NCBI GenBank assembly: GCA_963758495.1
Contig: CAVWVI010000004.1
Location: forward strand, 128,001 to 192,000
Length of the DNA: 64,000 nt
From: Oligoflexia bacterium
GTDB taxonomy: Bacteria; Bdellovibrionota; UBA1018
Direction of reading: 5' to 3'
Shown: piece by piece, positions 1 to 64,000 of the stretch
Layout: each line of letters opens with the position of its first letter
Position numbering within the stretch: the stretch's first letter is position 1
Translations under genes and position numbers: made by a program
The notes under the pieces: generated by a model
What the model was told of the DNA's origin: nothing
What the model saw: the letters and a program-made list of their open reading frames with translations, nothing else
Databases searched by the model: none

Positions 1-912
1 ATTATCTTGATTTGTCTTTAAAATGTCATCCACTGCAGAAAGATAAAAATTTAGCTTTCCAGCATGCTCCGGTTTAAATGGAATCGCCTTGAGTTCCACT
101 ACGACGTAACAGCGCAATTTGAGGTGATAAAAAAGCAAATCTAGGAAGTAATCATCACCCTCTATTGTAAGCTTGTACTGACTTCCTAAGAAAGAAAACC
201 CGGTTCCAAGTTCTAAAAGAAATTTACTGATATTTTGAATTAAAGCTGCTTCAATTTCTCTTTCCTTAGCCTTGGATGTGACAGTTAAAAAATCAAAATT
301 ATATGGGTTTTTAAGCATTTGGATTGCAAGGTCAGATTGAGGAGCAGGCATTCTGTCCTTGAAATTTGAAACCTTTCCAGAATTCCTACCTTGCCTATGA
401 TAGAGATCCTGCTCGATTTGCATGACCAATATATTTCTTGAAATTCCATTCGTTATGGTATTTTGCGCATACCATTCCCGTATTTTATCGTCTTTTACTT
501 GTTGCATGAGAACGACAATATGTCCCCATGGCAATTGCGAAACAGCCTGTTTCGTAATTGACTTAGGATAGAGCGATGAAAATTGGGACATTAATTGCAA
601 ATTTCTAACTGAAAACCCATGCGATCCAGGAAAAGCCGACTGTAAATCATGTGAAAGTTTCTCAAGAAGCTTGCTTCCCCATTTCGTAGTAGACTGCCTC
701 TCTATAATCTCTTTTCCGAGATGTCAGTAAAAACCAATGAGTTCCTGATGCACAGCCCGAGAAGCTTTAAGTTGAGCCAACTGATACCGCTTCTTTATAT
801 CAGCTAAAAAGGACTTATAATTTGAATTCACCTTGAGAGGGGTGATAGCACTCTCATTTTTGAGCAGGGTCGATTTTGCTTTCCCTGCTTTTGAAGTGGC
901 TTTTCGCTTCAT
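1..912 (-). pseudogene. YhcG/DUF1016 PDDEXK nuclease-family gene interrupted by an in-frame TGA (runs off window start)
   Basis: ORF 724..912 ends GFY*; the same frame continues HLGKEIIERQSTTKWGSKLLEKLSHDL...LPWGH...KNPYNFDFL...FLLELGTGFSFLGSQY...DLLFYHLKLRCYVVVELK...GKLNFYL, typical of DUF1016; TGA at 724-726 replaces the conserved Trp of the YW motif. Confidence 0.85.
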
Positions 913-935
913 CTATGTATCCTTATGTTTTTCAT

Positions 936-2855
936 TTATACCAACAAATTACACAATTCTTCCCAACGTGCGAGTTTTTCACCCAGCGTTTTTTCAAGAA
1001 GCCTTTGTTCCTCAAGTAAGCTGAGAGTAAGCGCCTTATCTTCGTAGGTGCTAGAATCCGCCAAAGTAGTGTGCAATTCGGCTTGGCGTTTTTCATGTTT
1101 AGAAATTTCAGTCTCAAGGCGATCTCGCTCTCGCTCCCAAGATCTCTTTTGATTATGGGAAGGCGCACCCGATCGAACCGAAGGAGCTGCCGCAACCTCC
1201 GCTTTCTTTTTGGAGGATTGCGGAGCCATCGCAGAAGCTGCTTCTTTTAGCTTCTTCTCTAAGTAGCTTTCATAGCCTCCTAAAACCTGAACGACACGAG
1301 ATCCTCTTCCAGGGTCTTCCTGAGGTTCAATTTCAAGAACAGAGTCCACCAAAGGGGAAACAAAGGAACGATCATGAGAAACGATACAAAGGGTTCCCTC
1401 GTAGTCTTGAAGACTCTCTAAAAGAACACCCCTCGATTCAACATCCAAGTGGTTGGTGGGTTCATCTAGAATCAAAAAATTAGAAGGAGACAGAAGAAGT
1501 TTGGCGAGCGCAACTCGAGCTTTTTCCCCCCCAGATAGAACGGCGCATTTTTTTTCAACTGCAGTTCCAGTAAAAAGAAAGGCTCCCGCAATCGCTCTCA
1601 CCTGGCTAATGGGCATATGAGGAGCTGTTGATTCCAACTCTTGAATGATTGTTTTATTTAAATCTAAGCTCTCCGCTTGAAGCTGGGCATAATACCCTAC
1701 TTTCACTTGGTGCCCGAGCTTAAGCATGCCCTCCGTCGGGGCTAGTTGACCACTCAGAAGCTTAAGTAGGGTGGTTTTTCCTGCCCCATTGACTCCCACA
1801 ATAGCCACACGAGAACCTCGACTGATGACCCAATCTAAATCTCTAAAAACCGTCTTTTGCCCAAATCGAACTGCCGCGTTCTGAAGAGTAACGACTTCCT
1901 TGCCACTATGAGGAGCAGGTGGAAACCGAAATCGAACTGAAGCTTGAGCATCAGAAAGTTCAATCCGCTCCATTTTTTCCAATTGCTTAACCCGACTTTG
2001 AGCTTGTCTTGCTTTGGTTGCTTTTGCGCCAAATCGAGCGATGAAACTTTCCAGCTCTGCAATCTTAGCCTGCTGACCTTCATATTGTGCTCTGAGTACA
2101 GTCAGTCTTTCTTCTTTTTGTTGAGCATAAGACTCGAGATTTCCGCGATAGATCCAAAGCTTATGTTGATCAATCTCCAATACTTCATGAACGATTCGAT
2201 TGAGAAATGCCGTGTCATGGCTAATCAGGAGCATGGCTCCCTTAAATTGCTGTAAAAACTCTTCCAGCCAAAGAAGCGACTCTAAATCCAAGTGATTCGT
2301 AGGCTCATCGAGGAGGAGAATGTCAGGATCCATTAAGAGCACTCTTGAAAGTGCCACTCGCATCAACCAGCCCCCACTAAACTCAGTCAGAGAGCGTTCG
2401 AAGTCTTTCGCCTTAAATCCCATTCCAGTGAGAATTTCTTTAGCACGAGCCTCTAGACGATATTCATCTAATTGTTCAAGTTCTTCTAAAATTCGTCCAT
2501 AACGCTCTAATGCAGCTTCGTCGGCTGGATCTTTTGTAAATGATTCTTCCAACTCCTGCCGAGCCTGAACCAATTCCTCAAGTCTCCCATCCATTCTCAT
2601 GACTTCGGCCAAGACGGTTCTCCCACCCAACTTTGGCACTTCTTGTGCGAGGTATCCGATTGCAAGATGGTTGGCTCGAGTGACTTTTCCGGAATCTGCT
2701 GATTCCAGGCCTAAAAGGATTTTAATTAAGGTACTCTTGCCCGCACCATTGGGTCCAATCAACGCAACTCGAGACCGATGACCGAGGTGCGCCTCTGCAT
2801 TCTCGAAAAGAACCTTCGACCCGTACTGCTTAGAAATTCCATGAAGATGAATCAC
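936..2855 (-). CDS. ABC-F family ATP-binding protein
   Basis: Two ABC domains (GPNGAGKS, FSGGW, LLLDEPTNHLD; GVNGAGKT, LSGGE), linker KATKARQAQSR, C-terminal coiled coil, no TM segments. Confidence 0.95.
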   Translation of the reverse strand: MIHLHGISKQYGSKVLFENAEAHLGHRSRVALIGPNGAGKSTLIKILLGLESADSGKVTRANHLAIGYLAQEVPKLGGRTVLAEVMRMDGRLEELVQARQELEESFTKDPADEAALERYGRILEELEQLDEYRLEARAKEILTGMGFKAKDFERSLTEFSGGWLMRVALSRVLLMDPDILLLDEPTNHLDLESLLWLEEFLQQFKGAMLLISHDTAFLNRIVHEVLEIDQHKLWIYRGNLESYAQQKEERLTVLRAQYEGQQAKIAELESFIARFGAKATKARQAQSRVKQLEKMERIELSDAQASVRFRFPPAPHSGKEVVTLQNAAVRFGQKTVFRDLDWVISRGSRVAIVGVNGAGKTTLLKLLSGQLAPTEGMLKLGHQVKVGYYAQLQAESLDLNKTIIQELESTAPHMPISQVRAIAGAFLFTGTAVEKKCAVLSGGEKARVALAKLLLSPSNFLILDEPTNHLDVESRGVLLESLQDYEGTLCIVSHDRSFVSPLVDSVLEIEPQEDPGRGSRVVQVLGGYESYLEKKLKEAASAMAPQSSKKKAEVAAAPSVRSGAPSHNQKRSWERERDRLETEISKHEKRQAELHTTLADSSTYEDKALTLSLLEEQRLLEKTLGEKLARWEELCNLLV

Positions 2856-2866
2856 AATCGTTCAGC

Positions 2867-3901
2867 TCATTGTAGGGCCGAAGCTTGCATTTCCACTGGA
2901 ACTTGCAAACCGGACTTCCGCGCATTGGACTTAGTTTGAGAAACTGCATCACCGCCACGTGTCACTCGACAAAAAAGCCCCATTTTTGGATCAGAAATAA
3001 ACTTGATCAAGAGTTTTGTCCAAGACATATGATAATAAAGGTGGTTGTAAAACTCCGGTGCTAATGCCCGAACTTTTGGCAAATGACGCCAGGATACTCT
3101 CATCAAATCATGATGCTCATTATGATAACCCACATTAAAAGAAAGTTGATTCAGAGGACCATAATAGGAATAGGTCTCTTGCTTTTGATAAACCACGTAA
3201 TGTTCTTGAATCCAGCGGGCCCCTACAGGATGAAGGCCAATTGAAAAAATACTCGCTAGAGCGAGATAAGCCAAAGCGCCCCCCCCTGCAAAATAAGTCA
3301 TTGAAACGAGAAATGCTACTTCCACCACAAGATTCAGAGCTACCCAACGATTGAAAAATTCAATGCCTTTTAAAAAGGGCACCCTGACCAATTGGGATGC
3401 AAAATAGAAAAAATACCAAACAGATTTTCTAAAAGTTGAATTTTTCACCCAGGAGACTTCAAAAGGACGAGGTAAATCTGCATCTCGGTCCATATCTCCC
3501 TGATAAATGTGGTGTTTAATATGATAAATTCTAAACGAGATCGCAGAGGGAAAAATAATCGGTAAATTTGCAAAGATTTGAAGAAGGGAATTTGCCTTTG
3601 TACCCTTAAATACTAAATTGTGAGTACATTCATGAATTAAGGCCCAGAGAGCGTGATTCGCGATTGCGCCCACAGTATAAGCGGCAATCAGAATCCCCCA
3701 CCATGGCAGATGGGCTACACTGATAGCCACGACCACTTGTAATAATACGATTCCTAAAACATAGCCTGCGGTTGAAGGCGTGTTTCCAAATAGCTTTTTT
3801 ACTTCAGGATGTGCTTTGAGGATTTTCTGAGTTCTCTCAAGATGAGGCTCTGGATAATCCACATGAATTGTCTTAAATTGCTCCACGATGACCTCTTTCA
3901 A
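2867..3901 (-). CDS. Sphingolipid delta(4)-desaturase (DES1/DEGS)-like fatty acid desaturase
   Basis: His boxes HECTH, HIKHH, HNEHH; N-terminal EPHLERTQKILKAHPEVKKL; GLHPVGARWIQEH and ETYSYYGPLN motifs. Confidence 0.85.
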   Translation of the reverse strand: MKEVIVEQFKTIHVDYPEPHLERTQKILKAHPEVKKLFGNTPSTAGYVLGIVLLQVVVAISVAHLPWWGILIAAYTVGAIANHALWALIHECTHNLVFKGTKANSLLQIFANLPIIFPSAISFRIYHIKHHIYQGDMDRDADLPRPFEVSWVKNSTFRKSVWYFFYFASQLVRVPFLKGIEFFNRWVALNLVVEVAFLVSMTYFAGGGALAYLALASIFSIGLHPVGARWIQEHYVVYQKQETYSYYGPLNQLSFNVGYHNEHHDLMRVSWRHLPKVRALAPEFYNHLYYHMSWTKLLIKFISDPKMGLFCRVTRGGDAVSQTKSNARKSGLQVPVEMQASALQ

Positions 3902-4000
3902 TTCAACCCGAATGAATAATAGTGAATAATAATGCTGTTGAAGTGGATACTATGTTGATTTAGGTAGAAATTCAACTCCTGAGTCTTTAAGAAGATTATT

Positions 4001-4873
4001 ATGAAAAATGACTTTAATCGAACCCCCTACTTCAAAGGCTGGGCAAAACCAGGTCCACAAATCCCGGATCACAACCCCAATGATCTCAGCCTCAACCCTA
4101 CTGAAGAAGAGAGTTTAGATGCTCTTTGTGGGCATTTCAGAATTTTTCAACTCAAAAAAGGACATCGCTATTCTACGGATGACGTCCTCACCGCCTGGTA
4201 CGGCTCAACCTGGTGTCCCAGCGCGCAAACTGCGCTTGATTTAGGGAGCGGAATTGGATCTGTCGGAATGATTGCTGCCTGGAGGCTTCAGGGAGCCCGT
4301 TTTGTTACCATTGAAGCTCAAGATATCAGTGTCGCACTGGCTAAAAAATCAGCTCGGTTTAACGGAATCGAGAGTCGATACGAAATTCGTCACGGTGACT
4401 TTCGAGATTCAACATTACTTGATGAAAACGAAAAATTTGATCTCATTTTAGGAAGCCCCCCCTACTTTCCTTTGGACGCTGGGATTCATGGAGACCATCC
4501 TCAAAAAATCGCTTGTCGATTTGAAGCACGTGGAACCATTGCCGACTATTGCCAAGTCGCCTCTCAACATCTGAATTGGGGCGGTCTCTTTGCATGCGTA
4601 TTCCCCATTCTCCCTGATGATCAAGCCAAGAGAGTGGAAGAGGCTGCCCAACAAAGTCAGCTCACGATTATTCGTAAACGTCCCATTGTTTTTAAGGAAG
4701 GCTCCCCACCCCTGCTTTCAGTCTTCGCCATGGTTCGATCGGATCATTTACCGGAGCACTTTCGAGATAAAACTTGGTCTGAGCCCCCTTTGATTATCCG
4801 TACTCAAACCGGAGAAGCTCACCCCGAATATGCTGCACTCAAACTCGCAGTGGGCTTACCGCCTACTTATTAA
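4001..4873 (+). CDS. SAM-dependent methyltransferase, tRNA1(Val) A37 N6-methyltransferase (YfiC/TrmN6)-like
   Basis: GHRYSTDDVL, LDLGSGIG, SPPYF, ACRFE motifs. Confidence 0.8.
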   Translation: MKNDFNRTPYFKGWAKPGPQIPDHNPNDLSLNPTEEESLDALCGHFRIFQLKKGHRYSTDDVLTAWYGSTWCPSAQTALDLGSGIGSVGMIAAWRLQGARFVTIEAQDISVALAKKSARFNGIESRYEIRHGDFRDSTLLDENEKFDLILGSPPYFPLDAGIHGDHPQKIACRFEARGTIADYCQVASQHLNWGGLFACVFPILPDDQAKRVEEAAQQSQLTIIRKRPIVFKEGSPPLLSVFAMVRSDHLPEHFRDKTWSEPPLIIRTQTGEAHPEYAALKLAVGLPPTY

Positions 4874-4986
4874 GTGATATTAAATTAATCCATCAACAAT
4901 ACAGGGATGAACTTCCGATTCTGACACCAGTCCGTTTTTTACTTGCTCCACAAGCGAATTTACTTTTCGTACCCATAGCTTTCTCC

Positions 4987-5481
4987 TCAGCCAAGAACTC
5001 TCTTCTGGCTTGGAACGTATTTGTTCATGACTTCACCCAAATGCGTTTTTGCATAGTACAGATTACATGCTCTGCAAGCAATCCGATAATTTGAGCGCTG
5101 GTTCGTACCACCTAGAGCCAGCGGAATTTTGTGATCCACCTGAAGATACCTTCTATTTGTACACCGACGCCCATCTAAAGTGACATGCTCACATTGTCCT
5201 CTGGCTCGTCTCATAACCCACCTACGATCCTCTACCGAAATGTATTTGCGAGGTGTAGGTTCGCTAAGAGGTAGAGTGATAGTTGAAGCTACCTCATCTG
5301 TAGCGGTGGACACATTCTCAAGTTCTGCTAAGGTGGTTCCCATCTGTTTCTTCTCTAAAGCTTCCACTTTTTCTCGTGCAAGACAGTCCAAAATATCAGC
5401 TTCATGCCGAGCAAGCTTAACAGAATAACTGAGCAATTCTCCATCTGACAGAACCGAAACATCTTCAACAAAAGTAATCAT
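4987..5481 (-). CDS. HNH endonuclease domain protein (possibly internally deleted)
   Basis: RARGQCEHV...RCTNRRYLQVDHKIPLALGGTNQRSNYRIACRACN. Confidence 0.8.
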   Translation of the reverse strand: MITFVEDVSVLSDGELLSYSVKLARHEADILDCLAREKVEALEKKQMGTTLAELENVSTATDEVASTITLPLSEPTPRKYISVEDRRWVMRRARGQCEHVTLDGRRCTNRRYLQVDHKIPLALGGTNQRSNYRIACRACNLYYAKTHLGEVMNKYVPSQKRVLG

Positions 5482-5641
5482 AGATAGAAGTACAATATAT
5501 AAAAAAATGATAATTTAAGAGGCATTTTGACAGAAATTATATTTTTAATATCCATCGCTGATCGTAATAAAATGCTAAAAACTGCGAATTGATTTTAAAA
5601 GAATTCAAAAATATATCCGTCCTTTCAATTTCTCTTCGAGG

Positions 5642-5697
5642 TCTTGTTTACGATACGGCGAAGCCGGTGCGGCCTGGATGGCCGCAAGTAAACAAGA
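5642..5697. repeat. T-shaped palindromic element (three-way junction)
   Basis: TCTTGTTTAC (5642-5651) pairs with GTAAACAAGA (5688-5697), enclosing hairpins CGGC-GAA-GCCG and GCGGCC-TGGAT-GGCCGC. Confidence 0.6.
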
Positions 5698-5886
5698 AAC
5701 AACCATGGAGCGGGCGTTAGCTCGTCAAAGGATCTTTCAATATAAATAATCAAAAATAAAACACTATTTGACCCATAGATTACAGTGAATCTTCCCATTG
5801 AGTTTAAGAGCTCATAACAGATCTGGATTACAAAACTCGGTTGGTTGTTTTCTTGATATTTAAAGTACTGTTGGTTAGCTAGATAT

Positions 5887-6126
5887 TCATTTGACGTAAT
5901 AGATACTGAGTGTCTGGGTTTGATTTTTGAAATGAGGCTTTCCCATTTCCTTTTCAAATAATGTCTTAGGCTTTGCCATAGTATGTCCCTACCTTTGTTC
6001 GAGCTTGATAATCTTTTTTAAAGCGTATTGCCGTTTTTAAGGAGGAACTTTGCCGTCATGCGTTACATAGAATTCCACTTCAAAAGTCTTTCCACTGTAA
6101 ACGCGATAGCTGTCAGGTAAACTCAA
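5887..6126 (-). pseudogene. Remnant of a RelE/HigB(Gp49)-type toxin plus truncated antitoxin
   Basis: TTG start 6126: LSLPDSYRVYSGKTFEVEFYVTHDGKVPP*, out-of-frame tail KTAIRFKKDYQARTKVGTYYGKA*, overlapping MAKPKTLFEKEMGKPHFK... (start 5979) that stops after 30 codons. Confidence 0.55.
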
Positions 6127-6150
6127 AGTTTCTCTCCATCTCTTTAAAAT

Positions 6151-6197
6151 TCTGATCTGATCTGATCTGAATCGGGTCAGAAACTGATCTGATCAGA
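6151..6197. repeat. Short TCTGA pentamer tandem repeat with inverted copies
   Basis: tctgatctgatctgatctga...tcagaaactgatctgatcaga. Confidence 0.5.
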
Positions 6198-6326
6198 ACT
6201 TCAATATTTTGACGCGAGCCTCTATGAATTAACGGAAACCTGTACTTCTTCGCGCGCTTCTCGCAGGAAAACAATTTTTAAAGTTTTTTATTTTTTCGCC
6301 GATGGTTAATTGGAGATTATATACAA

Positions 6327-7766
6327 ATGAGACCTACTCAAAAACTATTCTGTTTTGCAATAGTCATTAGCGCATTGGGGATTCAATCCATAATGAGCAA
6401 TGCTCTAGCAGATCATACTTTTGATCCTGCTCAACTCAATGCTCCTCAATTAACAATCACTACACTTTTTACTGAAGTTCTATCTGATCCAGAAAATTAC
6501 AAAGGCTGGAAAGTCGCTGGAGTAGGTGTTGAAGAACTCATGGAATGGAAAGCGCAGATTGCTTACGTAACAAAAGCAAATCCAGAATGGAATACTATTC
6601 AGATGTCTGCCGTGACTCAGTCTCCCATTCTCTTAAATAAAAATAACCTTGGTTTTTTTGAATTCAAGGAGGGTGATTCTAAAGTTAAATGGAACGGCTC
6701 ACAAATGGGTTACGAATATATCTTTGACCCCAAAACGCTGATTACTCATGGGCATTTGTTTGGACTTCACTTTCACACGTCTCAGAGCCATCCTATTTCA
6801 TTCTATCTCATCAAAGATATCCCTATAAATACGCCAAAAGAGCAGTGGGTCTCCCACTCTAGCCTGGCTTATGAGTATTATGAAAACGGAAGACGCATGG
6901 ATAGTCGTGGAGAAACTAGAGTTGCTCATGCTTTTTTCAAAAAGGCAGCACTTGTTGACCCAGGAGCAATGGTCCTCGTAGGAAAAAGATTTGAAATGGG
7001 TGCGGGCGTACCCCAAGATTTACAAGAGGCGACTCAATGGTATGAAGAAGCGGCCAGAAATGGAAATTTTGAAGCTCTTTTTCTTCTGAGGCGGCCAAAA
7101 TTTAAAGAGTTTGTACACGCTTGGGTAGAAAGACAGAAATCATCACCCCAATTTTCAATAAGCCATACGGACGGATTGAGTAACATCTCGTGCTTAAAAC
7201 TAGAGAGTAGCATCTCTCATTTACAATCAAGCGAAGGCACGAGTGTGTCTCTGCAACCGGGGCATGATTCACCCCTCACTCAATCAGGTCAAGAGCAACC
7301 CGGCGCAGACTCAAGCCCTGAATCAGGTCATCAGCCTGGCACTCAAAATTCTTGCATGACTCAGAGCGGGGAAATATTTGTATCATTAGGGAATGATCCC
7401 GTTCTCGGTGAAGCATGGTTGAGTCCTTCAAAGGTGATTTGGTATGATATAGCTAGGACCCCTCGAGGAAAATCTCGTCTTATGGGTCAAATAGATGCTA
7501 TGAATTTTTGCGCGAGCCAAACCCCTCCTGCTCGTCTTCCTACCCGGGAAAATTTCCACGAATTAGCCCAACAATTGGGAGTAGGTAACGTGTCCGGCTA
7601 CTCTCCTCAACCGCTTTCCAGTCTCAAGGGAAATTGGTTTTGGTCGGAATCCACTCATGACTATAATCCTGATAGTGGCTTTTACTTCAATGGTAGCAAA
7701 GGCACGATTGATAGCACTCCTCGAAGAAGCCCCTTAGTGGTCAGATGTGTGCGGTATTATCGCTAA
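6327..7766 (+). CDS. Secreted protein with Sel1-like repeat and C-terminal DUF1566/C-type-lectin-like domain
   Basis: Signal peptide; AMVLVGKRFEMGAGVPQDLQEATQWYEEAARNG (Sel1); AMNFC...RLPT...WFWS...FNG...VRCVR C-terminus. Confidence 0.7.
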   Translation: MRPTQKLFCFAIVISALGIQSIMSNALADHTFDPAQLNAPQLTITTLFTEVLSDPENYKGWKVAGVGVEELMEWKAQIAYVTKANPEWNTIQMSAVTQSPILLNKNNLGFFEFKEGDSKVKWNGSQMGYEYIFDPKTLITHGHLFGLHFHTSQSHPISFYLIKDIPINTPKEQWVSHSSLAYEYYENGRRMDSRGETRVAHAFFKKAALVDPGAMVLVGKRFEMGAGVPQDLQEATQWYEEAARNGNFEALFLLRRPKFKEFVHAWVERQKSSPQFSISHTDGLSNISCLKLESSISHLQSSEGTSVSLQPGHDSPLTQSGQEQPGADSSPESGHQPGTQNSCMTQSGEIFVSLGNDPVLGEAWLSPSKVIWYDIARTPRGKSRLMGQIDAMNFCASQTPPARLPTRENFHELAQQLGVGNVSGYSPQPLSSLKGNWFWSESTHDYNPDSGFYFNGSKGTIDSTPRRSPLVVRCVRYYR

Positions 7767-7794
7767 TAGCTTAACTTTTTTAACACTCCAGTAT

Positions 7795-8472
7795 TTATTG
7801 GATTTTAAAAATACGCGAAAGTCTCTCTCTCGCCATTTTTCCAAATAATCCACCCCGTCTCCACCATGCAGAGGGATGAGGGATCTTCTCGCCCAAACGA
7901 AGTGCGATCTCAGAAGCACCCAGAGCACGACTTACAAACCATTCTGAATCATTTCCTAAACAATGAATAGGGACATCTTTTAAAGAAGGATGCTGTAACC
8001 TTTCCCCTAAAGAAGAGACTGCATCTTGAACAGATCGAGTATTTTTTAATTTTTTAAAGGAGTAAGCCCCGTTCAGCTTACTGAATCCTAGGTTTTTGAC
8101 CGGTTCTGCACCTGGAAATAACTTGTCAATTTTAGGATCAAGGGGAAATTGAACTGCATTCATCACTACAATTTGATGATCTAAGCAGAATTTAAGGATT
8201 CGTTTCAATTCCACATCTGTGTTGGTTTGACCTTCTAATAACTCACTCAAGAGCCCCCACCACTGGCGTCCCGCTGCACCACACAGAGGTCGGCGCTCTT
8301 CTAGAACGTCTGATTCAACTTCATTAATATGAGGAGACTCGGCCACAAAAATATAACGAGGCTTCATCTTCTTAAGGGCACTTCGATCTTGTGGTGAAAA
8401 ATCCGGGACAAAATACCTTTTGTCTGGCCTACGTGAGGTCGACTTCTCAATTCTAGAAACTTCTTGCTGCAT
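7795..8472 (-). CDS. Uracil-DNA glycosylase-like superfamily protein
   Basis: IFVAESP, PLCGAAGR, MNAVQ, CLG, PHPSA motifs. Confidence 0.6.
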   Translation of the reverse strand: MQQEVSRIEKSTSRRPDKRYFVPDFSPQDRSALKKMKPRYIFVAESPHINEVESDVLEERRPLCGAAGRQWWGLLSELLEGQTNTDVELKRILKFCLDHQIVVMNAVQFPLDPKIDKLFPGAEPVKNLGFSKLNGAYSFKKLKNTRSVQDAVSSLGERLQHPSLKDVPIHCLGNDSEWFVSRALGASEIALRLGEKIPHPSAWWRRGGLFGKMARERLSRIFKIQ

Positions 8473-8481
8473 AAATATTCC

Positions 8482-10401
8482 CTACTGCTGAGTTTTAACG
8501 GCTGCTATAATTTTATCAATCACCGTCGGATCCGCAAGGGTGGAAGTATCGCCTAAATTACCATAGTCGGCTACTGAAATTTTACGTAAAAGTCGTCGCA
8601 TGATTTTACCACTGCGAGTTTTTGGCAAGCCGGGTATCCAATATATTTTTTTAGGAGTCGCAAGATGTCCTACCTCTTTTCGTACGGTTGCCACTAATTC
8701 TTGCTGTAACCTCAACGCCGGAGTGATTCCTTCTTTGAGTACCACAAAGAGTTCAAGAGATTCTCCTGTCATTGAATCAGGAACTCCCACTGCCGCTGAT
8801 TCCATAACACTTGGATGAACCAAACACGCGGATTCGACTTCAGCACTTCCTAAACGATGACCCGATACTTTGATCACATCATCGGTTCGCCCCGTAATCC
8901 AATACATTCCATTTTGATCTCGATGAGCTCCATCGCCTGAAAAATAGTTTCCTTTAAATTGTGTGAAATAAGTTTCATAGAAACGATCAGGATTTCCGTA
9001 AACTTCACTCATCTGACCGGGCCAAGAACGTGCTATCACCAAGGATCCAGACGCTTTACCGTCACACACCTCACCTTTCTCATTCAGCAACTGAGGCTCA
9101 ATACCTGGAAGAGGATAGCTAGCACTTCCGGGTTGAGTGGGACTTATTCCAGCTAATGCAGAAATTAAGATCCCTCCTGTCTCAGTCTGCCACCATGTGT
9201 CCACTATAGGCGCTCGTCCTTCACCCACTACTTGATCATACCACTTCCATGCTTCTGGATTAATCGGTTCACCTACCGAACCTAAAGTTTTAATGGATTT
9301 TCTTGAATATTTTTTGACAAACTGATCGCCAGCACTTGCTAATATTCGAATTGCGGTAGGAGCACTATAGAAAATTGAAACTTGATATCGATCCACGATC
9401 TCCCAAAAACGACCCGCATCAGGGTAAGTGGGAACACCTTCAAACATGAGTGTGGTCACTCCATTCGCAAGGGGTCCATAGAGCAAGTAAGAATGACCGG
9501 TAATCCAACCCATATCTGCCGTGCACCAATAAACTTCGTTCTCAACTGGCTGAAAAACGATTTCATGAGTGTAGGACACATAAGTCAAATATCCACCCAT
9601 TTTGTGTAAAACTCCTTTAGGAGTGCCGGTACTTCCAGAGGTATAAAGGATAAATAATGGATCTTCAGCCGAGTGCGGAGGGGCTTCATGATGCGATGAG
9701 GTGGATAAAGAGTTGAACTTTTCCCAGGGAATATCATATGATTTACTCATTGAATCAGATCTCGAATAACGATTCATCACAATGACATTCTTCACACTGG
9801 GACAACCCATAGTCATCGCTTCATCTACATTGGACTTAAGATCAATCCATTTTTCACCACGAAATGTGCCATTTGCTGTAATAATAAGCGAAGCACCACA
9901 ATCATTGACACGACTCTGAATAGAGTGGGCAGAAAATCCTCCAAAGATCACACTATGAACGGCTCCGATTCTCGCACATGCTAAAACGCTGAATGCTAAC
10001 TCAGGCACATTAGGAAGATAGATTGCAATTCGATCTCCTTTTTTGATACCCATGGCTTCAAGTGCATTGGCGACTCTGCATACTTCTTTATGGAGTTCTC
10101 GAAAGGTAAAAATTCTCTCTTCTTCTAAATGATTCCCAACCCAAATCAACGCTCGATGATCTGCTAGACCTGTCTCTAGATGACGATCTAAGCAGTTCTC
10201 TGAAACATTAAGTTCAGCACCTAAATACCATTTTACTTTTCCTGTTTTAAAGTCCCAATCTGAAACTTGATCCCATATCTTTCGCCATCTAAGCTTATAA
10301 CGAGCTACGCCATCCCAAAATGCATCACTGTTTTTTAGTGAATCATTATAAACTCGAACATAATCTTCCCAGGACTTGATTCGTGGATCCAATAATTTCA
10401 T
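8482..10401 (-). CDS. acs: Acetyl-CoA synthetase
   Basis: LFILYTSGSTGTPKGV, WCTADMGWITGHSY, VDTWWQTETGG, PKTRSGKIMRRLL. Confidence 0.95.
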   Translation of the reverse strand: MKLLDPRIKSWEDYVRVYNDSLKNSDAFWDGVARYKLRWRKIWDQVSDWDFKTGKVKWYLGAELNVSENCLDRHLETGLADHRALIWVGNHLEEERIFTFRELHKEVCRVANALEAMGIKKGDRIAIYLPNVPELAFSVLACARIGAVHSVIFGGFSAHSIQSRVNDCGASLIITANGTFRGEKWIDLKSNVDEAMTMGCPSVKNVIVMNRYSRSDSMSKSYDIPWEKFNSLSTSSHHEAPPHSAEDPLFILYTSGSTGTPKGVLHKMGGYLTYVSYTHEIVFQPVENEVYWCTADMGWITGHSYLLYGPLANGVTTLMFEGVPTYPDAGRFWEIVDRYQVSIFYSAPTAIRILASAGDQFVKKYSRKSIKTLGSVGEPINPEAWKWYDQVVGEGRAPIVDTWWQTETGGILISALAGISPTQPGSASYPLPGIEPQLLNEKGEVCDGKASGSLVIARSWPGQMSEVYGNPDRFYETYFTQFKGNYFSGDGAHRDQNGMYWITGRTDDVIKVSGHRLGSAEVESACLVHPSVMESAAVGVPDSMTGESLELFVVLKEGITPALRLQQELVATVRKEVGHLATPKKIYWIPGLPKTRSGKIMRRLLRKISVADYGNLGDTSTLADPTVIDKIIAAVKTQQ

Positions 10402-10476
10402 GGATCTACCTTAAACTACTCACCTGAGAAAATGACTAAAAAATAGAGGTTATTTGAATTTTACTTTATTTAACCG

Positions 10477-10689
10477 CTAAGAGGCAACAGCCCTTTTCTC
10501 GCGTTCGATTTCCCCGGAAACCTTCGCAACCCCAGAGCGAAAGGTATCACCCACAGTCCGAGTACTCAGCGGGAGACGGATCCCATAGGATTGGAGAAAC
10601 TCTTGTACTCTAAAACGATTTCTCCACAAATAAAATCCACCCACCAACAAAAGCGCCATCATTCCCATCGTATTCGACCTACGCATCAA
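10477..10689 (-). CDS. Small membrane-anchored hypothetical protein
   Basis: 70 aa with one N-terminal hydrophobic helix, directly after the upstream gene; AAGGA upstream. Confidence 0.55.
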   Translation of the reverse strand: MMRRSNTMGMMALLLVGGFYLWRNRFRVQEFLQSYGIRLPLSTRTVGDTFRSGVAKVSGEIEREKRAVAS

Positions 10690-11325
10690 TCATCCTTTCT
10701 TTTCCATGACTAAGGGAGCTTGAATCGTAAAAGTAATCGTTTCAGAACTCACTGTAGTCTGACCCTGATCATTTTGAGCAATGATGTGACCTTCATATTT
10801 GAGAGACTCACCATTGATTGCTAGCTTCTTTAATTCATTATCAGAAAGTTCTGCTCGCCAGGTACTTCCCTCCAGATGCTTCATGTCTACACTCACTGGC
10901 CTTTCAAAAAACTTAAGCCGCTGATCAGTATCTGAAGCAAAATACAAACGAAGTTTCACTTTGTCTAAATTGGACCCTAAACTTTTGATATCAACATAAA
11001 CATTAACCGGCTGAGCCGCGTCAAGACGTGGGCCCAAAATCACTACATTAGGAACCACCCGAGGATTCGCAATAACGGGAGGTGCAATAGGCATACCCGA
11101 AGTCGCCACTCCCCCACCGCTTGCTTGTTCTGCATCCGAAGAAATGACCGTTTTTTCATTCGTTTTTTGACCAACTTTCGGAGAAGAAGAGCAGGCTGAT
11201 ATTCCAAAAATTAGTCCTGAAATAAGAGCTCCTGAAATGAGGCTCGAAGAAACAATGCGATGCTTGCTTGTTGTCAGCATTGAAAATATTTTCATACTCC
11301 ACTGAAACTGCAATCGAAATACCAC
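10690..11325 (-). CDS. Hypothetical lipoprotein
   Basis: Lipobox-like ISAC followed by a low-complexity linker and beta-rich domain; true start probably internal. Confidence 0.65.
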   Translation of the reverse strand: MVFRLQFQWSMKIFSMLTTSKHRIVSSSLISGALISGLIFGISACSSSPKVGQKTNEKTVISSDAEQASGGGVATSGMPIAPPVIANPRVVPNVVILGPRLDAAQPVNVYVDIKSLGSNLDKVKLRLYFASDTDQRLKFFERPVSVDMKHLEGSTWRAELSDNELKKLAINGESLKYEGHIIAQNDQGQTTVSSETITFTIQAPLVMEKKG

Positions 11326-11452
11326 TCTCGAACTTCAACACAAGGCATCTAAAAAATTAAAGAAATTTCCGCTCCTTGTCACAAAAAATTCATAAATAAA
11401 TATTGCACAGAACAAACTCGATGATAGCATGTCCCGTGGGGGAAATTTTACG

Positions 11453-12130
11453 ATGAAAAATTATTTCATTTTATTAGGTTCATTTTTATTATCATCAACA
11501 GCTGCATTTGCATTCACTTTCGATAGTGATGTTCCTGAAGCAATCCAGACTCAAATCAAACAGGATCTTAAGTTTATAGGAACTATTCAAAGCAATACTC
11601 AATCAGATTTACATAAACAAATTTTCGGTCCTGTCGCCGGTGTCACTTACACCAGTTTTTTCAATGATCGCGTCACGGGCATTGGCCTCAATGGCTGCGG
11701 AAATGGAAATGCGGTTGCTTGCGTTATCCCGTTCGCTGATTCCTCTAAAATGTGGCTCACAAATAATTATATCAAATTTAACCATCCTCAAATCGCAAGA
11801 ATGATGGTGGTCTTTCACGAATCAAGACACACTGAAAGTGACAACGGCAACTGGCCTCATGCAACTTGCCCAGATCCATTTCTAGATAAAGACGGAAACT
11901 CAATAAAAAGCATCTGGACTGGATCTACACTCGCAAATGAACCCGCATGTGACGAAACTCCTTTTGGCTCTTACGGCTCTTCCATGATTATGTTAAAAAA
12001 CATTTCTAAATACTGCACAAATTGCACTGATAAAGTAAAAATGGATGCAGGAATTTATGCCGATGATCAATTCAAAAGAATTATTGATCGAAATGCAATT
12101 CAAGAAATTAAAAACGATCTCTATAAGTAA
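11453..12130 (+). CDS. Secreted Cys-rich protein with HExxH (putative zinc metalloprotease) motif
   Basis: Signal peptide MKNYF...AFA; VVFHESRH; several Cys. Confidence 0.65.
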   Translation: MKNYFILLGSFLLSSTAAFAFTFDSDVPEAIQTQIKQDLKFIGTIQSNTQSDLHKQIFGPVAGVTYTSFFNDRVTGIGLNGCGNGNAVACVIPFADSSKMWLTNNYIKFNHPQIARMMVVFHESRHTESDNGNWPHATCPDPFLDKDGNSIKSIWTGSTLANEPACDETPFGSYGSSMIMLKNISKYCTNCTDKVKMDAGIYADDQFKRIIDRNAIQEIKNDLYK

Positions 12131-12171
12131 GTTCCGTCACCTTAACGTTTAGTGAAGTTCGGTGAAGCTCA

Positions 12172-12867
12172 ATGAAAAAAACCAGTAAAGGCATCATTTT
12201 ACTGCTAAGTCTCACATTAGGAATTTGGATGTGGAAATCAAGAGGAGTTCCACATCCAAAACTCCTCGAGGGCATTCCTAACTCTATTTTGACAAGTCCC
12301 ATTTGGGTTTCTAAACAAAACCATGAAAATTCATATATTCAAACTTCCGTAATCGTTCCTTCTCAAAATGATATTCAATCTGAGAAAGTGGAAACCCTGA
12401 GAAAATTACAAATTCTTAAGGAAATATTCACATCTAAAAACGACAATGATCCTCGACTGGATCAAGATTTAAAAGAACTCACTCCACATACCAAACAAGC
12501 CTTGGAAGAAAAATATAACTCACTTCATACTGAATTGAGAAATGAACGAGGAACCCTCGTTTTCCTTATTGGGAGAAATCTCAATTCCAAAGAGGATTTT
12601 GATTTTTTTAGAAAGGTGGTTTCTGAGGCGCCGTGCTTGAGCTTAAACGATTGCACAAACAGTATAAATACTTCTGACTCTTCAGATGATAATAATGCAG
12701 TCGAAATCACTTTGAACTATCCTCAAATCGTGGCTTTGAAATCTTTAAAATCCTATCTTATAAAAAACCCATCATCACCTGAAGCAAAGTCGGTACTCGA
12801 AGAAGCATTGAAATCTAAAAGTCGTTTAGTCGCTCAAATGGCCTCAGAAATAATAAAAAAACTATAA
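12172..12867 (+). CDS. Hypothetical membrane-anchored helical protein
   Basis: 231-aa ORF with N-terminal TM, NDNDPRLD motif; co-oriented with the HExxH gene. Confidence 0.65.
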   Translation: MKKTSKGIILLLSLTLGIWMWKSRGVPHPKLLEGIPNSILTSPIWVSKQNHENSYIQTSVIVPSQNDIQSEKVETLRKLQILKEIFTSKNDNDPRLDQDLKELTPHTKQALEEKYNSLHTELRNERGTLVFLIGRNLNSKEDFDFFRKVVSEAPCLSLNDCTNSINTSDSSDDNNAVEITLNYPQIVALKSLKSYLIKNPSSPEAKSVLEEALKSKSRLVAQMASEIIKKL

Positions 12868-13054
12868 TTTATCACGTATAAGTATTTGAATTTATAATAT
12901 TATTTGAATAAAAAATTTCTTGAAATGATTACGATATTATTACAACAATTATACTTGACTAATTTAGTAAAGTATAAGATCATAAATCTTATCTACCGCT
13001 AATAAAAAATCAAAAAATTAAATAAAAAATAATTTTAAAAAAAAGGGGACTCGT

Positions 13055-13903
13055 ATGACTTCACTTCGGAACCTTGTGCAAACAAATCGAAATGGAATTT
13101 TAAATACACTCTCACTCAGCGCAATGATTATCGCCTCCGGCTGCGGAAAGACAACTACCCAACCTAATAATGTAGTCACTAATGCACAGGTCAGTGCGTA
13201 CACATCTGCCCAAGGGGATCAATGGGTCGAAGCTGTCATTAGTTTAAACACAGGGAATTACCCTTTAGCTGGGATCACCCTACCCATTACTGACCCTAAA
13301 AACATGACTAAGCAGTATGGCACCCTCTCCATCGCACCTACCCTTTGTGGAATTGGTTGTAACAAAGGCGATCTCACCGTTGCTGTTGATTTGAGTTCCA
13401 TTTCAAAATCTACACCTATTCCAAATCCAACTCTTCCTAACGGAACCCCATTGCCTCTAGGCGGACTCAGCACAGCAACCGTTGTTGGAATGCCGGTAGA
13501 TAATACAAACGCAATGATCTATTACGCATTTGCTCCTAATACTGCAATCTTAGGAACTGCAATTCCATTTTCCGCACTGAATCCAGCAGGTCAATATGCA
13601 GCAGGCGCCGATATCTTCTTCCCGATTCAGTTCCCAAATGTAGACATCGATGCGGGGATGTTCTTTGGCGCTAACGTGAATACCACGGGCGTAGGCGTGT
13701 TCATAGATGTCTTGAACGTAATTAATAACACTCCAGCTCCAAGTCCAAGCCCAACTGCAGAATTAGCCATTAAATCCAGCTCAGCATCTCATCAGAGCGA
13801 AATTACGATGGAGACAGTAAGACCTTCTCAACATAAAGAAAATGCCATTTATCAAAAGCTGTATGAACTCAGCATTCCTGGTCCTACCCTGAAGCTTGAA
13901 TAA
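13055..13903 (+). CDS. Hypothetical lipoprotein
   Basis: Lipobox IASGC; 282 aa; followed by terminator. Confidence 0.7.
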   Translation: MTSLRNLVQTNRNGILNTLSLSAMIIASGCGKTTTQPNNVVTNAQVSAYTSAQGDQWVEAVISLNTGNYPLAGITLPITDPKNMTKQYGTLSIAPTLCGIGCNKGDLTVAVDLSSISKSTPIPNPTLPNGTPLPLGGLSTATVVGMPVDNTNAMIYYAFAPNTAILGTAIPFSALNPAGQYAAGADIFFPIQFPNVDIDAGMFFGANVNTTGVGVFIDVLNVINNTPAPSPSPTAELAIKSSSASHQSEITMETVRPSQHKENAIYQKLYELSIPGPTLKLE

Positions 13904-13941
13904 CGCTTTACAGTAGAACAACAAAAAAGAGTTCAATTCTA

Positions 13942-13980
13942 CCGAAGGCCAGGTGCAAAGCACTTGGCCTTCGGCTTTTT
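13942..13980 (+). terminator. Rho-independent terminator
   Basis: CCGAAGGCCAGGTGC-AAA-GCACTTGGCCTTCGG followed by a T run. Confidence 0.8.
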
Positions 13981-14049
13981 ATAAAAGCAACTTGCTTTTG
14001 CAATGATTATAAAATGGACTTATACCTTGAACCAGAGAAGGAACTATTC

Positions 14050-14490
14050 ATGTCAATCTGGAAAAAAAGACCCACTTTAGACCAACTCAATGAAATGAAC
14101 CAAGGGACCATTCATGATGCGCTCGGTATCCGGTTTTCAAAAATTGGGGATGATTACCTTGAAGCCACGATGCCTGTAGATCAAAGAACTCAACAGCCCT
14201 ATGGATTGCTTCATGGAGGCGCATCCGTCGTGTTAGCAGAGTCTCTGGGAAGTGTCGCCTCGGTCCTGGTCATTGGCTCTGAAGATAAAATAGGTATCGG
14301 CATTGAAGTCAACGCCAGTCACCTCAATGCAGCTCGCGAAGGAACTGTGACAGGAAGAGTCACACCTCTTCGATTGGGGCATTCGCTCCACGTTTGGGAA
14401 ATTCAAATACGCGATACTTCAAACATTAACAGCGATCCAGTGTGTCAAGCGCGACTCACCGTCTTAATTAAGAATTTAAAAACTCGGTGA
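14050..14490 (+). CDS. menI: 1,4-dihydroxy-2-naphthoyl-CoA thioesterase (hotdog fold, YdiI/MenI)
   Basis: TQQPYGLLHGGASVVLAESLGS, GIEVNASHL; adjacent to men genes. Confidence 0.85.
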   Translation: MSIWKKRPTLDQLNEMNQGTIHDALGIRFSKIGDDYLEATMPVDQRTQQPYGLLHGGASVVLAESLGSVASVLVIGSEDKIGIGIEVNASHLNAAREGTVTGRVTPLRLGHSLHVWEIQIRDTSNINSDPVCQARLTVLIKNLKTR

Positions 14491-15660
14491 AGTAGCCACC
14501 TTCTCCAGACAAGCAGAAGAAATCAGCTTACCTAAAGCCGTTCGTGGAATTGTGTCCATTTGATGGGTTTTTCGAATTCTTTCAAATCCTAAAACCTTGG
14601 AATTAAATTTTTCAACTAAATGAATGCAATCAGGTTCTGAAATCTGAGAATCATAAATCAAATGGATCGCCTGCCCTAAGCGATCATCGGGTACGGGTAA
14701 AATGGCTAGGTCTCCAAGCAACTGATAATGACTTCGAATTTCATCGAAGATGCCTCGCAATCGAGACACATCCACACTTTCTCCACCAATTTTCACAAAA
14801 TCGTCTATTCGTCCCAGTATTTGAAGCTGCCGATTTTTTAAAACTCCGCGATCTTGTGAATAAAACCAACCGTCTTTTTTAGGGTCCACGAATCGGGGGC
14901 GACCTTCATTTTCGTAAATATAACCCGAGAGAAGTGAACTTCCCTTGATTTGTAACTTTCCATCATAGGCTTCTTGAACTTCTAAATGGCCCAATACTTC
15001 CAAAGAAGGAATGGCAAGCTCGGAAATTTTCCCATCTAAGTTAATTTTCTGATGAGAAAGAGAATCCATGCTTGCAGTCGCTATTTGAGAACACGTTTCA
15101 GTCATTCCATAAGTAGGTAAAAGAGGCCAGTCCAGGCTTCTTGCTTTTTGATAAATCGCCGTCGAAAGAGCTCCTCCTCCCACCAATACTGCCCTTAAAG
15201 AAGGAGGAGAGTGAAAGTTTTCTTTCACTAAATCGTAAATCTGAGTGGGAACAAGTGCAGTCAAGGTTGCACCACTCTCTTGAAGAGCATGCACAAAGTC
15301 TTTTGGATTCCACGATTGAAATTTAACAACTCGAGCCCCATTCAAAAAGCTTCTCGCCCAGATTCCCAAACCCCCCACATGAAAATCAGGCAAAGGATGG
15401 AGCCAAATATCAGAGCTCTTGCTTTCAAGATGCCTATTGACGGCTTCTGCAGAGGCTAAAAATGCGGTTTTACTCAGGGCAACCCATTTTAAATCTTGGA
15501 TCGACTGTGCTGTAGTCCCTGAAGTCAGTAGAAATAGATGCCCTTGGAGGGGACTTGCCACTTCCGGAATCAGACCTTGTAAATGCTGAGCTTGGTCCTG
15601 AGGAAATTGAGGATTTAAAAATAAATGATTTTCTGCGGAAGTCCAAGGGATCATCATCAT
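14476..15660 (-). CDS. menE: O-succinylbenzoate-CoA ligase
   Basis: LTSGTT, HVGGL, TYGMTET, GRIDD, PRTALGK; in men operon. Confidence 0.85.
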   Translation of the reverse strand: MMMIPWTSAENHLFLNPQFPQDQAQHLQGLIPEVASPLQGHLFLLTSGTTAQSIQDLKWVALSKTAFLASAEAVNRHLESKSSDIWLHPLPDFHVGGLGIWARSFLNGARVVKFQSWNPKDFVHALQESGATLTALVPTQIYDLVKENFHSPPSLRAVLVGGGALSTAIYQKARSLDWPLLPTYGMTETCSQIATASMDSLSHQKINLDGKISELAIPSLEVLGHLEVQEAYDGKLQIKGSSLLSGYIYENEGRPRFVDPKKDGWFYSQDRGVLKNRQLQILGRIDDFVKIGGESVDVSRLRGIFDEIRSHYQLLGDLAILPVPDDRLGQAIHLIYDSQISEPDCIHLVEKFNSKVLGFERIRKTHQMDTIPRTALGKLISSACLEKVATSPSF

Positions 15661-15676
15661 GATCTACCATCTTTCT

Positions 15677-16804
15677 TTAAAGAGGTTTCCAAATTTGATG
15701 GGCTAAATTCTGATCCATACCCAACCCCACACCTTGAGGAATTTTCAGATCAGGTCCCTGAGAATCAATCCAATCCGAGACTCCTTGAGGTTCATAAGAA
15801 AAATGACTCAGTAAACCACAGGCTTCTACTTTCACTCTCCCTTTCTCTTTGCCCAGACGACAAAGCTGAACGGCAGTCCAAGCAGCGCAGTATTGCCCAA
15901 ACGGATGATCCAGATAACTTGTGACTACTAGGTTTACCCCAAACTTCTCAGCCAATGCAGTCATCCACTTGGGATCTTGAATGGCTGGCTTGAGCACTAC
16001 CAATGAAAATGAGCCCGGTACGAGGTGAGATTGGATCTCTTCAGACATTCGATCTAACGCGAGACGCACGCCCCACTTTTTTTGAATCTCACTCCAAAGG
16101 CGAGAATCATAAGGAGTGGGGTCTTCAATAAAATCAATTTGCTCTCTCGCCAATTTCAACTTTTGGTTTAATTTTTGGTTTAACCCTGGGTCTAAACCTT
16201 GACCTAACTCTTGAAAAAATATCTCAACGTCGTCACCCGTGAGGGCAGAATTAAAATCTAATCGAACTTTAAGGGAATACTGACGAAGAAGAGATCCTAA
16301 TTGAGCCAGGACTCTCGCTCCCTCTCTAAAATTTGATGAGCCTAATTTCAATTTAATAGAAGTAAAGCCTTGGCTCGCCAACGACTCCAGAAGTACGGGC
16401 GTCAGGAGCTTGAGATGAGCCAACAAGGCATGACTCGGAGGAATCCCCCCTATGTGACTCTCCCTATTCTCTCTCTTACCCATATCCCCCTTATCCCCAA
16501 AATTCCAAAGACTCGTGTGAGCCGCACGAGCTTCCGAATCCATTTGAGCAAAGAATAGGGACCGACGAGTGAGATTTGTTAAATGACCTTTTTTTAATAA
16601 ATCCAATTGAGATGTTAAAGGAAGATCACCCAGCTCAGGCCAAGGAAAACAATCCGCATATCCTACTTTTCCATCTTTAAATTGAATTTTTAAAAGTGAG
16701 CCCTTGCGCGGTGCTAAAGCAGCAACGCTCCCCAGTGGCGTTTTAGGAAACAGTTCATATAAGCTGTAAGCGATATGCAGAGACGAAAAATCTAAGTTCG
16801 TCAC
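15677..16804 (-). CDS. menC: O-succinylbenzoate synthase
   Basis: PWPELGD, KLK, RLDFN, FIEDP, LALD, VLKP, VVTSYLDH enolase-superfamily motifs. Confidence 0.85.
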   Translation of the reverse strand: MTNLDFSSLHIAYSLYELFPKTPLGSVAALAPRKGSLLKIQFKDGKVGYADCFPWPELGDLPLTSQLDLLKKGHLTNLTRRSLFFAQMDSEARAAHTSLWNFGDKGDMGKRENRESHIGGIPPSHALLAHLKLLTPVLLESLASQGFTSIKLKLGSSNFREGARVLAQLGSLLRQYSLKVRLDFNSALTGDDVEIFFQELGQGLDPGLNQKLNQKLKLAREQIDFIEDPTPYDSRLWSEIQKKWGVRLALDRMSEEIQSHLVPGSFSLVVLKPAIQDPKWMTALAEKFGVNLVVTSYLDHPFGQYCAAWTAVQLCRLGKEKGRVKVEACGLLSHFSYEPQGVSDWIDSQGPDLKIPQGVGLGMDQNLAHQIWKPL

Positions 16805-16821
16805 CTAGTCCATCTCCCCAT

Positions 16822-17736
16822 TCATCGAATCATCAATCCTAGACTCAAAAGGATTCCAAACACCATTTGTAACAGTGCCCCTTGAGCTAGAAAGCCATTA
16901 TAAGCAGGGCTAGGCTCAGTATTTCTAATTCTTTGAATTAAGACGATCGCTAAGGGGAAAACCAAGAAAGGGAGCATACCTGCCCACATCATCCCTTGTC
17001 GAAACCAAAAACCACCCAATAGAAATGGAATTAAACAAAGACTGACAATTTCCCACCTCACCCTCTCAGGCCCTAAACGAACCGCGAGCGTTTTCTTGTT
17101 AGCCAATCGATCTGTGACATGGTCTCTGAGGTTATTAATTGAAATTAAAACTGTCGCCAAGAGTCCCACTTGGGTCCCTGCGATCATCGCATATGTATCC
17201 AAGGCTCCGGTATTGAGGAAGTAGACTCCACCCACAGCCACCCAGCCGAAAAAAACAAGGACAAATAAATCTCCTAAGCCAACATAAGCCAGAGGATAAG
17301 GCCCCCCCGTGTAGGCATAACCTGCCAAAAGCGAAAACATTCCGATTAATATAATTGACCATCCCCCCGCAATCACTAAGGGAATTGAAAAAAGTATCGA
17401 AATAATAAAACAGATGAGACCACCCCAAAGTACTTTTTCAGGTGAGAGCAATCCACTTTGAGTCACGCGTTGAGGACCGATGCGCTCTGAAGTATCCGCA
17501 CCTTTTTTAAAATCTAAAGAATCATTAATGAGATTGGTCCCAATCTGAATAAAAACTGCGCTTAGAAAAGCAAAAATACTGAGAACTGCTCGAATTTCTC
17601 CATGAATCGCATAAGCAAGCGAAGTCCCCACTAGAATAGGAATCAATGCAGCCGTGAGTGTTTTTGGCCGAACCGCCAAAAGCCAGACACCCATACCCTT
17701 CGTTTTTTTTCTATTTTTTACGCTGTTTTTATTCAT
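16822..17736 (-). CDS. menA: 1,4-dihydroxy-2-naphthoate prenyltransferase
   Basis: RPKTL, QIGTNLINDSLDFKKGAD, YTGGPYPLAY, NNLRD. Confidence 0.95.
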   Translation of the reverse strand: MNKNSVKNRKKTKGMGVWLLAVRPKTLTAALIPILVGTSLAYAIHGEIRAVLSIFAFLSAVFIQIGTNLINDSLDFKKGADTSERIGPQRVTQSGLLSPEKVLWGGLICFIISILFSIPLVIAGGWSIILIGMFSLLAGYAYTGGPYPLAYVGLGDLFVLVFFGWVAVGGVYFLNTGALDTYAMIAGTQVGLLATVLISINNLRDHVTDRLANKKTLAVRLGPERVRWEIVSLCLIPFLLGGFWFRQGMMWAGMLPFLVFPLAIVLIQRIRNTEPSPAYNGFLAQGALLQMVFGILLSLGLMIR

Positions 17737-17742
17737 TTTAAA

Positions 17743-18567
17743 TTAAGGCAATCTAGGAAATTGACGAAAATTCGGTTTCCGTTTTTCTACGAAGGCATTA
17801 CGACCTTCTTTTGCTTCTTCAGACATGTAGTATAACAGGGTTGCGTTCCCAGCCATATCCAACAAGCCCATCTGGCCATCGCAATCCGCGTTGAGAGAAG
17901 TTTTTAGACAACGCAAGGCGAGAGGAGAATGATCCAATATTTCACGGCACCACTTCAATGTTTCTGTTTCAAGTTCATCGTAAGGGACAACATGATTCAC
18001 AAGTCCCATTTCAAGTGCCTGTTCTGCCGAATACTGCCGACAGAGGAACCAAATTTCACGTGCCTTTTTTTGGCCCACAATTCGAGAGAGGTAACTACTT
18101 CCCAATCCTCCGTCAAAAGAACCCACCTTGGGTCCCGTCTGACCAAATCGAGCATTGTCCGCCGCAATCGTCAGATCACACACAATATGTAATACGTGGC
18201 CGCCACCTATGGCATATCCTGCCACCATTGCAATGACTGGCTTTGGAAGAGAACGGATTCTTTTTTGAAGATCGAGAACATTGAGCCGAGCAACGCCATC
18301 TTTTCCAACGTAACCGCCGTTTCCTCGTACTTTCTGATCCCCTCCAGCACAGAACGCGTCTTTGCCTTCTCCCGTTAAAATCACCACCCCAATGGAGGAA
18401 TCATCTCGACAATAGTCAAATGCCTCTAGAAGTTCTTTTACAGTTTCTGGGCGAAAGGCATTTCTAACATGAGGACGATTGATCGTTACTTTCGCAATAC
18501 CATCGTCAGTTCTCTCTAATTTAATATCTTCAAATTTCTTTATATGAATCCAAGTTTCCATATTCAT
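17743..18567 (-). CDS. menB: 1,4-dihydroxy-2-naphthoyl-CoA synthase
   Basis: [35 protein letters not shown]; start placed after AAGGA. Confidence 0.97.
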
Positions 18568-18596
18568 TACGTCCTTTTTTAAGCTCATTTTTAAAT

Positions 18597-20276
18597 TCAC
18601 TCGATTTGTTGATAACGTGTCCAAAACCGCTGAGTCGCATTTTCATCCGGAATCATTTCAATCATTCGATTTCCACGCTGTTTTTCAATTTTTTGAGGCA
18701 CCGTCTCCCATCTCTCATAGGAAAGGCCCCATAAATCGGCACAGGCTCGAAACCCAATCTGATGGCGGTTTTGAATCTCCTCCTGCGGAAACATCCGCGA
18801 AAAGATTTTTCCTCCGCCATTATTTACAATTAGAATATTCACTTGAACTTTAGGTATTTGAGGCAGAATCCACGGACCCTGCAAATCATAAAGGGCGGTA
18901 AGGTCTCCCACAATAGCCCAATTTTCAAAGTGAGATTCAGCATATCCTAAAAATGTAGAGATTTGGCCATCGATCCCATTAAGTCCCCGCGAACCCCAGA
19001 TATCGGAGAGAGGATGATTCTGAAGCTCCGCCACCAAGTCCCACTCACGAATAGGAAGACTATTGCCCAAGTAAACTCGTGCGGGGGCAGAGAGTCTCCT
19101 TGAAAGTGCCGCGATCATTCCGGGCTCAGAAAGAGGTTCATCCAGGAGTAAATCTTTAAGTCGGAAGAGTGCTTGATGATCTTGTTTTAAAAACTGCTGA
19201 AAACGAGATTCCAAATCAGGTTCGACGAGATTCTGATCTATCCACGTTTCATTGCAGATAAAATTTAAGTCTCCATGAACCACTGAAGAAGATCGTGCGA
19301 GTCCTGAGAAGGGCATTCGGCTGAGTGTTAATACCATCAGCTCTCTATATTTTGTCTCAAGGTCTCTCCATAAGCGAAGCGTGGGCACTCCCCCAATCCG
19401 AAGGACCCCATCAATGGGATAATCGTTCTGACTGGCTCTTTCCATTAAACGATCGGATAGATGAATTTTAAAAGGATCAAATCGAGGATCCTCACGAAGA
19501 CCTGATAATCCTTCAAAATACGTAGGTATTTGCCACTGAAGTAAAAGCTGGGCCAATGCCTCTCTCTCTTGAGGATGGATCATGCCTACGATCACCAAAG
19601 GATTTCGCACTTTCTGGAAAAATGCAGCCAATGCGGTTTTGGCCGCTGAGAGAGTTTCTTGAGATGGCTCTGCTGAGCGCTTTTCTTCAGTCGTGGACCC
19701 AAAATCCAACAATGAAGAAACACTTGCTGGATATTCTGAATCTATTAAGGGTTCATCAAAACAGATATTTAAATGGGTTGGGCTCTTATGAGAAATAAAA
19801 TCATGAGAAAAATTATCATGAGAAAAATTATTATGATGAGAACTATCAGTTTTTTCAAAGTCCTCTTCACTTGCAATGTCTGCCGAATGACAAACATAGC
19901 TTCCATATAAACCCACTTGCTCCGCGACCTGAGGTGCTCCAGACCCACGATAACTCCTGGGACGATCTGCAGTGATGAGAACTAGTGCCAAACCTGAATA
20001 ATGCGCCTCCATAGTTGCGGGGAGCAGCTCACCCGCTGCAGTGCCAGAAGTCGTCAAGACTGGCACCGGCCTCCCCGTACTTCTTATCCTTCCCAGTGCA
20101 AAAAATGAGGCTGAACGTTCTTCGAAAAAATAATAAGTTTTAAATTGACCAGGATTTGCAGTCAAAATTGCAATCAACGGAGCATTTCTCGCCCCAGGAC
20201 AAATACACAGCTCTCGAACTCCTTCACGATAAAGCTCTTGAAACAAACGAATGACGAGTCGAGTATTGAGTGTCAT
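18597..20276 (-). CDS. menD: SEPHCHC synthase
   Basis: [52 protein letters not shown]. Confidence 0.95.
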
Positions 20277-21521
20277 TTAAATAACCGCCTCGGGCGATGT
20301 CTCAAAAGATTCATTAGATCCAACGAAAGATCCGAAGAAGCCAAACATTTTTTTCACTGAATGAATCTTACCCTGCAGTTCACGCCATTCACGATCTAAT
20401 TGGCTTTGAGAAATAATTCCACATCCCGCACCTATAAATACTTGAGCGGAATTCCACTGAAGGTTTCGAATGGCCACAACACAGCGCGACTCCCCTGTCT
20501 CCCAACGAGCCCCTAAGGGAGCGCCAAAACGATAGCGTTCTGTTTTCTCCTGATAAGACGCCAACCACTTCATTCCTTCTTCTCGAGGATAAGCTCCAAG
20601 AGCAGGTGTAGGATGAAGCTGCCTTGCTAATTCCTCAATAGAAAAAGAAGTCGGTAAACTCATAGAAATCGGAGTGATCAAATGAGAAAGAGTAGGTAAA
20701 TTGAGCTCGGATGTAGTGCCCACTTCAATTTTCCCAAACTCTTTCCCAAACTTTTTCCCAAACTTTTTCAAAGAAGAGCAAATCCCTTCAATCACAATCT
20801 GATGTTCCTCTCGTTCTTTCGGGTCATCTAAAAGTGATGGTAACAGTGATGGTAAAAGAGCCGGCGCAGAAGGAGATAATTCAGAACTTGTTTTCAAACG
20901 AGTCCCTGCAAGGGCAACGGTATGAAGGACACCCTCATCACTCTGGCGAAAAAGCAGTTCCGGAGTCGCCCCTAATATCCCTTCCTCCTCGTTCCAAATT
21001 CCATACACATGAACAGGTAAATGACGTGAATACGAGAGAAGCTGAAGCATCCCCCTTGCTTTGTTTCGAGCGTTAACCTTAAAGTCAGCCTTTTCAAAGA
21101 CGATAGGCACAGCCTTCCTGAGAACGCCGGATTGAAACTGGTGCTTCAAATCTAAAAAAGTAGACTGAAATAAACTAAAGTCTGGCTTAAACCATTCTGT
21201 CGGTTTTTGAGCAGAGTCTGTGGCGCTATAAGAACTGATCTCAGAATCCAAATTCTTGACAAATTCAGTTAAAAACTGAATGAGCATCGAGTAAGGTACT
21301 TTCTCAGAAAAAGGAAATCCCCACCAAGGGGTTTCATCTTTCAGAAAAAAATCAGGAGCATAAGCGAAAAATCCCTTTTGTGCAGGCTTGGATACCCGAG
21401 ATGCACTCCCCCAGCCTAGCCAGAATTCATCAGTTCCAGAAGAAAGAATAAAACCTGACTTGAGAAATTCAATGATTGATAAGGTTACTACCATATTAAC
21501 TGAGTTCAGTGTGGCGACCAT
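20277..21521 (-). CDS. menF: Isochorismate synthase
   Basis: GATPELL, ALAGT, KEREEH, LHPTPALG, VAIR, GAGCGI. Confidence 0.92.
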   Translation of the reverse strand: MVATLNSVNMVVTLSIIEFLKSGFILSSGTDEFWLGWGSASRVSKPAQKGFFAYAPDFFLKDETPWWGFPFSEKVPYSMLIQFLTEFVKNLDSEISSYSATDSAQKPTEWFKPDFSLFQSTFLDLKHQFQSGVLRKAVPIVFEKADFKVNARNKARGMLQLLSYSRHLPVHVYGIWNEEEGILGATPELLFRQSDEGVLHTVALAGTRLKTSSELSPSAPALLPSLLPSLLDDPKEREEHQIVIEGICSSLKKFGKKFGKEFGKIEVGTTSELNLPTLSHLITPISMSLPTSFSIEELARQLHPTPALGAYPREEGMKWLASYQEKTERYRFGAPLGARWETGESRCVVAIRNLQWNSAQVFIGAGCGIISQSQLDREWRELQGKIHSVKKMFGFFGSFVGSNESFETSPEAVI

Positions 21522-21565
21522 ACAAACTGGCTATTTTACTGTCAATGCCTTATAAGAGTTGACCT

Positions 21566-22420
21566 ATGCATTTTTTAAGTTCGTCACTCAATCCTAGTGC
21601 GAGAGAAACGGGACCTCATCGCTTTTCTTTAATCGCAGGCCCATGCTCAATCGAGTCCTATGAGCTTTTCCGTAAAGTTGCCGTAGAAGTAAAACGATTG
21701 GGCGCAACAGCTCTGCGCGGGGGCATTTTTAAAATGAGAACCCGTTGCGATACATTTCAGGGATTGGGTGCTGAAGCGATTGAAATTGTACACAGGGTCA
21801 AAGCAGAAGTCGGACTCCCCTTTGTGAGTGAAATTACTGATCCACGGCAAATTGAACTTTTGGCTGAAGTCGTAGATGTTTTTCAAGTAGGCGCTCGAAA
21901 CATGCACAATTATGAGCTCCTGAAAGAGTTAGGGAAATTGCACAAACCCGTTCTACTCAAACGAGGTCTTTCTGCTTATTTAGACGAACTTCTTGCCGCA
22001 TCAGAATACCTGATTAGAGCCGGAAATAATCAGGTCATTCTTTGCGAACGAGGGATTCGGACCTTTGAAAGATCCACTCGGAACACTCTCGATTTATCTG
22101 CAGTACCTTATTTAAAGAAACGCTCTGGATTACCTGTCATTGTAGATCCAAGCCATGGAACGGGAGTTCGAGAACTTGTTTCCCCTATGTGCTGGGCAGC
22201 CGCTGCTGCCGGGGCAGATGGAATTATGGTAGAAGTTCATCCCGAACCCGCGAAAGCTCTCTCTGACGGTGAACAAGCTCTCACATTAGAAGACTTTGAG
22301 ACCCTGGTGCCTAAACTTTCTCGAATCCTGAATGCAATTGATGGTCCTGTATTAATTGATGGCTCTGCATTAAAAGAACCTGAATTTGTCGAAAGGAATA
22401 TTTCTCAATGGGTAAACTAA
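21566..22420 (+). CDS. aroF: 3-deoxy-7-phosphoheptulonate (DAHP) synthase, class I-beta
   Basis: IAGPCSIES, RGGIFKMRT, QVGARNM, LKRG, ILCERGIRTF, VDPSH. Confidence 0.93.
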   Translation: MHFLSSSLNPSARETGPHRFSLIAGPCSIESYELFRKVAVEVKRLGATALRGGIFKMRTRCDTFQGLGAEAIEIVHRVKAEVGLPFVSEITDPRQIELLAEVVDVFQVGARNMHNYELLKELGKLHKPVLLKRGLSAYLDELLAASEYLIRAGNNQVILCERGIRTFERSTRNTLDLSAVPYLKKRSGLPVIVDPSHGTGVRELVSPMCWAAAAAGADGIMVEVHPEPAKALSDGEQALTLEDFETLVPKLSRILNAIDGPVLIDGSALKEPEFVERNISQWVN

Positions 22421-23121
22421 CTGCTGAAAACCCAGCTTCCATCCGAGAAATGTTTGGCATCATTTCTAGAAAATATGACTTAGTCAACTCTGTTTTGTCT
22501 TTTGGAATTCATCATTACTGGAAAAAGAAACTGATTCGTGAAGGCCAGGTAAAACCTCACGATCGAATCCTAGATTGTGCAACAGGAACTGGAGATCTCG
22601 CATTTCTTTTTGAAGCCAAACTAAAAGGCACAGGTCAAGTCATTGGAAGTGACTTCTGTCAGCCTATGTTAGACATTGCAAAAAATAAGGCACAACAAAA
22701 GAACTCACGCGCTCAATTCGATTGGGCCGATGTCATGAATCTTCACTACTCTGACCATCAATTCAATTTGGCAAGTATCTCTTTTGGAATCAGAAATGTT
22801 GCAGATACGAAAAAAGCTCTTTCTGAATTGGGTCGAGTGGTTCAACCCCAAGGGCGCGTCCTTGTACTTGAATTTGGTCAACCCCGCTCTCGTATCATGG
22901 CGGCACTCTTTGGGTTTTATTCACGCTTTATTCTTCCACTGATTGGTGGCTGGATGAGTGGCGAGCCTAATGCTTATCGTTATTTACAAACCTCTTCTGC
23001 TGCATTTCCTTGCGGTGAGGCTTTCTTAAAAATTGCAGAAGCCACAGGAAAGTATTCCCGGATGCGATATATCCCCTTGCAATCCGGAATTGCTTATCTT
23101 TATATTTTAGATAGAAAATGA
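22408..23121 (+). CDS. menG: Demethylmenaquinone methyltransferase (UbiE/MenG)
   Basis: YDLVNSVLSFG, LDCATGTGD, ISFGIRNV, AYRYLQTS. Confidence 0.92.
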   Translation: MGKLTAENPASIREMFGIISRKYDLVNSVLSFGIHHYWKKKLIREGQVKPHDRILDCATGTGDLAFLFEAKLKGTGQVIGSDFCQPMLDIAKNKAQQKNSRAQFDWADVMNLHYSDHQFNLASISFGIRNVADTKKALSELGRVVQPQGRVLVLEFGQPRSRIMAALFGFYSRFILPLIGGWMSGEPNAYRYLQTSSAAFPCGEAFLKIAEATGKYSRMRYIPLQSGIAYLYILDRK

Positions 23122-23229
23122 CTCAACAGAAGTTTTCTTCTAGTGTCTTTAAAGGCTTTACCTGCCTTTTTTGCTTTTTCTTTCATATAACCTAGACGGT
23201 AGCCTCTATCCCGACTAAACTAGAAAACA

Positions 23230-23520
23230 ATGAAACGAACAGAAGCATTGAATATTATCGCTCGGCATCAAGATGATCTCGCTCAATTTAAGGTAAAGTC
23301 GCTGGCGATTTTTGGATCAGTTGCACGAAACGAAGCCCGTCCCGATAGCGATATTGACCTTCTAGTTGAGTTTTCAACCCCAGTTGGAATTTTTGAATTC
23401 ATAGATCTGAAAGAGTACTTAGAGAGCATCCTAAAAGTCAGAGTTGATTTAGCCACTGAGCCCGCTCTAAAGAAACAAATGAAAACCCAGATTTTGAAGG
23501 AAGCCGTCCGTGCCGCCTAG
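23230..23520 (+). CDS. Minimal nucleotidyltransferase (MNT) antitoxin
   Basis: IFGSVARNEARPDSDIDLLVEF; 96 aa. Confidence 0.9.
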   Translation: MKRTEALNIIARHQDDLAQFKVKSLAIFGSVARNEARPDSDIDLLVEFSTPVGIFEFIDLKEYLESILKVRVDLATEPALKKQMKTQILKEAVRAA

Positions 23521-23636
23521 AAAAATATATTAAATAGAACTTAATTTTACCTATAGAAATTTCTAACTCTCAGGAAATCCTGCATAGCCAGTAAAATCGT
23601 CCCAACCCATTTCGTTTTTTAGAAAATCAATTACAA

Positions 23637-23891
23637 TTATTTGGGAATTTCGTCTGAAACAGGTGGTCTGACTCTATTTTTTGAATTATTCGATTTAGCG
23701 CCAAATTTCTTAAAATTTTCTCTCGCTTCCAATAAAGACATCTCATTTGCACCCCCTTTAAACGTAGGATCATTAAACTGTACATCGTCATCTTCCCAGT
23801 TACAGACAGGACAAATTTCGAATGTACCGGAAAGCTCTTCTGATCTAGTTAAATATCCACAGCACGGACACGGATAACCTTGCTTATTCAT
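23637..23891 (-). CDS. CPCC cysteine-rich protein, probable immunity protein
   Basis: YPCPCCGY...FEICPVCNWEDD...GGANEMSLLEARENF; directly downstream of toxin gene. Confidence 0.88.
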   Translation of the reverse strand: MNKQGYPCPCCGYLTRSEELSGTFEICPVCNWEDDDVQFNDPTFKGGANEMSLLEARENFKKFGAKSNNSKNRVRPPVSDEIPK

Positions 23892-23903
23892 AAATCTCAA
23901 CTC

Positions 23904-26174
23904 CTAATTTTGTCTTTCAAAATAGCTTAAACCTGCTGATGGTTTAAACATTGTTCGCGGAGCACCAGATGGGTCTCTAACTACAAAAATATTACTTTCT
24001 GGATGATAAAATACTGTAGCACCATCCTGTGACTTAACTTTAGTGAGAGTACCTGGTGGTGGATCCTTTATGAACCGGTGAGCTTCTTCAACATATTCAA
24101 GAGCGTTATTAATATTCTGAAAATCTCTCTTATGATCTTTCCAATGCCGAAAAGCATTCTTTACAGGATCTTTAAACCGCCCATCAGTCCATATTCCCGG
24201 TTCCTTTATATTTATTATAGCACCGGAAATATCTACATCTACTAATCCAATTTCATTCCTAACAATATTAAAAAAATTACTTAGCTCATCTTTACCTTGG
24301 CCTAAAACTGCCCCCGCCGCATCCAAAACAGGAACCACTTGATCCACCGTCAATTTCGATAGCCCCGTACCTAAACCAGCTTGCTCGACGCCCGAAGCTT
24401 CCTCTATCATAATTCCAGCAACGGTTTGTGCTCTCTCCAGGGCTAAGCCTTCTTGACCTTTTCCTGTTACCCTACTCATTTGAGTTAGTATTTCTTCTCC
24501 CACCACAGCCGCCAGCTCCGTGTCCACGTAAGACTTTGCCATGAGTATCAGAGCTTGATTGATCGGCGCCTCAACAGGACCCATGATAAGAGCTAGAATG
24601 GCTTCAGGCACCAAAAGTCCTAACGCCCTCCCTCTTTCTTCTGCGGTTACATTTCCTACGAGCCCGGTAGCGATTCCCAGTTTTTCTCCAACTTCGACGA
24701 AACCTTTTGCCAGTTTTTTGAAGAATTCCTTATCTGTCACGCTATAAAGAATATGATTAGGAATACATCTTACAATGGTTGGATCTGACGCGAGAAGGTC
24801 TACTGCTCGATAGATTCCCATTCCAACTTCCGTGAGTCCGTACATCACTCCTAAGCTGTAAGAATAGACCGCCTTGACTTGAGCCAGTCCAAACTCTGCC
24901 AACAATTCAATCTCCCACTGATCAGGACGTTTCTCTTGAGAAGCTTTGGCGGCAAGCTCCACTGTTTCCTCTCCACGAGTCAATTCTTCTCTTAATGAAT
25001 GAACCTGCTCTGCCGTAAGTTTCTCCGATAAAATAGGGTGGTCTAAACTCTCTCTCGCCAACTGCGCCAGATCATGAGTCTCTACTTCAATTTGATGAAT
25101 TCCCTCTCTAAATTTTTTCAATAACGGTGTTTCTGTCACATCCGGTAGCGGTGCTAATTCATTTAGCTTAAGGTCTATCTTTTCAAAACGAATTGCACGA
25201 AGGTCTTCTAGTCCTTTCTTTAACAGACTTTTGATATTTGCGTCTGTTTTTACGAGATTGGCTTCCGCCTTCTCCCGATGTTTTCTCAGACTTTCTAAAT
25301 ATCCATTCACTCTCTGACTGCGCTCTGCTAACTTCTGCTCAACCCTGGCCTTCTCTGCATGATGATATCCGGCCTCAATTCCAGCAAAATCGACTACCTG
25401 AGGCTGTGGTCTCATCATATGAGACTGCATCAAAGAAGGCGCCGAATCAGTGACACGAGTGGGATCAAAAAGGGTTCGATTTTGATTCAGTATCTGATGA
25501 GCATCATGATGTTGTGCAACAGATGGAACTTGCAGATTTGAATGTAATACAGCTTGATAAGGAGGGGGCGGCGGCAGTACCGTTGAACGTGCTGCTGGAT
25601 TTGGATTTAAATGAGGATGACTCCTGGAGGTTGGAGCGTTCGTACTAGTAGATGGTAAATCAATCGGGGTTCGCAAATCAATTGCATACTTTTGCAAAAA
25701 AGCCTCCGATTGCTGGCGAATCTCTTTCATCACATCTTCTGGCTTTCTACACCCTCCTGAAGAATTACAATCTAATGATGAAATAAAATCAAGGATATTA
25801 TACGATGCTAATTCTGCCCCAATATCCGCATTATTTTGCCGAAGCTGCTGTCCTTGCCCTTGAAAATAACCACTAGAGTTATGTGCAGCACTTATAGAAG
25901 CTTGAAAGCTATGTTGCTCAGAAACACTTTTGTAGGTTTCAATTACGTTTTGACTTGAATTCACCTCAATCTCAGGAGCTTGAGCAAGAGGATTTGCAGT
26001 AGCGTTCTCTTTAAACTCATAGTTTCTAAAAGTGGCCTGACTCTTTTGATAGACTCCTTCTGCAGTAAGAGTGGACTCTTGATGAAAGGAAAGATCTACA
26101 GGCATGGCACTTGCTGTACGAATGCCTAATAATAAAGAAATACTACAAAGATAAAAACCATGGCGGAAATTCAT
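23904..26174 (-). CDS. Secreted polymorphic toxin with C-terminal CdiA-CT-like putative RNase domain
   Basis: Signal peptide; C-terminus WT...NAFRHWKDHKRDF...EYVEEAHRF...PPPGTLTK...YHPESNIF...GAPRTMFKP resembles toxin tips of CdiA/Rhs proteins; CPCC gene follows. Confidence 0.75.
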   Translation of the reverse strand: MNFRHGFYLCSISLLLGIRTASAMPVDLSFHQESTLTAEGVYQKSQATFRNYEFKENATANPLAQAPEIEVNSSQNVIETYKSVSEQHSFQASISAAHNSSGYFQGQGQQLRQNNADIGAELASYNILDFISSLDCNSSGGCRKPEDVMKEIRQQSEAFLQKYAIDLRTPIDLPSTSTNAPTSRSHPHLNPNPAARSTVLPPPPPYQAVLHSNLQVPSVAQHHDAHQILNQNRTLFDPTRVTDSAPSLMQSHMMRPQPQVVDFAGIEAGYHHAEKARVEQKLAERSQRVNGYLESLRKHREKAEANLVKTDANIKSLLKKGLEDLRAIRFEKIDLKLNELAPLPDVTETPLLKKFREGIHQIEVETHDLAQLARESLDHPILSEKLTAEQVHSLREELTRGEETVELAAKASQEKRPDQWEIELLAEFGLAQVKAVYSYSLGVMYGLTEVGMGIYRAVDLLASDPTIVRCIPNHILYSVTDKEFFKKLAKGFVEVGEKLGIATGLVGNVTAEERGRALGLLVPEAILALIMGPVEAPINQALILMAKSYVDTELAAVVGEEILTQMSRVTGKGQEGLALERAQTVAGIMIEEASGVEQAGLGTGLSKLTVDQVVPVLDAAGAVLGQGKDELSNFFNIVRNEIGLVDVDISGAIINIKEPGIWTDGRFKDPVKNAFRHWKDHKRDFQNINNALEYVEEAHRFIKDPPPGTLTKVKSQDGATVFYHPESNIFVVRDPSGAPRTMFKPSAGLSYFERQN

Positions 26175-26221
26175 AAAAATACTCTTAGTTTTAATTCTAA
26201 ACTTTTTTAATCCTACTTCAC

Positions 26222-27106
26222 TTATTCAAAAGAGATTTGTTCATAAAACTTCAATCCTTCACGAGTAAGATGATCTAAATCATTCTCCACTCTCATCTTG
26301 ATTGCCTGAGAAAGTCTGACAGTCATAGAGGGTACCACTTCTTTCTTAAGCTCCTGAATTGAAGGTAATGCGCTTGAACTAAATTGAGCCCTGATTCCTA
26401 AAATTTTTGAATAGATCTGCCAAAGACCACGCACAGCAGGAGAAACTTCTTCATATCGATTCGCAACAGCATAGACCCGAAGAATAGATTTGGCGTCTGA
26501 ACTCCGCTTCACAACTGCACTTAAAATTTTTGCATCGTCTAGGGAGGACTTAGTTTTAAAGCCATCTTTTTTAAGATGGATTCCACACACAAGGCCATCT
26601 GATAATGAATTCCATCTTTCTGATTCTAACTTCTTTCGAGCCAATTCTGCATTCATAATTAAATTATTAGAAGACAGAGGTTGAGCCGTCTTTACTGTCT
26701 CGGCAATTTGGTCTTCATATCGAATCAAATCTTTTAAAATAGGCAATGATCGCCGACTGCACTCTACAAATTTAGCTAAATTTTCAGAAGTCGAATGAAG
26801 ACCTGGACTGACCGCAGGCTCATGAACGACTTTATTTTTTTCAGGTGACAAACTCTCTCTCCTTAACACCTCAGAAGAAGCATTCTCATCGCTAGAAGAA
26901 GTCGTCGTAGCGACGGTGGAATGGGGAATAAAATGACCTATTGGAATACCTTCGACTAGGTAAGAGACCGTTTCACCTGGAATATACTGGCTTTCTTTCA
27001 GTTCATATTTTCCATGAGTCAATAGAACTGGATCAGCAAGTACTAAGGTAGTCAAACTTAACATCATCAAAACACATAAAGCTAAAGAACACCGAAATTT
27101 CATCAA
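26222..27106 (-). CDS. Secreted hypothetical protein
   Basis: Signal peptide, 294 aa, GAGGTG RBS, in toxin operon. Confidence 0.7.
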   Translation of the reverse strand: MMKFRCSLALCVLMMLSLTTLVLADPVLLTHGKYELKESQYIPGETVSYLVEGIPIGHFIPHSTVATTTSSSDENASSEVLRRESLSPEKNKVVHEPAVSPGLHSTSENLAKFVECSRRSLPILKDLIRYEDQIAETVKTAQPLSSNNLIMNAELARKKLESERWNSLSDGLVCGIHLKKDGFKTKSSLDDAKILSAVVKRSSDAKSILRVYAVANRYEEVSPAVRGLWQIYSKILGIRAQFSSSALPSIQELKKEVVPSMTVRLSQAIKMRVENDLDHLTREGLKFYEQISFE

Positions 27107-27119
27107 TCACCTCAAACGA

Positions 27120-28526
27120 TTAGTCAGAAAGAACATTCGCAATTTCATTTGCGAAAAAGCTCCAATGATCCGTCTTCAAACTGGTTTTCATAAATCGAAA
27201 TTCTGAATTTACACTTGGCTCTTTTTGAGAATAATAGGCATCCCCAATAATCGACTGAGTCCAAAGTTCATCTTTTAATTTTAATAATTCTTGAAAATGC
27301 AGCAACTTTCCTTCATCAAGGTTTCCAAAATAAGGAAGAACTCTATCCTTAAAAAAAGATACAGATTGATCACAATATTTTTCAAAATTACAATAATACC
27401 TATCTATTGATTTAAGGTAATTTCCATTAATTTTATTAAAAAAATTACGTTCAATTTCTAAAAAATGATCTCTATAACTCTTTTCGGCATTTGATATTTC
27501 ATTTTTATAAAGCTGCCGAAGGTCAAAAAGGTGTTTCTTTATTTCACTTGCTATAGCCACTCTCTCGTTCAGTTGACTTTCTAAATCTAAAAAACTCGGA
27601 TCAATCATTTGCTTTTTACAAAGCTCTAAAATGCTACGCTCAGCATTCACATCGAGATGACTCACCGCCTTTTCCTGTGCCAGCCAATATTGCTGAGAAA
27701 GATCATACTGTTCGTTTAAATCCTTAACATAACTAGCCATATCCAAACTTGTCCAAACACTAGCTACAATTAGAGCGCCAACAGCACCTACAGCCCCTCC
27801 AACCGCTGCAGCGGAAGTCACCGAACTCAGCGCAGAACCTGCCGCCGCATTTCCAATCATTGCACCCCCTGCTGTCATGCAGGACCCAACAATATATTTC
27901 GGATCATTACTTCCACACCCAGATTGACATGAGACCTGTGAAATCGACTGACTTCCAGTATTAACTTCGGCATTCATATAAACAATAGGCTTACAGGATT
28001 CAACAGCATGCTCCATAACTGGAAAAAATAAAACTTTGGGCTCATATTGCTTTTTAATACTTTTCACTTTTTCTACGGAACAAAAGTGACTATGACCCTG
28101 TTTCAATTTTTCAAAATCAGAGTAAACTTTTTTCACGGTTTCGATTTCTCGCCCCAAGGCTGACTCAGCCAAAATCACCTGAGTCAGGGTTTCATTAAAA
28201 TCTTTTGAATAGGTAGCTAACTTAGACCGAGTAGAGTCCAAACCTGCTCGAAAGGAACTCAAAATACCTTCCGTCAGTTTCAGTCGGTTAGCAGAAAACT
28301 TTGACAACTCCACGTAGTCATGGAGCAACATCTGAAAATGATCTGAAATTGCCATATCATAAGACTTCTGGATTGTTTTTGGGAAGTCTTCGTTTAAACT
28401 TTGCAACTGTTTTCTTAACTCTTCTACTCCTCCTGCGAGGATCGGTGAGACTGGAAGGAAAAAAAAGATTATGAAAAGAAGTGACTTTAACCGGGTCACA
28501 CTTTCAAAAGCGATCACTTTCTTCAT
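27120..28526 (-). CDS. Secreted helical protein with central Gly/Ala hydrophobic hairpin (alpha-pore-forming-toxin-like topology)
   Basis: Signal peptide; AGGAMIGNAAAGSALSSVTSAAAVGGAVGAVGALIVASVW flanked by heptad-rich helices. Confidence 0.6.
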   Translation of the reverse strand: MKKVIAFESVTRLKSLLFIIFFFLPVSPILAGGVEELRKQLQSLNEDFPKTIQKSYDMAISDHFQMLLHDYVELSKFSANRLKLTEGILSSFRAGLDSTRSKLATYSKDFNETLTQVILAESALGREIETVKKVYSDFEKLKQGHSHFCSVEKVKSIKKQYEPKVLFFPVMEHAVESCKPIVYMNAEVNTGSQSISQVSCQSGCGSNDPKYIVGSCMTAGGAMIGNAAAGSALSSVTSAAAVGGAVGAVGALIVASVWTSLDMASYVKDLNEQYDLSQQYWLAQEKAVSHLDVNAERSILELCKKQMIDPSFLDLESQLNERVAIASEIKKHLFDLRQLYKNEISNAEKSYRDHFLEIERNFFNKINGNYLKSIDRYYCNFEKYCDQSVSFFKDRVLPYFGNLDEGKLLHFQELLKLKDELWTQSIIGDAYYSQKEPSVNSEFRFMKTSLKTDHWSFFANEIANVLSD

Positions 28527-29713
28527 AAATTTGCTTCATTTCTATTTTTAATTTTTTCTAAAATAGAGTCATGCAAAAGAATAGCTTCATAAATATTAAC
28601 TTCTTTAACATCTCGTTCTTTTCTCATTTTTCTCAGCGTTTTAATATCAGCGATAACGTCATAGGGTGGATTATAAATATTAAAAAGAGTGGTTGATATA
28701 GGTCCCCAAGCCCCAGCATCCAAAAAAAACTCTGCTTCATGAATATAATCAGCTATCAAAGCACAGCCAGCTAAAAGTGGAGACTGAGTATTTTCAAGAT
28801 GTTCCCAATCAGAACATCGGTCTTTATAAGTAAGAATATTTTGATACATTTCATACCGAGCCTTAAGGGGAATTCCAGGCTTTTTTTCTACTTCTTGATG
28901 TTGAGCACGAGCAAAAGTTAGATTTAATTGATGAATCACCTCACCTACTTCTTCTACAAAACGAAGACTTTCATTATTGAGTCGCTTCTTTTCATCATAT
29001 TCTCTTTCCCATTCTTTGAATTCCTTCTCAAGAATACGATCCATACTTTTAGTAATCAGTTGAAACTGATCCTCAATTTCTGCTTGAACCTTGGCATTAA
29101 GAGCTTTGATTTCATCTACCATCAAATTAAGCTGATTCAGCACAGTCTGATTTAATCCTTTGAGATTTCTATTCTTTACAAACAAATCCGACACTTCATG
29201 AACACCCCTCTCAAACTCAATTTTAATTTGTGCTTGAGAAAAGTATAGCTTTTCAATTTTAAATTTTGATTGAATCAAATCTTCAGAAGTAACCGCTTCT
29301 TCTATTTTCTGAGCATGTGCTAGCACTTGTTTCCGCACCCTAGGATGAGCTACCAACAAATCTTCAAACCGATTCGTGAGTGTAGCTACACGCTTCTCCA
29401 AGTCATTTTGAATGCTATTTTCTTCTTCACTATTGTCATGGCCTAAATCAGCCTTCTTTTCTATCGACTCCGACTTCAATCTAATAGGGTTGACGGTAGC
29501 ATTTTCTTTGCACTCATCATTTCTAGACGTCCCATGACTCTTTTGATTATCTCCTGCTCGAGAATCGCTAGATTCTACAATCTGATCTATTTTGGCCGGC
29601 TCATGCTCTTCATCAGATCCAGACATAGGAGAAGTTGATTTTCCACAAGAAATAGAAATTATCCCAAAACAAATTATTATTACAAGTCTTGTAATAATAT
29701 CATTAGACTTCAT
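28523..29713 (-). CDS. Lipoprotein whose C-terminal ~300 aa duplicates the end of the upstream gene
   Basis: Lipobox ISISC; ATGA overlaps with both neighbours. Confidence 0.75.
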   Translation of the reverse strand: MKSNDIITRLVIIICFGIISISCGKSTSPMSGSDEEHEPAKIDQIVESSDSRAGDNQKSHGTSRNDECKENATVNPIRLKSESIEKKADLGHDNSEEENSIQNDLEKRVATLTNRFEDLLVAHPRVRKQVLAHAQKIEEAVTSEDLIQSKFKIEKLYFSQAQIKIEFERGVHEVSDLFVKNRNLKGLNQTVLNQLNLMVDEIKALNAKVQAEIEDQFQLITKSMDRILEKEFKEWEREYDEKKRLNNESLRFVEEVGEVIHQLNLTFARAQHQEVEKKPGIPLKARYEMYQNILTYKDRCSDWEHLENTQSPLLAGCALIADYIHEAEFFLDAGAWGPISTTLFNIYNPPYDVIADIKTLRKMRKERDVKEVNIYEAILLHDSILEKIKNRNEANL

Positions 29714-32376
29714 AAACTAGCTTCTCTTTCTTTTTTAATTTTTTCTAAAATAGAGTCGTGTAGAAGAATCGCTTCATAAATACCGACTTCTTTAGTTTCT
29801 CGTTCTTTTCTCATTTTTCTCAGCACTTTAATGTCAGCAATCACATCGTTGGGCGGATTATAAATATTAAAAAGCGTAACTGACATAGGCCCCCAAGCCC
29901 CAGCATTCAAAAAAAATTCTGCTTCCTTAATGTAATCACCTATCAATGTACAGCCAGCTAAAAGTGGGGACTGAATATTTTCAAGATGTTTCAAATCAGA
30001 ACATTGGTCTTTGTAAGTAAGAATATTTTGATAAATCTCATAACGAGATTTAAGAGGATCTCCTGGTTTATTGCTCATTTCTTGACGCTGAATGGTATCA
30101 AAATTTAATTGATAAATCACTTCACCTACTTCATCGACAAAACGAAGACTCTCAATATTCTGTCGCTTCTTTTCATCGTATTTTTTTTCCCATTCCTTGA
30201 ATTGATTCGAAAGAATTCGATCCAAACTTTTGGAGATCAAGGAAAACTGACCTTCGATTTCCAATTGAACCTTAGAGTAATGACTTTTGATTTCCTCGAT
30301 TATCAGATTAAGCTTAGTGGGCACAGTCTGATTCAATCCCTTGAGGTTTCTATACTCTAAAAATAAATCCGACACTTCATGGGCACCCCTCTCAAACTCC
30401 ATTTTGATTTGTGCTTGAGAAAAGTAGAGTTTTTCAAATTTAAATTTTGATTGAATCAAATCTTTAATACTCACAGCTTCTTCTATTTTTTGAACATGTA
30501 CTGCGACTTGTTTCTGCGCCACAGGATGAGCGGTCAACAAATCAGCGAATCGCTCCATAAGTGCGTCTAACCGCTCTTGTAAATCCTTTTGAGTACTCTC
30601 TTCTTCTTCGGTAGCTTGAAACCCTGTATCTAACTTCACTTGAATGGGTTCTGACTTTAATCCAGGAGGAGCGACAGATTTAATTTCCGAGGTTAGAATC
30701 AGTTTAGAATCTATTTGCTGCGGATCACTTAAATCCACGTCACCATTACAAAGAGGAATTTCGAAATAGCTGCTCACATGAGCACTTAATTGAGGAAAGA
30801 GTTCTAACTTTGCGCGATTATATTCGACACAACGAAGAATGGCCTGTTCAAGTTCGTGACGAATGATTTTATTTATCTGATCATGTACCTGACTTTGAAG
30901 CTGCATCCACAGAGGCTTAGCCTCCGAAACATTCTTTATTTTTAAAACTTTTTCAATCAGCTCTGTAAGTATTGACAAATACTGTCTAGTTTTTGCCAAA
31001 ATGGTAACATCCAAGTCAGAATTCATCACATGCTGGGTTAATTTTCGTGTATTCAGCTCCCAGGAATCACGAATCAATTGCCGTAAACCCTCCTGAAGCT
31101 GAAATACTCTTTCTGATTGATGCCCAGAAGTTCCGATATTGAGTTGCTCAGTAGAATGAATGCGAGAAATTGACTCTTCGAAAAAAAACTTAAGGCTCCG
31201 TACAAAGCTAAAAGCAAACCACGACTCATGAACTTTTCTTCGCTCATTTTCCAGTAACTGAAATGAAATAAGAATTCCATTCTCAATCTGCTCCAGTTGA
31301 TTCTTAGAATGCTTTGTGTAAACAGAAAAGAATGGATCATCGTGCGATCGATTTAAACCTACCTCACCTAAGTCACCTTTACCTAGATTGCCTGGATCTG
31401 ATAAATCCTGAACACCCATTGGGCCATTAGAAATCTCCATATGATTCCATAAGAGACTAGCGGCATCACCCTTACCTCCTACACCTCCCCGACCCGGATC
31501 TCCTTTTAATCCAGGCTTACCCCCCTGACCTCCTAAACCTGGAAAAGAGTGCAAATGCCTTTTATCTAATTCTTTTAGCGACTGATTAGTCAAAAACACA
31601 AAAGGAATTGCACAGCCACCTTTTCCTCCTGTGCCGCCCTTTCCACCTCGACCCCCACGCCCTCCAGCACCTCCTCTACCCGCTGTACTAGTTGACCCAT
31701 TATAGGTCGCATGAGCTGGGCCACCCGGACCGCCATCACCGCCAGCACCCCCTTTTCCTCCAGTTCCTCCTACGCCACCGGATTGACCTTCGCAGATGAT
31801 CTTAGGTGTTCCCAAAACTTGTGCTGCAAAAAAGTAGATTGGCTTCGGATTTTTTTCACCATTCATCCCACAGTAGCCAGTTTCCCCATCATTTCCCGCA
31901 CCTCCCGCTACTCCATCATTACCAATCGAAGTGAGTTCATGATTCTTTATACCTAAAGGATGGACTCTTAAAGGAGTTGGAAGATTACTTTCCGTAGTCA
32001 ATGCAGCGACAGAAGGACTTTGTTCTTGCGCAGGCGCACAAAAACTATAGCCTTGGATAGAGCCCTTCTCTGTAAAAATGACCTGCCGAGCTTCAACAAT
32101 CAATTGATATCCATGAGTGAATATGGGTCCATCAATCACGATTTGATCTGCTCGAATCACTTCGTCATTTTTAAGTACAAAGGAATGGGGTCCTAGTGTG
32201 ATTTTATTTCCATAAATCAATAAAGACTGATTCAATAAATCCGACTCAACTTTAAAAGGATCGAAATCGGTATCTACTTCATCGCCTGAATGAGCACGAC
32301 CCCCCAGAAATAATAGGCTCGTCATGATCAACAGCGGCGCTATCCGAGAAAATTTTTTAAATAAATATTTTTTCAT
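29710..32376 (-). CDS. Large secreted protein with Gly-rich (collagen/PGRS-like) segments and coiled-coil C-terminus
   Basis: Probable start MKKYLFKK with signal peptide; GGxGGxG repeats; C-terminal domain shared with next gene. Confidence 0.75.
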   Translation of the reverse strand: MKKYLFKKFSRIAPLLIMTSLLFLGGRAHSGDEVDTDFDPFKVESDLLNQSLLIYGNKITLGPHSFVLKNDEVIRADQIVIDGPIFTHGYQLIVEARQVIFTEKGSIQGYSFCAPAQEQSPSVAALTTESNLPTPLRVHPLGIKNHELTSIGNDGVAGGAGNDGETGYCGMNGEKNPKPIYFFAAQVLGTPKIICEGQSGGVGGTGGKGGAGGDGGPGGPAHATYNGSTSTAGRGGAGGRGGRGGKGGTGGKGGCAIPFVFLTNQSLKELDKRHLHSFPGLGGQGGKPGLKGDPGRGGVGGKGDAASLLWNHMEISNGPMGVQDLSDPGNLGKGDLGEVGLNRSHDDPFFSVYTKHSKNQLEQIENGILISFQLLENERRKVHESWFAFSFVRSLKFFFEESISRIHSTEQLNIGTSGHQSERVFQLQEGLRQLIRDSWELNTRKLTQHVMNSDLDVTILAKTRQYLSILTELIEKVLKIKNVSEAKPLWMQLQSQVHDQINKIIRHELEQAILRCVEYNRAKLELFPQLSAHVSSYFEIPLCNGDVDLSDPQQIDSKLILTSEIKSVAPPGLKSEPIQVKLDTGFQATEEEESTQKDLQERLDALMERFADLLTAHPVAQKQVAVHVQKIEEAVSIKDLIQSKFKFEKLYFSQAQIKMEFERGAHEVSDLFLEYRNLKGLNQTVPTKLNLIIEEIKSHYSKVQLEIEGQFSLISKSLDRILSNQFKEWEKKYDEKKRQNIESLRFVDEVGEVIYQLNFDTIQRQEMSNKPGDPLKSRYEIYQNILTYKDQCSDLKHLENIQSPLLAGCTLIGDYIKEAEFFLNAGAWGPMSVTLFNIYNPPNDVIADIKVLRKMRKERETKEVGIYEAILLHDSILEKIKKEREASL

Positions 32377-32398
32377 AAAAATACAAATCTTGAACGAC

Positions 32399-33541
32399 TT
32401 ACAAATTGGCCCTAGCGTTAATTCTCGCAAGTATGCCTCCAGCATCGTTGATCTCTTCATCTAAAATATTCTGTAATTCTTCTTCCAGAATTAATTTTTC
32501 CCTGGCAACATCATAAAAATCCTTCAATGCTTCCTTTGCCAAGACGTATTGACTGAGCATCTGCGCATATTGCTGCTTAGCTTCGGCTACTCGCTCTTTT
32601 TTTACTCTCTCTGCAATTTTCTTTACGGTCTCATCTATTGCCTTAAATGGTCCAGACCTAAAAAACTCTAAAAATCTATTTTTCGGTTGAGCAGACTGCC
32701 TTTGTTTTTCTAATAAAATACTTTCTAAAATGTCCCCCATGAGATCCTTGACGTCTTCACCAAACAATCCCGTATCATCGTCAACAATAGCCTTGATTCT
32801 GTCCGTATCGAATCCACTTAATCCGGAAGTATAAGAAAATAACTTATCTGAGCTGGACTTAATTAATCCATAATCTGACTTTATTGCATCCAATGATTCT
32901 AACAGTTTGTATTGATCTTTCAGTTTGGTGAGCTTTATTTTCAAATCTCTTCGCACCTTAACCGCGTCTTTTTTTGACTTCACTGCTAACACATTTAAAC
33001 TAACGCTAAAACTGATCCTACAATTTCTATCAAACTGCCCATCAGAAAAAGAAAGCCTGTTGATCGGCTCAATTTTTACTGTTCCAATTGCTTCATTTTC
33101 AGGCAAATAGATAATCTTTCGCACATCATTTAAATAATCCATACCCTCATACTTAATAAATTTTCCATGTACCGAATCAATCTCAAGTCTCAATAAGGAC
33201 GAACTACCTACACGCTTACTTTTTCCACATGAATCTGATCTTTTAAACTTAATTTCAGTCTGAAATGGAAGAAATGGAAGTAAGTTTCTATTTTCTCCTA
33301 TTTCGATTAAATCCAATTTACATTGACCCATTTTTCCAGAGTGCAGTACTCCACAGTTATCTTGAGAAACCAAGGTATAATCATTTATGATAGGCCTAAT
33401 GACTTCCGAAGCAGACCCTGAAGCTGACTCAACAACAGTAGAAGCCTGAGTAGATGACTCCGAAGGTGCCGCTTGGGTGCTCTGAGAAAGTAAAAAAACA
33501 CCCATTGAAATTTTTGCAATTAATACAACAAAAGTATTCAT
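32399..33541 (-). CDS. Secreted hypothetical protein, beta-rich N-terminus and coiled-coil C-terminus
   Basis: Signal peptide ending TQA; 380 aa. Confidence 0.7.
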   Translation of the reverse strand: MNTFVVLIAKISMGVFLLSQSTQAAPSESSTQASTVVESASGSASEVIRPIINDYTLVSQDNCGVLHSGKMGQCKLDLIEIGENRNLLPFLPFQTEIKFKRSDSCGKSKRVGSSSLLRLEIDSVHGKFIKYEGMDYLNDVRKIIYLPENEAIGTVKIEPINRLSFSDGQFDRNCRISFSVSLNVLAVKSKKDAVKVRRDLKIKLTKLKDQYKLLESLDAIKSDYGLIKSSSDKLFSYTSGLSGFDTDRIKAIVDDDTGLFGEDVKDLMGDILESILLEKQRQSAQPKNRFLEFFRSGPFKAIDETVKKIAERVKKERVAEAKQQYAQMLSQYVLAKEALKDFYDVAREKLILEEELQNILDEEINDAGGILARINARANL

Positions 33542-33579
33542 ATAATTATATTTTTTATTAATGATGTTATTTTTAAGAA

Positions 33580-34302
33580 TTATTTCTTTGCACTTCTGGC
33601 ATTCAGTTTAGCTTCTATCGCATTATCAATATAAGCATCTAAAACTTTGAGCAGTGCCTTGTTCTTTATTAAAGCATTGGGTAGATCTTTTATTTCATCC
33701 ATAATGGCATTAATTTTTTTGGTTTGTTTATTTTTAGGTGTGAGATTTACCTTGATATAAGTATTAACAATAACACAACGCGGTCGCGTCTCTGCTCCAC
33801 CTGTAGGATCGATGAGAAACCAATGAGCATTTCGACCGGTATTCTCACCCCAACAAGGGCGATTACAGTGAATTGCGCTGTGACCTGATCCTTTATCATT
33901 GGCTACGGTAAAACGATCTGAGTCATGAGTATGGGATTTTAATAAATCCTGTTGGTAATTACCTACACATAGATTTCCTTCAGGATTACCGCGTTCGGCA
34001 CTTTGATCCCAATTAGAACTTCTAAGAAATACTCCCCTTGAATCTGGAAGAGGCCCTGTCCAAAGCTTTTCACTCATCAGGGCATCATCATCTTTTAATT
34101 TCTGGCCATTCATCAATACCCATCCATCACCGTAAATTCTCTGAAATGCATCTGGTGCAAGAATAGATTGGCGGATTTCACCTAAATTTCCAGTATCTCT
34201 TTCTGGAATAGCGTGGGCGGTAAGTGCCATTAAAAATATGAGTAAACCTAAATACATCTGTTTTTGAATTTTAAAAATCACTTCAAACTCCGTAATAAAC
34301 AA
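33580..34302 (-). CDS. Secreted protein with phage tail-collar/tail-fibre-like domain
   Basis: GWVLMNGQ...LPDSRGVFLR...GNYQQDLLKSHTH...GGAETRPRCVIVNTYIKV; signal peptide ending AHA. Confidence 0.7.
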   Translation of the reverse strand: MFITEFEVIFKIQKQMYLGLLIFLMALTAHAIPERDTGNLGEIRQSILAPDAFQRIYGDGWVLMNGQKLKDDDALMSEKLWTGPLPDSRGVFLRSSNWDQSAERGNPEGNLCVGNYQQDLLKSHTHDSDRFTVANDKGSGHSAIHCNRPCWGENTGRNAHWFLIDPTGGAETRPRCVIVNTYIKVNLTPKNKQTKKINAIMDEIKDLPNALIKNKALLKVLDAYIDNAIEAKLNARSAKK

Positions 34303-34693
34303 TTAACTTAAATTAAAGGTAGTTTGATACATCAACCAAGAGAATAAGTAAATATACGATATTTAAAACACCTGTAATTACAGCGTTTAAATTTTCTTAA
34401 CCATTATTTAAATTTATTTGATTAAAAATCGTAACCTTTTGAAAATAGCACTCTAAACTACAATCTTTTAAGTTTATTAATAAATATACTTAAAGCGAAT
34501 ACATTCTAAAAAACGGAGAATCGCCGTCCATAATGGACAAAATACAGCGATTACTGTGAAAATTTCTGTAAAAAATTAACAAAAATAACTGGTCAGAACT
34601 ATTAAAAACAAGTACTTAACTACAAAACAGACCAACGAATAACGAACTGAACTACCCTGAACTACTAAGGAAGAGAAGTCGAGCGCATTAAAA

Positions 34694-35767
34694 ATGCTAA
34701 AGAACGTAGGAATCAATAAAGTTAAGAGTATTATATTTGGACTTTGTATTGCCGGTGCAATTGGCTGTGGAAAAACCGACGAACATCGCCTAACTGATAC
34801 TGAAATCAAAGCAAAGGTACAGAGCTATCCCAAACGCGATATCACCTCTGACTCTCAGGTTCAAAAATACCTAAAGGACCATAAAGTCTATATCTCATTG
34901 ACGACTTCACCCACCCGTATCTCTAAGATTGATAATGTTTTAGATACACTGGAGCTTGAATATATAGAAAATATTCTCATCAATTTACCACTCCGCTTTG
35001 GAAGAGATGACTCAACCTACAAGGTCCCTTTCGAATTAATAAAAAAATATAATAACAAAGTACTTTTTCTTCGTCCTCCCAAGGACCTGGGTCCAATCAC
35101 CAAACTACTCCCCAGCACTCAATACATTAAGGAACAAGGCGATAAAGATGCAATTCTAATTTCCATTGACGACGATACGGCTTACCCAAGAGGAATGGTG
35201 AACGAAATGATTCAAAATATCGTACATCACCCTCATACAGTAATTGCTTCTTCAGGCCAAGATCTTCGCTTTTGGAACATTGATGACAAGAAAATGCCGA
35301 TTGCATCCAAAAATACCGGTAGACAATGTCGAGATGGAAAAGACTCCTACTGCGATGTCGTAGAAGGATTTGGAAGTATTGGATACCGCGTAGGCTTTAT
35401 CCATGTCGATCTGATGAAAAAGCTCTCTGCAAGTGAGTTCTCAAGGGACTGTTTCGTGTCTGATGATCTGGTCATCAGCTTTTCATTGGCTCTCTCCGGT
35501 ATAGATCGGTTGAAGATCTCAAACAAGTTCCTCGGACTCCACCGCATTCATCTATTTTCATATGGCTTCGAAGATGATGCATTACACAAAGGAGCAGGCT
35601 TGGACCCCTCAATGGCCAGCACTTCCGACATGAACAATATCAAGTATCAAAACTGTCATGCGAAATTAATTGAACTCACTTACAATAAGACAACTGCACA
35701 ATTTAACGATGTAAATCAAATCATTGCTGAATGGAATCAGAGGTATTTACCCACTACTCACCCCTAA
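34694..35767 (+). CDS. GT-A fold glycosyltransferase-like lipoprotein
   Basis: Lipobox AIGC; ISLTTSPTRI, DLGPITKLLP, ISIDDD, SDDLVIS motifs. Confidence 0.7.
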   Translation: MLKNVGINKVKSIIFGLCIAGAIGCGKTDEHRLTDTEIKAKVQSYPKRDITSDSQVQKYLKDHKVYISLTTSPTRISKIDNVLDTLELEYIENILINLPLRFGRDDSTYKVPFELIKKYNNKVLFLRPPKDLGPITKLLPSTQYIKEQGDKDAILISIDDDTAYPRGMVNEMIQNIVHHPHTVIASSGQDLRFWNIDDKKMPIASKNTGRQCRDGKDSYCDVVEGFGSIGYRVGFIHVDLMKKLSASEFSRDCFVSDDLVISFSLALSGIDRLKISNKFLGLHRIHLFSYGFEDDALHKGAGLDPSMASTSDMNNIKYQNCHAKLIELTYNKTTAQFNDVNQIIAEWNQRYLPTTHP

Positions 35768-35768
35768 T

Positions 35769-35790
35769 GGTAAGCAGTTCCCTTAGGGCT
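35769..35790. repeat. Dispersed ~22-bp intergenic motif, copy 1
   Basis: GGTAAGCAGTTCCCTTAGGGCT; similar to 58428 and 59458. Confidence 0.5.
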
Positions 35791-35940
35791 CGTATGCATG
35801 TTCAGCCGTCAAGACTAAAATGATCTTCCAAATCGATCTTTTTTTGGCTTTTTTTCGACGATCTCAACTTTTCCTAAAAAGAAATTTTCAAACCTTAGAC
35901 ATCCCGTGCTAAAAGACCCCTTTCGAAGGGGAGAATTCTT

Positions 35941-38133
35941 TTGAAATACATTCAATTACTACTGTGCACAGTTCTAATTAGCTCAAGCACCTTATTTGCA
36001 AATTCGACTTTAAAGGTTAGCACTGACTTAACGAATCGTGGCCCCTTTGAAATCACAAGTAGTGAATATCGGCTTCCCGCAGAAATTGACTATCATGTTT
36101 TAGCAGATCGAAAAACTGAGATCTGGGCAAGACTTTATCGCCCCACTGATTTATCGAATGGCCCGTATCCTTTGGTTGTTTTTCTTCATGGCAATCATGG
36201 AACCTGTGGCATTGGCTCACACCCAAGACAAGACTCGAATTGCGAATACACCATTACGGGAACTTGTCCAAGTGGTTACGTAGTCACACCTAATCACTTA
36301 GGTTATAGTTACCTTGCAGAAAATGTCGCATCCTGGGGTTTTCTAGTGATCTCCATCAATGCGAATCGCGGAATCACTTGTGGCGAGGGAGTTTCGGGTG
36401 ATTATGGACTCAATTTAGCAAGAGGTCGCCTTGTTTTAAAACATTTGAACATCCTCAGCTCCTGGGCCCACAACGGAGGAGCACCTCAATCACTTGGACT
36501 TGGGTCAGATGGACTTGTTGGTAAAATTGATTTCGCCCAAGTCGGGCTCATGGGACATTCACGTGGAGGAGAAGGCGTCAGGGCTGCTTATAATTTATAT
36601 CAAGATAGCGGCAGCCCATGGAAAGAGAGAATTCCTGAACTGCAAATTCGTGCGATTTTTGAAATTGGCGCCGTAGATGGTCAAACGAATCGAGTACTCA
36701 ATGCGAACGGAATTGCTTGGAACCAACTCCTTCCGATGTGTGACGGCGATGTCTCAGATCTACAAGGAAGGTATCCATTTGAGAGAATGCTTCTCAACTC
36801 CAATGAAGCAGAGATCGCTCAAAAATCAACTTATCAGGTTTGGGGAGCTAATCACAATTTTTTTAATACAGAATGGCAAACGAGCGATTCAGAGGGATGC
36901 TATCAACATAAGCCCATATTTAATCCTGATACATTCGAGTCCAAAGCTCAGCAGCTGATCGCACTAGCCAGTCTTCCTGCATTTTTTAGAAGTCATTTAA
37001 GCTCCTCCGCAGAGGAATTTAATCAAATCTTTAACCCCATTTCTCACCTTCCTGCTTCCATCCTTAACATTACCCACGTGACTAGAGACTTCACTGTCTC
37101 ACCCAGCCAAAAAGAGCAGATGCGCTTTGAAGAATTTGACCAAAATACAGGAATGGGCACTTATGGATTCCCTCATCTTTCTCAAGGACTCAAAATAATC
37201 CACATAAGAAGTGATCAAACTCTTCAGAGAGTAGCAAAGATCAGTTGGAATCTTGAGGGAGAAGATGTTTTTTTCCAGTCTGTTTGGTCTCGTGTAAACA
37301 ACGGACGTGATCTCCGTGATTTAAAAACATTGGACTTTAGAATCACTCGGCTCATTAACCCTCTCAACTCTAGCCCTTCTACAGACTTTTCAATTCAACT
37401 TTTAGGTGTTGGAGATCAGCTCTCTGAACCCGTTCAACTCAGTCGTTTTCTTAATTTGATCGGTCCAGCAATCCAAGGGAGTATCGTGCTTCAAACAGTG
37501 AGAATTCCTATTCAAGAATTTCGCAATATTGATTTGCAGCAGATCAGGGGCATCCGTTTTACATTTAACCGAACCCCATCTGGATCCATTGCTTTGGGAA
37601 ATATCCGATTTTCAAGATCTCTGGGTGCAGGTGGAGTAGGCTCAAGTCAGCTCAGCTTAGCAACGTCCAGGGAAACACCTAGAGAAATACGTAGAAAACC
37701 TATCTGGGAAACAATTTGGGGAACATCCAGACCCAATCATCTGTCATTTCCAAATAGAGCGATGAAGGAGTTTCCTCAACCTCGTATTCAAAAAATCGTC
37801 GCAAAAGAAAAAAAACGTATTCAAAGTATGAAAAGTATTCCAATGAGTTCCGCTCTTCATGGTCGTCCTTCAATTGAAATCCACATCAGCAGTGAAGTCC
37901 CCTTCGAAGTTAGGGATGCATTACCTCTGCTTAAAATAGGGAACTCTGAATTCAAACTGAGTCGATTTGGAGATCAGGGAGATCTTAAAAATTTGATATT
38001 CACTTTGGAAAATGAAAATTTTAACGAGCTTTCTCAAAACAGTCCTGTTCATATGTCGTATGATTCCACACCCGGCACAGAAATAGAGGAATCATACGAC
38101 TTAGGAAACCTAGATAAAAACATACTGCATTAA
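35941..38133 (+). CDS. Secreted alpha/beta hydrolase with C-terminal beta-sandwich domains
   Basis: Signal peptide; FLHGNH, GHSRGG nucleophile elbow, DGDV, GANHNFFN. Confidence 0.8.
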   Translation: MKYIQLLLCTVLISSSTLFANSTLKVSTDLTNRGPFEITSSEYRLPAEIDYHVLADRKTEIWARLYRPTDLSNGPYPLVVFLHGNHGTCGIGSHPRQDSNCEYTITGTCPSGYVVTPNHLGYSYLAENVASWGFLVISINANRGITCGEGVSGDYGLNLARGRLVLKHLNILSSWAHNGGAPQSLGLGSDGLVGKIDFAQVGLMGHSRGGEGVRAAYNLYQDSGSPWKERIPELQIRAIFEIGAVDGQTNRVLNANGIAWNQLLPMCDGDVSDLQGRYPFERMLLNSNEAEIAQKSTYQVWGANHNFFNTEWQTSDSEGCYQHKPIFNPDTFESKAQQLIALASLPAFFRSHLSSSAEEFNQIFNPISHLPASILNITHVTRDFTVSPSQKEQMRFEEFDQNTGMGTYGFPHLSQGLKIIHIRSDQTLQRVAKISWNLEGEDVFFQSVWSRVNNGRDLRDLKTLDFRITRLINPLNSSPSTDFSIQLLGVGDQLSEPVQLSRFLNLIGPAIQGSIVLQTVRIPIQEFRNIDLQQIRGIRFTFNRTPSGSIALGNIRFSRSLGAGGVGSSQLSLATSRETPREIRRKPIWETIWGTSRPNHLSFPNRAMKEFPQPRIQKIVAKEKKRIQSMKSIPMSSALHGRPSIEIHISSEVPFEVRDALPLLKIGNSEFKLSRFGDQGDLKNLIFTLENENFNELSQNSPVHMSYDSTPGTEIEESYDLGNLDKNILH

Positions 38134-38138
38134 GCCTG

Positions 38139-39377
38139 TCACTGCTCGACGGCTTCTACAATAATTTTTAAAGTCTCTGCGTCCTTAATCTCTTCTGTCG
38201 ATGAGATATGAGAGATATAAAGATACTTTAACTCAGAAATATCTGTAAGAGTACCTTGACCAGAAAGAGGACCATAGACTTGAGATCGATCTGCTAGCCA
38301 GCCATCTTGGCCTACAAAAAAGGTAATGGATTGAGCTTGAGGATGGTCAATTCTCCAGTTAATTTTTTTAACGCGAATCGGAACTTCTCCTCCTAAATTA
38401 AAATTATTACTACCTCTGGGTTGATGGAGTGATACCGAAAGAGGAAAGGTATCTACAGAAAAAACCTGCAACTTTTGATCAGCAGCTATTCTCCACCAAT
38501 CTCTTTGAGTGGGTGCTGTATTCCCATCTACTCCCCATCTTCCTTTAAAACGAATCCATTCTTGCCCAGGTGTTGGATTCTCTAATGTACCGACGTTAAT
38601 TATATTTTCCCAACACTTCCATTGAGGTCCGTTACTGGCTGTTCTATCTAATATCCTATTAAAAAAATTGAAACTCTTCGGGTAACTCGCATGCCCATGA
38701 TACGCAGAGTAAACCACTGGATGGGTTTCTAATGCATACTCCAGTTCGTTTGCAGAATAGACTGCACCATAGCCATTTGAACCATGCCTATCGTAATAAG
38801 CATGATCGATTTTATATTGACCCCGCTCTTTTACTAAGTGGACATCAATATGTTCCCAATCTCCCTCATGAGTGCCAATAGGTCCTAAAATCCAAGTTAG
38901 ATTTCCATTGTATGTGTAAAAAAAAGAATATTGTATGACTGCCCCGTTTTCCTTCTGAATAAAGTTTGCATAACAAGGTGCCGTGACTGTTTGAATTTGC
39001 TCTTGGCCTACTAGAGAATGAATTCCTAAAGAAGGACCTTTTAAGGTTTTTAACCTGTCTTCCATACGAGGTGTGAGATAAGTATGTTCGTCAGAAATTT
39101 TTTCTAAATCCGCAATAGTCGGTTTATTTAAAATGAGTTCAGCTTCATTTTCATATTGAGTCGGATCTTTTTTCAAACTGCATCGCTCAATATACCAATC
39201 GACAGAACTCGGTAAATACTCTTCCCCTTTATAAAGCTTGACGAGAGGAGCAAATTTTTTAATCACATCATCCGCGAGTTCATGAGAAATTTCTTCTTCA
39301 GCCCCTAAAGCTGAACTGATTTGACTAAAAATAAAAAATAAAATTAGAATTTTTTTTTGAACTTCTTTTAACTTCAC
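38139..39377 (-). CDS. Vps62/DUF946-like secreted protein
   Basis: KFAPLVKL...EYLPSSV, QYSFFY, HEGDWEH, PVVYSA..HASYP, FKGRWG. Confidence 0.75.
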   Translation of the reverse strand: MKLKEVQKKILILFFIFSQISSALGAEEEISHELADDVIKKFAPLVKLYKGEEYLPSSVDWYIERCSLKKDPTQYENEAELILNKPTIADLEKISDEHTYLTPRMEDRLKTLKGPSLGIHSLVGQEQIQTVTAPCYANFIQKENGAVIQYSFFYTYNGNLTWILGPIGTHEGDWEHIDVHLVKERGQYKIDHAYYDRHGSNGYGAVYSANELEYALETHPVVYSAYHGHASYPKSFNFFNRILDRTASNGPQWKCWENIINVGTLENPTPGQEWIRFKGRWGVDGNTAPTQRDWWRIAADQKLQVFSVDTFPLSVSLHQPRGSNNFNLGGEVPIRVKKINWRIDHPQAQSITFFVGQDGWLADRSQVYGPLSGQGTLTDISELKYLYISHISSTEEIKDAETLKIIVEAVEQ

Positions 39378-39469
39378 TGAAACACCCCCACTGTTTGACG
39401 CAGAAACCTACTTTTTTAAAAGACATTTGTCAATTTTTAGAATCAATGAATTTTTTAGAATCAGTGAGT

Positions 39470-40324
39470 TCACCTTAAACAAAATTGAGGTGACATTTGA
39501 AGGAGTTCGAAATCCAAGTCAGATATAGGGGCTTTAGAATAGGCTAAAGCCCTGAATGGTGCAGCATTGGTTGAGTTACGTACCCGTTCAAGCCAACGAT
39601 GATCAAGCGGATACTCGATGAGATCCATTTGATTTGAGGCAATCGTCGTTTCGGCTTTTTCACCGATTTCACAACCCCTACCCACAAAAAATCCTGCAAG
39701 TAAGAGGGTAGTACGCACCGCTGTAGAGCGCGTATAATTCGTAAGCAAACATGGGATATCAGACTTCAAACACTGCCGTACTCTGGAAAAATGCTCTAGC
39801 GTCCACATCTCCTGATTTCCTATAGGCGAATAGGGATCGTAAAAAATCGCATGGGGTGCCGAAGCATGCCCATTCTTGATTTGATCTCGAAAATCACCCA
39901 GATGAAGTTGCCATTGAATATGCGGTAAAATACTTACTTGATGACTTGTGAGTAATTCTCTTAAAACCTGCTCATAGGGAACTAAATAACCCAGCTCATG
40001 AGCATGTGAGAGTGCAAACTCAATCGGAGCAGTCGTTTGATCGAAACTATGAATCTCTACGTTCGTTTGACCCTGGCGAAGTGCTTCGATCGCTGCAAGT
40101 ACATTTGCAGCGGCTCCAAAACCCACATCCCAAATCACGAACTTCGGAGTCGTTTGACTACAGCGCTCAACTAAGCGTTGCTGTTCAACGTGAAGAACAT
40201 TGGCTTCAACCCACGGCCCTGTGACCGGATGAAAAGTCTCATGATGCGCCAAAGAGCGTAGACTCTTAATTCCAGTTTTGAGTGTAACAATTTCAAACTC
40301 GTTCAAAAATGATTGGCGTTCCAT
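39470..40324 (-). CDS. MnmC/MnmD-type tRNA (mnm5s2U34) methyltransferase domain protein
   Basis: ETFHP...EA, WDVGFGAAAN, FYDPYSP..NQEMWT, YTRSTAVR. Confidence 0.75.
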   Translation of the reverse strand: MERQSFLNEFEIVTLKTGIKSLRSLAHHETFHPVTGPWVEANVLHVEQQRLVERCSQTTPKFVIWDVGFGAAANVLAAIEALRQGQTNVEIHSFDQTTAPIEFALSHAHELGYLVPYEQVLRELLTSHQVSILPHIQWQLHLGDFRDQIKNGHASAPHAIFYDPYSPIGNQEMWTLEHFSRVRQCLKSDIPCLLTNYTRSTAVRTTLLLAGFFVGRGCEIGEKAETTIASNQMDLIEYPLDHRWLERVRNSTNAAPFRALAYSKAPISDLDFELLQMSPQFCLR

Positions 40325-40402
40325 CTATCCATGAGTCTTTACCTGAGTGATCTACACGGGTCAATTACATTTCAGAGTTCAGAATTCGGGAGGCTGGATT
40401 CG

Positions 40403-40536
40403 GGGATCAGGTTCCTGGGATCAGGTTCCTGGAATCAGGTTCCTGGAATCAGGTACCCGGAATCAGGTACCCGGAATCAGGTACCCGGAATCAGGTTCCT
40501 GGAATCAGGTTCCTGGAATCAGGTTCCTGGAATCAG
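40403..40536 (+). repeat. 14-bp tandem repeat GGAATCAGGTTCCT, 9 full units plus a partial unit
   Basis: Counted directly; variants GGGATCAGGTTCCT (x2) and GGAATCAGGTACCC (x3). Confidence 0.95.
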
Positions 40537-40704
40537 CATTCTGAATCCTGCATCCCGGAGTCCCGGAATGACCGACTCCAGAAGATCTGCCTTACCCCTA
40601 TTTCCTGGAATTAGAGGTAAGGCTCCATCGCTCCTTTCTTTTTTCGAGAAACAGCCCCGTTGTCACTTGAGGGCTGTTCCTCAAAAATTCGAAAGGAGCT
40701 TATC
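40534..40704 (+). ncRNA. Candidate structured leader RNA of the four-helix-bundle gene
   Basis: Stems GCCTTACC/GGTAAGGC, AACAGCCC/GGGCTGTT and GCTCCTTTC/GAAAGGAGC (covers the RBS); only 3 differences from the second copy. Confidence 0.5.
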
Positions 40705-41010
40705 ATGGTCCATAATCAATTCAGGAGTTATCAGGTTGCCGTACAAGTCTTCAAAGAGTGTCGGTCACTCCAACTTCCATCGTATCTCAAGGATCAGTGT
40801 CTTCGTGCCGCATCCAGCGTTGTTCTCAACCTTGCAGAGGGTTCAGGCAAGGATTCCCCAGCTGATCGTAGACGCTTCTACCAGATCGCAATGGGTAGCA
40901 CTCGCGAAGTGCAAGCTATTTTAGATCTTGCTGATCGAGTTCCTGCTTCTCTCCGTGATCAAGCTGATCACCTCGGTGCTTGTGTCTACAAGCTCTGCCG
41001 GGCGCTCTAG
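40705..41010 (+). CDS. Four-helix-bundle protein (23S rRNA IVS protein / bAvd-like)
   Basis: F.SYQ.A...LKDQCLRAASSVVLNLAEGSGK....RRRFYQIAMGSTREV; ATG after AAGGAG. Confidence 0.9.
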   Translation: MVHNQFRSYQVAVQVFKECRSLQLPSYLKDQCLRAASSVVLNLAEGSGKDSPADRRRFYQIAMGSTREVQAILDLADRVPASLRDQADHLGACVYKLCRAL

Positions 41011-41025
41011 TTATTTTTCTATTCA

Positions 41026-41057
41026 TTCTCTCTTGAGAGTAAGTTCTCAAGAGAGAA
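41026..41057. terminator. 13-bp hairpin at the 3' end of the left module
   Basis: TTCTCTCTTGAGA-GTAAGT-TCTCAAGAGAGAA. Confidence 0.6.
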
Positions 41058-41128
41058 TTAGATTTTCTTTTATTGGAGTTGATCACGTCATTAATTAATA
41101 GGTTTCGTAAGGATAAATTATCCTCCAT

Positions 41129-41593
41129 TTAAAAATAAAATTTAATCCCTAAATTAAAACCAACCCCTCGTGCTAAATAACTCCAAAATGGTAGTGAGTA
41201 ACCCACCTCTGAAGACATTACAAAATGTCGAGAATCGTTTATCGCATATTCAGTTCCAATGGCATAATTTAAGCCAAGAATATTTGAACTCTCAAATACA
41301 ATAAAGGCACTAGACTTAAAATATGCAGCAAAGGAGGAAAAATCTATAAGTCTAGACATGGTTCCTAAAGTAAACATTGAATAAGCGGTACTTCCTTCAG
41401 GTGAAGGAAGTAATTCAGAAAATTGCGCAAACATAGAGATATGATTACGATCTGACAAAGGAGAATTTATTCCTACGGTGTAGCCGACTTCTGAATTAAT
41501 GGCACTAGGTCCAGCCATTAAAGAGAAAGTAGATGGAACTGAAGCCATACAGGTCGTAGAAAATATTAAACACAAAAATAAAATTTTTTTCAT
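41129..41593 (-). CDS. Small outer-membrane beta-barrel-like protein
   Basis: Signal peptide, alternating beta pattern, C-terminal GFNLGIKFYF beta-signal. Confidence 0.65.
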   Translation of the reverse strand: MKKILFLCLIFSTTCMASVPSTFSLMAGPSAINSEVGYTVGINSPLSDRNHISMFAQFSELLPSPEGSTAYSMFTLGTMSRLIDFSSFAAYFKSSAFIVFESSNILGLNYAIGTEYAINDSRHFVMSSEVGYSLPFWSYLARGVGFNLGIKFYF

Positions 41594-41644
41594 AAAATTT
41601 CTATTAAACTTGAGGTTAGTTTTTATCTAGCCTCAAACATAAAA

Positions 41645-41926
41645 CTATCCAATTGATTTTAGAATCTCTTCTAATATCTGTACTAACGTGTCCTTTGTTG
41701 TAGTAACGCACTCACTTTCTCCACCCACTGACCACACTGAAACTTTGATCATTCCATCTTTTATGGGGGGATCAATACCAATTCGCTTTTCTCCTACACT
41801 GAAAATCCGCAATTGATAATCTTTAAATTCCTTTAAGAATTGTAAATTACTATGCCTTCTTGCGAACGTTTCAATCTCATGATCAATATCTTCAAATAAG
41901 TTTTTTTCTTCTGGCCAATCACTCAT
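41645..41926 (-). CDS. Probable immunity protein
   Basis: MSDWPEEK start after GGAGGTG, overlaps toxin stop; small, no signal peptide. Confidence 0.65.
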   Translation of the reverse strand: MSDWPEEKNLFEDIDHEIETFARRHSNLQFLKEFKDYQLRIFSVGEKRIGIDPPIKDGMIKVSVWSVGGESECVTTTKDTLVQILEEILKSIG

Positions 41927-43253
41927 AAAACACCTCCGGTAATTGTCTCGTATTTTTAAAATTTGAAGCATCAATGGACTTCTCTAGTCTGTATTGAATT
42001 GCACCGCTAGGAGCTTCAAGTGGCATTTCAGTAAAATCATTATGAAATTGCACACTCCCTCTACTCATGGGGGTTCCCGATGGAACATGCACATCTGAAA
42101 TAAGAGTTGGAGTTTTTGGTAGTGCATATTTAATTCGGATTCGTTCTGGAGTTAGTCCTTGAATCGAACTCTTCTTCATAACCCAAGCTTTAACCTTATT
42201 TTCTTCACAATGAACTCTTACCCATTTCGTCTTTTTCACGGTATCGAAGAAAACAACATAGGATCCATGTTCATAAGGCGGCAGATAAGTACCAGGTCCT
42301 TGTGTGAATGCAGCATTAACCTGCGTGGCCTCTCGAATGGAGGTTATGCGATGGCTTTTCTTCCAATCATTTAACAAATGTCCAGCGTGACCAATTAACC
42401 GCTCACCCTCACGTATCGCAATTTCAGCAGCATGCTTATCGGCTATCATGTGCGATGCACGTTGGAAAACCTTAGCCATACCACGTGTTGCCTGGACCAT
42501 GGATCGACCACCACCCGCAGTAACCGCTCCAACGAAGGCAAGGCTTCTTTCAACTAAGGAAAGCTGTAATCCAGTAACTAAGTTCTTCCCTGAGAATAAT
42601 TCATAAGTACTTCGGGCAAATCCAGATACGGGATCAAGACCAACCGCGATATCAAGAAACCCCTTAGCTAGTTCTTTATAAAAATTTGCATCCTCTCCGG
42701 CTCCACGTGAAGAAGACAGATCCGCCTCTTCTACTGAGATTAAACCAAACTCACGTGCCTGTTTTCGGTTTTCATAGTAGGGGTTAATTTTATAGAGGTC
42801 TGTATATATACGTTTTAATTCTTCCTTAATAACACCTTCATTTGCTGTAAACTTGTACGGAAGCTCTAGAGGGTCCGAAATAGAATTAACGTCGATATGC
42901 GGATTGGGCGCTTTTTCTAGCAAATCTTGAGTGAGTCGATTGAGCATATCGTCCACTGATTCTTCAACGGAAAAAGAGTGAATACTTTTCGATAGTTGAA
43001 TGGAAGCTTCAACTACCGCTCTCTTCTGTTCAAGTGCAAGTGCCTCACGTTTTGATGCCTCTGCCTGGTTGCGAATTCCTGAATAATCTATAGGTGCAGC
43101 AGGATGAAACACAGAATTCATATTAGAGGAGCCAATTGAATTACTTACCATTGGACCACCTCCTTCACCACCTATAGTCGTGTGAACATTAAAGCCATCA
43201 GTAGCGTAAACAGAACTAGAGAGTAACGACAATAAAACACTAATTAATCTCAT
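41919..43253 (-). CDS. Secreted polymorphic toxin with pre-toxin TG-like domain and C-terminal toxin domain
   Basis: Signal peptide; LDIAVGLDPVSGFARSTYELFSGKNLVTG..LS..ER (PT-TG-like); tip WVRVH...W.M...IQGLTPERI..KYALP..PT...V.VP.GT.M..G...GAIQY. Confidence 0.75.
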   Translation of the reverse strand: MRLISVLLSLLSSSVYATDGFNVHTTIGGEGGGPMVSNSIGSSNMNSVFHPAAPIDYSGIRNQAEASKREALALEQKRAVVEASIQLSKSIHSFSVEESVDDMLNRLTQDLLEKAPNPHIDVNSISDPLELPYKFTANEGVIKEELKRIYTDLYKINPYYENRKQAREFGLISVEEADLSSSRGAGEDANFYKELAKGFLDIAVGLDPVSGFARSTYELFSGKNLVTGLQLSLVERSLAFVGAVTAGGGRSMVQATRGMAKVFQRASHMIADKHAAEIAIREGERLIGHAGHLLNDWKKSHRITSIREATQVNAAFTQGPGTYLPPYEHGSYVVFFDTVKKTKWVRVHCEENKVKAWVMKKSSIQGLTPERIRIKYALPKTPTLISDVHVPSGTPMSRGSVQFHNDFTEMPLEAPSGAIQYRLEKSIDASNFKNTRQLPEVFYE

Positions 43254-43797
43254 GTTTGCGCTCCTCTGTTAATTTCTCTAGCTCAGCAGCAAGGTCTGTT
43301 TTCATTCTCTGAACTGTGTGTCTCAGGTCTGATTGAACTAAGGGATCTCTTAAGTTAAGACCCTGCTGCATATAGTTCTGCATTAGGTTACGCACATCAG
43401 CTGTATGTCTATCTTTAGCTTCATTTTCGAGGTGATCAAAACGAAAATTGACCTGCTCAACTCTCGTACGCTCAGCCTCAGCGGAGGCTAAATTTGCTTG
43501 TTGTCTTTGAAGTTCAGCAGCCTGTTGCGAGGCATAGTTACGTTCGCAATCAGCCAGATTTTTCTCCTTTTCCTGCCATATCCTATGTTGATTGTGAGCA
43601 ACTAATCCTGGAAATACTCCAAAAACCCCACCCCATCCACCAGTTGCAATGCCCCCGTACGTAGCTATACCTGTGGAAATGCCACTAAAAGTTAAACATA
43701 AGTTTCTAAACTTATCCCTTTCTTCTCTCTCTTTCTCACAAATTGCAAAGGCACTTGCACTATATGACAGCAACAATAAAACTATAATTTTCTTCAT
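43240..43797 (-). CDS. Secreted coiled-coil protein with Gly-rich hydrophobic segment
   Basis: Signal peptide ending AFA; LTFSGISTGIATYGGIATGGWGGVFGVFPGLVA. Confidence 0.7.
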   Translation of the reverse strand: MKKIIVLLLLSYSASAFAICEKEREERDKFRNLCLTFSGISTGIATYGGIATGGWGGVFGVFPGLVAHNQHRIWQEKEKNLADCERNYASQQAAELQRQQANLASAEAERTRVEQVNFRFDHLENEAKDRHTADVRNLMQNYMQQGLNLRDPLVQSDLRHTVQRMKTDLAAELEKLTEERKHEIN

Positions 43798-43799
43798 GA

Positions 43800-44327
43800 T
43801 TATTTGCGCCCAGTTAAATTATTAATTTCTTCCTGGGTCCATCCCCGAACATCACGAAGGAAAGTGATAGCTTCCTGATTATTGGGATCAAGCATAATAA
43901 CCATCGTGGCCCAATACTCTTTAAGAATTGGGTCCTGCTCCTGGTTCATAGCATTAAGAATTTCGTCAAGTGTCTCAACTCGATTTCTTGCTTCTTCTTC
44001 ACGTCTTTTCTGCTCAAACTCTCTACGCCTTTGAGCATCCCGGGTGACTTTCTCTTCCCATTCCCGCCTAGCTTTATCATTGGCTTCTCTAGCCTGCTGA
44101 CGTTCCCATTCTGCTTTCTCAATAATACTTCGTTCTAGCTCAAGCCTTCTTTGCTCTAAAATATGCCTTGCTTTATGCTCTTCTACTTCTACTTTCCTTC
44201 TATTACTCTCTACATCCATACGAACTTGTCGTTCACGTTGCTCTCTCATAGGGTCATGAGACATTCCACTTCCATTATTACCAGCTAAGGCGCTAGATGT
44301 TAATAATGTTAATAAAATGATATACAT
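43800..44327 (-). CDS. Secreted charged coiled-coil protein
   Basis: AGGAG RBS, signal peptide ending ALA, E/R-rich helix. Confidence 0.7.
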   Translation of the reverse strand: MYIILLTLLTSSALAGNNGSGMSHDPMREQRERQVRMDVESNRRKVEVEEHKARHILEQRRLELERSIIEKAEWERQQAREANDKARREWEEKVTRDAQRRREFEQKRREEEARNRVETLDEILNAMNQEQDPILKEYWATMVIMLDPNNQEAITFLRDVRGWTQEEINNLTGRK

Positions 44328-44691
44328 TTGTACTCCTAATGAATCCCTAATTCCTTAACTTCTAAAAAAATATTTTTAATCTTTTATTATAGAGTTATAT
44401 AGAATTCAATAATATTTATAAATATTTATAATAACGACAATACAGCCGTACAATTGTTATGATTGACTCTCAATTTGAGAAGCAAGATTTTATAATCCCT
44501 CATATCACTTTCATTTTTTAGCAATAATCGTGAGAAATTTACGATTCGCCTTTCACGGTACTCTGAGATATGGTTTTAAATATTATTAGGAAAATTGGAT
44601 TTTCAAATATAGTTAAAAGCATTCTTCTTTTTAACTTTGCTCTCAAAGACAGAATTCCCTGAGTGTTAGGATTTGCTAATTAACGCAATAC

Positions 44692-44724
44692 TTCTCTCCT
44701 GAGAGATTTGTTCTCAAGAGAGAA
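44692..44724. terminator. 13-bp hairpin at the 3' end of the right module
   Basis: TTCTCTCCTGAGA-GATTTGT-TCTCAAGAGAGAA; same stem as left copy (one G-U on the coding strand), different loop. Confidence 0.6.
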
Positions 44725-44739
44725 TGAATAGAAAAATAA

Positions 44740-45045
44740 CTAGAGCGCCCGACAGAGCTTATAGACACAAGCACCAAGGTGATCAGCTTGATCACGGAGA
44801 GAAGCAGGAACTCGATCAGCAAGATCTAAAATAGCTTGTACTTCGCGAGTGCTGCCCATTGCGATCTGGTAGAAGCGTCTACGATCAGCCGGAGAATCCT
44901 TACCAGAACCCTCCGCAAGGTTGAGAACCACGCTGGATGCGGCACGAAGACACTGATCCTTGAGATACGATGGAAGTTGGAGTGACCGACACTCTTTGAA
45001 TACTTGTACTCCAACCTGATAACTCCTGAATTGATTATGGACCAT
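44740..45045 (-). CDS. Four-helix-bundle protein (23S rRNA IVS protein / bAvd-like), second copy
   Basis: Identical to 40705..41010 protein except one A-to-G change. Confidence 0.9.
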   Translation of the reverse strand: MVHNQFRSYQVGVQVFKECRSLQLPSYLKDQCLRAASSVVLNLAEGSGKDSPADRRRFYQIAMGSTREVQAILDLADRVPASLRDQADHLGACVYKLCRAL

Positions 45046-45229
45046 GATAAGCTCCTTTCGAATTTTTGAGGAACAGCCCTCAAGTGACAACGGGGCTGTT
45101 TCTCGAAAAAAGAAAGGAGCGATGGGGCCATACCTCTAATTCCAGGAAATAGGGGTAAGGCAGATCTTCTGGGGTCGGTCATTCCGGGACTCCGGGATGC
45201 AGGATTCAGAATGCTGGGCTCAGGTTCCA

Positions 45230-45425
45230 AGGAACCTGATTCCAGGAACCTGATCCCAGGAACCTGATTCCAGGAACCTGATTCCAGGAACCTGATTCCA
45301 GGAACCTGATTCCAGGAACCTGATCCCAGGAACCTGATTCCAGGAACCTGATTCCAGGAACCTGATTCCAGGAACCTGATTCCAGGAACCTGATTCCAGG
45401 AACCTGATTCCAGGAACCTGATTCC
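45230..45425 (-). repeat. 14-bp tandem repeat GGAATCAGGTTCCT, 14 units
   Basis: AGGAACCTGATTCC on + strand, 196 bp = 14 units, two are GATCCC variants. Confidence 0.95.
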
Positions 45426-45451
45426 CGAATCCAGCCTCAAGCTCTATTTTG

Positions 45452-48400
45452 TCATTCAGCATCAACCAAATTAAGAGGAAGTTCTACTATAAAAGTGGAT
45501 CCTATGCCCAGCTTACTTTCGAGCAAAATACGCCCTCCGTGAGCTTGAACAATTTGTTGAGAAATATAGAGCCCCAATCCAAATCCACCGAAATGCCGAA
45601 CTGAGATCGCGCGCTCATAGCGACCAAAAATCCTTGCTTGATCCTTTTCATCAATCCCGATTCCAAAATCTTGAACTGTCAACTTTGCATGATGATTCTT
45701 TACTTCAACCTTAACTTTAATGGGCATTCCAGCCCCATATTTGATTGCATTCGTGAGCAAGTTGACGACAACTTGTTCAATTCGGAGATAGTCCCATCGA
45801 CCACTCACTTTCTCTTTCACCTCAAGCTCGACCTTGCAATTCGCCTGTGACCATTGTGTCTGGTAACGCTCTACTACTTCACAAACTAGCTTGGATAAAT
45901 CAATGACCTCAACATTGAGCCTCAGATGTCCGGTACTAATCCTTGAGACATCCAATAAATCTTCCACCAGTTTGGAAAGTCGGTCCACTTGCTGGTCTGA
46001 AGATTTAAAGAGGTTCAATAAACTCTTTTGAACTGTAGAAGTACCTAAGCTTGGGTCAAAGGTAGGCACTTTAGCAATCAGACCTTTTAAAAGGTGCAAC
46101 TGCATTTTCAGCGGTGTAAGAGGAGTTTTCAATTCGTGGGCAGCAATCATCATGAATTCATCCCGAATCTGAAGTGCTTTCTCGGCTACGGAACGGGCTT
46201 GTTGCTCTTGCTGAATCGAAAATGCAACTTCAAGTGAAATCGCCGCTTGCGAAGCAAGTAGATCAAGAACCGTAACATGTTCCGACGTAAATGCATGAGT
46301 CATGAGGTTATTCTCAAGGTAAAGCAATCCGACCACCCTCGTTCCACGAGTGATCGGGAGGCAAAGCACTGATTTAGGTTGAGCTTTTAAAAGATACCTA
46401 TCCGACTGGAACTTTCCACGTCCGGCGGGAGTGCGAGCATCTCCCAGAATCACCTTTTCTCGGGCGCGTAGAACGAATTGGATGATGGATTCTGAAACAA
46501 GCGAGGAATCTAGCGGAGTCACAGATGCTATTCTCATTTCAATGCCTATTTCGGTAGATAGAGCTTCCGCCTCGATTCGGGGTTTCCCATCGTGAATCAA
46601 AAACAGGTAACCTCTCTGTGCACCACTTTTCTCAATGACAACTTGGACAAGTCGACATATGAGATTTTTGAGCTCAATTTCCCCAGAAATACTCTGGGAC
46701 GCTTTAATCACTGAAAGTAGATCCAAGTGTTCAGGTCGAGTAGCAAAAGTACCTGTACGCTCGGCTTCTGGATGTTCCGCAAGTTGAGGGTAAATTCGCT
46801 CGAGTTGCTTCACTTTTCCGTCGGCCCCCCAACGAGCATAGCAAGCGCGAGCGTCCCTCAGGTAAACTTCTCCAATACGGGTGAAACCACGACCTAGATA
46901 ATAACGAGCAGCAAGATCAAAACCCAATGCTTCATTTTGCGTCAAGCCCTGCTCACGCGCTCTACTAATTGCTTGTTCATAGAGATGTTCAGCTTCAGGA
47001 TGATTCCCTTCGATACGAGCGATTTCAGCTGCTAGAAGTGCATATTTATACTGAAAGTTCTCTGGGGAGTACTCCGACCAAGCACGAAAATGCTCACATT
47101 CTTCACGAAGGGCATTGAGGTGAACTTCACGCTCAACAGACGTAGCTTGATTGAATAGCGCGGCCCTCGTAAGCCCATGAAAATAATGATACTCAGGAAC
47201 TTCCACAAAGGAAGGGGAAGCCCATAGTAATTCCTTAGCTTTCTGTGCGGCTTTAAGCGCCTCATCGTAATTATTTGATAGAAATCGCGCCATCAGTTTC
47301 CAAATGTAATACCAACAAATGCTAATCGCCAAAGAGGCCCGGTTCATTTCAAAATGAGCTTCATAGTGCTCTTCATTAAAATTCTCATCGTTGAACGTAG
47401 AAAAATGATCCGTACGTCCTTGAAGATTCATTATTAATCGTTGTTGGCTGGTAATGATGAGCTCGACCAGCCGAAGTTTTACTTTTCGAACGAATGCTAA
47501 CCCTTCTTCAGAAATACGGTAGACTTCTGAAAGTGGAGCACCTCGCACAATATGGAAGGTGACAAGATTATTATAGTAGTAGCAGACATAGGTCAGGTCT
47601 CCCGTTTGCAACGCTATTTGACGAGCCCTTTGTAAAATATCGTGATTGAGATCAAGGGGTTGTGTCCATGCACTCACTAAGGAAAAATTGATCTGTGCTC
47701 TAGCCTGGTAAACACTCAGCCCATTTCGACCGGTTAGGCTACAGCCGAGCTTTGCGAATCGATAGGCTTCACGATACCGTCCGAAAAAGTGTACTAATAC
47801 CATTCCGAGAAGAACATAACCATAGCCTGAATTGTTTACGTTGCCGAAAAGCACCATTAGATTGGCCACTCGACAAATAAGAAGACAGAGCAGGTTGCCG
47901 CTTGTAGTAAGCACTGTGGTATAGAGCGCAATCAGAACTTCCATAATAATGATTGCATCGGGATCAGTCATAAGAGGAAGATCAATCAGCTCTTCAATGG
48001 TTCGAGTGCCTATATTTCGCTCAAGTTGCTCGTATTCTGCCTGGGGCTCAGCCCAATTGGGATGAGGTAACCAGTGGATTCCGAAATGACGTAAAAAGGC
48101 TAGACCGATTTCGACCGCCTTACGATTATCACCCTGCACTCCACAAAGCACAATCTCGGCGCAAGCGACATCAGCGAGATGCCGCTTAGTCTGTCCCCGA
48201 TCCCGCAACTCAGCTAACAAATCCTTCGCTAATTCGAGATTTCCTATGAGAAATTCAGCCCGTGCTCGCTCCAAATGGAGTTCAAAAGTCAGCACATAAT
48301 GAGAACTCCAAGAGTCTGTTTGCAACAACAACATCCCCATAGAAAAGTAGTTCACTGCCGCAATATATGCAGCCGCAGCCTTAGCTTTGCGTCCTGCAAT

Positions 48401-50680
48401 CAGGCTCAATTCAGAAAGATGCTGACGCTCCTCTAATGTAAGGAGAGCATGCCCTGGCGTGAATTGATTGACGATTTCAAAGATACGATCATTCAGATCG
48501 GCTTCTGAGATGCTTTTCAACATCAGCCTTCCAATACGCAAATGATATCCTGGGCGCTCCTCTTGAGGAATGAAAGAGTAAGCTGCTTGTTGAATCCGAT
48601 CGTGAGCGAAAAGATAAGTATTTCCTGTCCGAAGGAGTAACCCTTCTTGAAGCGCTCCGAACAAGGATTGGTGAATAGCTCCCTCATCCTGTTCACTCAC
48701 TCTAGCTAGCAAACTCGCATCGGTAGAATTCCCTACGCTCGCTACTAGCTTTAATATTTCTTGTGTTTCGGGAGCTAAGTGACCAATTCTTGCGACCATC
48801 AGATCTACAACATTGTCAGTATATCCCTTGCTTCGAATTCGCTTTAAATCCCACTTCCATTGACTCAAAACATAATCAAAGAAAAGTAAGCCATCATGCT
48901 GCAATTCCGTTAAGAATTGGATGGCAAAGAATGGATTTCCCCCCGTTTTTTCAAACAGCAACTCTGCCAAATCCGACACTTGCTCTGGCAATTGTCGTAA
49001 CGTATTGGCAACAAGGTGTGTTAGGTGTGGAAGTGACAGGGGAAAAAGGACAATATGATCCACCAGACGTCTCGCAGCACGAATCTTTTCGATTGTGATC
49101 AGGAGCGGATGGGGAGACACGACCTCTTTGTCACGATAAGCACCGATAATAAAAAAGGGGACCGAACTCAGTTCGGTAATGAGATGTTCTAGAAGTTGCA
49201 AGCTTCCTTGATCGGTCCATTGAAGGTCATCTAAAAAAAGAACCAGCGGATGCTCGGCGCGTGCAAATACTCCGACAAAGCGTGTGAAAACCAATTGAAA
49301 TCGCTCTTGATCTTGCAATAATCCGAGCGTGGGTACTTTTGGCTGCGGTCCTAAGATCAGTTCGACTTCAGGAATCAGATCAGTAATAAGACGAGCATTA
49401 GCTTCCAGCGCAGCAACGAGTCGATTTCGCCACTGGGAGAGGGTTTGTTCGTTTTCTCCTAGAAATTCGCTTATGAGTGATCGAAACGCCTGAGCCAGAG
49501 TTGCATAAGGAATATTTCGTTTATATTGATCAAACTTGCCGCTCAAAAAGAAGCCTCGTACCCCGACGATCGAACTTAAAAGTTCTTGAACTAGAGCAGA
49601 TTTACCGATGCCAGAGTAGCCTGACACTAATGTAAGTTCCGCTCGATTCGTATTAACCACTCGATGAAAGGCATTTTTGAGCACACCGAGTTCCATCTCA
49701 CGGCCATAAAGGATCTGAGGAATTTGTAACTTATCGGAAATGTCATGCGTACCTAGTACAAAAGTTTCAATACACCCAGCGAGTAGAAGCTGAGTTCGGC
49801 AAAGATTTAGATCTTCCTTAACACCACTGGCTGTTTGATAACGATCCTCGGCCATTTTCGACAAAAGCTTGAGCACAATGTCAGAGATGGGCTGAGGAAT
49901 ATGAGGAATAACAGTTCTGGGTGAGGGGGCAGGACGAGCAACATGACAGTGAACCCATTCAAGCGGATCTTGCGCATCAAAGGGAAACCTCAGGGTCAGC
50001 ATCTTAAAGAAAACAACACCCAGTGAATAAAGATCACTTCGATTATCGATCACTCGATTCATGCCCCCCGTCTGCTCAGGTGACATGTAAGGAAAGGACC
50101 CTTCGATAATTCTGGACTTCTGAATAGGTCGTCGTTCACGTGGGAGCTGGGTGGCAATTCCAAAGCCCGTAATCTTGACCTCACCAGTGGTAGGATGAAT
50201 TAAGATGTTCTCGGGCTTAATATCTTTGTGAATGATGTTCTCACGGTGAATTTCGGAAAGTGCCTCAGCGATCTGTTCGCCCACACGCAAAAAATCCACA
50301 GACTCCATGGGTGAATTAAGTAAGCTGTTGAGTGAAATTCCATCAAAATCTTCGTAAACTAATGCGGGTAATCCTTCATAAACTGTTCTCTCCAGGGGCT
50401 TCAAGACAGCTCGAACACTCAATTCACGAGCGAATTCATACTCGCGGGTGAGCAATTCAACATCACTTTGAGATCGAAAAGATGAGAGCACTTTAAGAAG
50501 TACAAGGTGTTGATGATCACGCCAAAAGCCCCGATAAAGAACCATTCGATCATCTCGATAGACCGTCTGGCGAGGAGTAAATCGTCCAAAATTTGGAACC
50601 ACATTTTCGCCTGCTTGTTTAATCAGCGGATACATGACCGCAATACTCTCGAACGATCTTATAAAGGACATCCAGCTCAA
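45452..50680 (-). CDS. Ser/Thr kinase-AAA ATPase-GAF-histidine kinase multidomain sensor
   Basis: IIHKDIKPEN, YMSPEQTG, GYSGIGKS, FLDDLQW, GGNPFF, GAF (LYLENN), AAHELKTPL, NLLTNAIKY, GFGLGL; true start likely downstream of the ORF start. Confidence 0.92.
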   Translation of the reverse strand: MSWMSFIRSFESIAVMYPLIKQAGENVVPNFGRFTPRQTVYRDDRMVLYRGFWRDHQHLVLLKVLSSFRSQSDVELLTREYEFARELSVRAVLKPLERTVYEGLPALVYEDFDGISLNSLLNSPMESVDFLRVGEQIAEALSEIHRENIIHKDIKPENILIHPTTGEVKITGFGIATQLPRERRPIQKSRIIEGSFPYMSPEQTGGMNRVIDNRSDLYSLGVVFFKMLTLRFPFDAQDPLEWVHCHVARPAPSPRTVIPHIPQPISDIVLKLLSKMAEDRYQTASGVKEDLNLCRTQLLLAGCIETFVLGTHDISDKLQIPQILYGREMELGVLKNAFHRVVNTNRAELTLVSGYSGIGKSALVQELLSSIVGVRGFFLSGKFDQYKRNIPYATLAQAFRSLISEFLGENEQTLSQWRNRLVAALEANARLITDLIPEVELILGPQPKVPTLGLLQDQERFQLVFTRFVGVFARAEHPLVLFLDDLQWTDQGSLQLLEHLITELSSVPFFIIGAYRDKEVVSPHPLLITIEKIRAARRLVDHIVLFPLSLPHLTHLVANTLRQLPEQVSDLAELLFEKTGGNPFFAIQFLTELQHDGLLFFDYVLSQWKWDLKRIRSKGYTDNVVDLMVARIGHLAPETQEILKLVASVGNSTDASLLARVSEQDEGAIHQSLFGALQEGLLLRTGNTYLFAHDRIQQAAYSFIPQEERPGYHLRIGRLMLKSISEADLNDRIFEIVNQFTPGHALLTLEERQHLSELSLIAGRKAKAAAAYIAAVNYFSMGMLLLQTDSWSSHYVLTFELHLERARAEFLIGNLELAKDLLAELRDRGQTKRHLADVACAEIVLCGVQGDNRKAVEIGLAFLRHFGIHWLPHPNWAEPQAEYEQLERNIGTRTIEELIDLPLMTDPDAIIIMEVLIALYTTVLTTSGNLLCLLICRVANLMVLFGNVNNSGYGYVLLGMVLVHFFGRYREAYRFAKLGCSLTGRNGLSVYQARAQINFSLVSAWTQPLDLNHDILQRARQIALQTGDLTYVCYYYNNLVTFHIVRGAPLSEVYRISEEGLAFVRKVKLRLVELIITSQQRLIMNLQGRTDHFSTFNDENFNEEHYEAHFEMNRASLAISICWYYIWKLMARFLSNNYDEALKAAQKAKELLWASPSFVEVPEYHYFHGLTRAALFNQATSVEREVHLNALREECEHFRAWSEYSPENFQYKYALLAAEIARIEGNHPEAEHLYEQAISRAREQGLTQNEALGFDLAARYYLGRGFTRIGEVYLRDARACYARWGADGKVKQLERIYPQLAEHPEAERTGTFATRPEHLDLLSVIKASQSISGEIELKNLICRLVQVVIEKSGAQRGYLFLIHDGKPRIEAEALSTEIGIEMRIASVTPLDSSLVSESIIQFVLRAREKVILGDARTPAGRGKFQSDRYLLKAQPKSVLCLPITRGTRVVGLLYLENNLMTHAFTSEHVTVLDLLASQAAISLEVAFSIQQEQQARSVAEKALQIRDEFMMIAAHELKTPLTPLKMQLHLLKGLIAKVPTFDPSLGTSTVQKSLLNLFKSSDQQVDRLSKLVEDLLDVSRISTGHLRLNVEVIDLSKLVCEVVERYQTQWSQANCKVELEVKEKVSGRWDYLRIEQVVVNLLTNAIKYGAGMPIKVKVEVKNHHAKLTVQDFGIGIDEKDQARIFGRYERAISVRHFGGFGLGLYISQQIVQAHGGRILLESKLGIGSTFIVELPLNLVDAE

Positions 50681-50996
50681 CAGGCTTTTTAATAATACAT
50701 TTGGCTTTGATACCTTGAGTTCGATCGCTAAATGCCGTTACAACAACCACAGGGATAGAAGCAAGAGTCACATCACTGTCAAGCGCTTTCACAAAGCCCC
50801 AGCCATCCATAACGGGCATCATTAAGTCGACCAAAACTAAACAGGGACGCGGAATTTTAAGTAACGCTTCAATACCTTCTTTTCCGTTGTTTGCAGTAAA
50901 AACGACGTATCCCTCTAACTCTAAAGCGACTTGTAATGTCTCGCAGATTGCTTGATCGTCTTCAACAATTAGAACACTAGCGCATCGCACCGTCAT
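50619..50996 (-). CDS. Single-domain response regulator
   Basis: LIVEDD, LVDLMMPVMDG, VVTA, KKPV. Confidence 0.9.
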   Translation of the reverse strand: MTVRCASVLIVEDDQAICETLQVALELEGYVVFTANNGKEGIEALLKIPRPCLVLVDLMMPVMDGWGFVKALDSDVTLASIPVVVVTAFSDRTQGIKAKCIIKKPVELDVLYKIVREYCGHVSAD

Positions 50997-51203
50997 TCTC
51001 CTCGTAAACAACTCGATAATTAATAAAGGCGAACTACCTCATTTGTCTTAATATCTCAGAACAATCCATAGCATAATCCGTTCTCAAATTGGCCTAAAGA
51101 ATGAGCTCAGGAATTTTAACTCTATAAACGATTCAATAATGCAAGTACATAGCTGATCTCATTTAAATCCTTATTCCTAATAATCAAACAAAAATAGAGC
51201 CCA

Positions 51204-54200
51204 CTACCCCACTAGTTTTTTCTTTTTCCATTGGATTTTTACAGTTTTAGGAGGTACTTCACCTAACTCCACTAATGCCTCTTGCAATTCTTTTTGATGT
51301 TTTTGTCCTTCAAACCGAGAAAGCAAACTATACGCACAAGGTACGACAAACAACGTAAGAAGAGTTGAAAATAATATCCCCCCCACCACTACAATAGCCA
51401 TCGGTCGAATCACCTCTGCTCCGGGTCCGACTGCGATAGCTTCAGGAAAAGCTCCGGCAATTGTAGCGATAGAGGTCATGAGAATCGGGCGGAGTCGGAT
51501 AGGACACGCCTCAAGTAACGCCTCTTTGACTCCCATCCCTTCTCGGCGTCTTGCATTAGTAAAATCCACTAACAAGATCGAATTTTTTTTTACGATTCCC
51601 ATCAATAGCAAAATACCAATCAGGCTATAAATATTCAACGAAGTGTTACTAATCTGCATTGCCCAAATCGCTCCAGTCACACTAAATGGAAGTGCCAATA
51701 GAATTGCGAAAGGATGTAGAAAGCTATTAAACTGGCTAGCAAGAACCATAAAGGCCACTAAAATCCCCAAAACCAATGCCCCAAATAAACTTCTAAAAGA
51801 CTCTCCGAAAGCTTGGGAACTACCAGTCAATGTAATAAAATAACCTACGGGCAGTATTTCTTTAGCTAGTTTTTGAATAAATTCAATGACTGTTGATTGT
51901 GATAGATTAGATGGAAAATTTCCAAAAATTCCAATTCCGCGTTCACGATTATACCGAGTGATTGTAAGAAGACTTTTAGAGAGCTGAGATGAAATAACAC
52001 TTTTCAAAGATACAATTTCTCCTTGAACATTATGTACCGCTATCTTATTTATATCTAAAATATCCTGATTTTCATTCTCAACCAACTTGATCTGAATATC
52101 ATCACGATGGCCTGATGAGTCGGTATACTTATTTGGAAGCAATTTAAGACCGCCTACCATTGCGGCGATTCCCTCGGAAATCGTAGAAATAGGAACTCCA
52201 TGTTTTCCCGCCGCTACTCGATCTGGAGTGATCTTGACTTCGGGCATATTGGGGTTAAAGTCTGTATCAATATCTGTCATCATTCCTGATTGTTCGAGTC
52301 GATTCCTGAATTGAATGGAAAACTGACTCAATTTTTCCCAGTCTGGTCCTTGGATTTCAAATTCGATCGGATACCCTCGCTGCGCACTAAAGCCGGTCAA
52401 CGAAAGATCTAAGAGCGCCACTCGCTCTACGCCGGGAATATGAGCAACTTGTTTTCGAACGTATTCCATGAATTGTTGCTGGGAAGGGCGTTTTCTAAAA
52501 GGCTCGTGTATCGGACGCTCATTGGGATCCTTCATAGTAAGCAACATAATCCCTTGATTCACCAATCCCCCACCAAACCCTCCCACGGCGGTATAGTAAG
52601 TTTCAATTTCTGGACGAGATGCAAAAAAAATTTCGGCTTTTTTAAAAACCCTATCAGTGAACGCAAGCGAAGACCCCATGGGGGTATAAAGCGTTCCTAG
52701 AAATCGACTTTGGTCTTGTGGAGGAATAAATTCCTTCCTCAATGTCCTCGCCATAAATATCGATAGAATAAAAATTGCAAGGGTAGACAGAAGAACGCTC
52801 CATCTCCAGTTCAATGCAATCCCTAGCCCCTTCCGATAAGTTTTCGACAGCCGTCCCATCACTCTATTCACCCCACGGGTCACTCTATTCTCACCTCCCG
52901 TGCGGAGAAATTGCGAACAGCGCATAGGAGTGAGGGTAAGAGCTTCTAATAAAGATAGTAGAACAGCGACCGAGAGAGTAACTCCAAATTGATAAAAGAA
53001 TTTTCCGACTATACCTTGCATGAAAATAACGGGAACAAAAATAGCTAAGATCGCAAGCGATGCAGCAATTGCAGCAGTGGTAATTTCACGGGCGCCCACA
53101 AGCGCTGCCTGTACCCGATTTACCCCTTCTTCATGGTGTCTCACTATATTTTCCAAAACCATAATGGCGTCATCGACAACAATTCCTATCGAGAGTGACA
53201 ATCCCATAAGGGTAAAGCTATTGAGCGTAAATCCAAGAAAATGAAGAAAGATCATGGATCCAACCAGAGAAACGGGAATCGCTATAATTACATTCAACGA
53301 CGAACTCCAGGTCCCTAAAAACAGATAGCAAACCAGCGAAGTAAGCAGAACTGCAATACATAATGTATACAAGATAGCTGTAATAGACTGTTTGATAAAA
53401 ACAGTAGCATCTGCAACAATGCCCATATTCATCCCCTGAGGAAGGAACCCTTTCCGAAGCTGGTCAATTTTTAATTTCACGTTATCTGCGATTGCGACAG
53501 CATTAGTTCCGTGTTGTTTAATAACCCCCACTCCGATCGTGGGCTGGATACCTTCGTAGCGGGAGATTCGACGAACTTCATCGGTTCCCTCTTTACACTC
53601 AGCCACATCCTTGAGTTGAACCGTCTTCCAAATCGGATGACCCGCGCGTACAGGGATTTCCAGCGCATTGCATTCCTCTGCATTCTTAAACTCAGAATAA
53701 ACACGAACATAGGTTTCTTGAGGACCCTTGTCTTGATATCCAGTAGGCGAGAGTTGGTTTCCATAATTTACCGCATCAATCACATCCTTAAATGTAATTT
53801 GCTGACTCACCAACTGATTATTGTGCAGCCAAATTCTCATCTGAGGATCAACGTAGCCACCCAGTGCGACATCACCTACTCCATTTACGGAAGTGATACT
53901 ATCTTTCAGGTGATCTCTGACGAACAATGCTAGGTCACGCAGTGTGTCTTTGACACTATAGACAGCTACCCAAAGAATAGGCTGATCTTCTGGATTGGTC
54001 TTCGTTATAACAGGGGGATCTATATTCTGTGGAAGATTTTTTTGAGCTTGGGAAACTTTAGTCTGTACCTCTTCCAATGCAACGTTAATATCCTGGTTTA
54101 AATTGAATTGAATACGAATTTGAGTACTGCCTTCCTGCGAGGTAGATTGCACCAGTTGAGATCCATCCACACTCATGACTGCATCTTCAATAATATCTGC

Positions 54201-54389
54201 AACCGCTGACTCCATAACATCAGGAGATGCGCCCGCCCATGTTACAGTTACGGTGATCACCGGAAAATCTACATCCGGAAGCTGACTGATGCCCATATTC
54301 GTAAATGAAATGGCACCAAAGACAATCAACCCCATCATTAACATCCAAGAAAATACTGGATTTTTGATGGAGATATCGGAAAGCGTCAT
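51204..54389 (-). CDS. RND (AcrB/AcrD/AcrF family) efflux permease
   Basis: PDVDFP, GIVVDDAIMVLENI, GIVKKNSILLVDF, RLRPILMT. Confidence 0.95.
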   Translation of the reverse strand: MTLSDISIKNPVFSWMLMMGLIVFGAISFTNMGISQLPDVDFPVITVTVTWAGASPDVMESAVADIIEDAVMSVDGSQLVQSTSQEGSTQIRIQFNLNQDINVALEEVQTKVSQAQKNLPQNIDPPVITKTNPEDQPILWVAVYSVKDTLRDLALFVRDHLKDSITSVNGVGDVALGGYVDPQMRIWLHNNQLVSQQITFKDVIDAVNYGNQLSPTGYQDKGPQETYVRVYSEFKNAEECNALEIPVRAGHPIWKTVQLKDVAECKEGTDEVRRISRYEGIQPTIGVGVIKQHGTNAVAIADNVKLKIDQLRKGFLPQGMNMGIVADATVFIKQSITAILYTLCIAVLLTSLVCYLFLGTWSSSLNVIIAIPVSLVGSMIFLHFLGFTLNSFTLMGLSLSIGIVVDDAIMVLENIVRHHEEGVNRVQAALVGAREITTAAIAASLAILAIFVPVIFMQGIVGKFFYQFGVTLSVAVLLSLLEALTLTPMRCSQFLRTGGENRVTRGVNRVMGRLSKTYRKGLGIALNWRWSVLLSTLAIFILSIFMARTLRKEFIPPQDQSRFLGTLYTPMGSSLAFTDRVFKKAEIFFASRPEIETYYTAVGGFGGGLVNQGIMLLTMKDPNERPIHEPFRKRPSQQQFMEYVRKQVAHIPGVERVALLDLSLTGFSAQRGYPIEFEIQGPDWEKLSQFSIQFRNRLEQSGMMTDIDTDFNPNMPEVKITPDRVAAGKHGVPISTISEGIAAMVGGLKLLPNKYTDSSGHRDDIQIKLVENENQDILDINKIAVHNVQGEIVSLKSVISSQLSKSLLTITRYNRERGIGIFGNFPSNLSQSTVIEFIQKLAKEILPVGYFITLTGSSQAFGESFRSLFGALVLGILVAFMVLASQFNSFLHPFAILLALPFSVTGAIWAMQISNTSLNIYSLIGILLLMGIVKKNSILLVDFTNARRREGMGVKEALLEACPIRLRPILMTSIATIAGAFPEAIAVGPGAEVIRPMAIVVVGGILFSTLLTLFVVPCAYSLLSRFEGQKHQKELQEALVELGEVPPKTVKIQWKKKKLVG

Positions 54390-54504
54390 AGCCGATCCCC
54401 TACCCGAAAGGTCTACCTGCTAGACTCATTCCATAATACTTGAATCATTTGTAGCACTCAGGTTTACTCTAAAGGTCGCCCTAAGTTGGCTTGAGGTAGA
54501 AAAA

Positions 54505-54708
54505 ATGAAAAAGGAAATGCACCCAATTATCTTTTTTGATGGGATGTGTTCAGTCTGTAATCACTTTGTAGATTTTGTCTTAAAAAGAGATACTCGGGTG
54601 TTTTTATTTGCATCTCTTCAAGGAAGCACAGCTCAAGAGAAACTCAACCCCTCTCTTGCGGGAACCGAACCCAACTCAATGGTTTTATTGAGGGTGAACT
54701 TTGGATGA
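54505..54708 (+). pseudogene. Truncated DCC1/DUF393 thiol-disulfide oxidoreductase
   Basis: IIFFDGMCSVCNHFVDF...FASLQG, stops after 67 aa where unrelated HEPN-like sequence begins. Confidence 0.7.
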
Positions 54709-55051
54709 GTATGATTCAAAGCAGATTACAAACTGCTCACATATACAACGAGGAAACAGCAAGAGAGGTGGCAAAGGTCATTACTGAAAATTATTTTATT
54801 TTATTTCAGAAACTCAGAGCTAAGTCGTAATCTACGGATCGCGAGCAAAAGGGACATTCAAAAACGGGTCAGATATTGATTTCACCTTAAAAGGAAAAGA
54901 TCTTGACCTCGCTGCTGTTAATCGCATCCGATTGAAATTGGATGACCTTTTACTTCCTTACACCTTCGATATCTCCATCTTTTGTCAAATTGACAACCCA
55001 GCTTTGCTGGATCATATCCAGCGTATAGGCATAGTCTTTTATAAAAAATGA
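54688..55051 (+). pseudogene. Remnants of a HEPN (HI0074-type) / nucleotidyltransferase pair
   Basis: IEGELWMSMIQSRLQTAHIYNEETA...* (to 54830), then startless VVIYGSRAKGTFKNGSDID...LDDLLLPYTFDI...LLDHIQRIG...* (54824-55051). Confidence 0.8.
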
Positions 55052-55246
55052 ACTCATATTTCTTCATGACTGCTCTCCAAATATTTTAGTTGAATTATTG
55101 GGTAACCCTGAGGAACTCAAAGTCAAATAGGAAAGGTTCCCCTCCTTAAAAACATTTTCTGAAGCGCCCTACATGCTGTTGACTATCATCTCTAAACATT
55201 GGATCATTAAATTCGCACTAGGCACGAAGCCTGGAAAGTTGAGATT

Positions 55247-56071
55247 ATGGACTTATCAAGAAATATTGGATTAATTTCCCAAAAGCAACAAGACCGGATG
55301 CTCGGGGCTTCAGTTTTAATCTGCGGCTGTGGAGGAATGGGTGGAGTTTGTGCCGAAGTTCTGGTTCGCATGGGAATCCAAAAACTCACCTTAATTGACC
55401 ACGATAAATTTGAACCTAGCAACAGCAATCGACAAATTCACTGCAATCAATCTAATATGGGAAAGTATAAAGCCGATGTTCTGAAAAAAGAATTTCTGAA
55501 GATCAATCCCAAAGCCAAAATCAAGGTATTTAGAGAGCCAGTTGGCCTTAAAAACGTGAAAAAGATTCTCGAAGGTGTCGATGTAGTTGTTAATGGAATG
55601 GATCAGATGCTTCCCAGCATTTGTCTCGAAAGAGAAGCGAGACGAAGGGGAATCGCAATCGTGGACGCCTGGATTACTCCATTTGCAAGCGTATTTACTA
55701 TGAAACCCACTGATCCCCACTGGGAAGAGTTTCTCGGATTTCCTACTCATACTAAACGTGAAGAAGAAATTACAAAGGAGGATTGCTTAAACGCTCTGAG
55801 AAAAGAAGTTTCATATACCTTCGATCACTTCGATCCTTATAGTCATATTAAAAAAGGATTGGTAAAAAGGATTGTTGAAGATAAGCAGAAACGCCCGAGC
55901 TTGGCACCCGTCGTATGGCTCAGCGGCGTACTCATGGCAAATGAGGTATTCAAATTGGTTGTTGGACTTCCAGATATTGGTCCTGCTGGAATTTTCTACG
56001 ATCAATATAAGCACAGGCTCATGGCAGGAAAAATAAGGAGCCCTCGCTCTCCCAGAAAGAATAGGACATAA
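55247..56071 (+). CDS. ThiF/MoeB family adenylyltransferase
   Basis: GCGGMGG, DHDKFEPSNSNRQ, GKYKA; no CxxC zinc motifs. Confidence 0.88.
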   Translation: MDLSRNIGLISQKQQDRMLGASVLICGCGGMGGVCAEVLVRMGIQKLTLIDHDKFEPSNSNRQIHCNQSNMGKYKADVLKKEFLKINPKAKIKVFREPVGLKNVKKILEGVDVVVNGMDQMLPSICLEREARRRGIAIVDAWITPFASVFTMKPTDPHWEEFLGFPTHTKREEEITKEDCLNALRKEVSYTFDHFDPYSHIKKGLVKRIVEDKQKRPSLAPVVWLSGVLMANEVFKLVVGLPDIGPAGIFYDQYKHRLMAGKIRSPRSPRKNRT

Positions 56072-56074
56072 TTC

Positions 56075-57328
56075 ATGGATGAGTCTCTTGGAAAAAAGGG
56101 AATACTCATTACATCATTAATTTATGTTTTATTTCCCCTTTTGATGGGACTCAAAGAATACCCCCTCCTTTTGCCTTCAGAGCAGACCTTATACCTCATT
56201 GGAAGGATCGGAGTCATACTCGTTTCTTGGGTCTATTTTGTACTAGCGCTTTTCGATAAGCAGCCATCTCATTATCCAGCCGCCTTTTATTTAATAGGGC
56301 TAGTCTATGCCATTCATGGCCAGTACTTTCAGCCTAATTACTGGTTGGCTATGATTGAACTGAACTCACTTTTTCCCCTCTTCTTCCTTCTTAAGCAGCG
56401 AATCATGTATATTTTATACGGAATCGGATTATTCTTCTTTGACATCACCTTTTATTTTTTTTCTGAACGATTTATTAAGTCCGGCGCCTTCAGTGAACCT
56501 CTGAGAGGCGACATCTTAATCGGTACTATAATCACTGCAATGATTGCATTAGTCACATACAATAATCTCATCGTCGCCAGAAGCGCAAAAAATCGCTTAC
56601 TCCATCGCTTCGTAGATGTCGGAAAGAATTTCAGTTTTATTATTCATGACCTTAAGGGAATGATAGCCACTCCAGCGATTTATGCGACACTCCTTCAAAG
56701 ATCCATTGAATCGAACGGACCCGTAGAAAAAGAAAAAGGTCTCGTTCGCCAACTCACCGAAGATCTGCAATCAATCAAAGTCTTCGTGACTGAGACGACA
56801 CGGCTGGTTGCAGCTGAATTTTCCCCTGAAAACACTGAACGGGTAAAATTCGTGAAAATCAGTGACTCCACCGAGCTCGTAAAGACCTTGCTGAGGTCCA
56901 AACTCAAATCCATCCAGGTTTCCCAGGAGGGTGATTTAGAGATAGCAGCCAAGCTTGAGCTCATTAATCGAATCCTGATTAATATATTTAGCAACGCAGT
57001 AGATGCCATCCTCAAGAATAAAGCAGAAGCAAGCGAAATCAAGATTACCTGTCGAGAGAATGAAGTCCAGGTCACAGATAATAGCGGATCACACCTTTCA
57101 TCGGAAACTCTTAAAAAGCTAAATAGCCAAAGCACATCATTTACTGATAAACCTCAAGGCAGTGGACTTGGAACTCTTATTATCAAGGACTATATTGCAT
57201 CAATCGGTGGTAAGGTACGGTATACGAACGGCGAAACCGGAGTGAAAGTAACTCTTTATTTTCCTAAGAAAATCGTAAAATCTCCTGAACGAATGGTTAA
57301 TGCGCCCACTGGCCTTGAAATGAGCTAA
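56075..57328 (+). CDS. Membrane-bound sensor histidine kinase
   Basis: Multiple N-terminal TM helices; IIHDLK, NIFSNAVDA, GSGLG. Confidence 0.85.
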   Translation: MDESLGKKGILITSLIYVLFPLLMGLKEYPLLLPSEQTLYLIGRIGVILVSWVYFVLALFDKQPSHYPAAFYLIGLVYAIHGQYFQPNYWLAMIELNSLFPLFFLLKQRIMYILYGIGLFFFDITFYFFSERFIKSGAFSEPLRGDILIGTIITAMIALVTYNNLIVARSAKNRLLHRFVDVGKNFSFIIHDLKGMIATPAIYATLLQRSIESNGPVEKEKGLVRQLTEDLQSIKVFVTETTRLVAAEFSPENTERVKFVKISDSTELVKTLLRSKLKSIQVSQEGDLEIAAKLELINRILINIFSNAVDAILKNKAEASEIKITCRENEVQVTDNSGSHLSSETLKKLNSQSTSFTDKPQGSGLGTLIIKDYIASIGGKVRYTNGETGVKVTLYFPKKIVKSPERMVNAPTGLEMS

Positions 57329-57351
57329 GTGAACGAGACGAGGTATTTGAG

Positions 57352-58431
57352 ATGTTGAAACAAGTCACGATTGACCCGGTAGGTGAACAACAAGGGATTC
57401 TTATTGTAGATGACGATCCAGCTATTTTACGAGCACTCTCAACTCTTTTGGAACCTTACGGAAAAATTAAAACTGCCAGCAATGTAAGCAAAGCTCTGGC
57501 CATTCTCGAATCAAACTCGTTTGGTGTCGTGGTCACTGACTATGATCTGGGTGATGGAAATGGGATCGATTTACTGGAATCTGTGCGTTCAAAGAACCCC
57601 GAACTGCCAGTGATTATGATAACCGCATTTGGAAGCAAGAACCTAGTCATTGATACTCTGAATCGTCATGTGTTTGGGTTTGTTGAAAAGCCTTTTGACC
57701 CGCAGGAGGTCGAAGAACTCATTCAGCGTGCACTTAAAAAAAAACAAAAAGAGGATATTCTTAACAAGTTTGCTACCTTAGGTGAATCTGCTGGCAACCT
57801 TGTCCATGAGATCGCCAATCCCTTGTCCATCATTTCTCTCAAAATTGAGCTTCTGCAAGAATTGGCAAGCCGCGAGGGTAATTCGGAACTTATGGATTCG
57901 GCTAACAAACTGTCGGAATCGACTAGACGAATCAGCGAAATCATCAACTGGACTAAGGGTAGCCTTAAGAAATCTCTTTCATTGACGGCTGAGACTTTTC
58001 AAATGCGAGAGACCTTGAATAGACTACGACAAGAGTGCCTTGCGAAAGCAGTAGCACAGAAGGTCCAGGTCATCATAACGCCGGGTAGTGATGTCTTGGT
58101 AAAAGGAAATAAAGATCAGCTACTCGAGGTTTTTGTTAATCTCGTTAACAATGGAATTGAGGCAGCTGCATCCTGCGATGAGAAATGGGTCAAAGTTGAT
58201 GTACAAAATCAGGAGAAAGGGCTCCAAATTACCGTAACGGACAGCGGCCCCGGCATTCCAGAGGTAGTTCGTAGAAAATTATTTACCCCTCTTTTTACAA
58301 CAAAAGGGGAAGCTGGAACGGGGCTTGGCCTTGTCATTGTTCGAAAGATCCTCCATGCTCATGGCGGCAGTATTTCGCTCAACGAACAAACTTCGAATAC
58401 CCAATTTGTAATTCAACTTCCTTCAATGTAA
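57352..58431 (+). CDS. Hybrid response regulator-histidine kinase
   Basis: REC (IVDDD, TDYDL, EKPF) then VHEIANPL, NLVNNG, DSGPG, FTTK, GTGLGL. Confidence 0.92.
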   Translation: MLKQVTIDPVGEQQGILIVDDDPAILRALSTLLEPYGKIKTASNVSKALAILESNSFGVVVTDYDLGDGNGIDLLESVRSKNPELPVIMITAFGSKNLVIDTLNRHVFGFVEKPFDPQEVEELIQRALKKKQKEDILNKFATLGESAGNLVHEIANPLSIISLKIELLQELASREGNSELMDSANKLSESTRRISEIINWTKGSLKKSLSLTAETFQMRETLNRLRQECLAKAVAQKVQVIITPGSDVLVKGNKDQLLEVFVNLVNNGIEAAASCDEKWVKVDVQNQEKGLQITVTDSGPGIPEVVRRKLFTPLFTTKGEAGTGLGLVIVRKILHAHGGSISLNEQTSNTQFVIQLPSM

Positions 58432-58450
58432 GTAGGTCCTTTAGGGCTGT
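58428..58450. repeat. Dispersed ~22-bp intergenic motif, copy 2
   Basis: GTAAGTAGGTCCTTTAGGGCTGT. Confidence 0.65.
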
Positions 58451-58483
58451 AGAACTCCAGAATAAATGATCTGAATATTTAGA

Positions 58484-59434
58484 TTATGACACCTTTGAGT
58501 GGTGATCTTGCTGGTTTTGACCCTCGGCCCGAGGCAATGATTTTGTGTTCACATGAATGAGGTGAGGTTTAGAAGGTAACTTGGAGGGCAACTTGGAAGG
58601 TAAATGCGGTTGCACCTTTCCCTCAAAGATTCGAGAAAAGTGATTACGAAAGCCGATCCAAAATAACTGAAGATTCATTCTCATCGCAAATTTGAGATCA
58701 ACTCTTCCGACCTGAACGATATCCTCACCTTTAGAATAGTCTAACCAATAGATACAAAAGAGATTTGCTTCAAGCTTGTGATAACGCGAAAGCTTTCGCG
58801 GGTCCTGCTCAAAACCCATCTCTTTCTGTGGAGATTTCATAACGAATCTCCTCGAATCGATCTCAACCTTATCTTTAGGAAAATACTTGTCGACATATTC
58901 TCGAGCAAGAAGATTTAAGACTTTAACATATTCTTTTTTAGGAGGTTTAACCAAACTTCCCTTATAATTAGGCCAAACATCACTAAAAAGATCACTGAAC
59001 GTGCCAATGATCGAAGGAGTTGAGGATATATTAGTGTAATAATAGCTCCCGAACTTTCGTCTCTGCAATACCGCCATATAGGCATAGGGTACTCTCAATA
59101 GGTCAACCCCCTTGTTTTTAGCAATCATCACCAATCCGGCGTGAATCGAAGGCATAGGCTTCTCCTCCAAAATCACGTTGTAAAAAAAACCTACAGTTTC
59201 GCCTGCCAAGCGCATCAAACAAAAAGTGGAGGTGGCAAAAAAATTCTTGATACTCTCGAAGTCGTTTTCCGGGTCAAAGATCCCATACTGGAGATTGTTG
59301 CCAGAAATTTCATTGACGTGATCTAACCGGGCTTTCAGATTCTGAATTTCCTCCTGACTCATCCACTGACCCGGCTGAAGGAGATACTCAAGTTCATAAT
59401 TTGCAAACTTCTTCACGACTTTATTCATGCTCAT
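58484..59434 (-). CDS. Hypothetical protein, possible GNAT-like acyltransferase fold
   Basis: 316 aa with GAGGA RBS; FCLMR...VGFFY...IHAGLVMI...KG pattern. Confidence 0.55.
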   Translation of the reverse strand: MSMNKVVKKFANYELEYLLQPGQWMSQEEIQNLKARLDHVNEISGNNLQYGIFDPENDFESIKNFFATSTFCLMRLAGETVGFFYNVILEEKPMPSIHAGLVMIAKNKGVDLLRVPYAYMAVLQRRKFGSYYYTNISSTPSIIGTFSDLFSDVWPNYKGSLVKPPKKEYVKVLNLLAREYVDKYFPKDKVEIDSRRFVMKSPQKEMGFEQDPRKLSRYHKLEANLFCIYWLDYSKGEDIVQVGRVDLKFAMRMNLQLFWIGFRNHFSRIFEGKVQPHLPSKLPSKLPSKPHLIHVNTKSLPRAEGQNQQDHHSKVS

Positions 59435-59457
59435 ATCCTCATTCCGAAAGATGCTTG

Positions 59458-59480
59458 GTAAGTAGTTCCTTTAGGGCTGT
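59458..59480. repeat. Dispersed ~22-bp intergenic motif, copy 3
   Basis: GTAAGTAGTTCCTTTAGGGCTGT, 22/23 identical to copy 2. Confidence 0.65.
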
Positions 59481-59484
59481 TGAC

Positions 59485-59556
59485 AATCACAGCAAGGAGT
59501 CCTGTTGCGCCGTAAAGATTTGGATTCCCAGTGCAACAGGACTCCTTGCTGTGATT
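59485..59556. repeat. Perfect 24-bp inverted repeat
   Basis: AATCACAGCAAGGAGTCCTGTTGC ... GCAACAGGACTCCTTGCTGTGATT. Confidence 0.85.
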
Positions 59557-59671
59557 AAGTTTAACCTAGGTCTCACTTCGCCCCATAAGAACTATTACAC
59601 ATTAACCAATTAAATTGGTCAACTAAAATCGGTGTGCATAGTGTCCATTTAAAAAATGTTACACTACCAAA

Positions 59672-59695
59672 GTACACTTAATCAGGTACACTTAA
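59672..59695. promoter_or_regulatory. Direct repeat GTACACTTAA x2, putative operator
   Basis: 59672-59681 and 59686-59695, upstream of a small basic protein gene. Confidence 0.4.
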
Positions 59696-59761
59696 GCATA
59701 ATCAGCATAAGGGGTATCTTTGCTTGTTAATTATCAAGAAGAATGGATACTTAGAGGGATA

Positions 59762-60022
59762 ATGAGGTCGGACAAATCAAGTCGCGCTACTATTGAAAAA
59801 GCCCTTAAACTACTCGAAGAACACGGATATTCTGTTAAAAAACAAATTCAATACACAAAGAAAACTTTTGAAATATCCGTTCAGACTTTGGAACAGGTTC
59901 GCCAAGTGCAGGGAGCTCTTGGATATAAATTAAAAGACATTGTAGAAGAAGCCTTTACTCAGTGGCTTGAGGTCAAGAATAAGGAATATATGAAGGTCAT
60001 AAAAGCGAAAGAGAATAATTGA
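59762..60022 (+). CDS. Small putative DNA-binding protein (ribbon-helix-helix-like)
   Basis: KKTFEIS..TLEQVR......LKDIVEEAF..WL pattern; ATG after GAGGG. Confidence 0.5.
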   Translation: MRSDKSSRATIEKALKLLEEHGYSVKKQIQYTKKTFEISVQTLEQVRQVQGALGYKLKDIVEEAFTQWLEVKNKEYMKVIKAKENN

Positions 60023-60058
60023 CTGCCCCCTCAATAACTGAGAGATAATCGCCTAGTC

Positions 60059-60724
60059 ATGAGAGAATTTTGTTGGACCTGCCATCGCCCCACCGTGGCG
60101 TGCTTTTGCGCGCTGACCCGTCCATTTGTAAGCTTTGCCGACTTTGCGCTGATTGTGCATCCTGACGAAGCCAGAAGTACTGTCGGTACTGCTTGGATCT
60201 TGCGTCGATCGATTTCCAATATCAAGTGGTTCCGAAGCAAAGGAATTGGACTTGACTCAGACCCAGGTTTTCTCGAGATGCTCAGCGCACCTGGGAGCGT
60301 CCCACTGCTTCTTTTTCCGGGTCCAAAAGTGTTTAATCTCAGTCAGGATTCTACTGAGGCCTGGGAAAGTCTCGTTTCAAATTCACAGCGTCCACTCTTT
60401 ATCGTCATTGATGGTACTTGGACCCAAGCGCATGCGATGCTAAGAAAAAGCATGCTTCTTCACGCACTGCCTCGAGTGAGCTTTGAAACGATACAGCTCT
60501 CGGAATATGGCTTTAAAAAACAACCCCACCAGTTCTGTTTGTCGAGCGTCGAGGGAGTACATCGAGTGATTGAAGTCCTTGCGTCTCGCGGATGGGGGCA
60601 ACTTCCAGCTTTGCGCGAACATGATCAAATGATTGAGATATTTAGAAATATGGTTAAATTTCAGATCAAACAGAATAGGAATCCACAGGCGGACTCTCGC
60701 GTGATGGGCCGTACTCTCGATTAA
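60059..60724 (+). CDS. DTW-domain tRNA-uridine aminocarboxypropyltransferase
   Basis: C..C.RP...CFC, HPDE, LLFP, IDGTW, LSSVE. Confidence 0.9.
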   Translation: MREFCWTCHRPTVACFCALTRPFVSFADFALIVHPDEARSTVGTAWILRRSISNIKWFRSKGIGLDSDPGFLEMLSAPGSVPLLLFPGPKVFNLSQDSTEAWESLVSNSQRPLFIVIDGTWTQAHAMLRKSMLLHALPRVSFETIQLSEYGFKKQPHQFCLSSVEGVHRVIEVLASRGWGQLPALREHDQMIEIFRNMVKFQIKQNRNPQADSRVMGRTLD

Positions 60725-60729
60725 ATGAT

Positions 60730-62187
60730 TTAAAGAACTGTTTCATCTCCAAAATTAGAAAGTGCTTCGAGAGATTTTCCTTCTGCAGAGACGCCAAAAA
60801 TCACAGCTACAAGTGATCCTAGAAGCATCAGAACAGCACCCATGAGATATCCGTAGAAGATGCTTTGGCGACTTCCAGATTCAATCAATGCTCCAAAAAT
60901 AGTGGGTGCTGCTACCCCTCCTACAGCCGTACCTACAGAATAGAACAAAGCAATTGCTAATCCTCTCATTTCAACAGGAAAGAGTTCGCTTACTGTAAGG
61001 TATGCTGCACTCGCCGCAGCTGATGCCACGAAGAAGACTACGCACCAAAGAACTGTCTGAGAAATTGCGGTGAGCCACCCTTGTGCAAATATATAGCCAG
61101 TGAAGGCGAGCAAGACCCCAGAAATTCCATATGTGATAGCAATCATTACCTTCCTACCGATAGTGTCAAATAGAGGTCCCAATATCAGAGGTCCCAGCCA
61201 ATTCCCTATCGCAAAAGGAATCAAAAAAAAGCCTACCTTATCGGATTTAACTCCATAAAAACGTCCGAGAATTAAGGCGTAGGTAAAAAAAATAGCATTA
61301 TACGCAAACGCCTGGGTTATCACTAGGGAAAGCCCAAGAATAGCTCGTCTTCGATATCGACCTAGTATGGATTTAATAATATACTGATAATGAACCGTTC
61401 CTCTGACCAGGAGACTTTGACTCATTTTTACGGTGGAGAGCGGCTTTCCAATTTGTTTCTCAATTTGTTCTTCAATTTGCTTCATGACGGCGTCTGCTTC
61501 TGAAATTCTTCCATGAAGAATGAGCCAACGTGGACTCTCAGGCAAATTGCGTCTTAGAAACAGAATGACTGAACCCAAGAGAGATCCTAGTCCGAAGCAA
61601 GCCCTCCATCCAATGGAGTGTGGCAAAACCGATTCATTCAATAATAGAAGTGAAAGCGCTGCCCCGAGAAGAGTCCCTAACCAGTAGCTGCCATTCAAAG
61701 AAATTCCGACTCGTCCTCGAAAACGTGCAGGCAAAAGTTCGTCAATTGCTGAACTCATGGCTGAGCCTTCTCCTCCAATCCCTGTACCCGTGAGAGCACG
61801 AAAACACGAGAAGCTGTAGAAGTTCCATGAAAATGCCGTTGCGAGAGTACCCAATAAATAGATTGTCAGGGTAACTAGAAAAAGTTTTTTTCTTCCGAAG
61901 CGGTCTGTCAATCGACCAAAAAGCAGTGAGCCAAGAATCGCCCCTAAAAGGTAAGCACTGGCAGAAGCTCCTATTTGCGTTTCACTCAGATGCAGTGTGT
62001 CCGGCTCAATCAATACACCCGAAAGAGCACTGACAATTGTCACCTCAAGACCGTCTAGAATCCAAGTAATTCCAAGAGTGGTAATGATGCGCCAATGCCA
62101 AAAAGACCATGGCAATCGATCGAGCCTTTGCGGTATATTTGTTTGAATGCATGATCCGGGTGGAAGGACTTTAAAATTTTGAGCCAT
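60730..62187 (-). CDS. MFS transporter (sugar porter-like)
   Basis: RLDRLPWS, GRLTDRFGRKK, PESPRWL, SELFP. Confidence 0.92.
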   Translation of the reverse strand: MAQNFKVLPPGSCIQTNIPQRLDRLPWSFWHWRIITTLGITWILDGLEVTIVSALSGVLIEPDTLHLSETQIGASASAYLLGAILGSLLFGRLTDRFGRKKLFLVTLTIYLLGTLATAFSWNFYSFSCFRALTGTGIGGEGSAMSSAIDELLPARFRGRVGISLNGSYWLGTLLGAALSLLLLNESVLPHSIGWRACFGLGSLLGSVILFLRRNLPESPRWLILHGRISEADAVMKQIEEQIEKQIGKPLSTVKMSQSLLVRGTVHYQYIIKSILGRYRRRAILGLSLVITQAFAYNAIFFTYALILGRFYGVKSDKVGFFLIPFAIGNWLGPLILGPLFDTIGRKVMIAITYGISGVLLAFTGYIFAQGWLTAISQTVLWCVVFFVASAAASAAYLTVSELFPVEMRGLAIALFYSVGTAVGGVAAPTIFGALIESGSRQSIFYGYLMGAVLMLLGSLVAVIFGVSAEGKSLEALSNFGDETVL

Positions 62188-62256
62188 GCAAGACTGGTGA
62201 TATCCGAAAAAACTTCCGTATATACATCGCGCTGCATATTCAATGAATCATTGTCG

Positions 62257-62303
62257 AATAATAAAAACCCGAACTTGCTCACGCAAGTCAGGTTTTTATT
62301 ATT
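62257..62303. terminator. Rho-independent terminator downstream of the GST gene
   Basis: AATAATAAAAACC..ACTTGC-TCAC-GCAAGT..GGTTTTTATTATT. Confidence 0.65.
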
Positions 62304-62371
62304 GACTAGGCAACCTAGACAAATTTAGAATTTTGTACTTTTGTCAAATCGCTCATAGCTTTTGAATCTCA

Positions 62372-62998
62372 CTAGCTTAATCCTTCGACCTTAAGAACCT
62401 TGGCAACCGCCGGGCGCGAAGCAACTCGTGTCACGAACCTCTGAATATTCGCATACGGGGCCAATGAAACTTCTAGCCATTGTGCCCACCCCACAACAAC
62501 ATAAGCATAGGCATCTGCCGGACTAAACACTTTTCCCATTAAATAATCTTTTCCAGCTAATTTGGAATCCATATAGCTAAGATATTCGTTAACCCTAGCA
62601 AGCATAGAGTTGCGAATCACTTCCTGCACAGATTTATCTGGCGAAAAACTTGGGATCATGAACATGCCACCTAATGCTTTGTGTAAATCGGAGGCGACAA
62701 AAGAAAGCCAATTTAAGGCCTCCGCACGTTCAACGGTTCCTACAGTGGGCAAGAGCTTTTTATCAGGGACTTTGTCTGAAATATAAGTGTGGATTGCGAT
62801 GTTTTGATCCAACTGTTTGCCTTCATCCGTAATTAAAATAGGCAACGTTCCAAGAGGATTTAGACTTGTGACCAAAGGAATATTTGGATCTGAAGCATTG
62901 TCCCAATCCACTTCAATCGCTTCATATTTGAGTCCAGACTCCTCAAGAATGATGTGGCAAGATGTCGAACACGAACCTGCTGAATAGTATAGCTTCAT
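62372..62998 (-). CDS. Glutathione S-transferase
   Basis: MKLYYSAGSCS, NPLGTLP, WLSFVASDLHK, FSPADAY, RPAV. Confidence 0.93.
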   Translation of the reverse strand: MKLYYSAGSCSTSCHIILEESGLKYEAIEVDWDNASDPNIPLVTSLNPLGTLPILITDEGKQLDQNIAIHTYISDKVPDKKLLPTVGTVERAEALNWLSFVASDLHKALGGMFMIPSFSPDKSVQEVIRNSMLARVNEYLSYMDSKLAGKDYLMGKVFSPADAYAYVVVGWAQWLEVSLAPYANIQRFVTRVASRPAVAKVLKVEGLS

Positions 62999-63151
62999 AG
63001 TGTCTCCTTGTTGAATAAACTTCTGGCTCCAGAATATATTTCATTTCACTCTGATAAGGAAGACTGACTTTATACTGCTGCAAATATGAAGCTCGCTAGC
63101 TACCCTGTAGTGATCTTGCGCAGGGGCTTTAGATTTGCATAACACGCCGCC

Positions 63152-63994
63152 ATGTGGAAACATTGGGTCATTCGCGCAAGCACTCCTCGAAAGCCTTTTT
63201 TACATTTTGAGTCGTCCAGAATTGCATGGACTCGGCTGAAGGTCCTATTTCCAAACTTACTCTCTGCGGTTCTCATGCCGAATCATTTGCATATTATTTT
63301 ACCGAACTCAAAAAAAGATGAAGAAATTCGTCGTAAAATGAGGGGATTTCTGGGAGGAATGAGCAAGTCCCTTAAAATTAAGAATCTTTGGCAAATAGTC
63401 CCTCCGCCTGCGGAAATTCCAGATCAGTTTCATCTTCGTAGGCAAGTTCGTTACATTGCCCTAAATCCATGTCGTAAGAAGCTCTGCTCGGATCCGCTGG
63501 AATGGTACTGGTCAACCTACAGAGAAGTCATAGGTGCCACAGTAGAAAAACCTTCCGTCGATTTAGCTCAATCATTAGGTGATTCACAAAAGAATTTCCA
63601 AATCCGATTTCACAACTATGTGTCCGGCGATCCATCAGTAAACATTGCCGGCACGAAATATCCCCAGCCCGCAGTTCCGAAAACACTAGCTGAATGCGGC
63701 ATTGGAGAAATCCTTGCTGCGGCAGCCAGCGCTCTTCGAATTTCGCCCCATGAAATAAAGAAGGATCGGGCAGCACTCCGACAGCTCTTTATCCACCTTG
63801 CCTACCGCCATAAATGGCAACAAATTTCCTTACTTGCTCAGATCTGTGGAATGAGTCCTCGAGGTGTCCATTATATTCTTAATCAAGAAGCCCCCGAAGG
63901 CATGTCCGCTGCAGAACTCTGCCTTGGAGATTGCAGGCTTCGCCGGACAACAGCGGAGCTGCCTAATAAAGGAACCTCGCAAGTTACCTTATAG
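63152..63994 (+). mobile_element. REP-associated tyrosine transposase (RAYT, Y1 HUH)-like protein with C-terminal extension
   Basis: VLMPNHLH (HUH), YIALNP, PLEWYWSTY. Confidence 0.8.
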
Positions 63995-64000
63995 GAAGGT

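Follow-up and report, generated by a model that had tools for sequence, protein, structure and literature searches.

Inward-facing pairs of a module encoding a four-helix-bundle protein enclose accessory genes at four places in one bacterial clade, a pattern suggestive of a mobile unit that carries cargo and has no transposase of its own. One pair surrounds a toxin operon in the window, the whole 64,000-nt stretch of an Oligoflexia bacterium genome (G000) that was analyzed. We lean towards reading these 5 kb as the composite, cargo-loaded, inward form of a heptamer-armed intervening-sequence (IVS)-protein cassette, moved by a trans-acting enzyme. Should the pair move as one, bacterial conflict genes would have a new way to spread that requires no transposase encoded in the element.

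Architecture of the module pair

The left module (40390-41057, plus strand, 668 nt) and the right module (44692-45438, minus strand, 747 nt) start at a common outer point (40390 and 45438, respectively) and end inward at a terminal hairpin. Their arms are 97% complementary across 505 nt and 3,673 nt apart. The flanking genes are an mnmC2-like gene and a kinase gene, the right outer arm beginning 13 nt past the kinase stop codon. A first-pass annotation had described two near-identical inward modules, each with an array, a leader, an ORF and a hairpin, around five co-oriented genes; the coordinates, arm complementarity and PF05635 match agree with this description, and five minus-strand ORFs are present. 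The copy count and the definition of ends that it had proposed as a check gave two intact copies in the 3.66-Mb genome, both in the window, bounded by a shared 5′ motif and the terminal hairpin. For two randomly placed copies, an inward arrangement no more than 5 kb apart is expected in about 0.07% of cases, a figure that overstates the surprise because the window was chosen for this very feature. The parts of the two modules are as follows.

40390..40559, plus strand: left outer arm, with a cap, a 14-bp array (40406-40536, 9.4 units) and a closing strand, forming one long hairpin
40560..40629, plus strand: left leader, containing a decayed antisense copy of the 5′ part of the ORF
40630..40699, plus strand: left RBS-pairing hairpin, identical in both copies and covarying in relatives
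40705..41010, plus strand: left four-helix-bundle ORF, 101 aa (PF05635/TIGR02436)
41026..41057, plus strand: left terminal hairpin, terminator-like, where the shared sequence stops (inner end)
44692..44724, minus strand: right terminal hairpin, inner end of the right module
44740..45045, minus strand: right 101-aa four-helix-bundle ORF, differing from the left copy at one residue
45051..45120, minus strand: right RBS hairpin, counterpart of the left one
45121..45438, minus strand: right leader and outer arm, with a 14-bp array (45225-45425, 14.3 units)

As the 14-bp unit consists of two near-complementary heptamers, the left arm is self-folding (z of -5.8; 0 of 100 shuffles equally stable). 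The same short motif opens the 5′ end of five module copies from three sources. A single module has no downstream arm, and the inverted ends belong to the pair as a whole. The antisense match in the leader reaches a local score of 69 against a maximum of 63 in 200 shuffles, with the same outcome at loci L153 and L155, and is the remnant of a back-to-back twin form. Among relatives, 6 of the 28 pairs in the RBS hairpin show changes on each side.

Both 101-aa ORFs clear the cut-offs of PF05635 (61 bits, cut-off 33.8) and TIGR02436 (64, cut-off 24). Between them lie 13 synonymous differences and 1 non-synonymous difference (dS 0.21, dN 0.004), and the leader differs at 3 of 168 positions, a pattern of purifying selection on both ORFs and on the leader. 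With a dS of 0.21, the copies are not a fresh duplication. A tract of 114 nt that takes in the RBS hairpin together with the first 11 codons is identical. We do not count as genes the longer ORFs of 203 and 204 aa that cross the arrays: with 12 residue changes in 125 codons, this overlapping frame behaves as non-coding.

Long inverted repeats do break assemblies, and one metagenome locus with such a pair (L155) stops inside its second copy. A falsely duplicated repeat is nevertheless an extremely improbable explanation of the pair: between the copies, 17 of 474 positions are unlike, nearly all of these differences being synonymous and inside the ORF, their arrays are of unequal length, and the same design occurs in independent assemblies. 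The module pair is a genuine feature.

The enclosed toxin operon

The cargo comprises five ORFs, of 175, 185, 444, 93 and 154 aa in order of reading on the minus strand. It has its own AT-rich upstream region and a terminator-like hairpin at each end.

41129..41593, minus strand: 154-aa protein, outer-membrane-barrel-like by eye; homologues close other toxin cassettes
41645..41926, minus strand: 93-aa candidate immunity protein, by position
41919..43253, minus strand: 444-aa polymorphic toxin, PT-TG with a predicted C-terminal Tne2/Tse6/Rhs1-CT-like NAD glycohydrolase fold
43240..43797, minus strand: 185-aa protein with a signal-peptide-like start; homologues stand before other toxins (53% in relative G053)
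43800..44327, minus strand: 175-aa protein, charged and coiled-coil-like, with a signal-peptide-like start

The 444-aa protein carries PT-TG (PF14449; 29.6 bits, cut-off 23.5), and a model of its C-terminal region (pLDDT 86) has structural matches in Tne2 (Z 10.4, rmsd 2.3, 105 aligned), Rhs1-CT (Z 9.3) and Tse6 (Z 7.7), indicating a polymorphic toxin with a predicted NADase-like C-terminal fold. The fold was assigned via a wide structural search; Foldseek returned no match at E ≤ 0.001, and comparing the toxin with the PDB by sequence gave nothing useful. A TreTu-like toxin, our initial guess, was absent among the structural matches listed. Tne2, Tse6 and Rhs1-CT are described as antibacterial NAD(P) glycohydrolase effectors (PMC10539506). 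The cargo toxin shares with them the predicted fold and a small gene downstream but has about 10% sequence identity, and it combines PT-TG with a signal-peptide-like N terminus rather than PAAR or Rhs.

The first-pass proposal of a toxin-immunity pair stands for the toxin, while the 93-aa protein is a candidate immunity protein by its position and by two look-alike genes (24 to 25% identity) behind other toxins. No family was found for it, the ESM Atlas giving unnamed clusters, all under 0.9, and the 154-aa protein has no Pfam match. Integration of the cargo at a duplicated hairpin is unsupported, since the inner hairpins match about equally well in direct (score 23) and inverted (score 21) orientation.

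The toxin-immunity cassette also exists without modules. The same genome holds three module-free paralogues, and G053 has the same five-gene order, adjoining a type IV coupling-protein gene; cargo in relatives without modules had been named beforehand as a finding that would refute the first-pass interpretation. No four-helix-bundle gene lies within 1.5 kb of the toxin at 16 loci of other genomes (0 of 8 when extended), and a pair with the same cargo was not found at two sites. The toxin operon would be one passenger, independent of the module route.

These observations bear on the possibility that the host keeps immobile copies as insulators or regulators, the hairpins terminating transcription at the operon ends or the protein regulating the operon. 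Domesticated copies of this kind would be expected to be under strong purifying selection, as both ORFs and leaders are, and to have the terminator-like hairpins that lie at both cargo ends. We regard this as very improbable, since the three paralogous toxin loci and the five-gene cassette of G053 do without modules, other pairs decay (see below), and the selection may be a legacy of a mobile past.

A further explanation is phase variation, with the toxin operon flipped by crossing over between the arms. At 0.5 kb and 96 to 97% identity, these could recombine via RecA, and the identical 114-nt tract could reflect exchange between them. As the first-pass annotation had noted, however, transposase and recombinase families have no match among the 12 neighboring proteins scanned; ten PF00589 matches are located elsewhere in the genome, the nearest tyrosine recombinase on the window contig being about 65 kb away. 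Moreover, a flip should change little, because the cargo has its own upstream region and terminator-like hairpins at both ends, and the other pairs are decayed and enclose unrelated cargo. Phase variation by inversion is, in our view, quite improbable.

Recurrence of inward pairs and a probable insertion boundary

Inward pairs with other cargo were found at three further loci of the clade.

C3:229879-231098 (G000): decayed pair around an MNT-HEPN pair
C8 (G053), 2,690 nt: decayed pair around two genes
L155 (metagenome): near-identical pair, ORFs 96% identical and about 300 nt apart; the locus ends inside the second copy

In the decayed pairs, the cargo remains. The C3 partner was spotted only on a directed look starting from a single remnant. 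A search with nhmmer found no further module pieces in G000 (one weak extra match, E of 0.085, was without module features on viewing), and none were found in G053. Of 401 genomes, 2 contain the end motif, each with one forward and one reverse occurrence; as the pattern was derived from these copies, only the absence of lone extras is informative. Loci L153 and L154, which stop 0 and about 0.45 kb past the module, were left out of the pair assessment. Judged by these sequences, the inward pair is a recurrent unit of the clade with unrelated cargo.

The C3 locus also offers an insertion boundary. In 11 of 29 relatives, about 100 nt at most separate the FHA-GGDEF gene from mutL, and in G000 the pair starts 2 nt past the FHA stop and ends ahead of the mutL upstream region. 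Its outer ends match an insertion at this junction, which these 11 relatives have empty. The junction also takes inserts without modules, of 2.2 kb in G053, 759 nt in G082 and 481 nt in G089. At the window locus, the empty site joining the mnmC-like and kinase genes that had been envisaged was found at 0 of the 16 best orthologue loci, because synteny is lost and the neighbors of mnmC2 are not conserved. In G053, mnmC2 follows a different gene, located on another contig in G000. Downstream of a related regulator-kinase pair of G053 (37% identity), there are likewise small ORFs, AT-rich and with no modules; by eye, these ORFs resemble pieces of a secreted-toxin cassette, and they bear no significant likeness to the window cargo.

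Target duplications were compared in 11 tests altogether. In line with the first-pass annotation, none surrounds the whole window unit, where the best matches are equalled by 45 to 94% of random site pairs. The C3 pair has a direct repeat matching at 7 of 9 positions (reached by 1.1% of random pairs when the register is exact and by about 5% when slack is allowed) and the G053 pair one matching at 5 of 9 (null, 22%). The left module alone is flanked by a repeat as weak as that at C3 (2.5% of random pairs), which would fit a separate insertion.

The main alternative is a series of local events: a module inserts, a second copy arises by a short hop or by hairpin-driven inverted copying, and the pair comes to bracket accessory DNA acquired independently by a permissive junction, so that the cargo never travels with the arms. 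The weak repeats around the left module, the divergence of the copies (dS 0.21) and the module-free occurrence of both the cargo and the C3 junction elsewhere agree with such a history. So do the abundance of modules, single or multi-copy, in 40 of 116 genomes of the order and their local clustering around ordinary genes (L064 and L067). In addition, no partner was seen for three clade remnants in G084, two of them at most 0.9 kb from a contig end and one a lone hairpin without a gene. Yet all three further assessable pairs of the clade face inward, which would be expected in about 1.6% of cases were four orientations equally likely; in many-copy genomes with two-armed modules, by comparison, close pairs enclosing ordinary genes take every orientation, from inward (L064) to tandem (L067) and outward (L235); lone copies were not found in G000 or G053; and the outer ends at C3 coincide with the insertion boundary. 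We consider sequential events possible but rather unlikely. The first-pass idea of a composite-like cassette is supported as regards a recurrent inward unit, given the three further loci and the C3 ends, but not as regards moving or flipping this toxin locus, in view of the module-free paralogues and G053 cassette and of the missing linked recombinase.

Known systems and a possible route of movement

Composite transposons of the Tn5/Tn10 type consist of two IS copies around cargo. The pair is reminiscent of them in having two near-identical inverted modules around interchangeable accessory genes and, at C3, outer ends that coincide with an insertion boundary. It differs in that the modules lack a transposase (PF05635 is their sole conserved ORF) and a clear target duplication, that the arms are heptamer hairpins, and that movement is inferred.

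The 23S rRNA IVS shares the PF05635 protein, a gene with stem-forming repeats, and heptamers upstream of the start codon. The Coxiella burnetii S23p IVS is described with a PF05635 ORF and tandem heptamers upstream of its start codon, and the idea is cited that the IVS ORF serves mobility (PMC4990558); ORF-bearing intervening sequences are also described in CPR rRNA insertions (10.1101/2024.02.27.582315). In contrast, the present modules lie between protein genes (Rfam detects no rRNA in L001 or L019), have an RBS-sequestering hairpin and ORFs under purifying selection, and face inward as two copies around kilobases of cargo.

PF05635 also resembles Avd, the accessory protein of diversity-generating retroelements (DGRs), 2GSC having been compared with 4DWL (PMC10053308). 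The module protein belongs to this related fold family, matching 2GSC (Xcc0516) at an E value of 1.9e-4, but the modules have neither a nearby reverse transcriptase nor template/variable repeats. Of the five reverse transcriptases in the genome, the nearest on the window contig is about 143 kb away, and no template/variable repeat pair is present at the locus. No link of the modules to the reverse transcriptases, Y1 transposase or tyrosine recombinases of G000 was seen.

The pair sits between a stop codon and the upstream region of the next gene, and the enclosed accessory DNA varies by locus. In the composite reading that we favor, the inserted DNA would be the pair plus everything between. 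The arms would form a long stem and the cargo its loop, probably in a single-stranded DNA or an RNA intermediate. The Avd-like protein would probably bind the heptamer hairpins as a chaperone and not as a catalyst, with the cutting or copying enzyme supplied in trans. More tentatively, we speculate that a class of composite mobile elements without their own transposase exists, in which two one-armed Avd-like cassettes fold intervening DNA or RNA into a stem-loop. An enzyme of the host, or one encoded in trans, would insert this stem-loop between genes, and toxin, antitoxin and secreted-protein genes would be carried along in Bdellovibrionota. The intervening sequences of rRNA, the single genes with heptamer arms, the back-to-back twins and the cargo carriers may then be forms of one system. 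A direct mobility assay is feasible in this clade, which has a defined element end, a covarying RBS hairpin, two near-identical selected ORFs, an empty target junction and interchangeable cargo.

We found no description of such intergenic pairs in the literature covered, subscription journals being mostly outside the search. Viral contigs gave neither protein relatives nor the end motif, and plasmids gave one distant record. In the sister lineage G079, a two-armed single form has its gene between two inverted heptamer arms. Each module of the present clade has the outer arm only and a terminator-like hairpin at its other end; as the modules form inward pairs, the second copy supplies the missing arm. 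The tree of these forms is a quick version with many forks open. Other clades have inward twins with little between (L157, L158, L172, L178 and L219), and one inward twin occurs at two loci of a single genome (L094 and L096; 93% over 1,130 nt).

The inward-facing modules of the window

The first-pass annotation described two near-identical modules pointing inward around a toxin operon, and the sequence agrees, with arms that are 97% complementary over 505 nt:

40390-41057, + strand: left module, inward-facing
44692-45438, - strand: right module, inward-facing

Each module has a 14-bp array (9.4 units on the left and 14.3 on the right), a leader, a hairpin covering the ribosome-binding site (RBS), a 101-aa four-helix-bundle ORF matching PF05635/TIGR02436, and a terminal hairpin. 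The five co-oriented cargo genes were likewise confirmed, all on the minus strand; cargo GC is 0.38, which ranks at percentile 5 among stretches of the genome of the same length. The genome-wide count suggested by the annotation gave only these two intact copies. Their ORFs differ by 13 synonymous changes and 1 nonsynonymous change (dS 0.21, dN 0.004) and their leaders at 3 of 168 positions, which shows that selection acts on both the module protein and the leader; these differences also rule out a collapsed assembly repeat. The longest identical tract between the copies (40625-40738 in the left one) ends at codon 11, where the contig of another inward pair, L155, breaks in its second copy (L155:8882). 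This shared end point hints at homogenization centered on the RBS hairpin.

Family forms and recurrence of inward pairs

The module protein belongs to the 23S rRNA intervening sequence (IVS) protein family, and its closest named relatives are mostly from Bdellovibrionota. In the Coxiella IVS, according to PMC4990558, heptamers precede the start codon, as in the modules. The gene occurs in 40 of the 116 genomes of the order, with up to 14 matches per genome. The RBS-covering hairpin lies 5' of the ORF in the loci inspected; when five copies from the closest clade are compared, 6 of its 28 pairs are altered on both sides, and one pair occurs in four forms. Within single genomes, the RBS-palindrome arms co-vary between copies, indels included (L002/L020 and L074/L076/L078). 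The G035 copies also have flank repeats of 6-7 nt that differ from site to site.

The 101 tabulated loci, some entered twice, include 34 back-to-back twins (by our count), 5 inward and 1 tandem arrangement; among metagenome loci, 9 of 80 are inward, L157 and L040 being one locus. In the window leader, the start of the ORF is present as a decayed copy in antisense, so the single modules of the window descend from the back-to-back twin form. In G079, the gene is flanked by inverted arms 86-96% alike, and in another clade an inward twin that encloses almost no cargo stands at two loci of the same genome (93% over 1,130 nt). Many-copy genomes contain close pairs oriented every way, with ordinary genes between them. 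Three inward pairs enclose a 157-codon open frame (L189:815-1420), 0.2 kb of AT-rich filler (L036:6295-6500) and a 47-codon open frame (L155:8305-8612), possibly intermediate cargo sizes. At G065:C1:63667-64642, the 3' ends of a four-helix-bundle gene and of a distant mnmC-like paralogue face each other.

In a quick tree, one branch (support 94) unites the window pair with L153 and the L155 pair; its sister is the two-armed copy of G079. Copies from the window, L153, L154 and G053 have a terminator-like hairpin 3' of the ORF and no heptamer arm on that side; in L155, that side has a short hairpin. Inward pairs occur at four loci, each enclosing a different cargo, which supports the inward pair as a recurrent unit. 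Besides the window, the L155 ORFs are 96% alike and ~300 nt apart; in G053, 264-aa and 299-aa genes are enclosed by one decayed module and, in inverted orientation, the remnant of a leader (span, 2,690 nt); and on contig C3 of the window's own genome, a deleted module remnant and an opposite-strand partner, found by a targeted look from that single remnant, enclose an MNT-HEPN pair (1,220 nt). Five copies share a common 5' start; the pattern derived from these same five matches 2 of 401 genomes, once per direction in each, and a control matches none. Neither profile nor DNA searches turned up additional module pieces in the window's genome or G053. Against this pattern, G084 has three clade remnants, no partner being seen for any; for two of them a contig end is <0.9 kb away, and the third is a lone hairpin without a gene. 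L153 and L154 were too short to be scored for pairing.

Directly after the 5'-end stem-loop of the L154 module, a group II intron (L154:1-2024; RF02005; reverse transcriptase PF00078) interrupts the end motif; this reverse transcriptase beside an Avd-like gene looks more like a case of intron targeting than a DGR. The truncated second module on G053 C8 adjoins a 100-bp repeat (L234:10380-10495), of which G053 has ~40 copies and G055 has 3.

Ends of the unit and a possible mechanism

An FHA-GGDEF gene and mutL lie within ~100 nt of each other in 11 of 29 relatives; among the others, 2 have other inserts, 1 is inverted and 15 lack the FHA gene in the DNA examined. The C3 pair begins 2 nt past the FHA stop and ends ahead of the mutL upstream region, so that its outer ends appear to coincide with those of the inserted DNA. 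This junction (C3:229876-231153; orthologues L289, L302 and L309) is an insertion hot spot, with four different inserts in this family; those of G053, G082 and G089 differ from one another and are module-free. The window unit is similarly placed: 13 nt separate it from the preceding kinase stop and 65 nt from the following mnmC2. The empty kinase/mnmC2 junction that the annotation proposed to look for did not emerge, synteny being kept in 0 of 16 relatives. Over eleven tests for target duplications, none was found around the whole window unit; the C3 pair flanks match at 7 of 9 positions (1.1% of random pairs, ~5% with slack), and the left window module alone has weak flanking repeats (2.5% of random pairs).

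Defined ends, one-armed modules, one empty site, selection and decay are thus all observed. The second copy would supply the arm missing from each one-armed module, and the pair would thereby repeat the arm-loop-arm design on a larger scale. We lean toward the inward pair, completed in this way, being the inserted unit. The module protein matches 2GSC (E 1.9e-4) and, by the likeness of the PF05635 family to Avd reported in PMC10053308, probably acts as a chaperone of hairpins. Of the genome's five reverse transcriptases, its single Y1 transposase and its ten tyrosine-recombinase matches, none is linked to the modules. Flipping of the cargo between the arms has no support. The window element does not belong to the 23S rRNA IVSs, IS-based composite transposons, recombinase switches or DGRs. 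Among known kinds, it would work most like a composite transposon, its mobility being inferred. The inward pairs are real and recurrent, and the main text of open papers yielded no published description of them.

The toxin cargo

The 444-aa cargo protein has a PT-TG domain, and its C-terminal domain model matches Tne2, Rhs1-CT and Tse6, antibacterial NAD(P) glycohydrolases according to PMC10539506; it is a putative toxin with an NAD(P) glycohydrolase-like fold. The 93-aa gene is a candidate immunity gene by position.

The idea that the modules are what moves or flips this toxin locus is not supported. G053 has the identical five-gene order without modules, adjoining a type IV coupling-protein gene, and three cassette paralogues (41-48%) stand module-free in the window's genome; near toxin loci of other genomes, the module gene was absent within 1.5 kb (0 of 16) and from extended loci (0 of 8). 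The cassette does not require the modules, and the tie between pair and operon is loose. Behind a related regulator-kinase pair in G053 stand small unrelated ORFs, again module-free, so this position may attract such DNA regardless of modules. The main rival reading is that local insertions in sequence, or inverted copying, came to bracket DNA acquired separately. It would fit the module-free cassettes; we consider it less likely than the arm-loop-arm unit, with which the recurrent inward pairs agree.

The three paralogous PT-TG cassettes (C4:1071024-1073292, C3:1638993-1642211 and C1:88577-91026) have a TA-like pair, a tRNA-like stretch and an IS630-like element in their surroundings (labels by eye); the C4 cassette has one in-frame stop, and the C3 cassette has orphan immunity-like genes. 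A second co-oriented operon in the window (23904-34302), not flanked by modules, encodes secreted-looking proteins, the last of which (756 aa) has a tail that resembles a toxin by eye; the C-terminal part of its 916-aa ORF recurs in its 396-aa ORF at 81-85%.

What the first reader, a model, noticed from the sequence alone, without database searches (positions are those of the whole stretch)
40534..40704. Non-coding leader more conserved than synonymous sites: candidate functional RNA partner of an Avd-like protein
Seen by manual alignment: the ~170-nt leader differs at only 3 positions between copies, while the 306-nt ORF differs at 14 nt, nearly all at third codon positions. The leader can fold into stems: GCCTTACC/GGTAAGGC, AACAGCCC/GGGCTGTT, and GCTCCTTTC pairing with GAAAGGAGC, which is the gene's own Shine-Dalgarno. 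Inference: a cis-regulatory or trans-acting structured RNA, possibly bound by the four-helix-bundle protein as bAvd binds DGR RNA.
Basis: partly seen in the sequence, partly recalled or inferred. Interest (0 to 1): 0.8.

Follow-up and report, generated by a model that had tools for sequence, protein, structure and literature searches.

The report
Fold-back leader of four-helix-bundle cassette
The flagged leader is not a free-standing RNA gene but the left half of a DNA fold-back: a long hairpin over the ribosome-binding site plus a decayed mirror copy of the start of the small gene it precedes, part of a little repeated cassette of predatory bacteria.

Summary
The counts are right: 3 of 171 leader differences against 13 at 102 third codon positions (p=3e-4). 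The 170-nt RNA reading fails. In three metagenomic relatives (86-88% protein identity) only the last ~75 nt, a palindrome ending in the Shine-Dalgarno, is kept, with compensated pairs; the 5' part is near shuffle level. That 5' part is a decayed inverted copy of the ORF's first ~90 nt, concentric with the palindrome, best matching its own lineage's gene. In related Bdellovibrionota the palindrome is often the centre of divergent gene pairs, with mirrored arm changes and flipped loops, the marks of template switching. Stem mismatches are A·C on the mRNA strand (20 vs 2 G·U; terminator control 1 vs 10), so the template strand folds better. The protein is TIGR02436/PF05635, not bAvd; only 1 of 224 loci has an RT. 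Best reading: cis-acting fold-back of a small mobile-like cassette. Why the two copies' 5' parts are so alike stays open. The scan noted this cassette family before on other DNA (e1-1417437). I found no paper on it.

The parts
40390..40533 (+). Left end shared by both copies (15 nt) and tandem array of 14-nt units made of two heptamers
   Evidence: period-14 self-identity 0.91, period-7 0.47; heptamer arrays at the same place in L145 and L147
40541..40628 (-). Decayed inverted copy of the first ~90 nt of the ORF (frame-broken remnant of a divergent partner gene); outer arm of the fold-back
   Evidence: p=0.023 here, 0.009 copy B, 0.001 in L145 and L147; arms 40565-40576 / 40760-40771, concentric with the palindrome
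40589..40623 (.).
40630..40699 (.). SD palindrome: inner arms 40641-40657 / 40671-40687, 13-nt apex 40658-40670, outer helix pairing 40630-40638 with 40691-40699; the only part conserved in relatives
40667..40684 (+). Competing short hairpin (6 bp here, 8 and 5 bp in L145 and L147) that would free the SD if the RNA began or were cut in the apex; a lead only
   Evidence: covariation not above shuffle
40693..40698 (+). Shine-Dalgarno AAGGAG, 6 nt before the ATG, in the 3' arm
   Evidence: sequence
40705..41010 (+). 101-aa four-helix-bundle protein, TIGR02436 / PF05635
   Evidence: model pLDDT 96, best fold match Xcc0516 2GSC TM 0.88
41025..41058 (+). Terminator-like hairpin, 14-15 bp; right end of the cassette
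   Evidence: hairpins of other sequence follow the gene in L145-L147
44692..45435 (-). Second copy of the whole cassette, inverted, about 3.6 kb away (ORF 45045-44740, leader 45216-45046); ends approximate

Best explanation
The leader is the left half of a fold-back centred on 40658-40670, in a ~670-bp cassette (heptamer array, inverted gene remnant, SD palindrome, PF05635 gene, terminator). Shown: the anatomy, its repetition at unrelated sites, and that arms are copied onto each other. Inferred: the cassette descends from the divergent two-gene form common in Bdellovibrionota, with one gene cut back to ~90 nt. When the DNA is single-stranded the gene's template strand folds on the apex, and template switching refreshes the arms, flips the apex and keeps the remnant tracking its own gene. 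That self-correction, plus constraint on the SD and apex, explains the low divergence of the last 75 nt. On the mRNA the same stem would bury the SD; the A·C mismatches weaken it, so a secondary cis effect on translation is likely. It is not a separate 170-nt RNA gene. How the cassette moves is not shown.
For: Remnant matches its own lineage's ORF best in all 4 sequences tested (A 34.5, B 36.5, L145 53.5, L147 65.5 with a perfect 25-nt patch); at lineage-private ORF sites it follows its own gene 21 times, the other lineages 4 times, neither 8. Concentric inverted repeats. 69 of 128 homologous gene starts sit in divergent pairs. Mirrored multi-base changes and indels in both arms between copies of one genome (L082/L084, L126/L127, L003/L024). 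Apex flipped in 2 of 15 copy pairs, a third ambiguous. Partner genes are most alike next to the palindrome (0.73/0.70/0.64 by thirds, 31 pairs; non-partners 0.56/0.60/0.55). A·C 20 vs G·U 2 on the mRNA strand in 37 single cassettes (30 clusters: 10 vs 2, 18 ties), control terminators 1 vs 10. Arm homogenisation and spacer inversion are the described marks of template switching, and such repeats are reported to be more conserved than their surroundings (PMC8604942, PMC8794818; passages).
Against: The remnant in this window is heavily decayed (65 matches in 103 columns; p only 0.023, and 0.076 with another window definition), so fold-back copying alone does not explain why its 91 nt differ at only 3 sites between copies. 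One search uses alignments fitted to the own gene, which favours 'own'. Only 6 of 23 other single cassettes show a remnant. A first, looser census gave 18 A·C vs 8 G·U, p=0.08; 9 of the 20 A·C come from this clade; the control has only 17 hairpins. A·C excess is also what selection for a weaker mRNA stem would give. One U·G pair occurs on the mRNA strand in the SD helix of L145/L147. No empty site or target duplication was found.
Confidence: 0.6

Rival explanations
1. The SD palindrome is first of all an mRNA operator: the stem hides the SD and is opened by a start or an RNase III cut near the apex, or by the pentamer binding the bulged apex (autoregulation). Can hold together with the best explanation.
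For: SD lies in the 3' arm in most Bdellovibrionota cassettes; two pairs change on both sides in four sequences; position 40/70 of that alignment is unpaired in all four; a competing hairpin frees the SD in all three lineages; the protein is under strong purifying selection (1 amino-acid change vs 13 third-position changes), so the SD must open; bAvd binds a stem-loop through flipped-out bases (bioRxiv 2023.10.23.563531, section 8); RNase III cuts the IVS stem in Coxiella (PMC4990558, passages).
Against: G·U pairs are nearly absent on the mRNA strand; apex flips and mirrored indels need DNA copying anyway; covariation of the competing hairpin is not above shuffle; apex motif orientation towards the gene is not significant (10 vs 4, p=0.18).
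Confidence: 0.22
2. The near identity of the two leaders reflects history, not function: recent exchange between the two inverted copies 4 kb apart, or a recent duplication followed by replacement of the ORF interior by a diverged allele. This addresses the A/B likeness of the 5' part and does not exclude the fold-back.
For: The only two copies in 3.66 Mb lie within 4.4 kb (chance about 0.002); non-coding DNA on both sides of the ORF is near identical while all 14 ORF differences lie in 40739-40998; in other genomes the 95 nt upstream of the palindrome diverge freely between single-gene copies; none of the 3 differences is compensatory and one breaks a stem pair.
Against: Third-position differences are not significantly clustered (p=0.36 and 0.065; 0.33); the arrays and terminator loops of the two copies differ.
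Confidence: 0.35
3. The minus strand is transcribed as an antisense RNA from the palindrome leftwards; it folds stably and can pair with the SD and first 30 codons of the mRNA.
For: Antisense folds better in all parts of this leader (-42.0 vs -34.6, -21.0 vs -17.5, -20.7 vs -12.6) and in 17 of 26 single cassettes as RNA.
Against: The same bias holds with DNA parameters (21 of 26); the spacer folds no better than shuffles in L145 and L147; no promoter-like site on the minus strand.
Confidence: 0.08
4. One reading: a ~170-nt structured RNA that is the partner of an Avd-like protein as in a DGR.
For: Low divergence between the two copies; z -5.9 fold; same fold family as bAvd (4DWL at rank 24, TM 0.64).
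Against: 5' part unconserved in sequence and structure in close relatives; no match beyond 20-39 nt scraps in 115 other genomes of the order; no Rfam family; no bAvd profile match; RT beside 1 of 224 loci.
Confidence: 0.05

Closest known systems
ORF-bearing 23S rRNA intervening sequences (Coxiella, Leptospira; S23p / PF05635), PMC4990558 (passages read)
   Same: Same protein family; a long stem next to the ORF that involves the SD region; sporadic, selfish-looking spread.
   Different: Not in rRNA; the stem does not enclose the gene but sits in front of it and is centred on an apex; strong SD; heptamer array and terminator; often two divergent genes.
Bordetella phage DGR Avd with Sp RNA (bioRxiv 10.1101/2023.10.23.563531; passages and section 8 read)
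   Same: Related four-helix fold; Avd binds a stem-loop by flipped-out bases, a possible model for apex binding.
   Different: No RT, TR or VR beside the cassette; protein hits PF05635, not PF22296; closer to Xcc0516 (TM 0.88) than to bAvd (TM 0.64).
Template switching at inverted repeats (PMC8604942, PMC8794818; passages read)
   Same: Arm homogenisation, multi-base mirrored changes and spacer inversion are all seen here.
   Different: Here the copying reaches ~90 nt into a gene and goes with divergent gene pairs in a repeated cassette.
ssDNA hairpin sites read by recombinases (integron attC, IS200/IS605 ends, REP); recalled, no call
   Same: Imperfect palindrome with a bulged apex that folds better on one strand.
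   Different: No integrase or HUH transposase found beside it (IS200 TnpA hit in 0 of 224 loci; integrase not searched); arms end in an SD.

Membership tests
TIGR02436 / PF05635 four-helix-bundle proteins | Profile score above curated cut-off | tested here: met
   64 bits vs 24; 61 vs 33.8
TIGR02436 / PF05635 four-helix-bundle proteins | Four-helix fold like Xcc0516 | tested here: met
   pLDDT 96, four helices; 2GSC TM 0.88, E 1e-4
TIGR02436 / PF05635 four-helix-bundle proteins | Homopentamer | not testable with these tools
   the complex tool takes at most 4 copies; not run
DGR Avd + RNA | bAvd profile (PF22296) | tested here: not met
   0 matches in the genome
DGR Avd + RNA | Adjacent reverse transcriptase | tested here: not met
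   5 RT matches in the genome, nearest >140 kb away; 2 of 5 checked, both best matching group II intron RT; RT in 1 of 224 loci
DGR Avd + RNA | TR/VR pair differing at adenines | tested here: inconclusive
   no such repeat involving the cassette in the window's direct-repeat list; the whole genome was not scanned for TR/VR
23S rRNA IVS | Located in rRNA | tested here: not met
   flanks are protein genes; no rRNA match
23S rRNA IVS | Terminal inverted repeats enclosing the ORF | tested here: not met
   none among the longest inverted repeats shown
23S rRNA IVS | RNase III excision | not testable with these tools
   needs RNA data
Conserved structured ncRNA of ~170 nt | Conservation or covariation over the whole length | tested here: not met
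   5' part 0.51-0.55 identity vs 0.45-0.49 shuffled; only the last 75 nt kept
Conserved structured ncRNA of ~170 nt | G·U tolerated on the transcribed strand | tested here: not met
   2 G·U vs 20 A·C on the mRNA strand
Conserved structured ncRNA of ~170 nt | Known Rfam family | tested here: not met
   nothing at gathering score
Insertion sequence / MITE | Transposase, terminal repeats, target duplication | tested here: inconclusive
   no transposase in the cassette, no clear duplication by eye; multi-copy at unrelated flanks; no empty site available

The most novel reading that the evidence does not exclude
The cassette is a transposase-free selfish element that exists transiently as a fold-back of the gene's template strand; its PF05635 pentamer binds the bulged apex, as bAvd binds a stem-loop, to protect or mobilise it, and apex flipping chooses which of two divergent paralogues is made. 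The leader would then be the first natural ligand for this long-unexplained protein family.
Probability: 0.2. Interest if true: 0.8.

Novelty: new variant of a known kind. Interest (0 to 1): 0.5.

Why it matters
PF05635 proteins are widespread and have solved structures but no known function. A 70-nt palindrome with a defined apex and a strand bias, tied to the gene across an order of bacteria, gives a concrete candidate ligand and a direct binding test (RNA or ssDNA, which strand). It also shows that compensated pairs and low divergence in a leader can come from DNA copying and need not mean an RNA gene.

Tried and rejected
Rfam: only below-threshold miRNA-type matches caused by the repeat array; none in L145-L147. 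DNA search of the leader in 116 genomes of the order: only 20-39 nt scraps in 3 other genomes. Sequencing runs: none was listed, no RNA holder listed, so no reads were laid; this is no evidence on expression. Overlapping 203/204-aa ORF through array and leader: no Pfam match of weight and 2 of 3 leader differences change its residues; rejected as the constraint. Two sigma-70-like sites are at chance level. Apex motif orientation not significant. Competing hairpin covariation not significant. Clustering of synonymous differences not significant. The protein tree is a quick tree with 46 of 105 forks open; it hints at two paralogue groups in pairs but is not relied on. No complex prediction was run. 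Paper searches that found nothing on this cassette: 0 papers; listings, nothing on it beyond the Coxiella IVS paper; one DGR paper. The library lacks most subscription journals; bioRxiv supplements could not be seen.

Full report
Observation. The two copies of the cassette (A: about 40390-41058, + strand; B: about 45435-44692, - strand) are the only ones in the 3.66-Mb genome. The leader differs at 3 of 171 sites (40577, 40620, 40624); the ORF at 14 of 306, 13 of them third positions, with one amino-acid change. The contrast with third positions is significant (p=3e-4); with the whole ORF it is not (p=0.13). The named stems exist and the leader folds far better than shuffles (z -5.9). All three differences fall in the 5' 91 nt, none is compensatory, and the 29 nt after the stop are also identical. 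No Rfam family reaches its threshold.

Protein. The 101-aa product passes TIGR02436 and PF05635 cut-offs, folds as four helices (pLDDT 96, 55-sequence alignment) and is closest to Xcc0516 (TM 0.88); bAvd ranks 24th (TM 0.64). The bAvd profile finds nothing in the genome. The genome has 5 RT matches, 2 of which I checked and which best match group II intron RTs, and one IS200 TnpA, all far from the cassette. Of 224 loci held, 1 had an RT match and 0 a TnpA match (single-query tblastn, flanks 1.5-2.5 kb, some loci duplicated or without a cassette). 'Avd-like' is thus true of the fold only.

Relatives. 22 of 61 related genomes carry the gene, with up to 15 matches; the closest named loci are mostly Bdellovibrionota. 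Most have a near-perfect inverted repeat of about 20-38 bp ending in the SD, with a short asymmetric apex (output partly cut), and 69 of 128 gene starts examined belong to divergent pairs sharing that palindrome. Three metagenomic loci are close (L145, L146 nearly identical to each other but with different upstream flanks, L147; 86-88% identity). They share the layout: heptamer array, ~95-nt spacer, SD palindrome, gene, terminator-like hairpin. The palindrome is 71-79% identical across lineages, third positions about 50%, and the spacer 51-55% against 45-49% for shuffles. In four sequences, 93% of cells of the 24-pair structure pair and two pairs change on both sides (few, related sequences). 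So the conserved unit is ~75 nt, not 170.

What the 5' part is. Its reverse complement aligns with the first ~90 nt of the ORF. Scores against the own gene: A 34.5 (p=0.023), B 36.5 (0.009), L145 53.5 (0.001), L147 65.5 (0.001, with a perfect 25-nt patch); against other lineages' genes they are lower. An independent repeat search finds arms 40565-40576 / 40760-40771, centred within 4 nt of the palindrome centre, and the same in L147. At lineage-private ORF sites the remnant follows its own gene 21 times, the other lineages 4 times, neither 8 times (alignments fitted to the own gene, so biased upward). 6 of 23 other single cassettes show such a remnant, four of them related and one or two possibly truncated pairs.

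DNA copying. Between near-identical copies within one genome, arms change in mirror image, including transversions, swaps and 3-nt deletions. The apex is reversed relative to the same gene in 2 of 15 copy pairs, with a third ambiguous. Partner genes are more alike near the palindrome (0.73, 0.70, 0.64 by thirds; first third above last in 23 of 31) than non-partners (0.56, 0.60, 0.55; 80 of 149). Arm homogenisation and spacer inversion are the published marks of template switching, which also makes inverted repeats look conserved (PMC8604942 and PMC8794818, passages).

Which strand folds. Every part of this leader folds better on the minus strand, as do the palindromes of L145 and L147. Isolated mismatches in 37 single cassettes (those passing an alignment-score filter, without N) are A·C 20, G·U 2, other 12 among 952 Watson-Crick pairs on the mRNA strand; by 30 clusters, 10 vs 2 with 18 ties (sign test about 0.04, by hand). 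33 paired loci are almost perfect (14 mismatches, 1005 pairs). Terminator-like hairpins of this genome show the opposite, G·U 10 vs A·C 1 of 17. A looser first census was weaker (18 vs 8, p=0.08), and 9 of the 20 come from this clade. Three causes fit: selection for a template-strand fold, deamination on an exposed single strand, or selection for a weaker mRNA stem. None fits an mRNA-strand RNA selected for stability.

Mechanism. Shown: anatomy, repetition, copying between arms, strand bias, a protein under purifying selection. Inferred: a divergent two-gene cassette lost most of one gene; the fold-back forms on single-stranded DNA and is refreshed by template switching; the mRNA must escape a stem over its SD, perhaps by starting or being cut near the apex, where a short competing hairpin can form in all three lineages (covariation not significant). 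A symmetric pair would also let read-through from either side express one gene (speculation). Not shown: transcription, binding, mode of movement. Unexplained: why the decayed 91 nt differ at only 3 sites between A and B. Exchange between neighbouring inverted copies (or replacement of the ORF interior) and selection both remain possible; in other genomes this stretch diverges freely between single-gene copies. The confidences given to rivals are not exclusive.

Known systems and novelty. Closest are ORF-bearing 23S rRNA intervening sequences (PMC4990558, passages), which share the protein and a stem at the SD but enclose the gene and sit in rRNA. The DGR parallel is limited to the fold and to bAvd's binding of a stem-loop through flipped-out bases (bioRxiv 2023.10.23.563531, passages and section 8; PMC10053308, passages, notes the Avd-PF05635 likeness). 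Searches found no paper on this cassette. Added here: the single-gene form with an inverted remnant, the apex flips and the strand bias. Verdict: real feature, new variant of a known kind, interest 0.5.

Noticed in passing
window 41060-44690: The two inverted cassette copies bracket about 3.6 kb of lower GC (38% vs 49%) with five genes, one with a PT-TG domain (41919-43253), a likely bacterial competition toxin, followed by a small gene that may be its immunity protein; the segment could invert or move between the copies.
   Followed up: no
L146:70-1225: A group II intron-type RT gene and what looks by eye like the intron's 3' end lie directly upstream of the cassette.
   Followed up: partly
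L152:1380-1870: A second architecture: the gene enclosed by ~60-bp terminal inverted repeats with no SD palindrome, IVS-like (by eye).
   Followed up: no
window 40313-40924 and 44826-45440: A 203/204-aa frame stays open through array, leader and gene start in both copies; no family match, judged incidental.
   Followed up: yes
window 40603-40611: The apex of the local hairpin carries the 9-nt palindromic core of the array unit.
   Followed up: no
window 28521-30402: Two gene-sized direct repeats at 81-85% identity about 1.18 kb apart, a tandem duplication within or between large genes.
   Followed up: no
L018, L120, L134: Divergent pairs whose two genes are identical or nearly so for at least 70 bp out from the apex, signs of recent copying across the palindrome.
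   Followed up: partly
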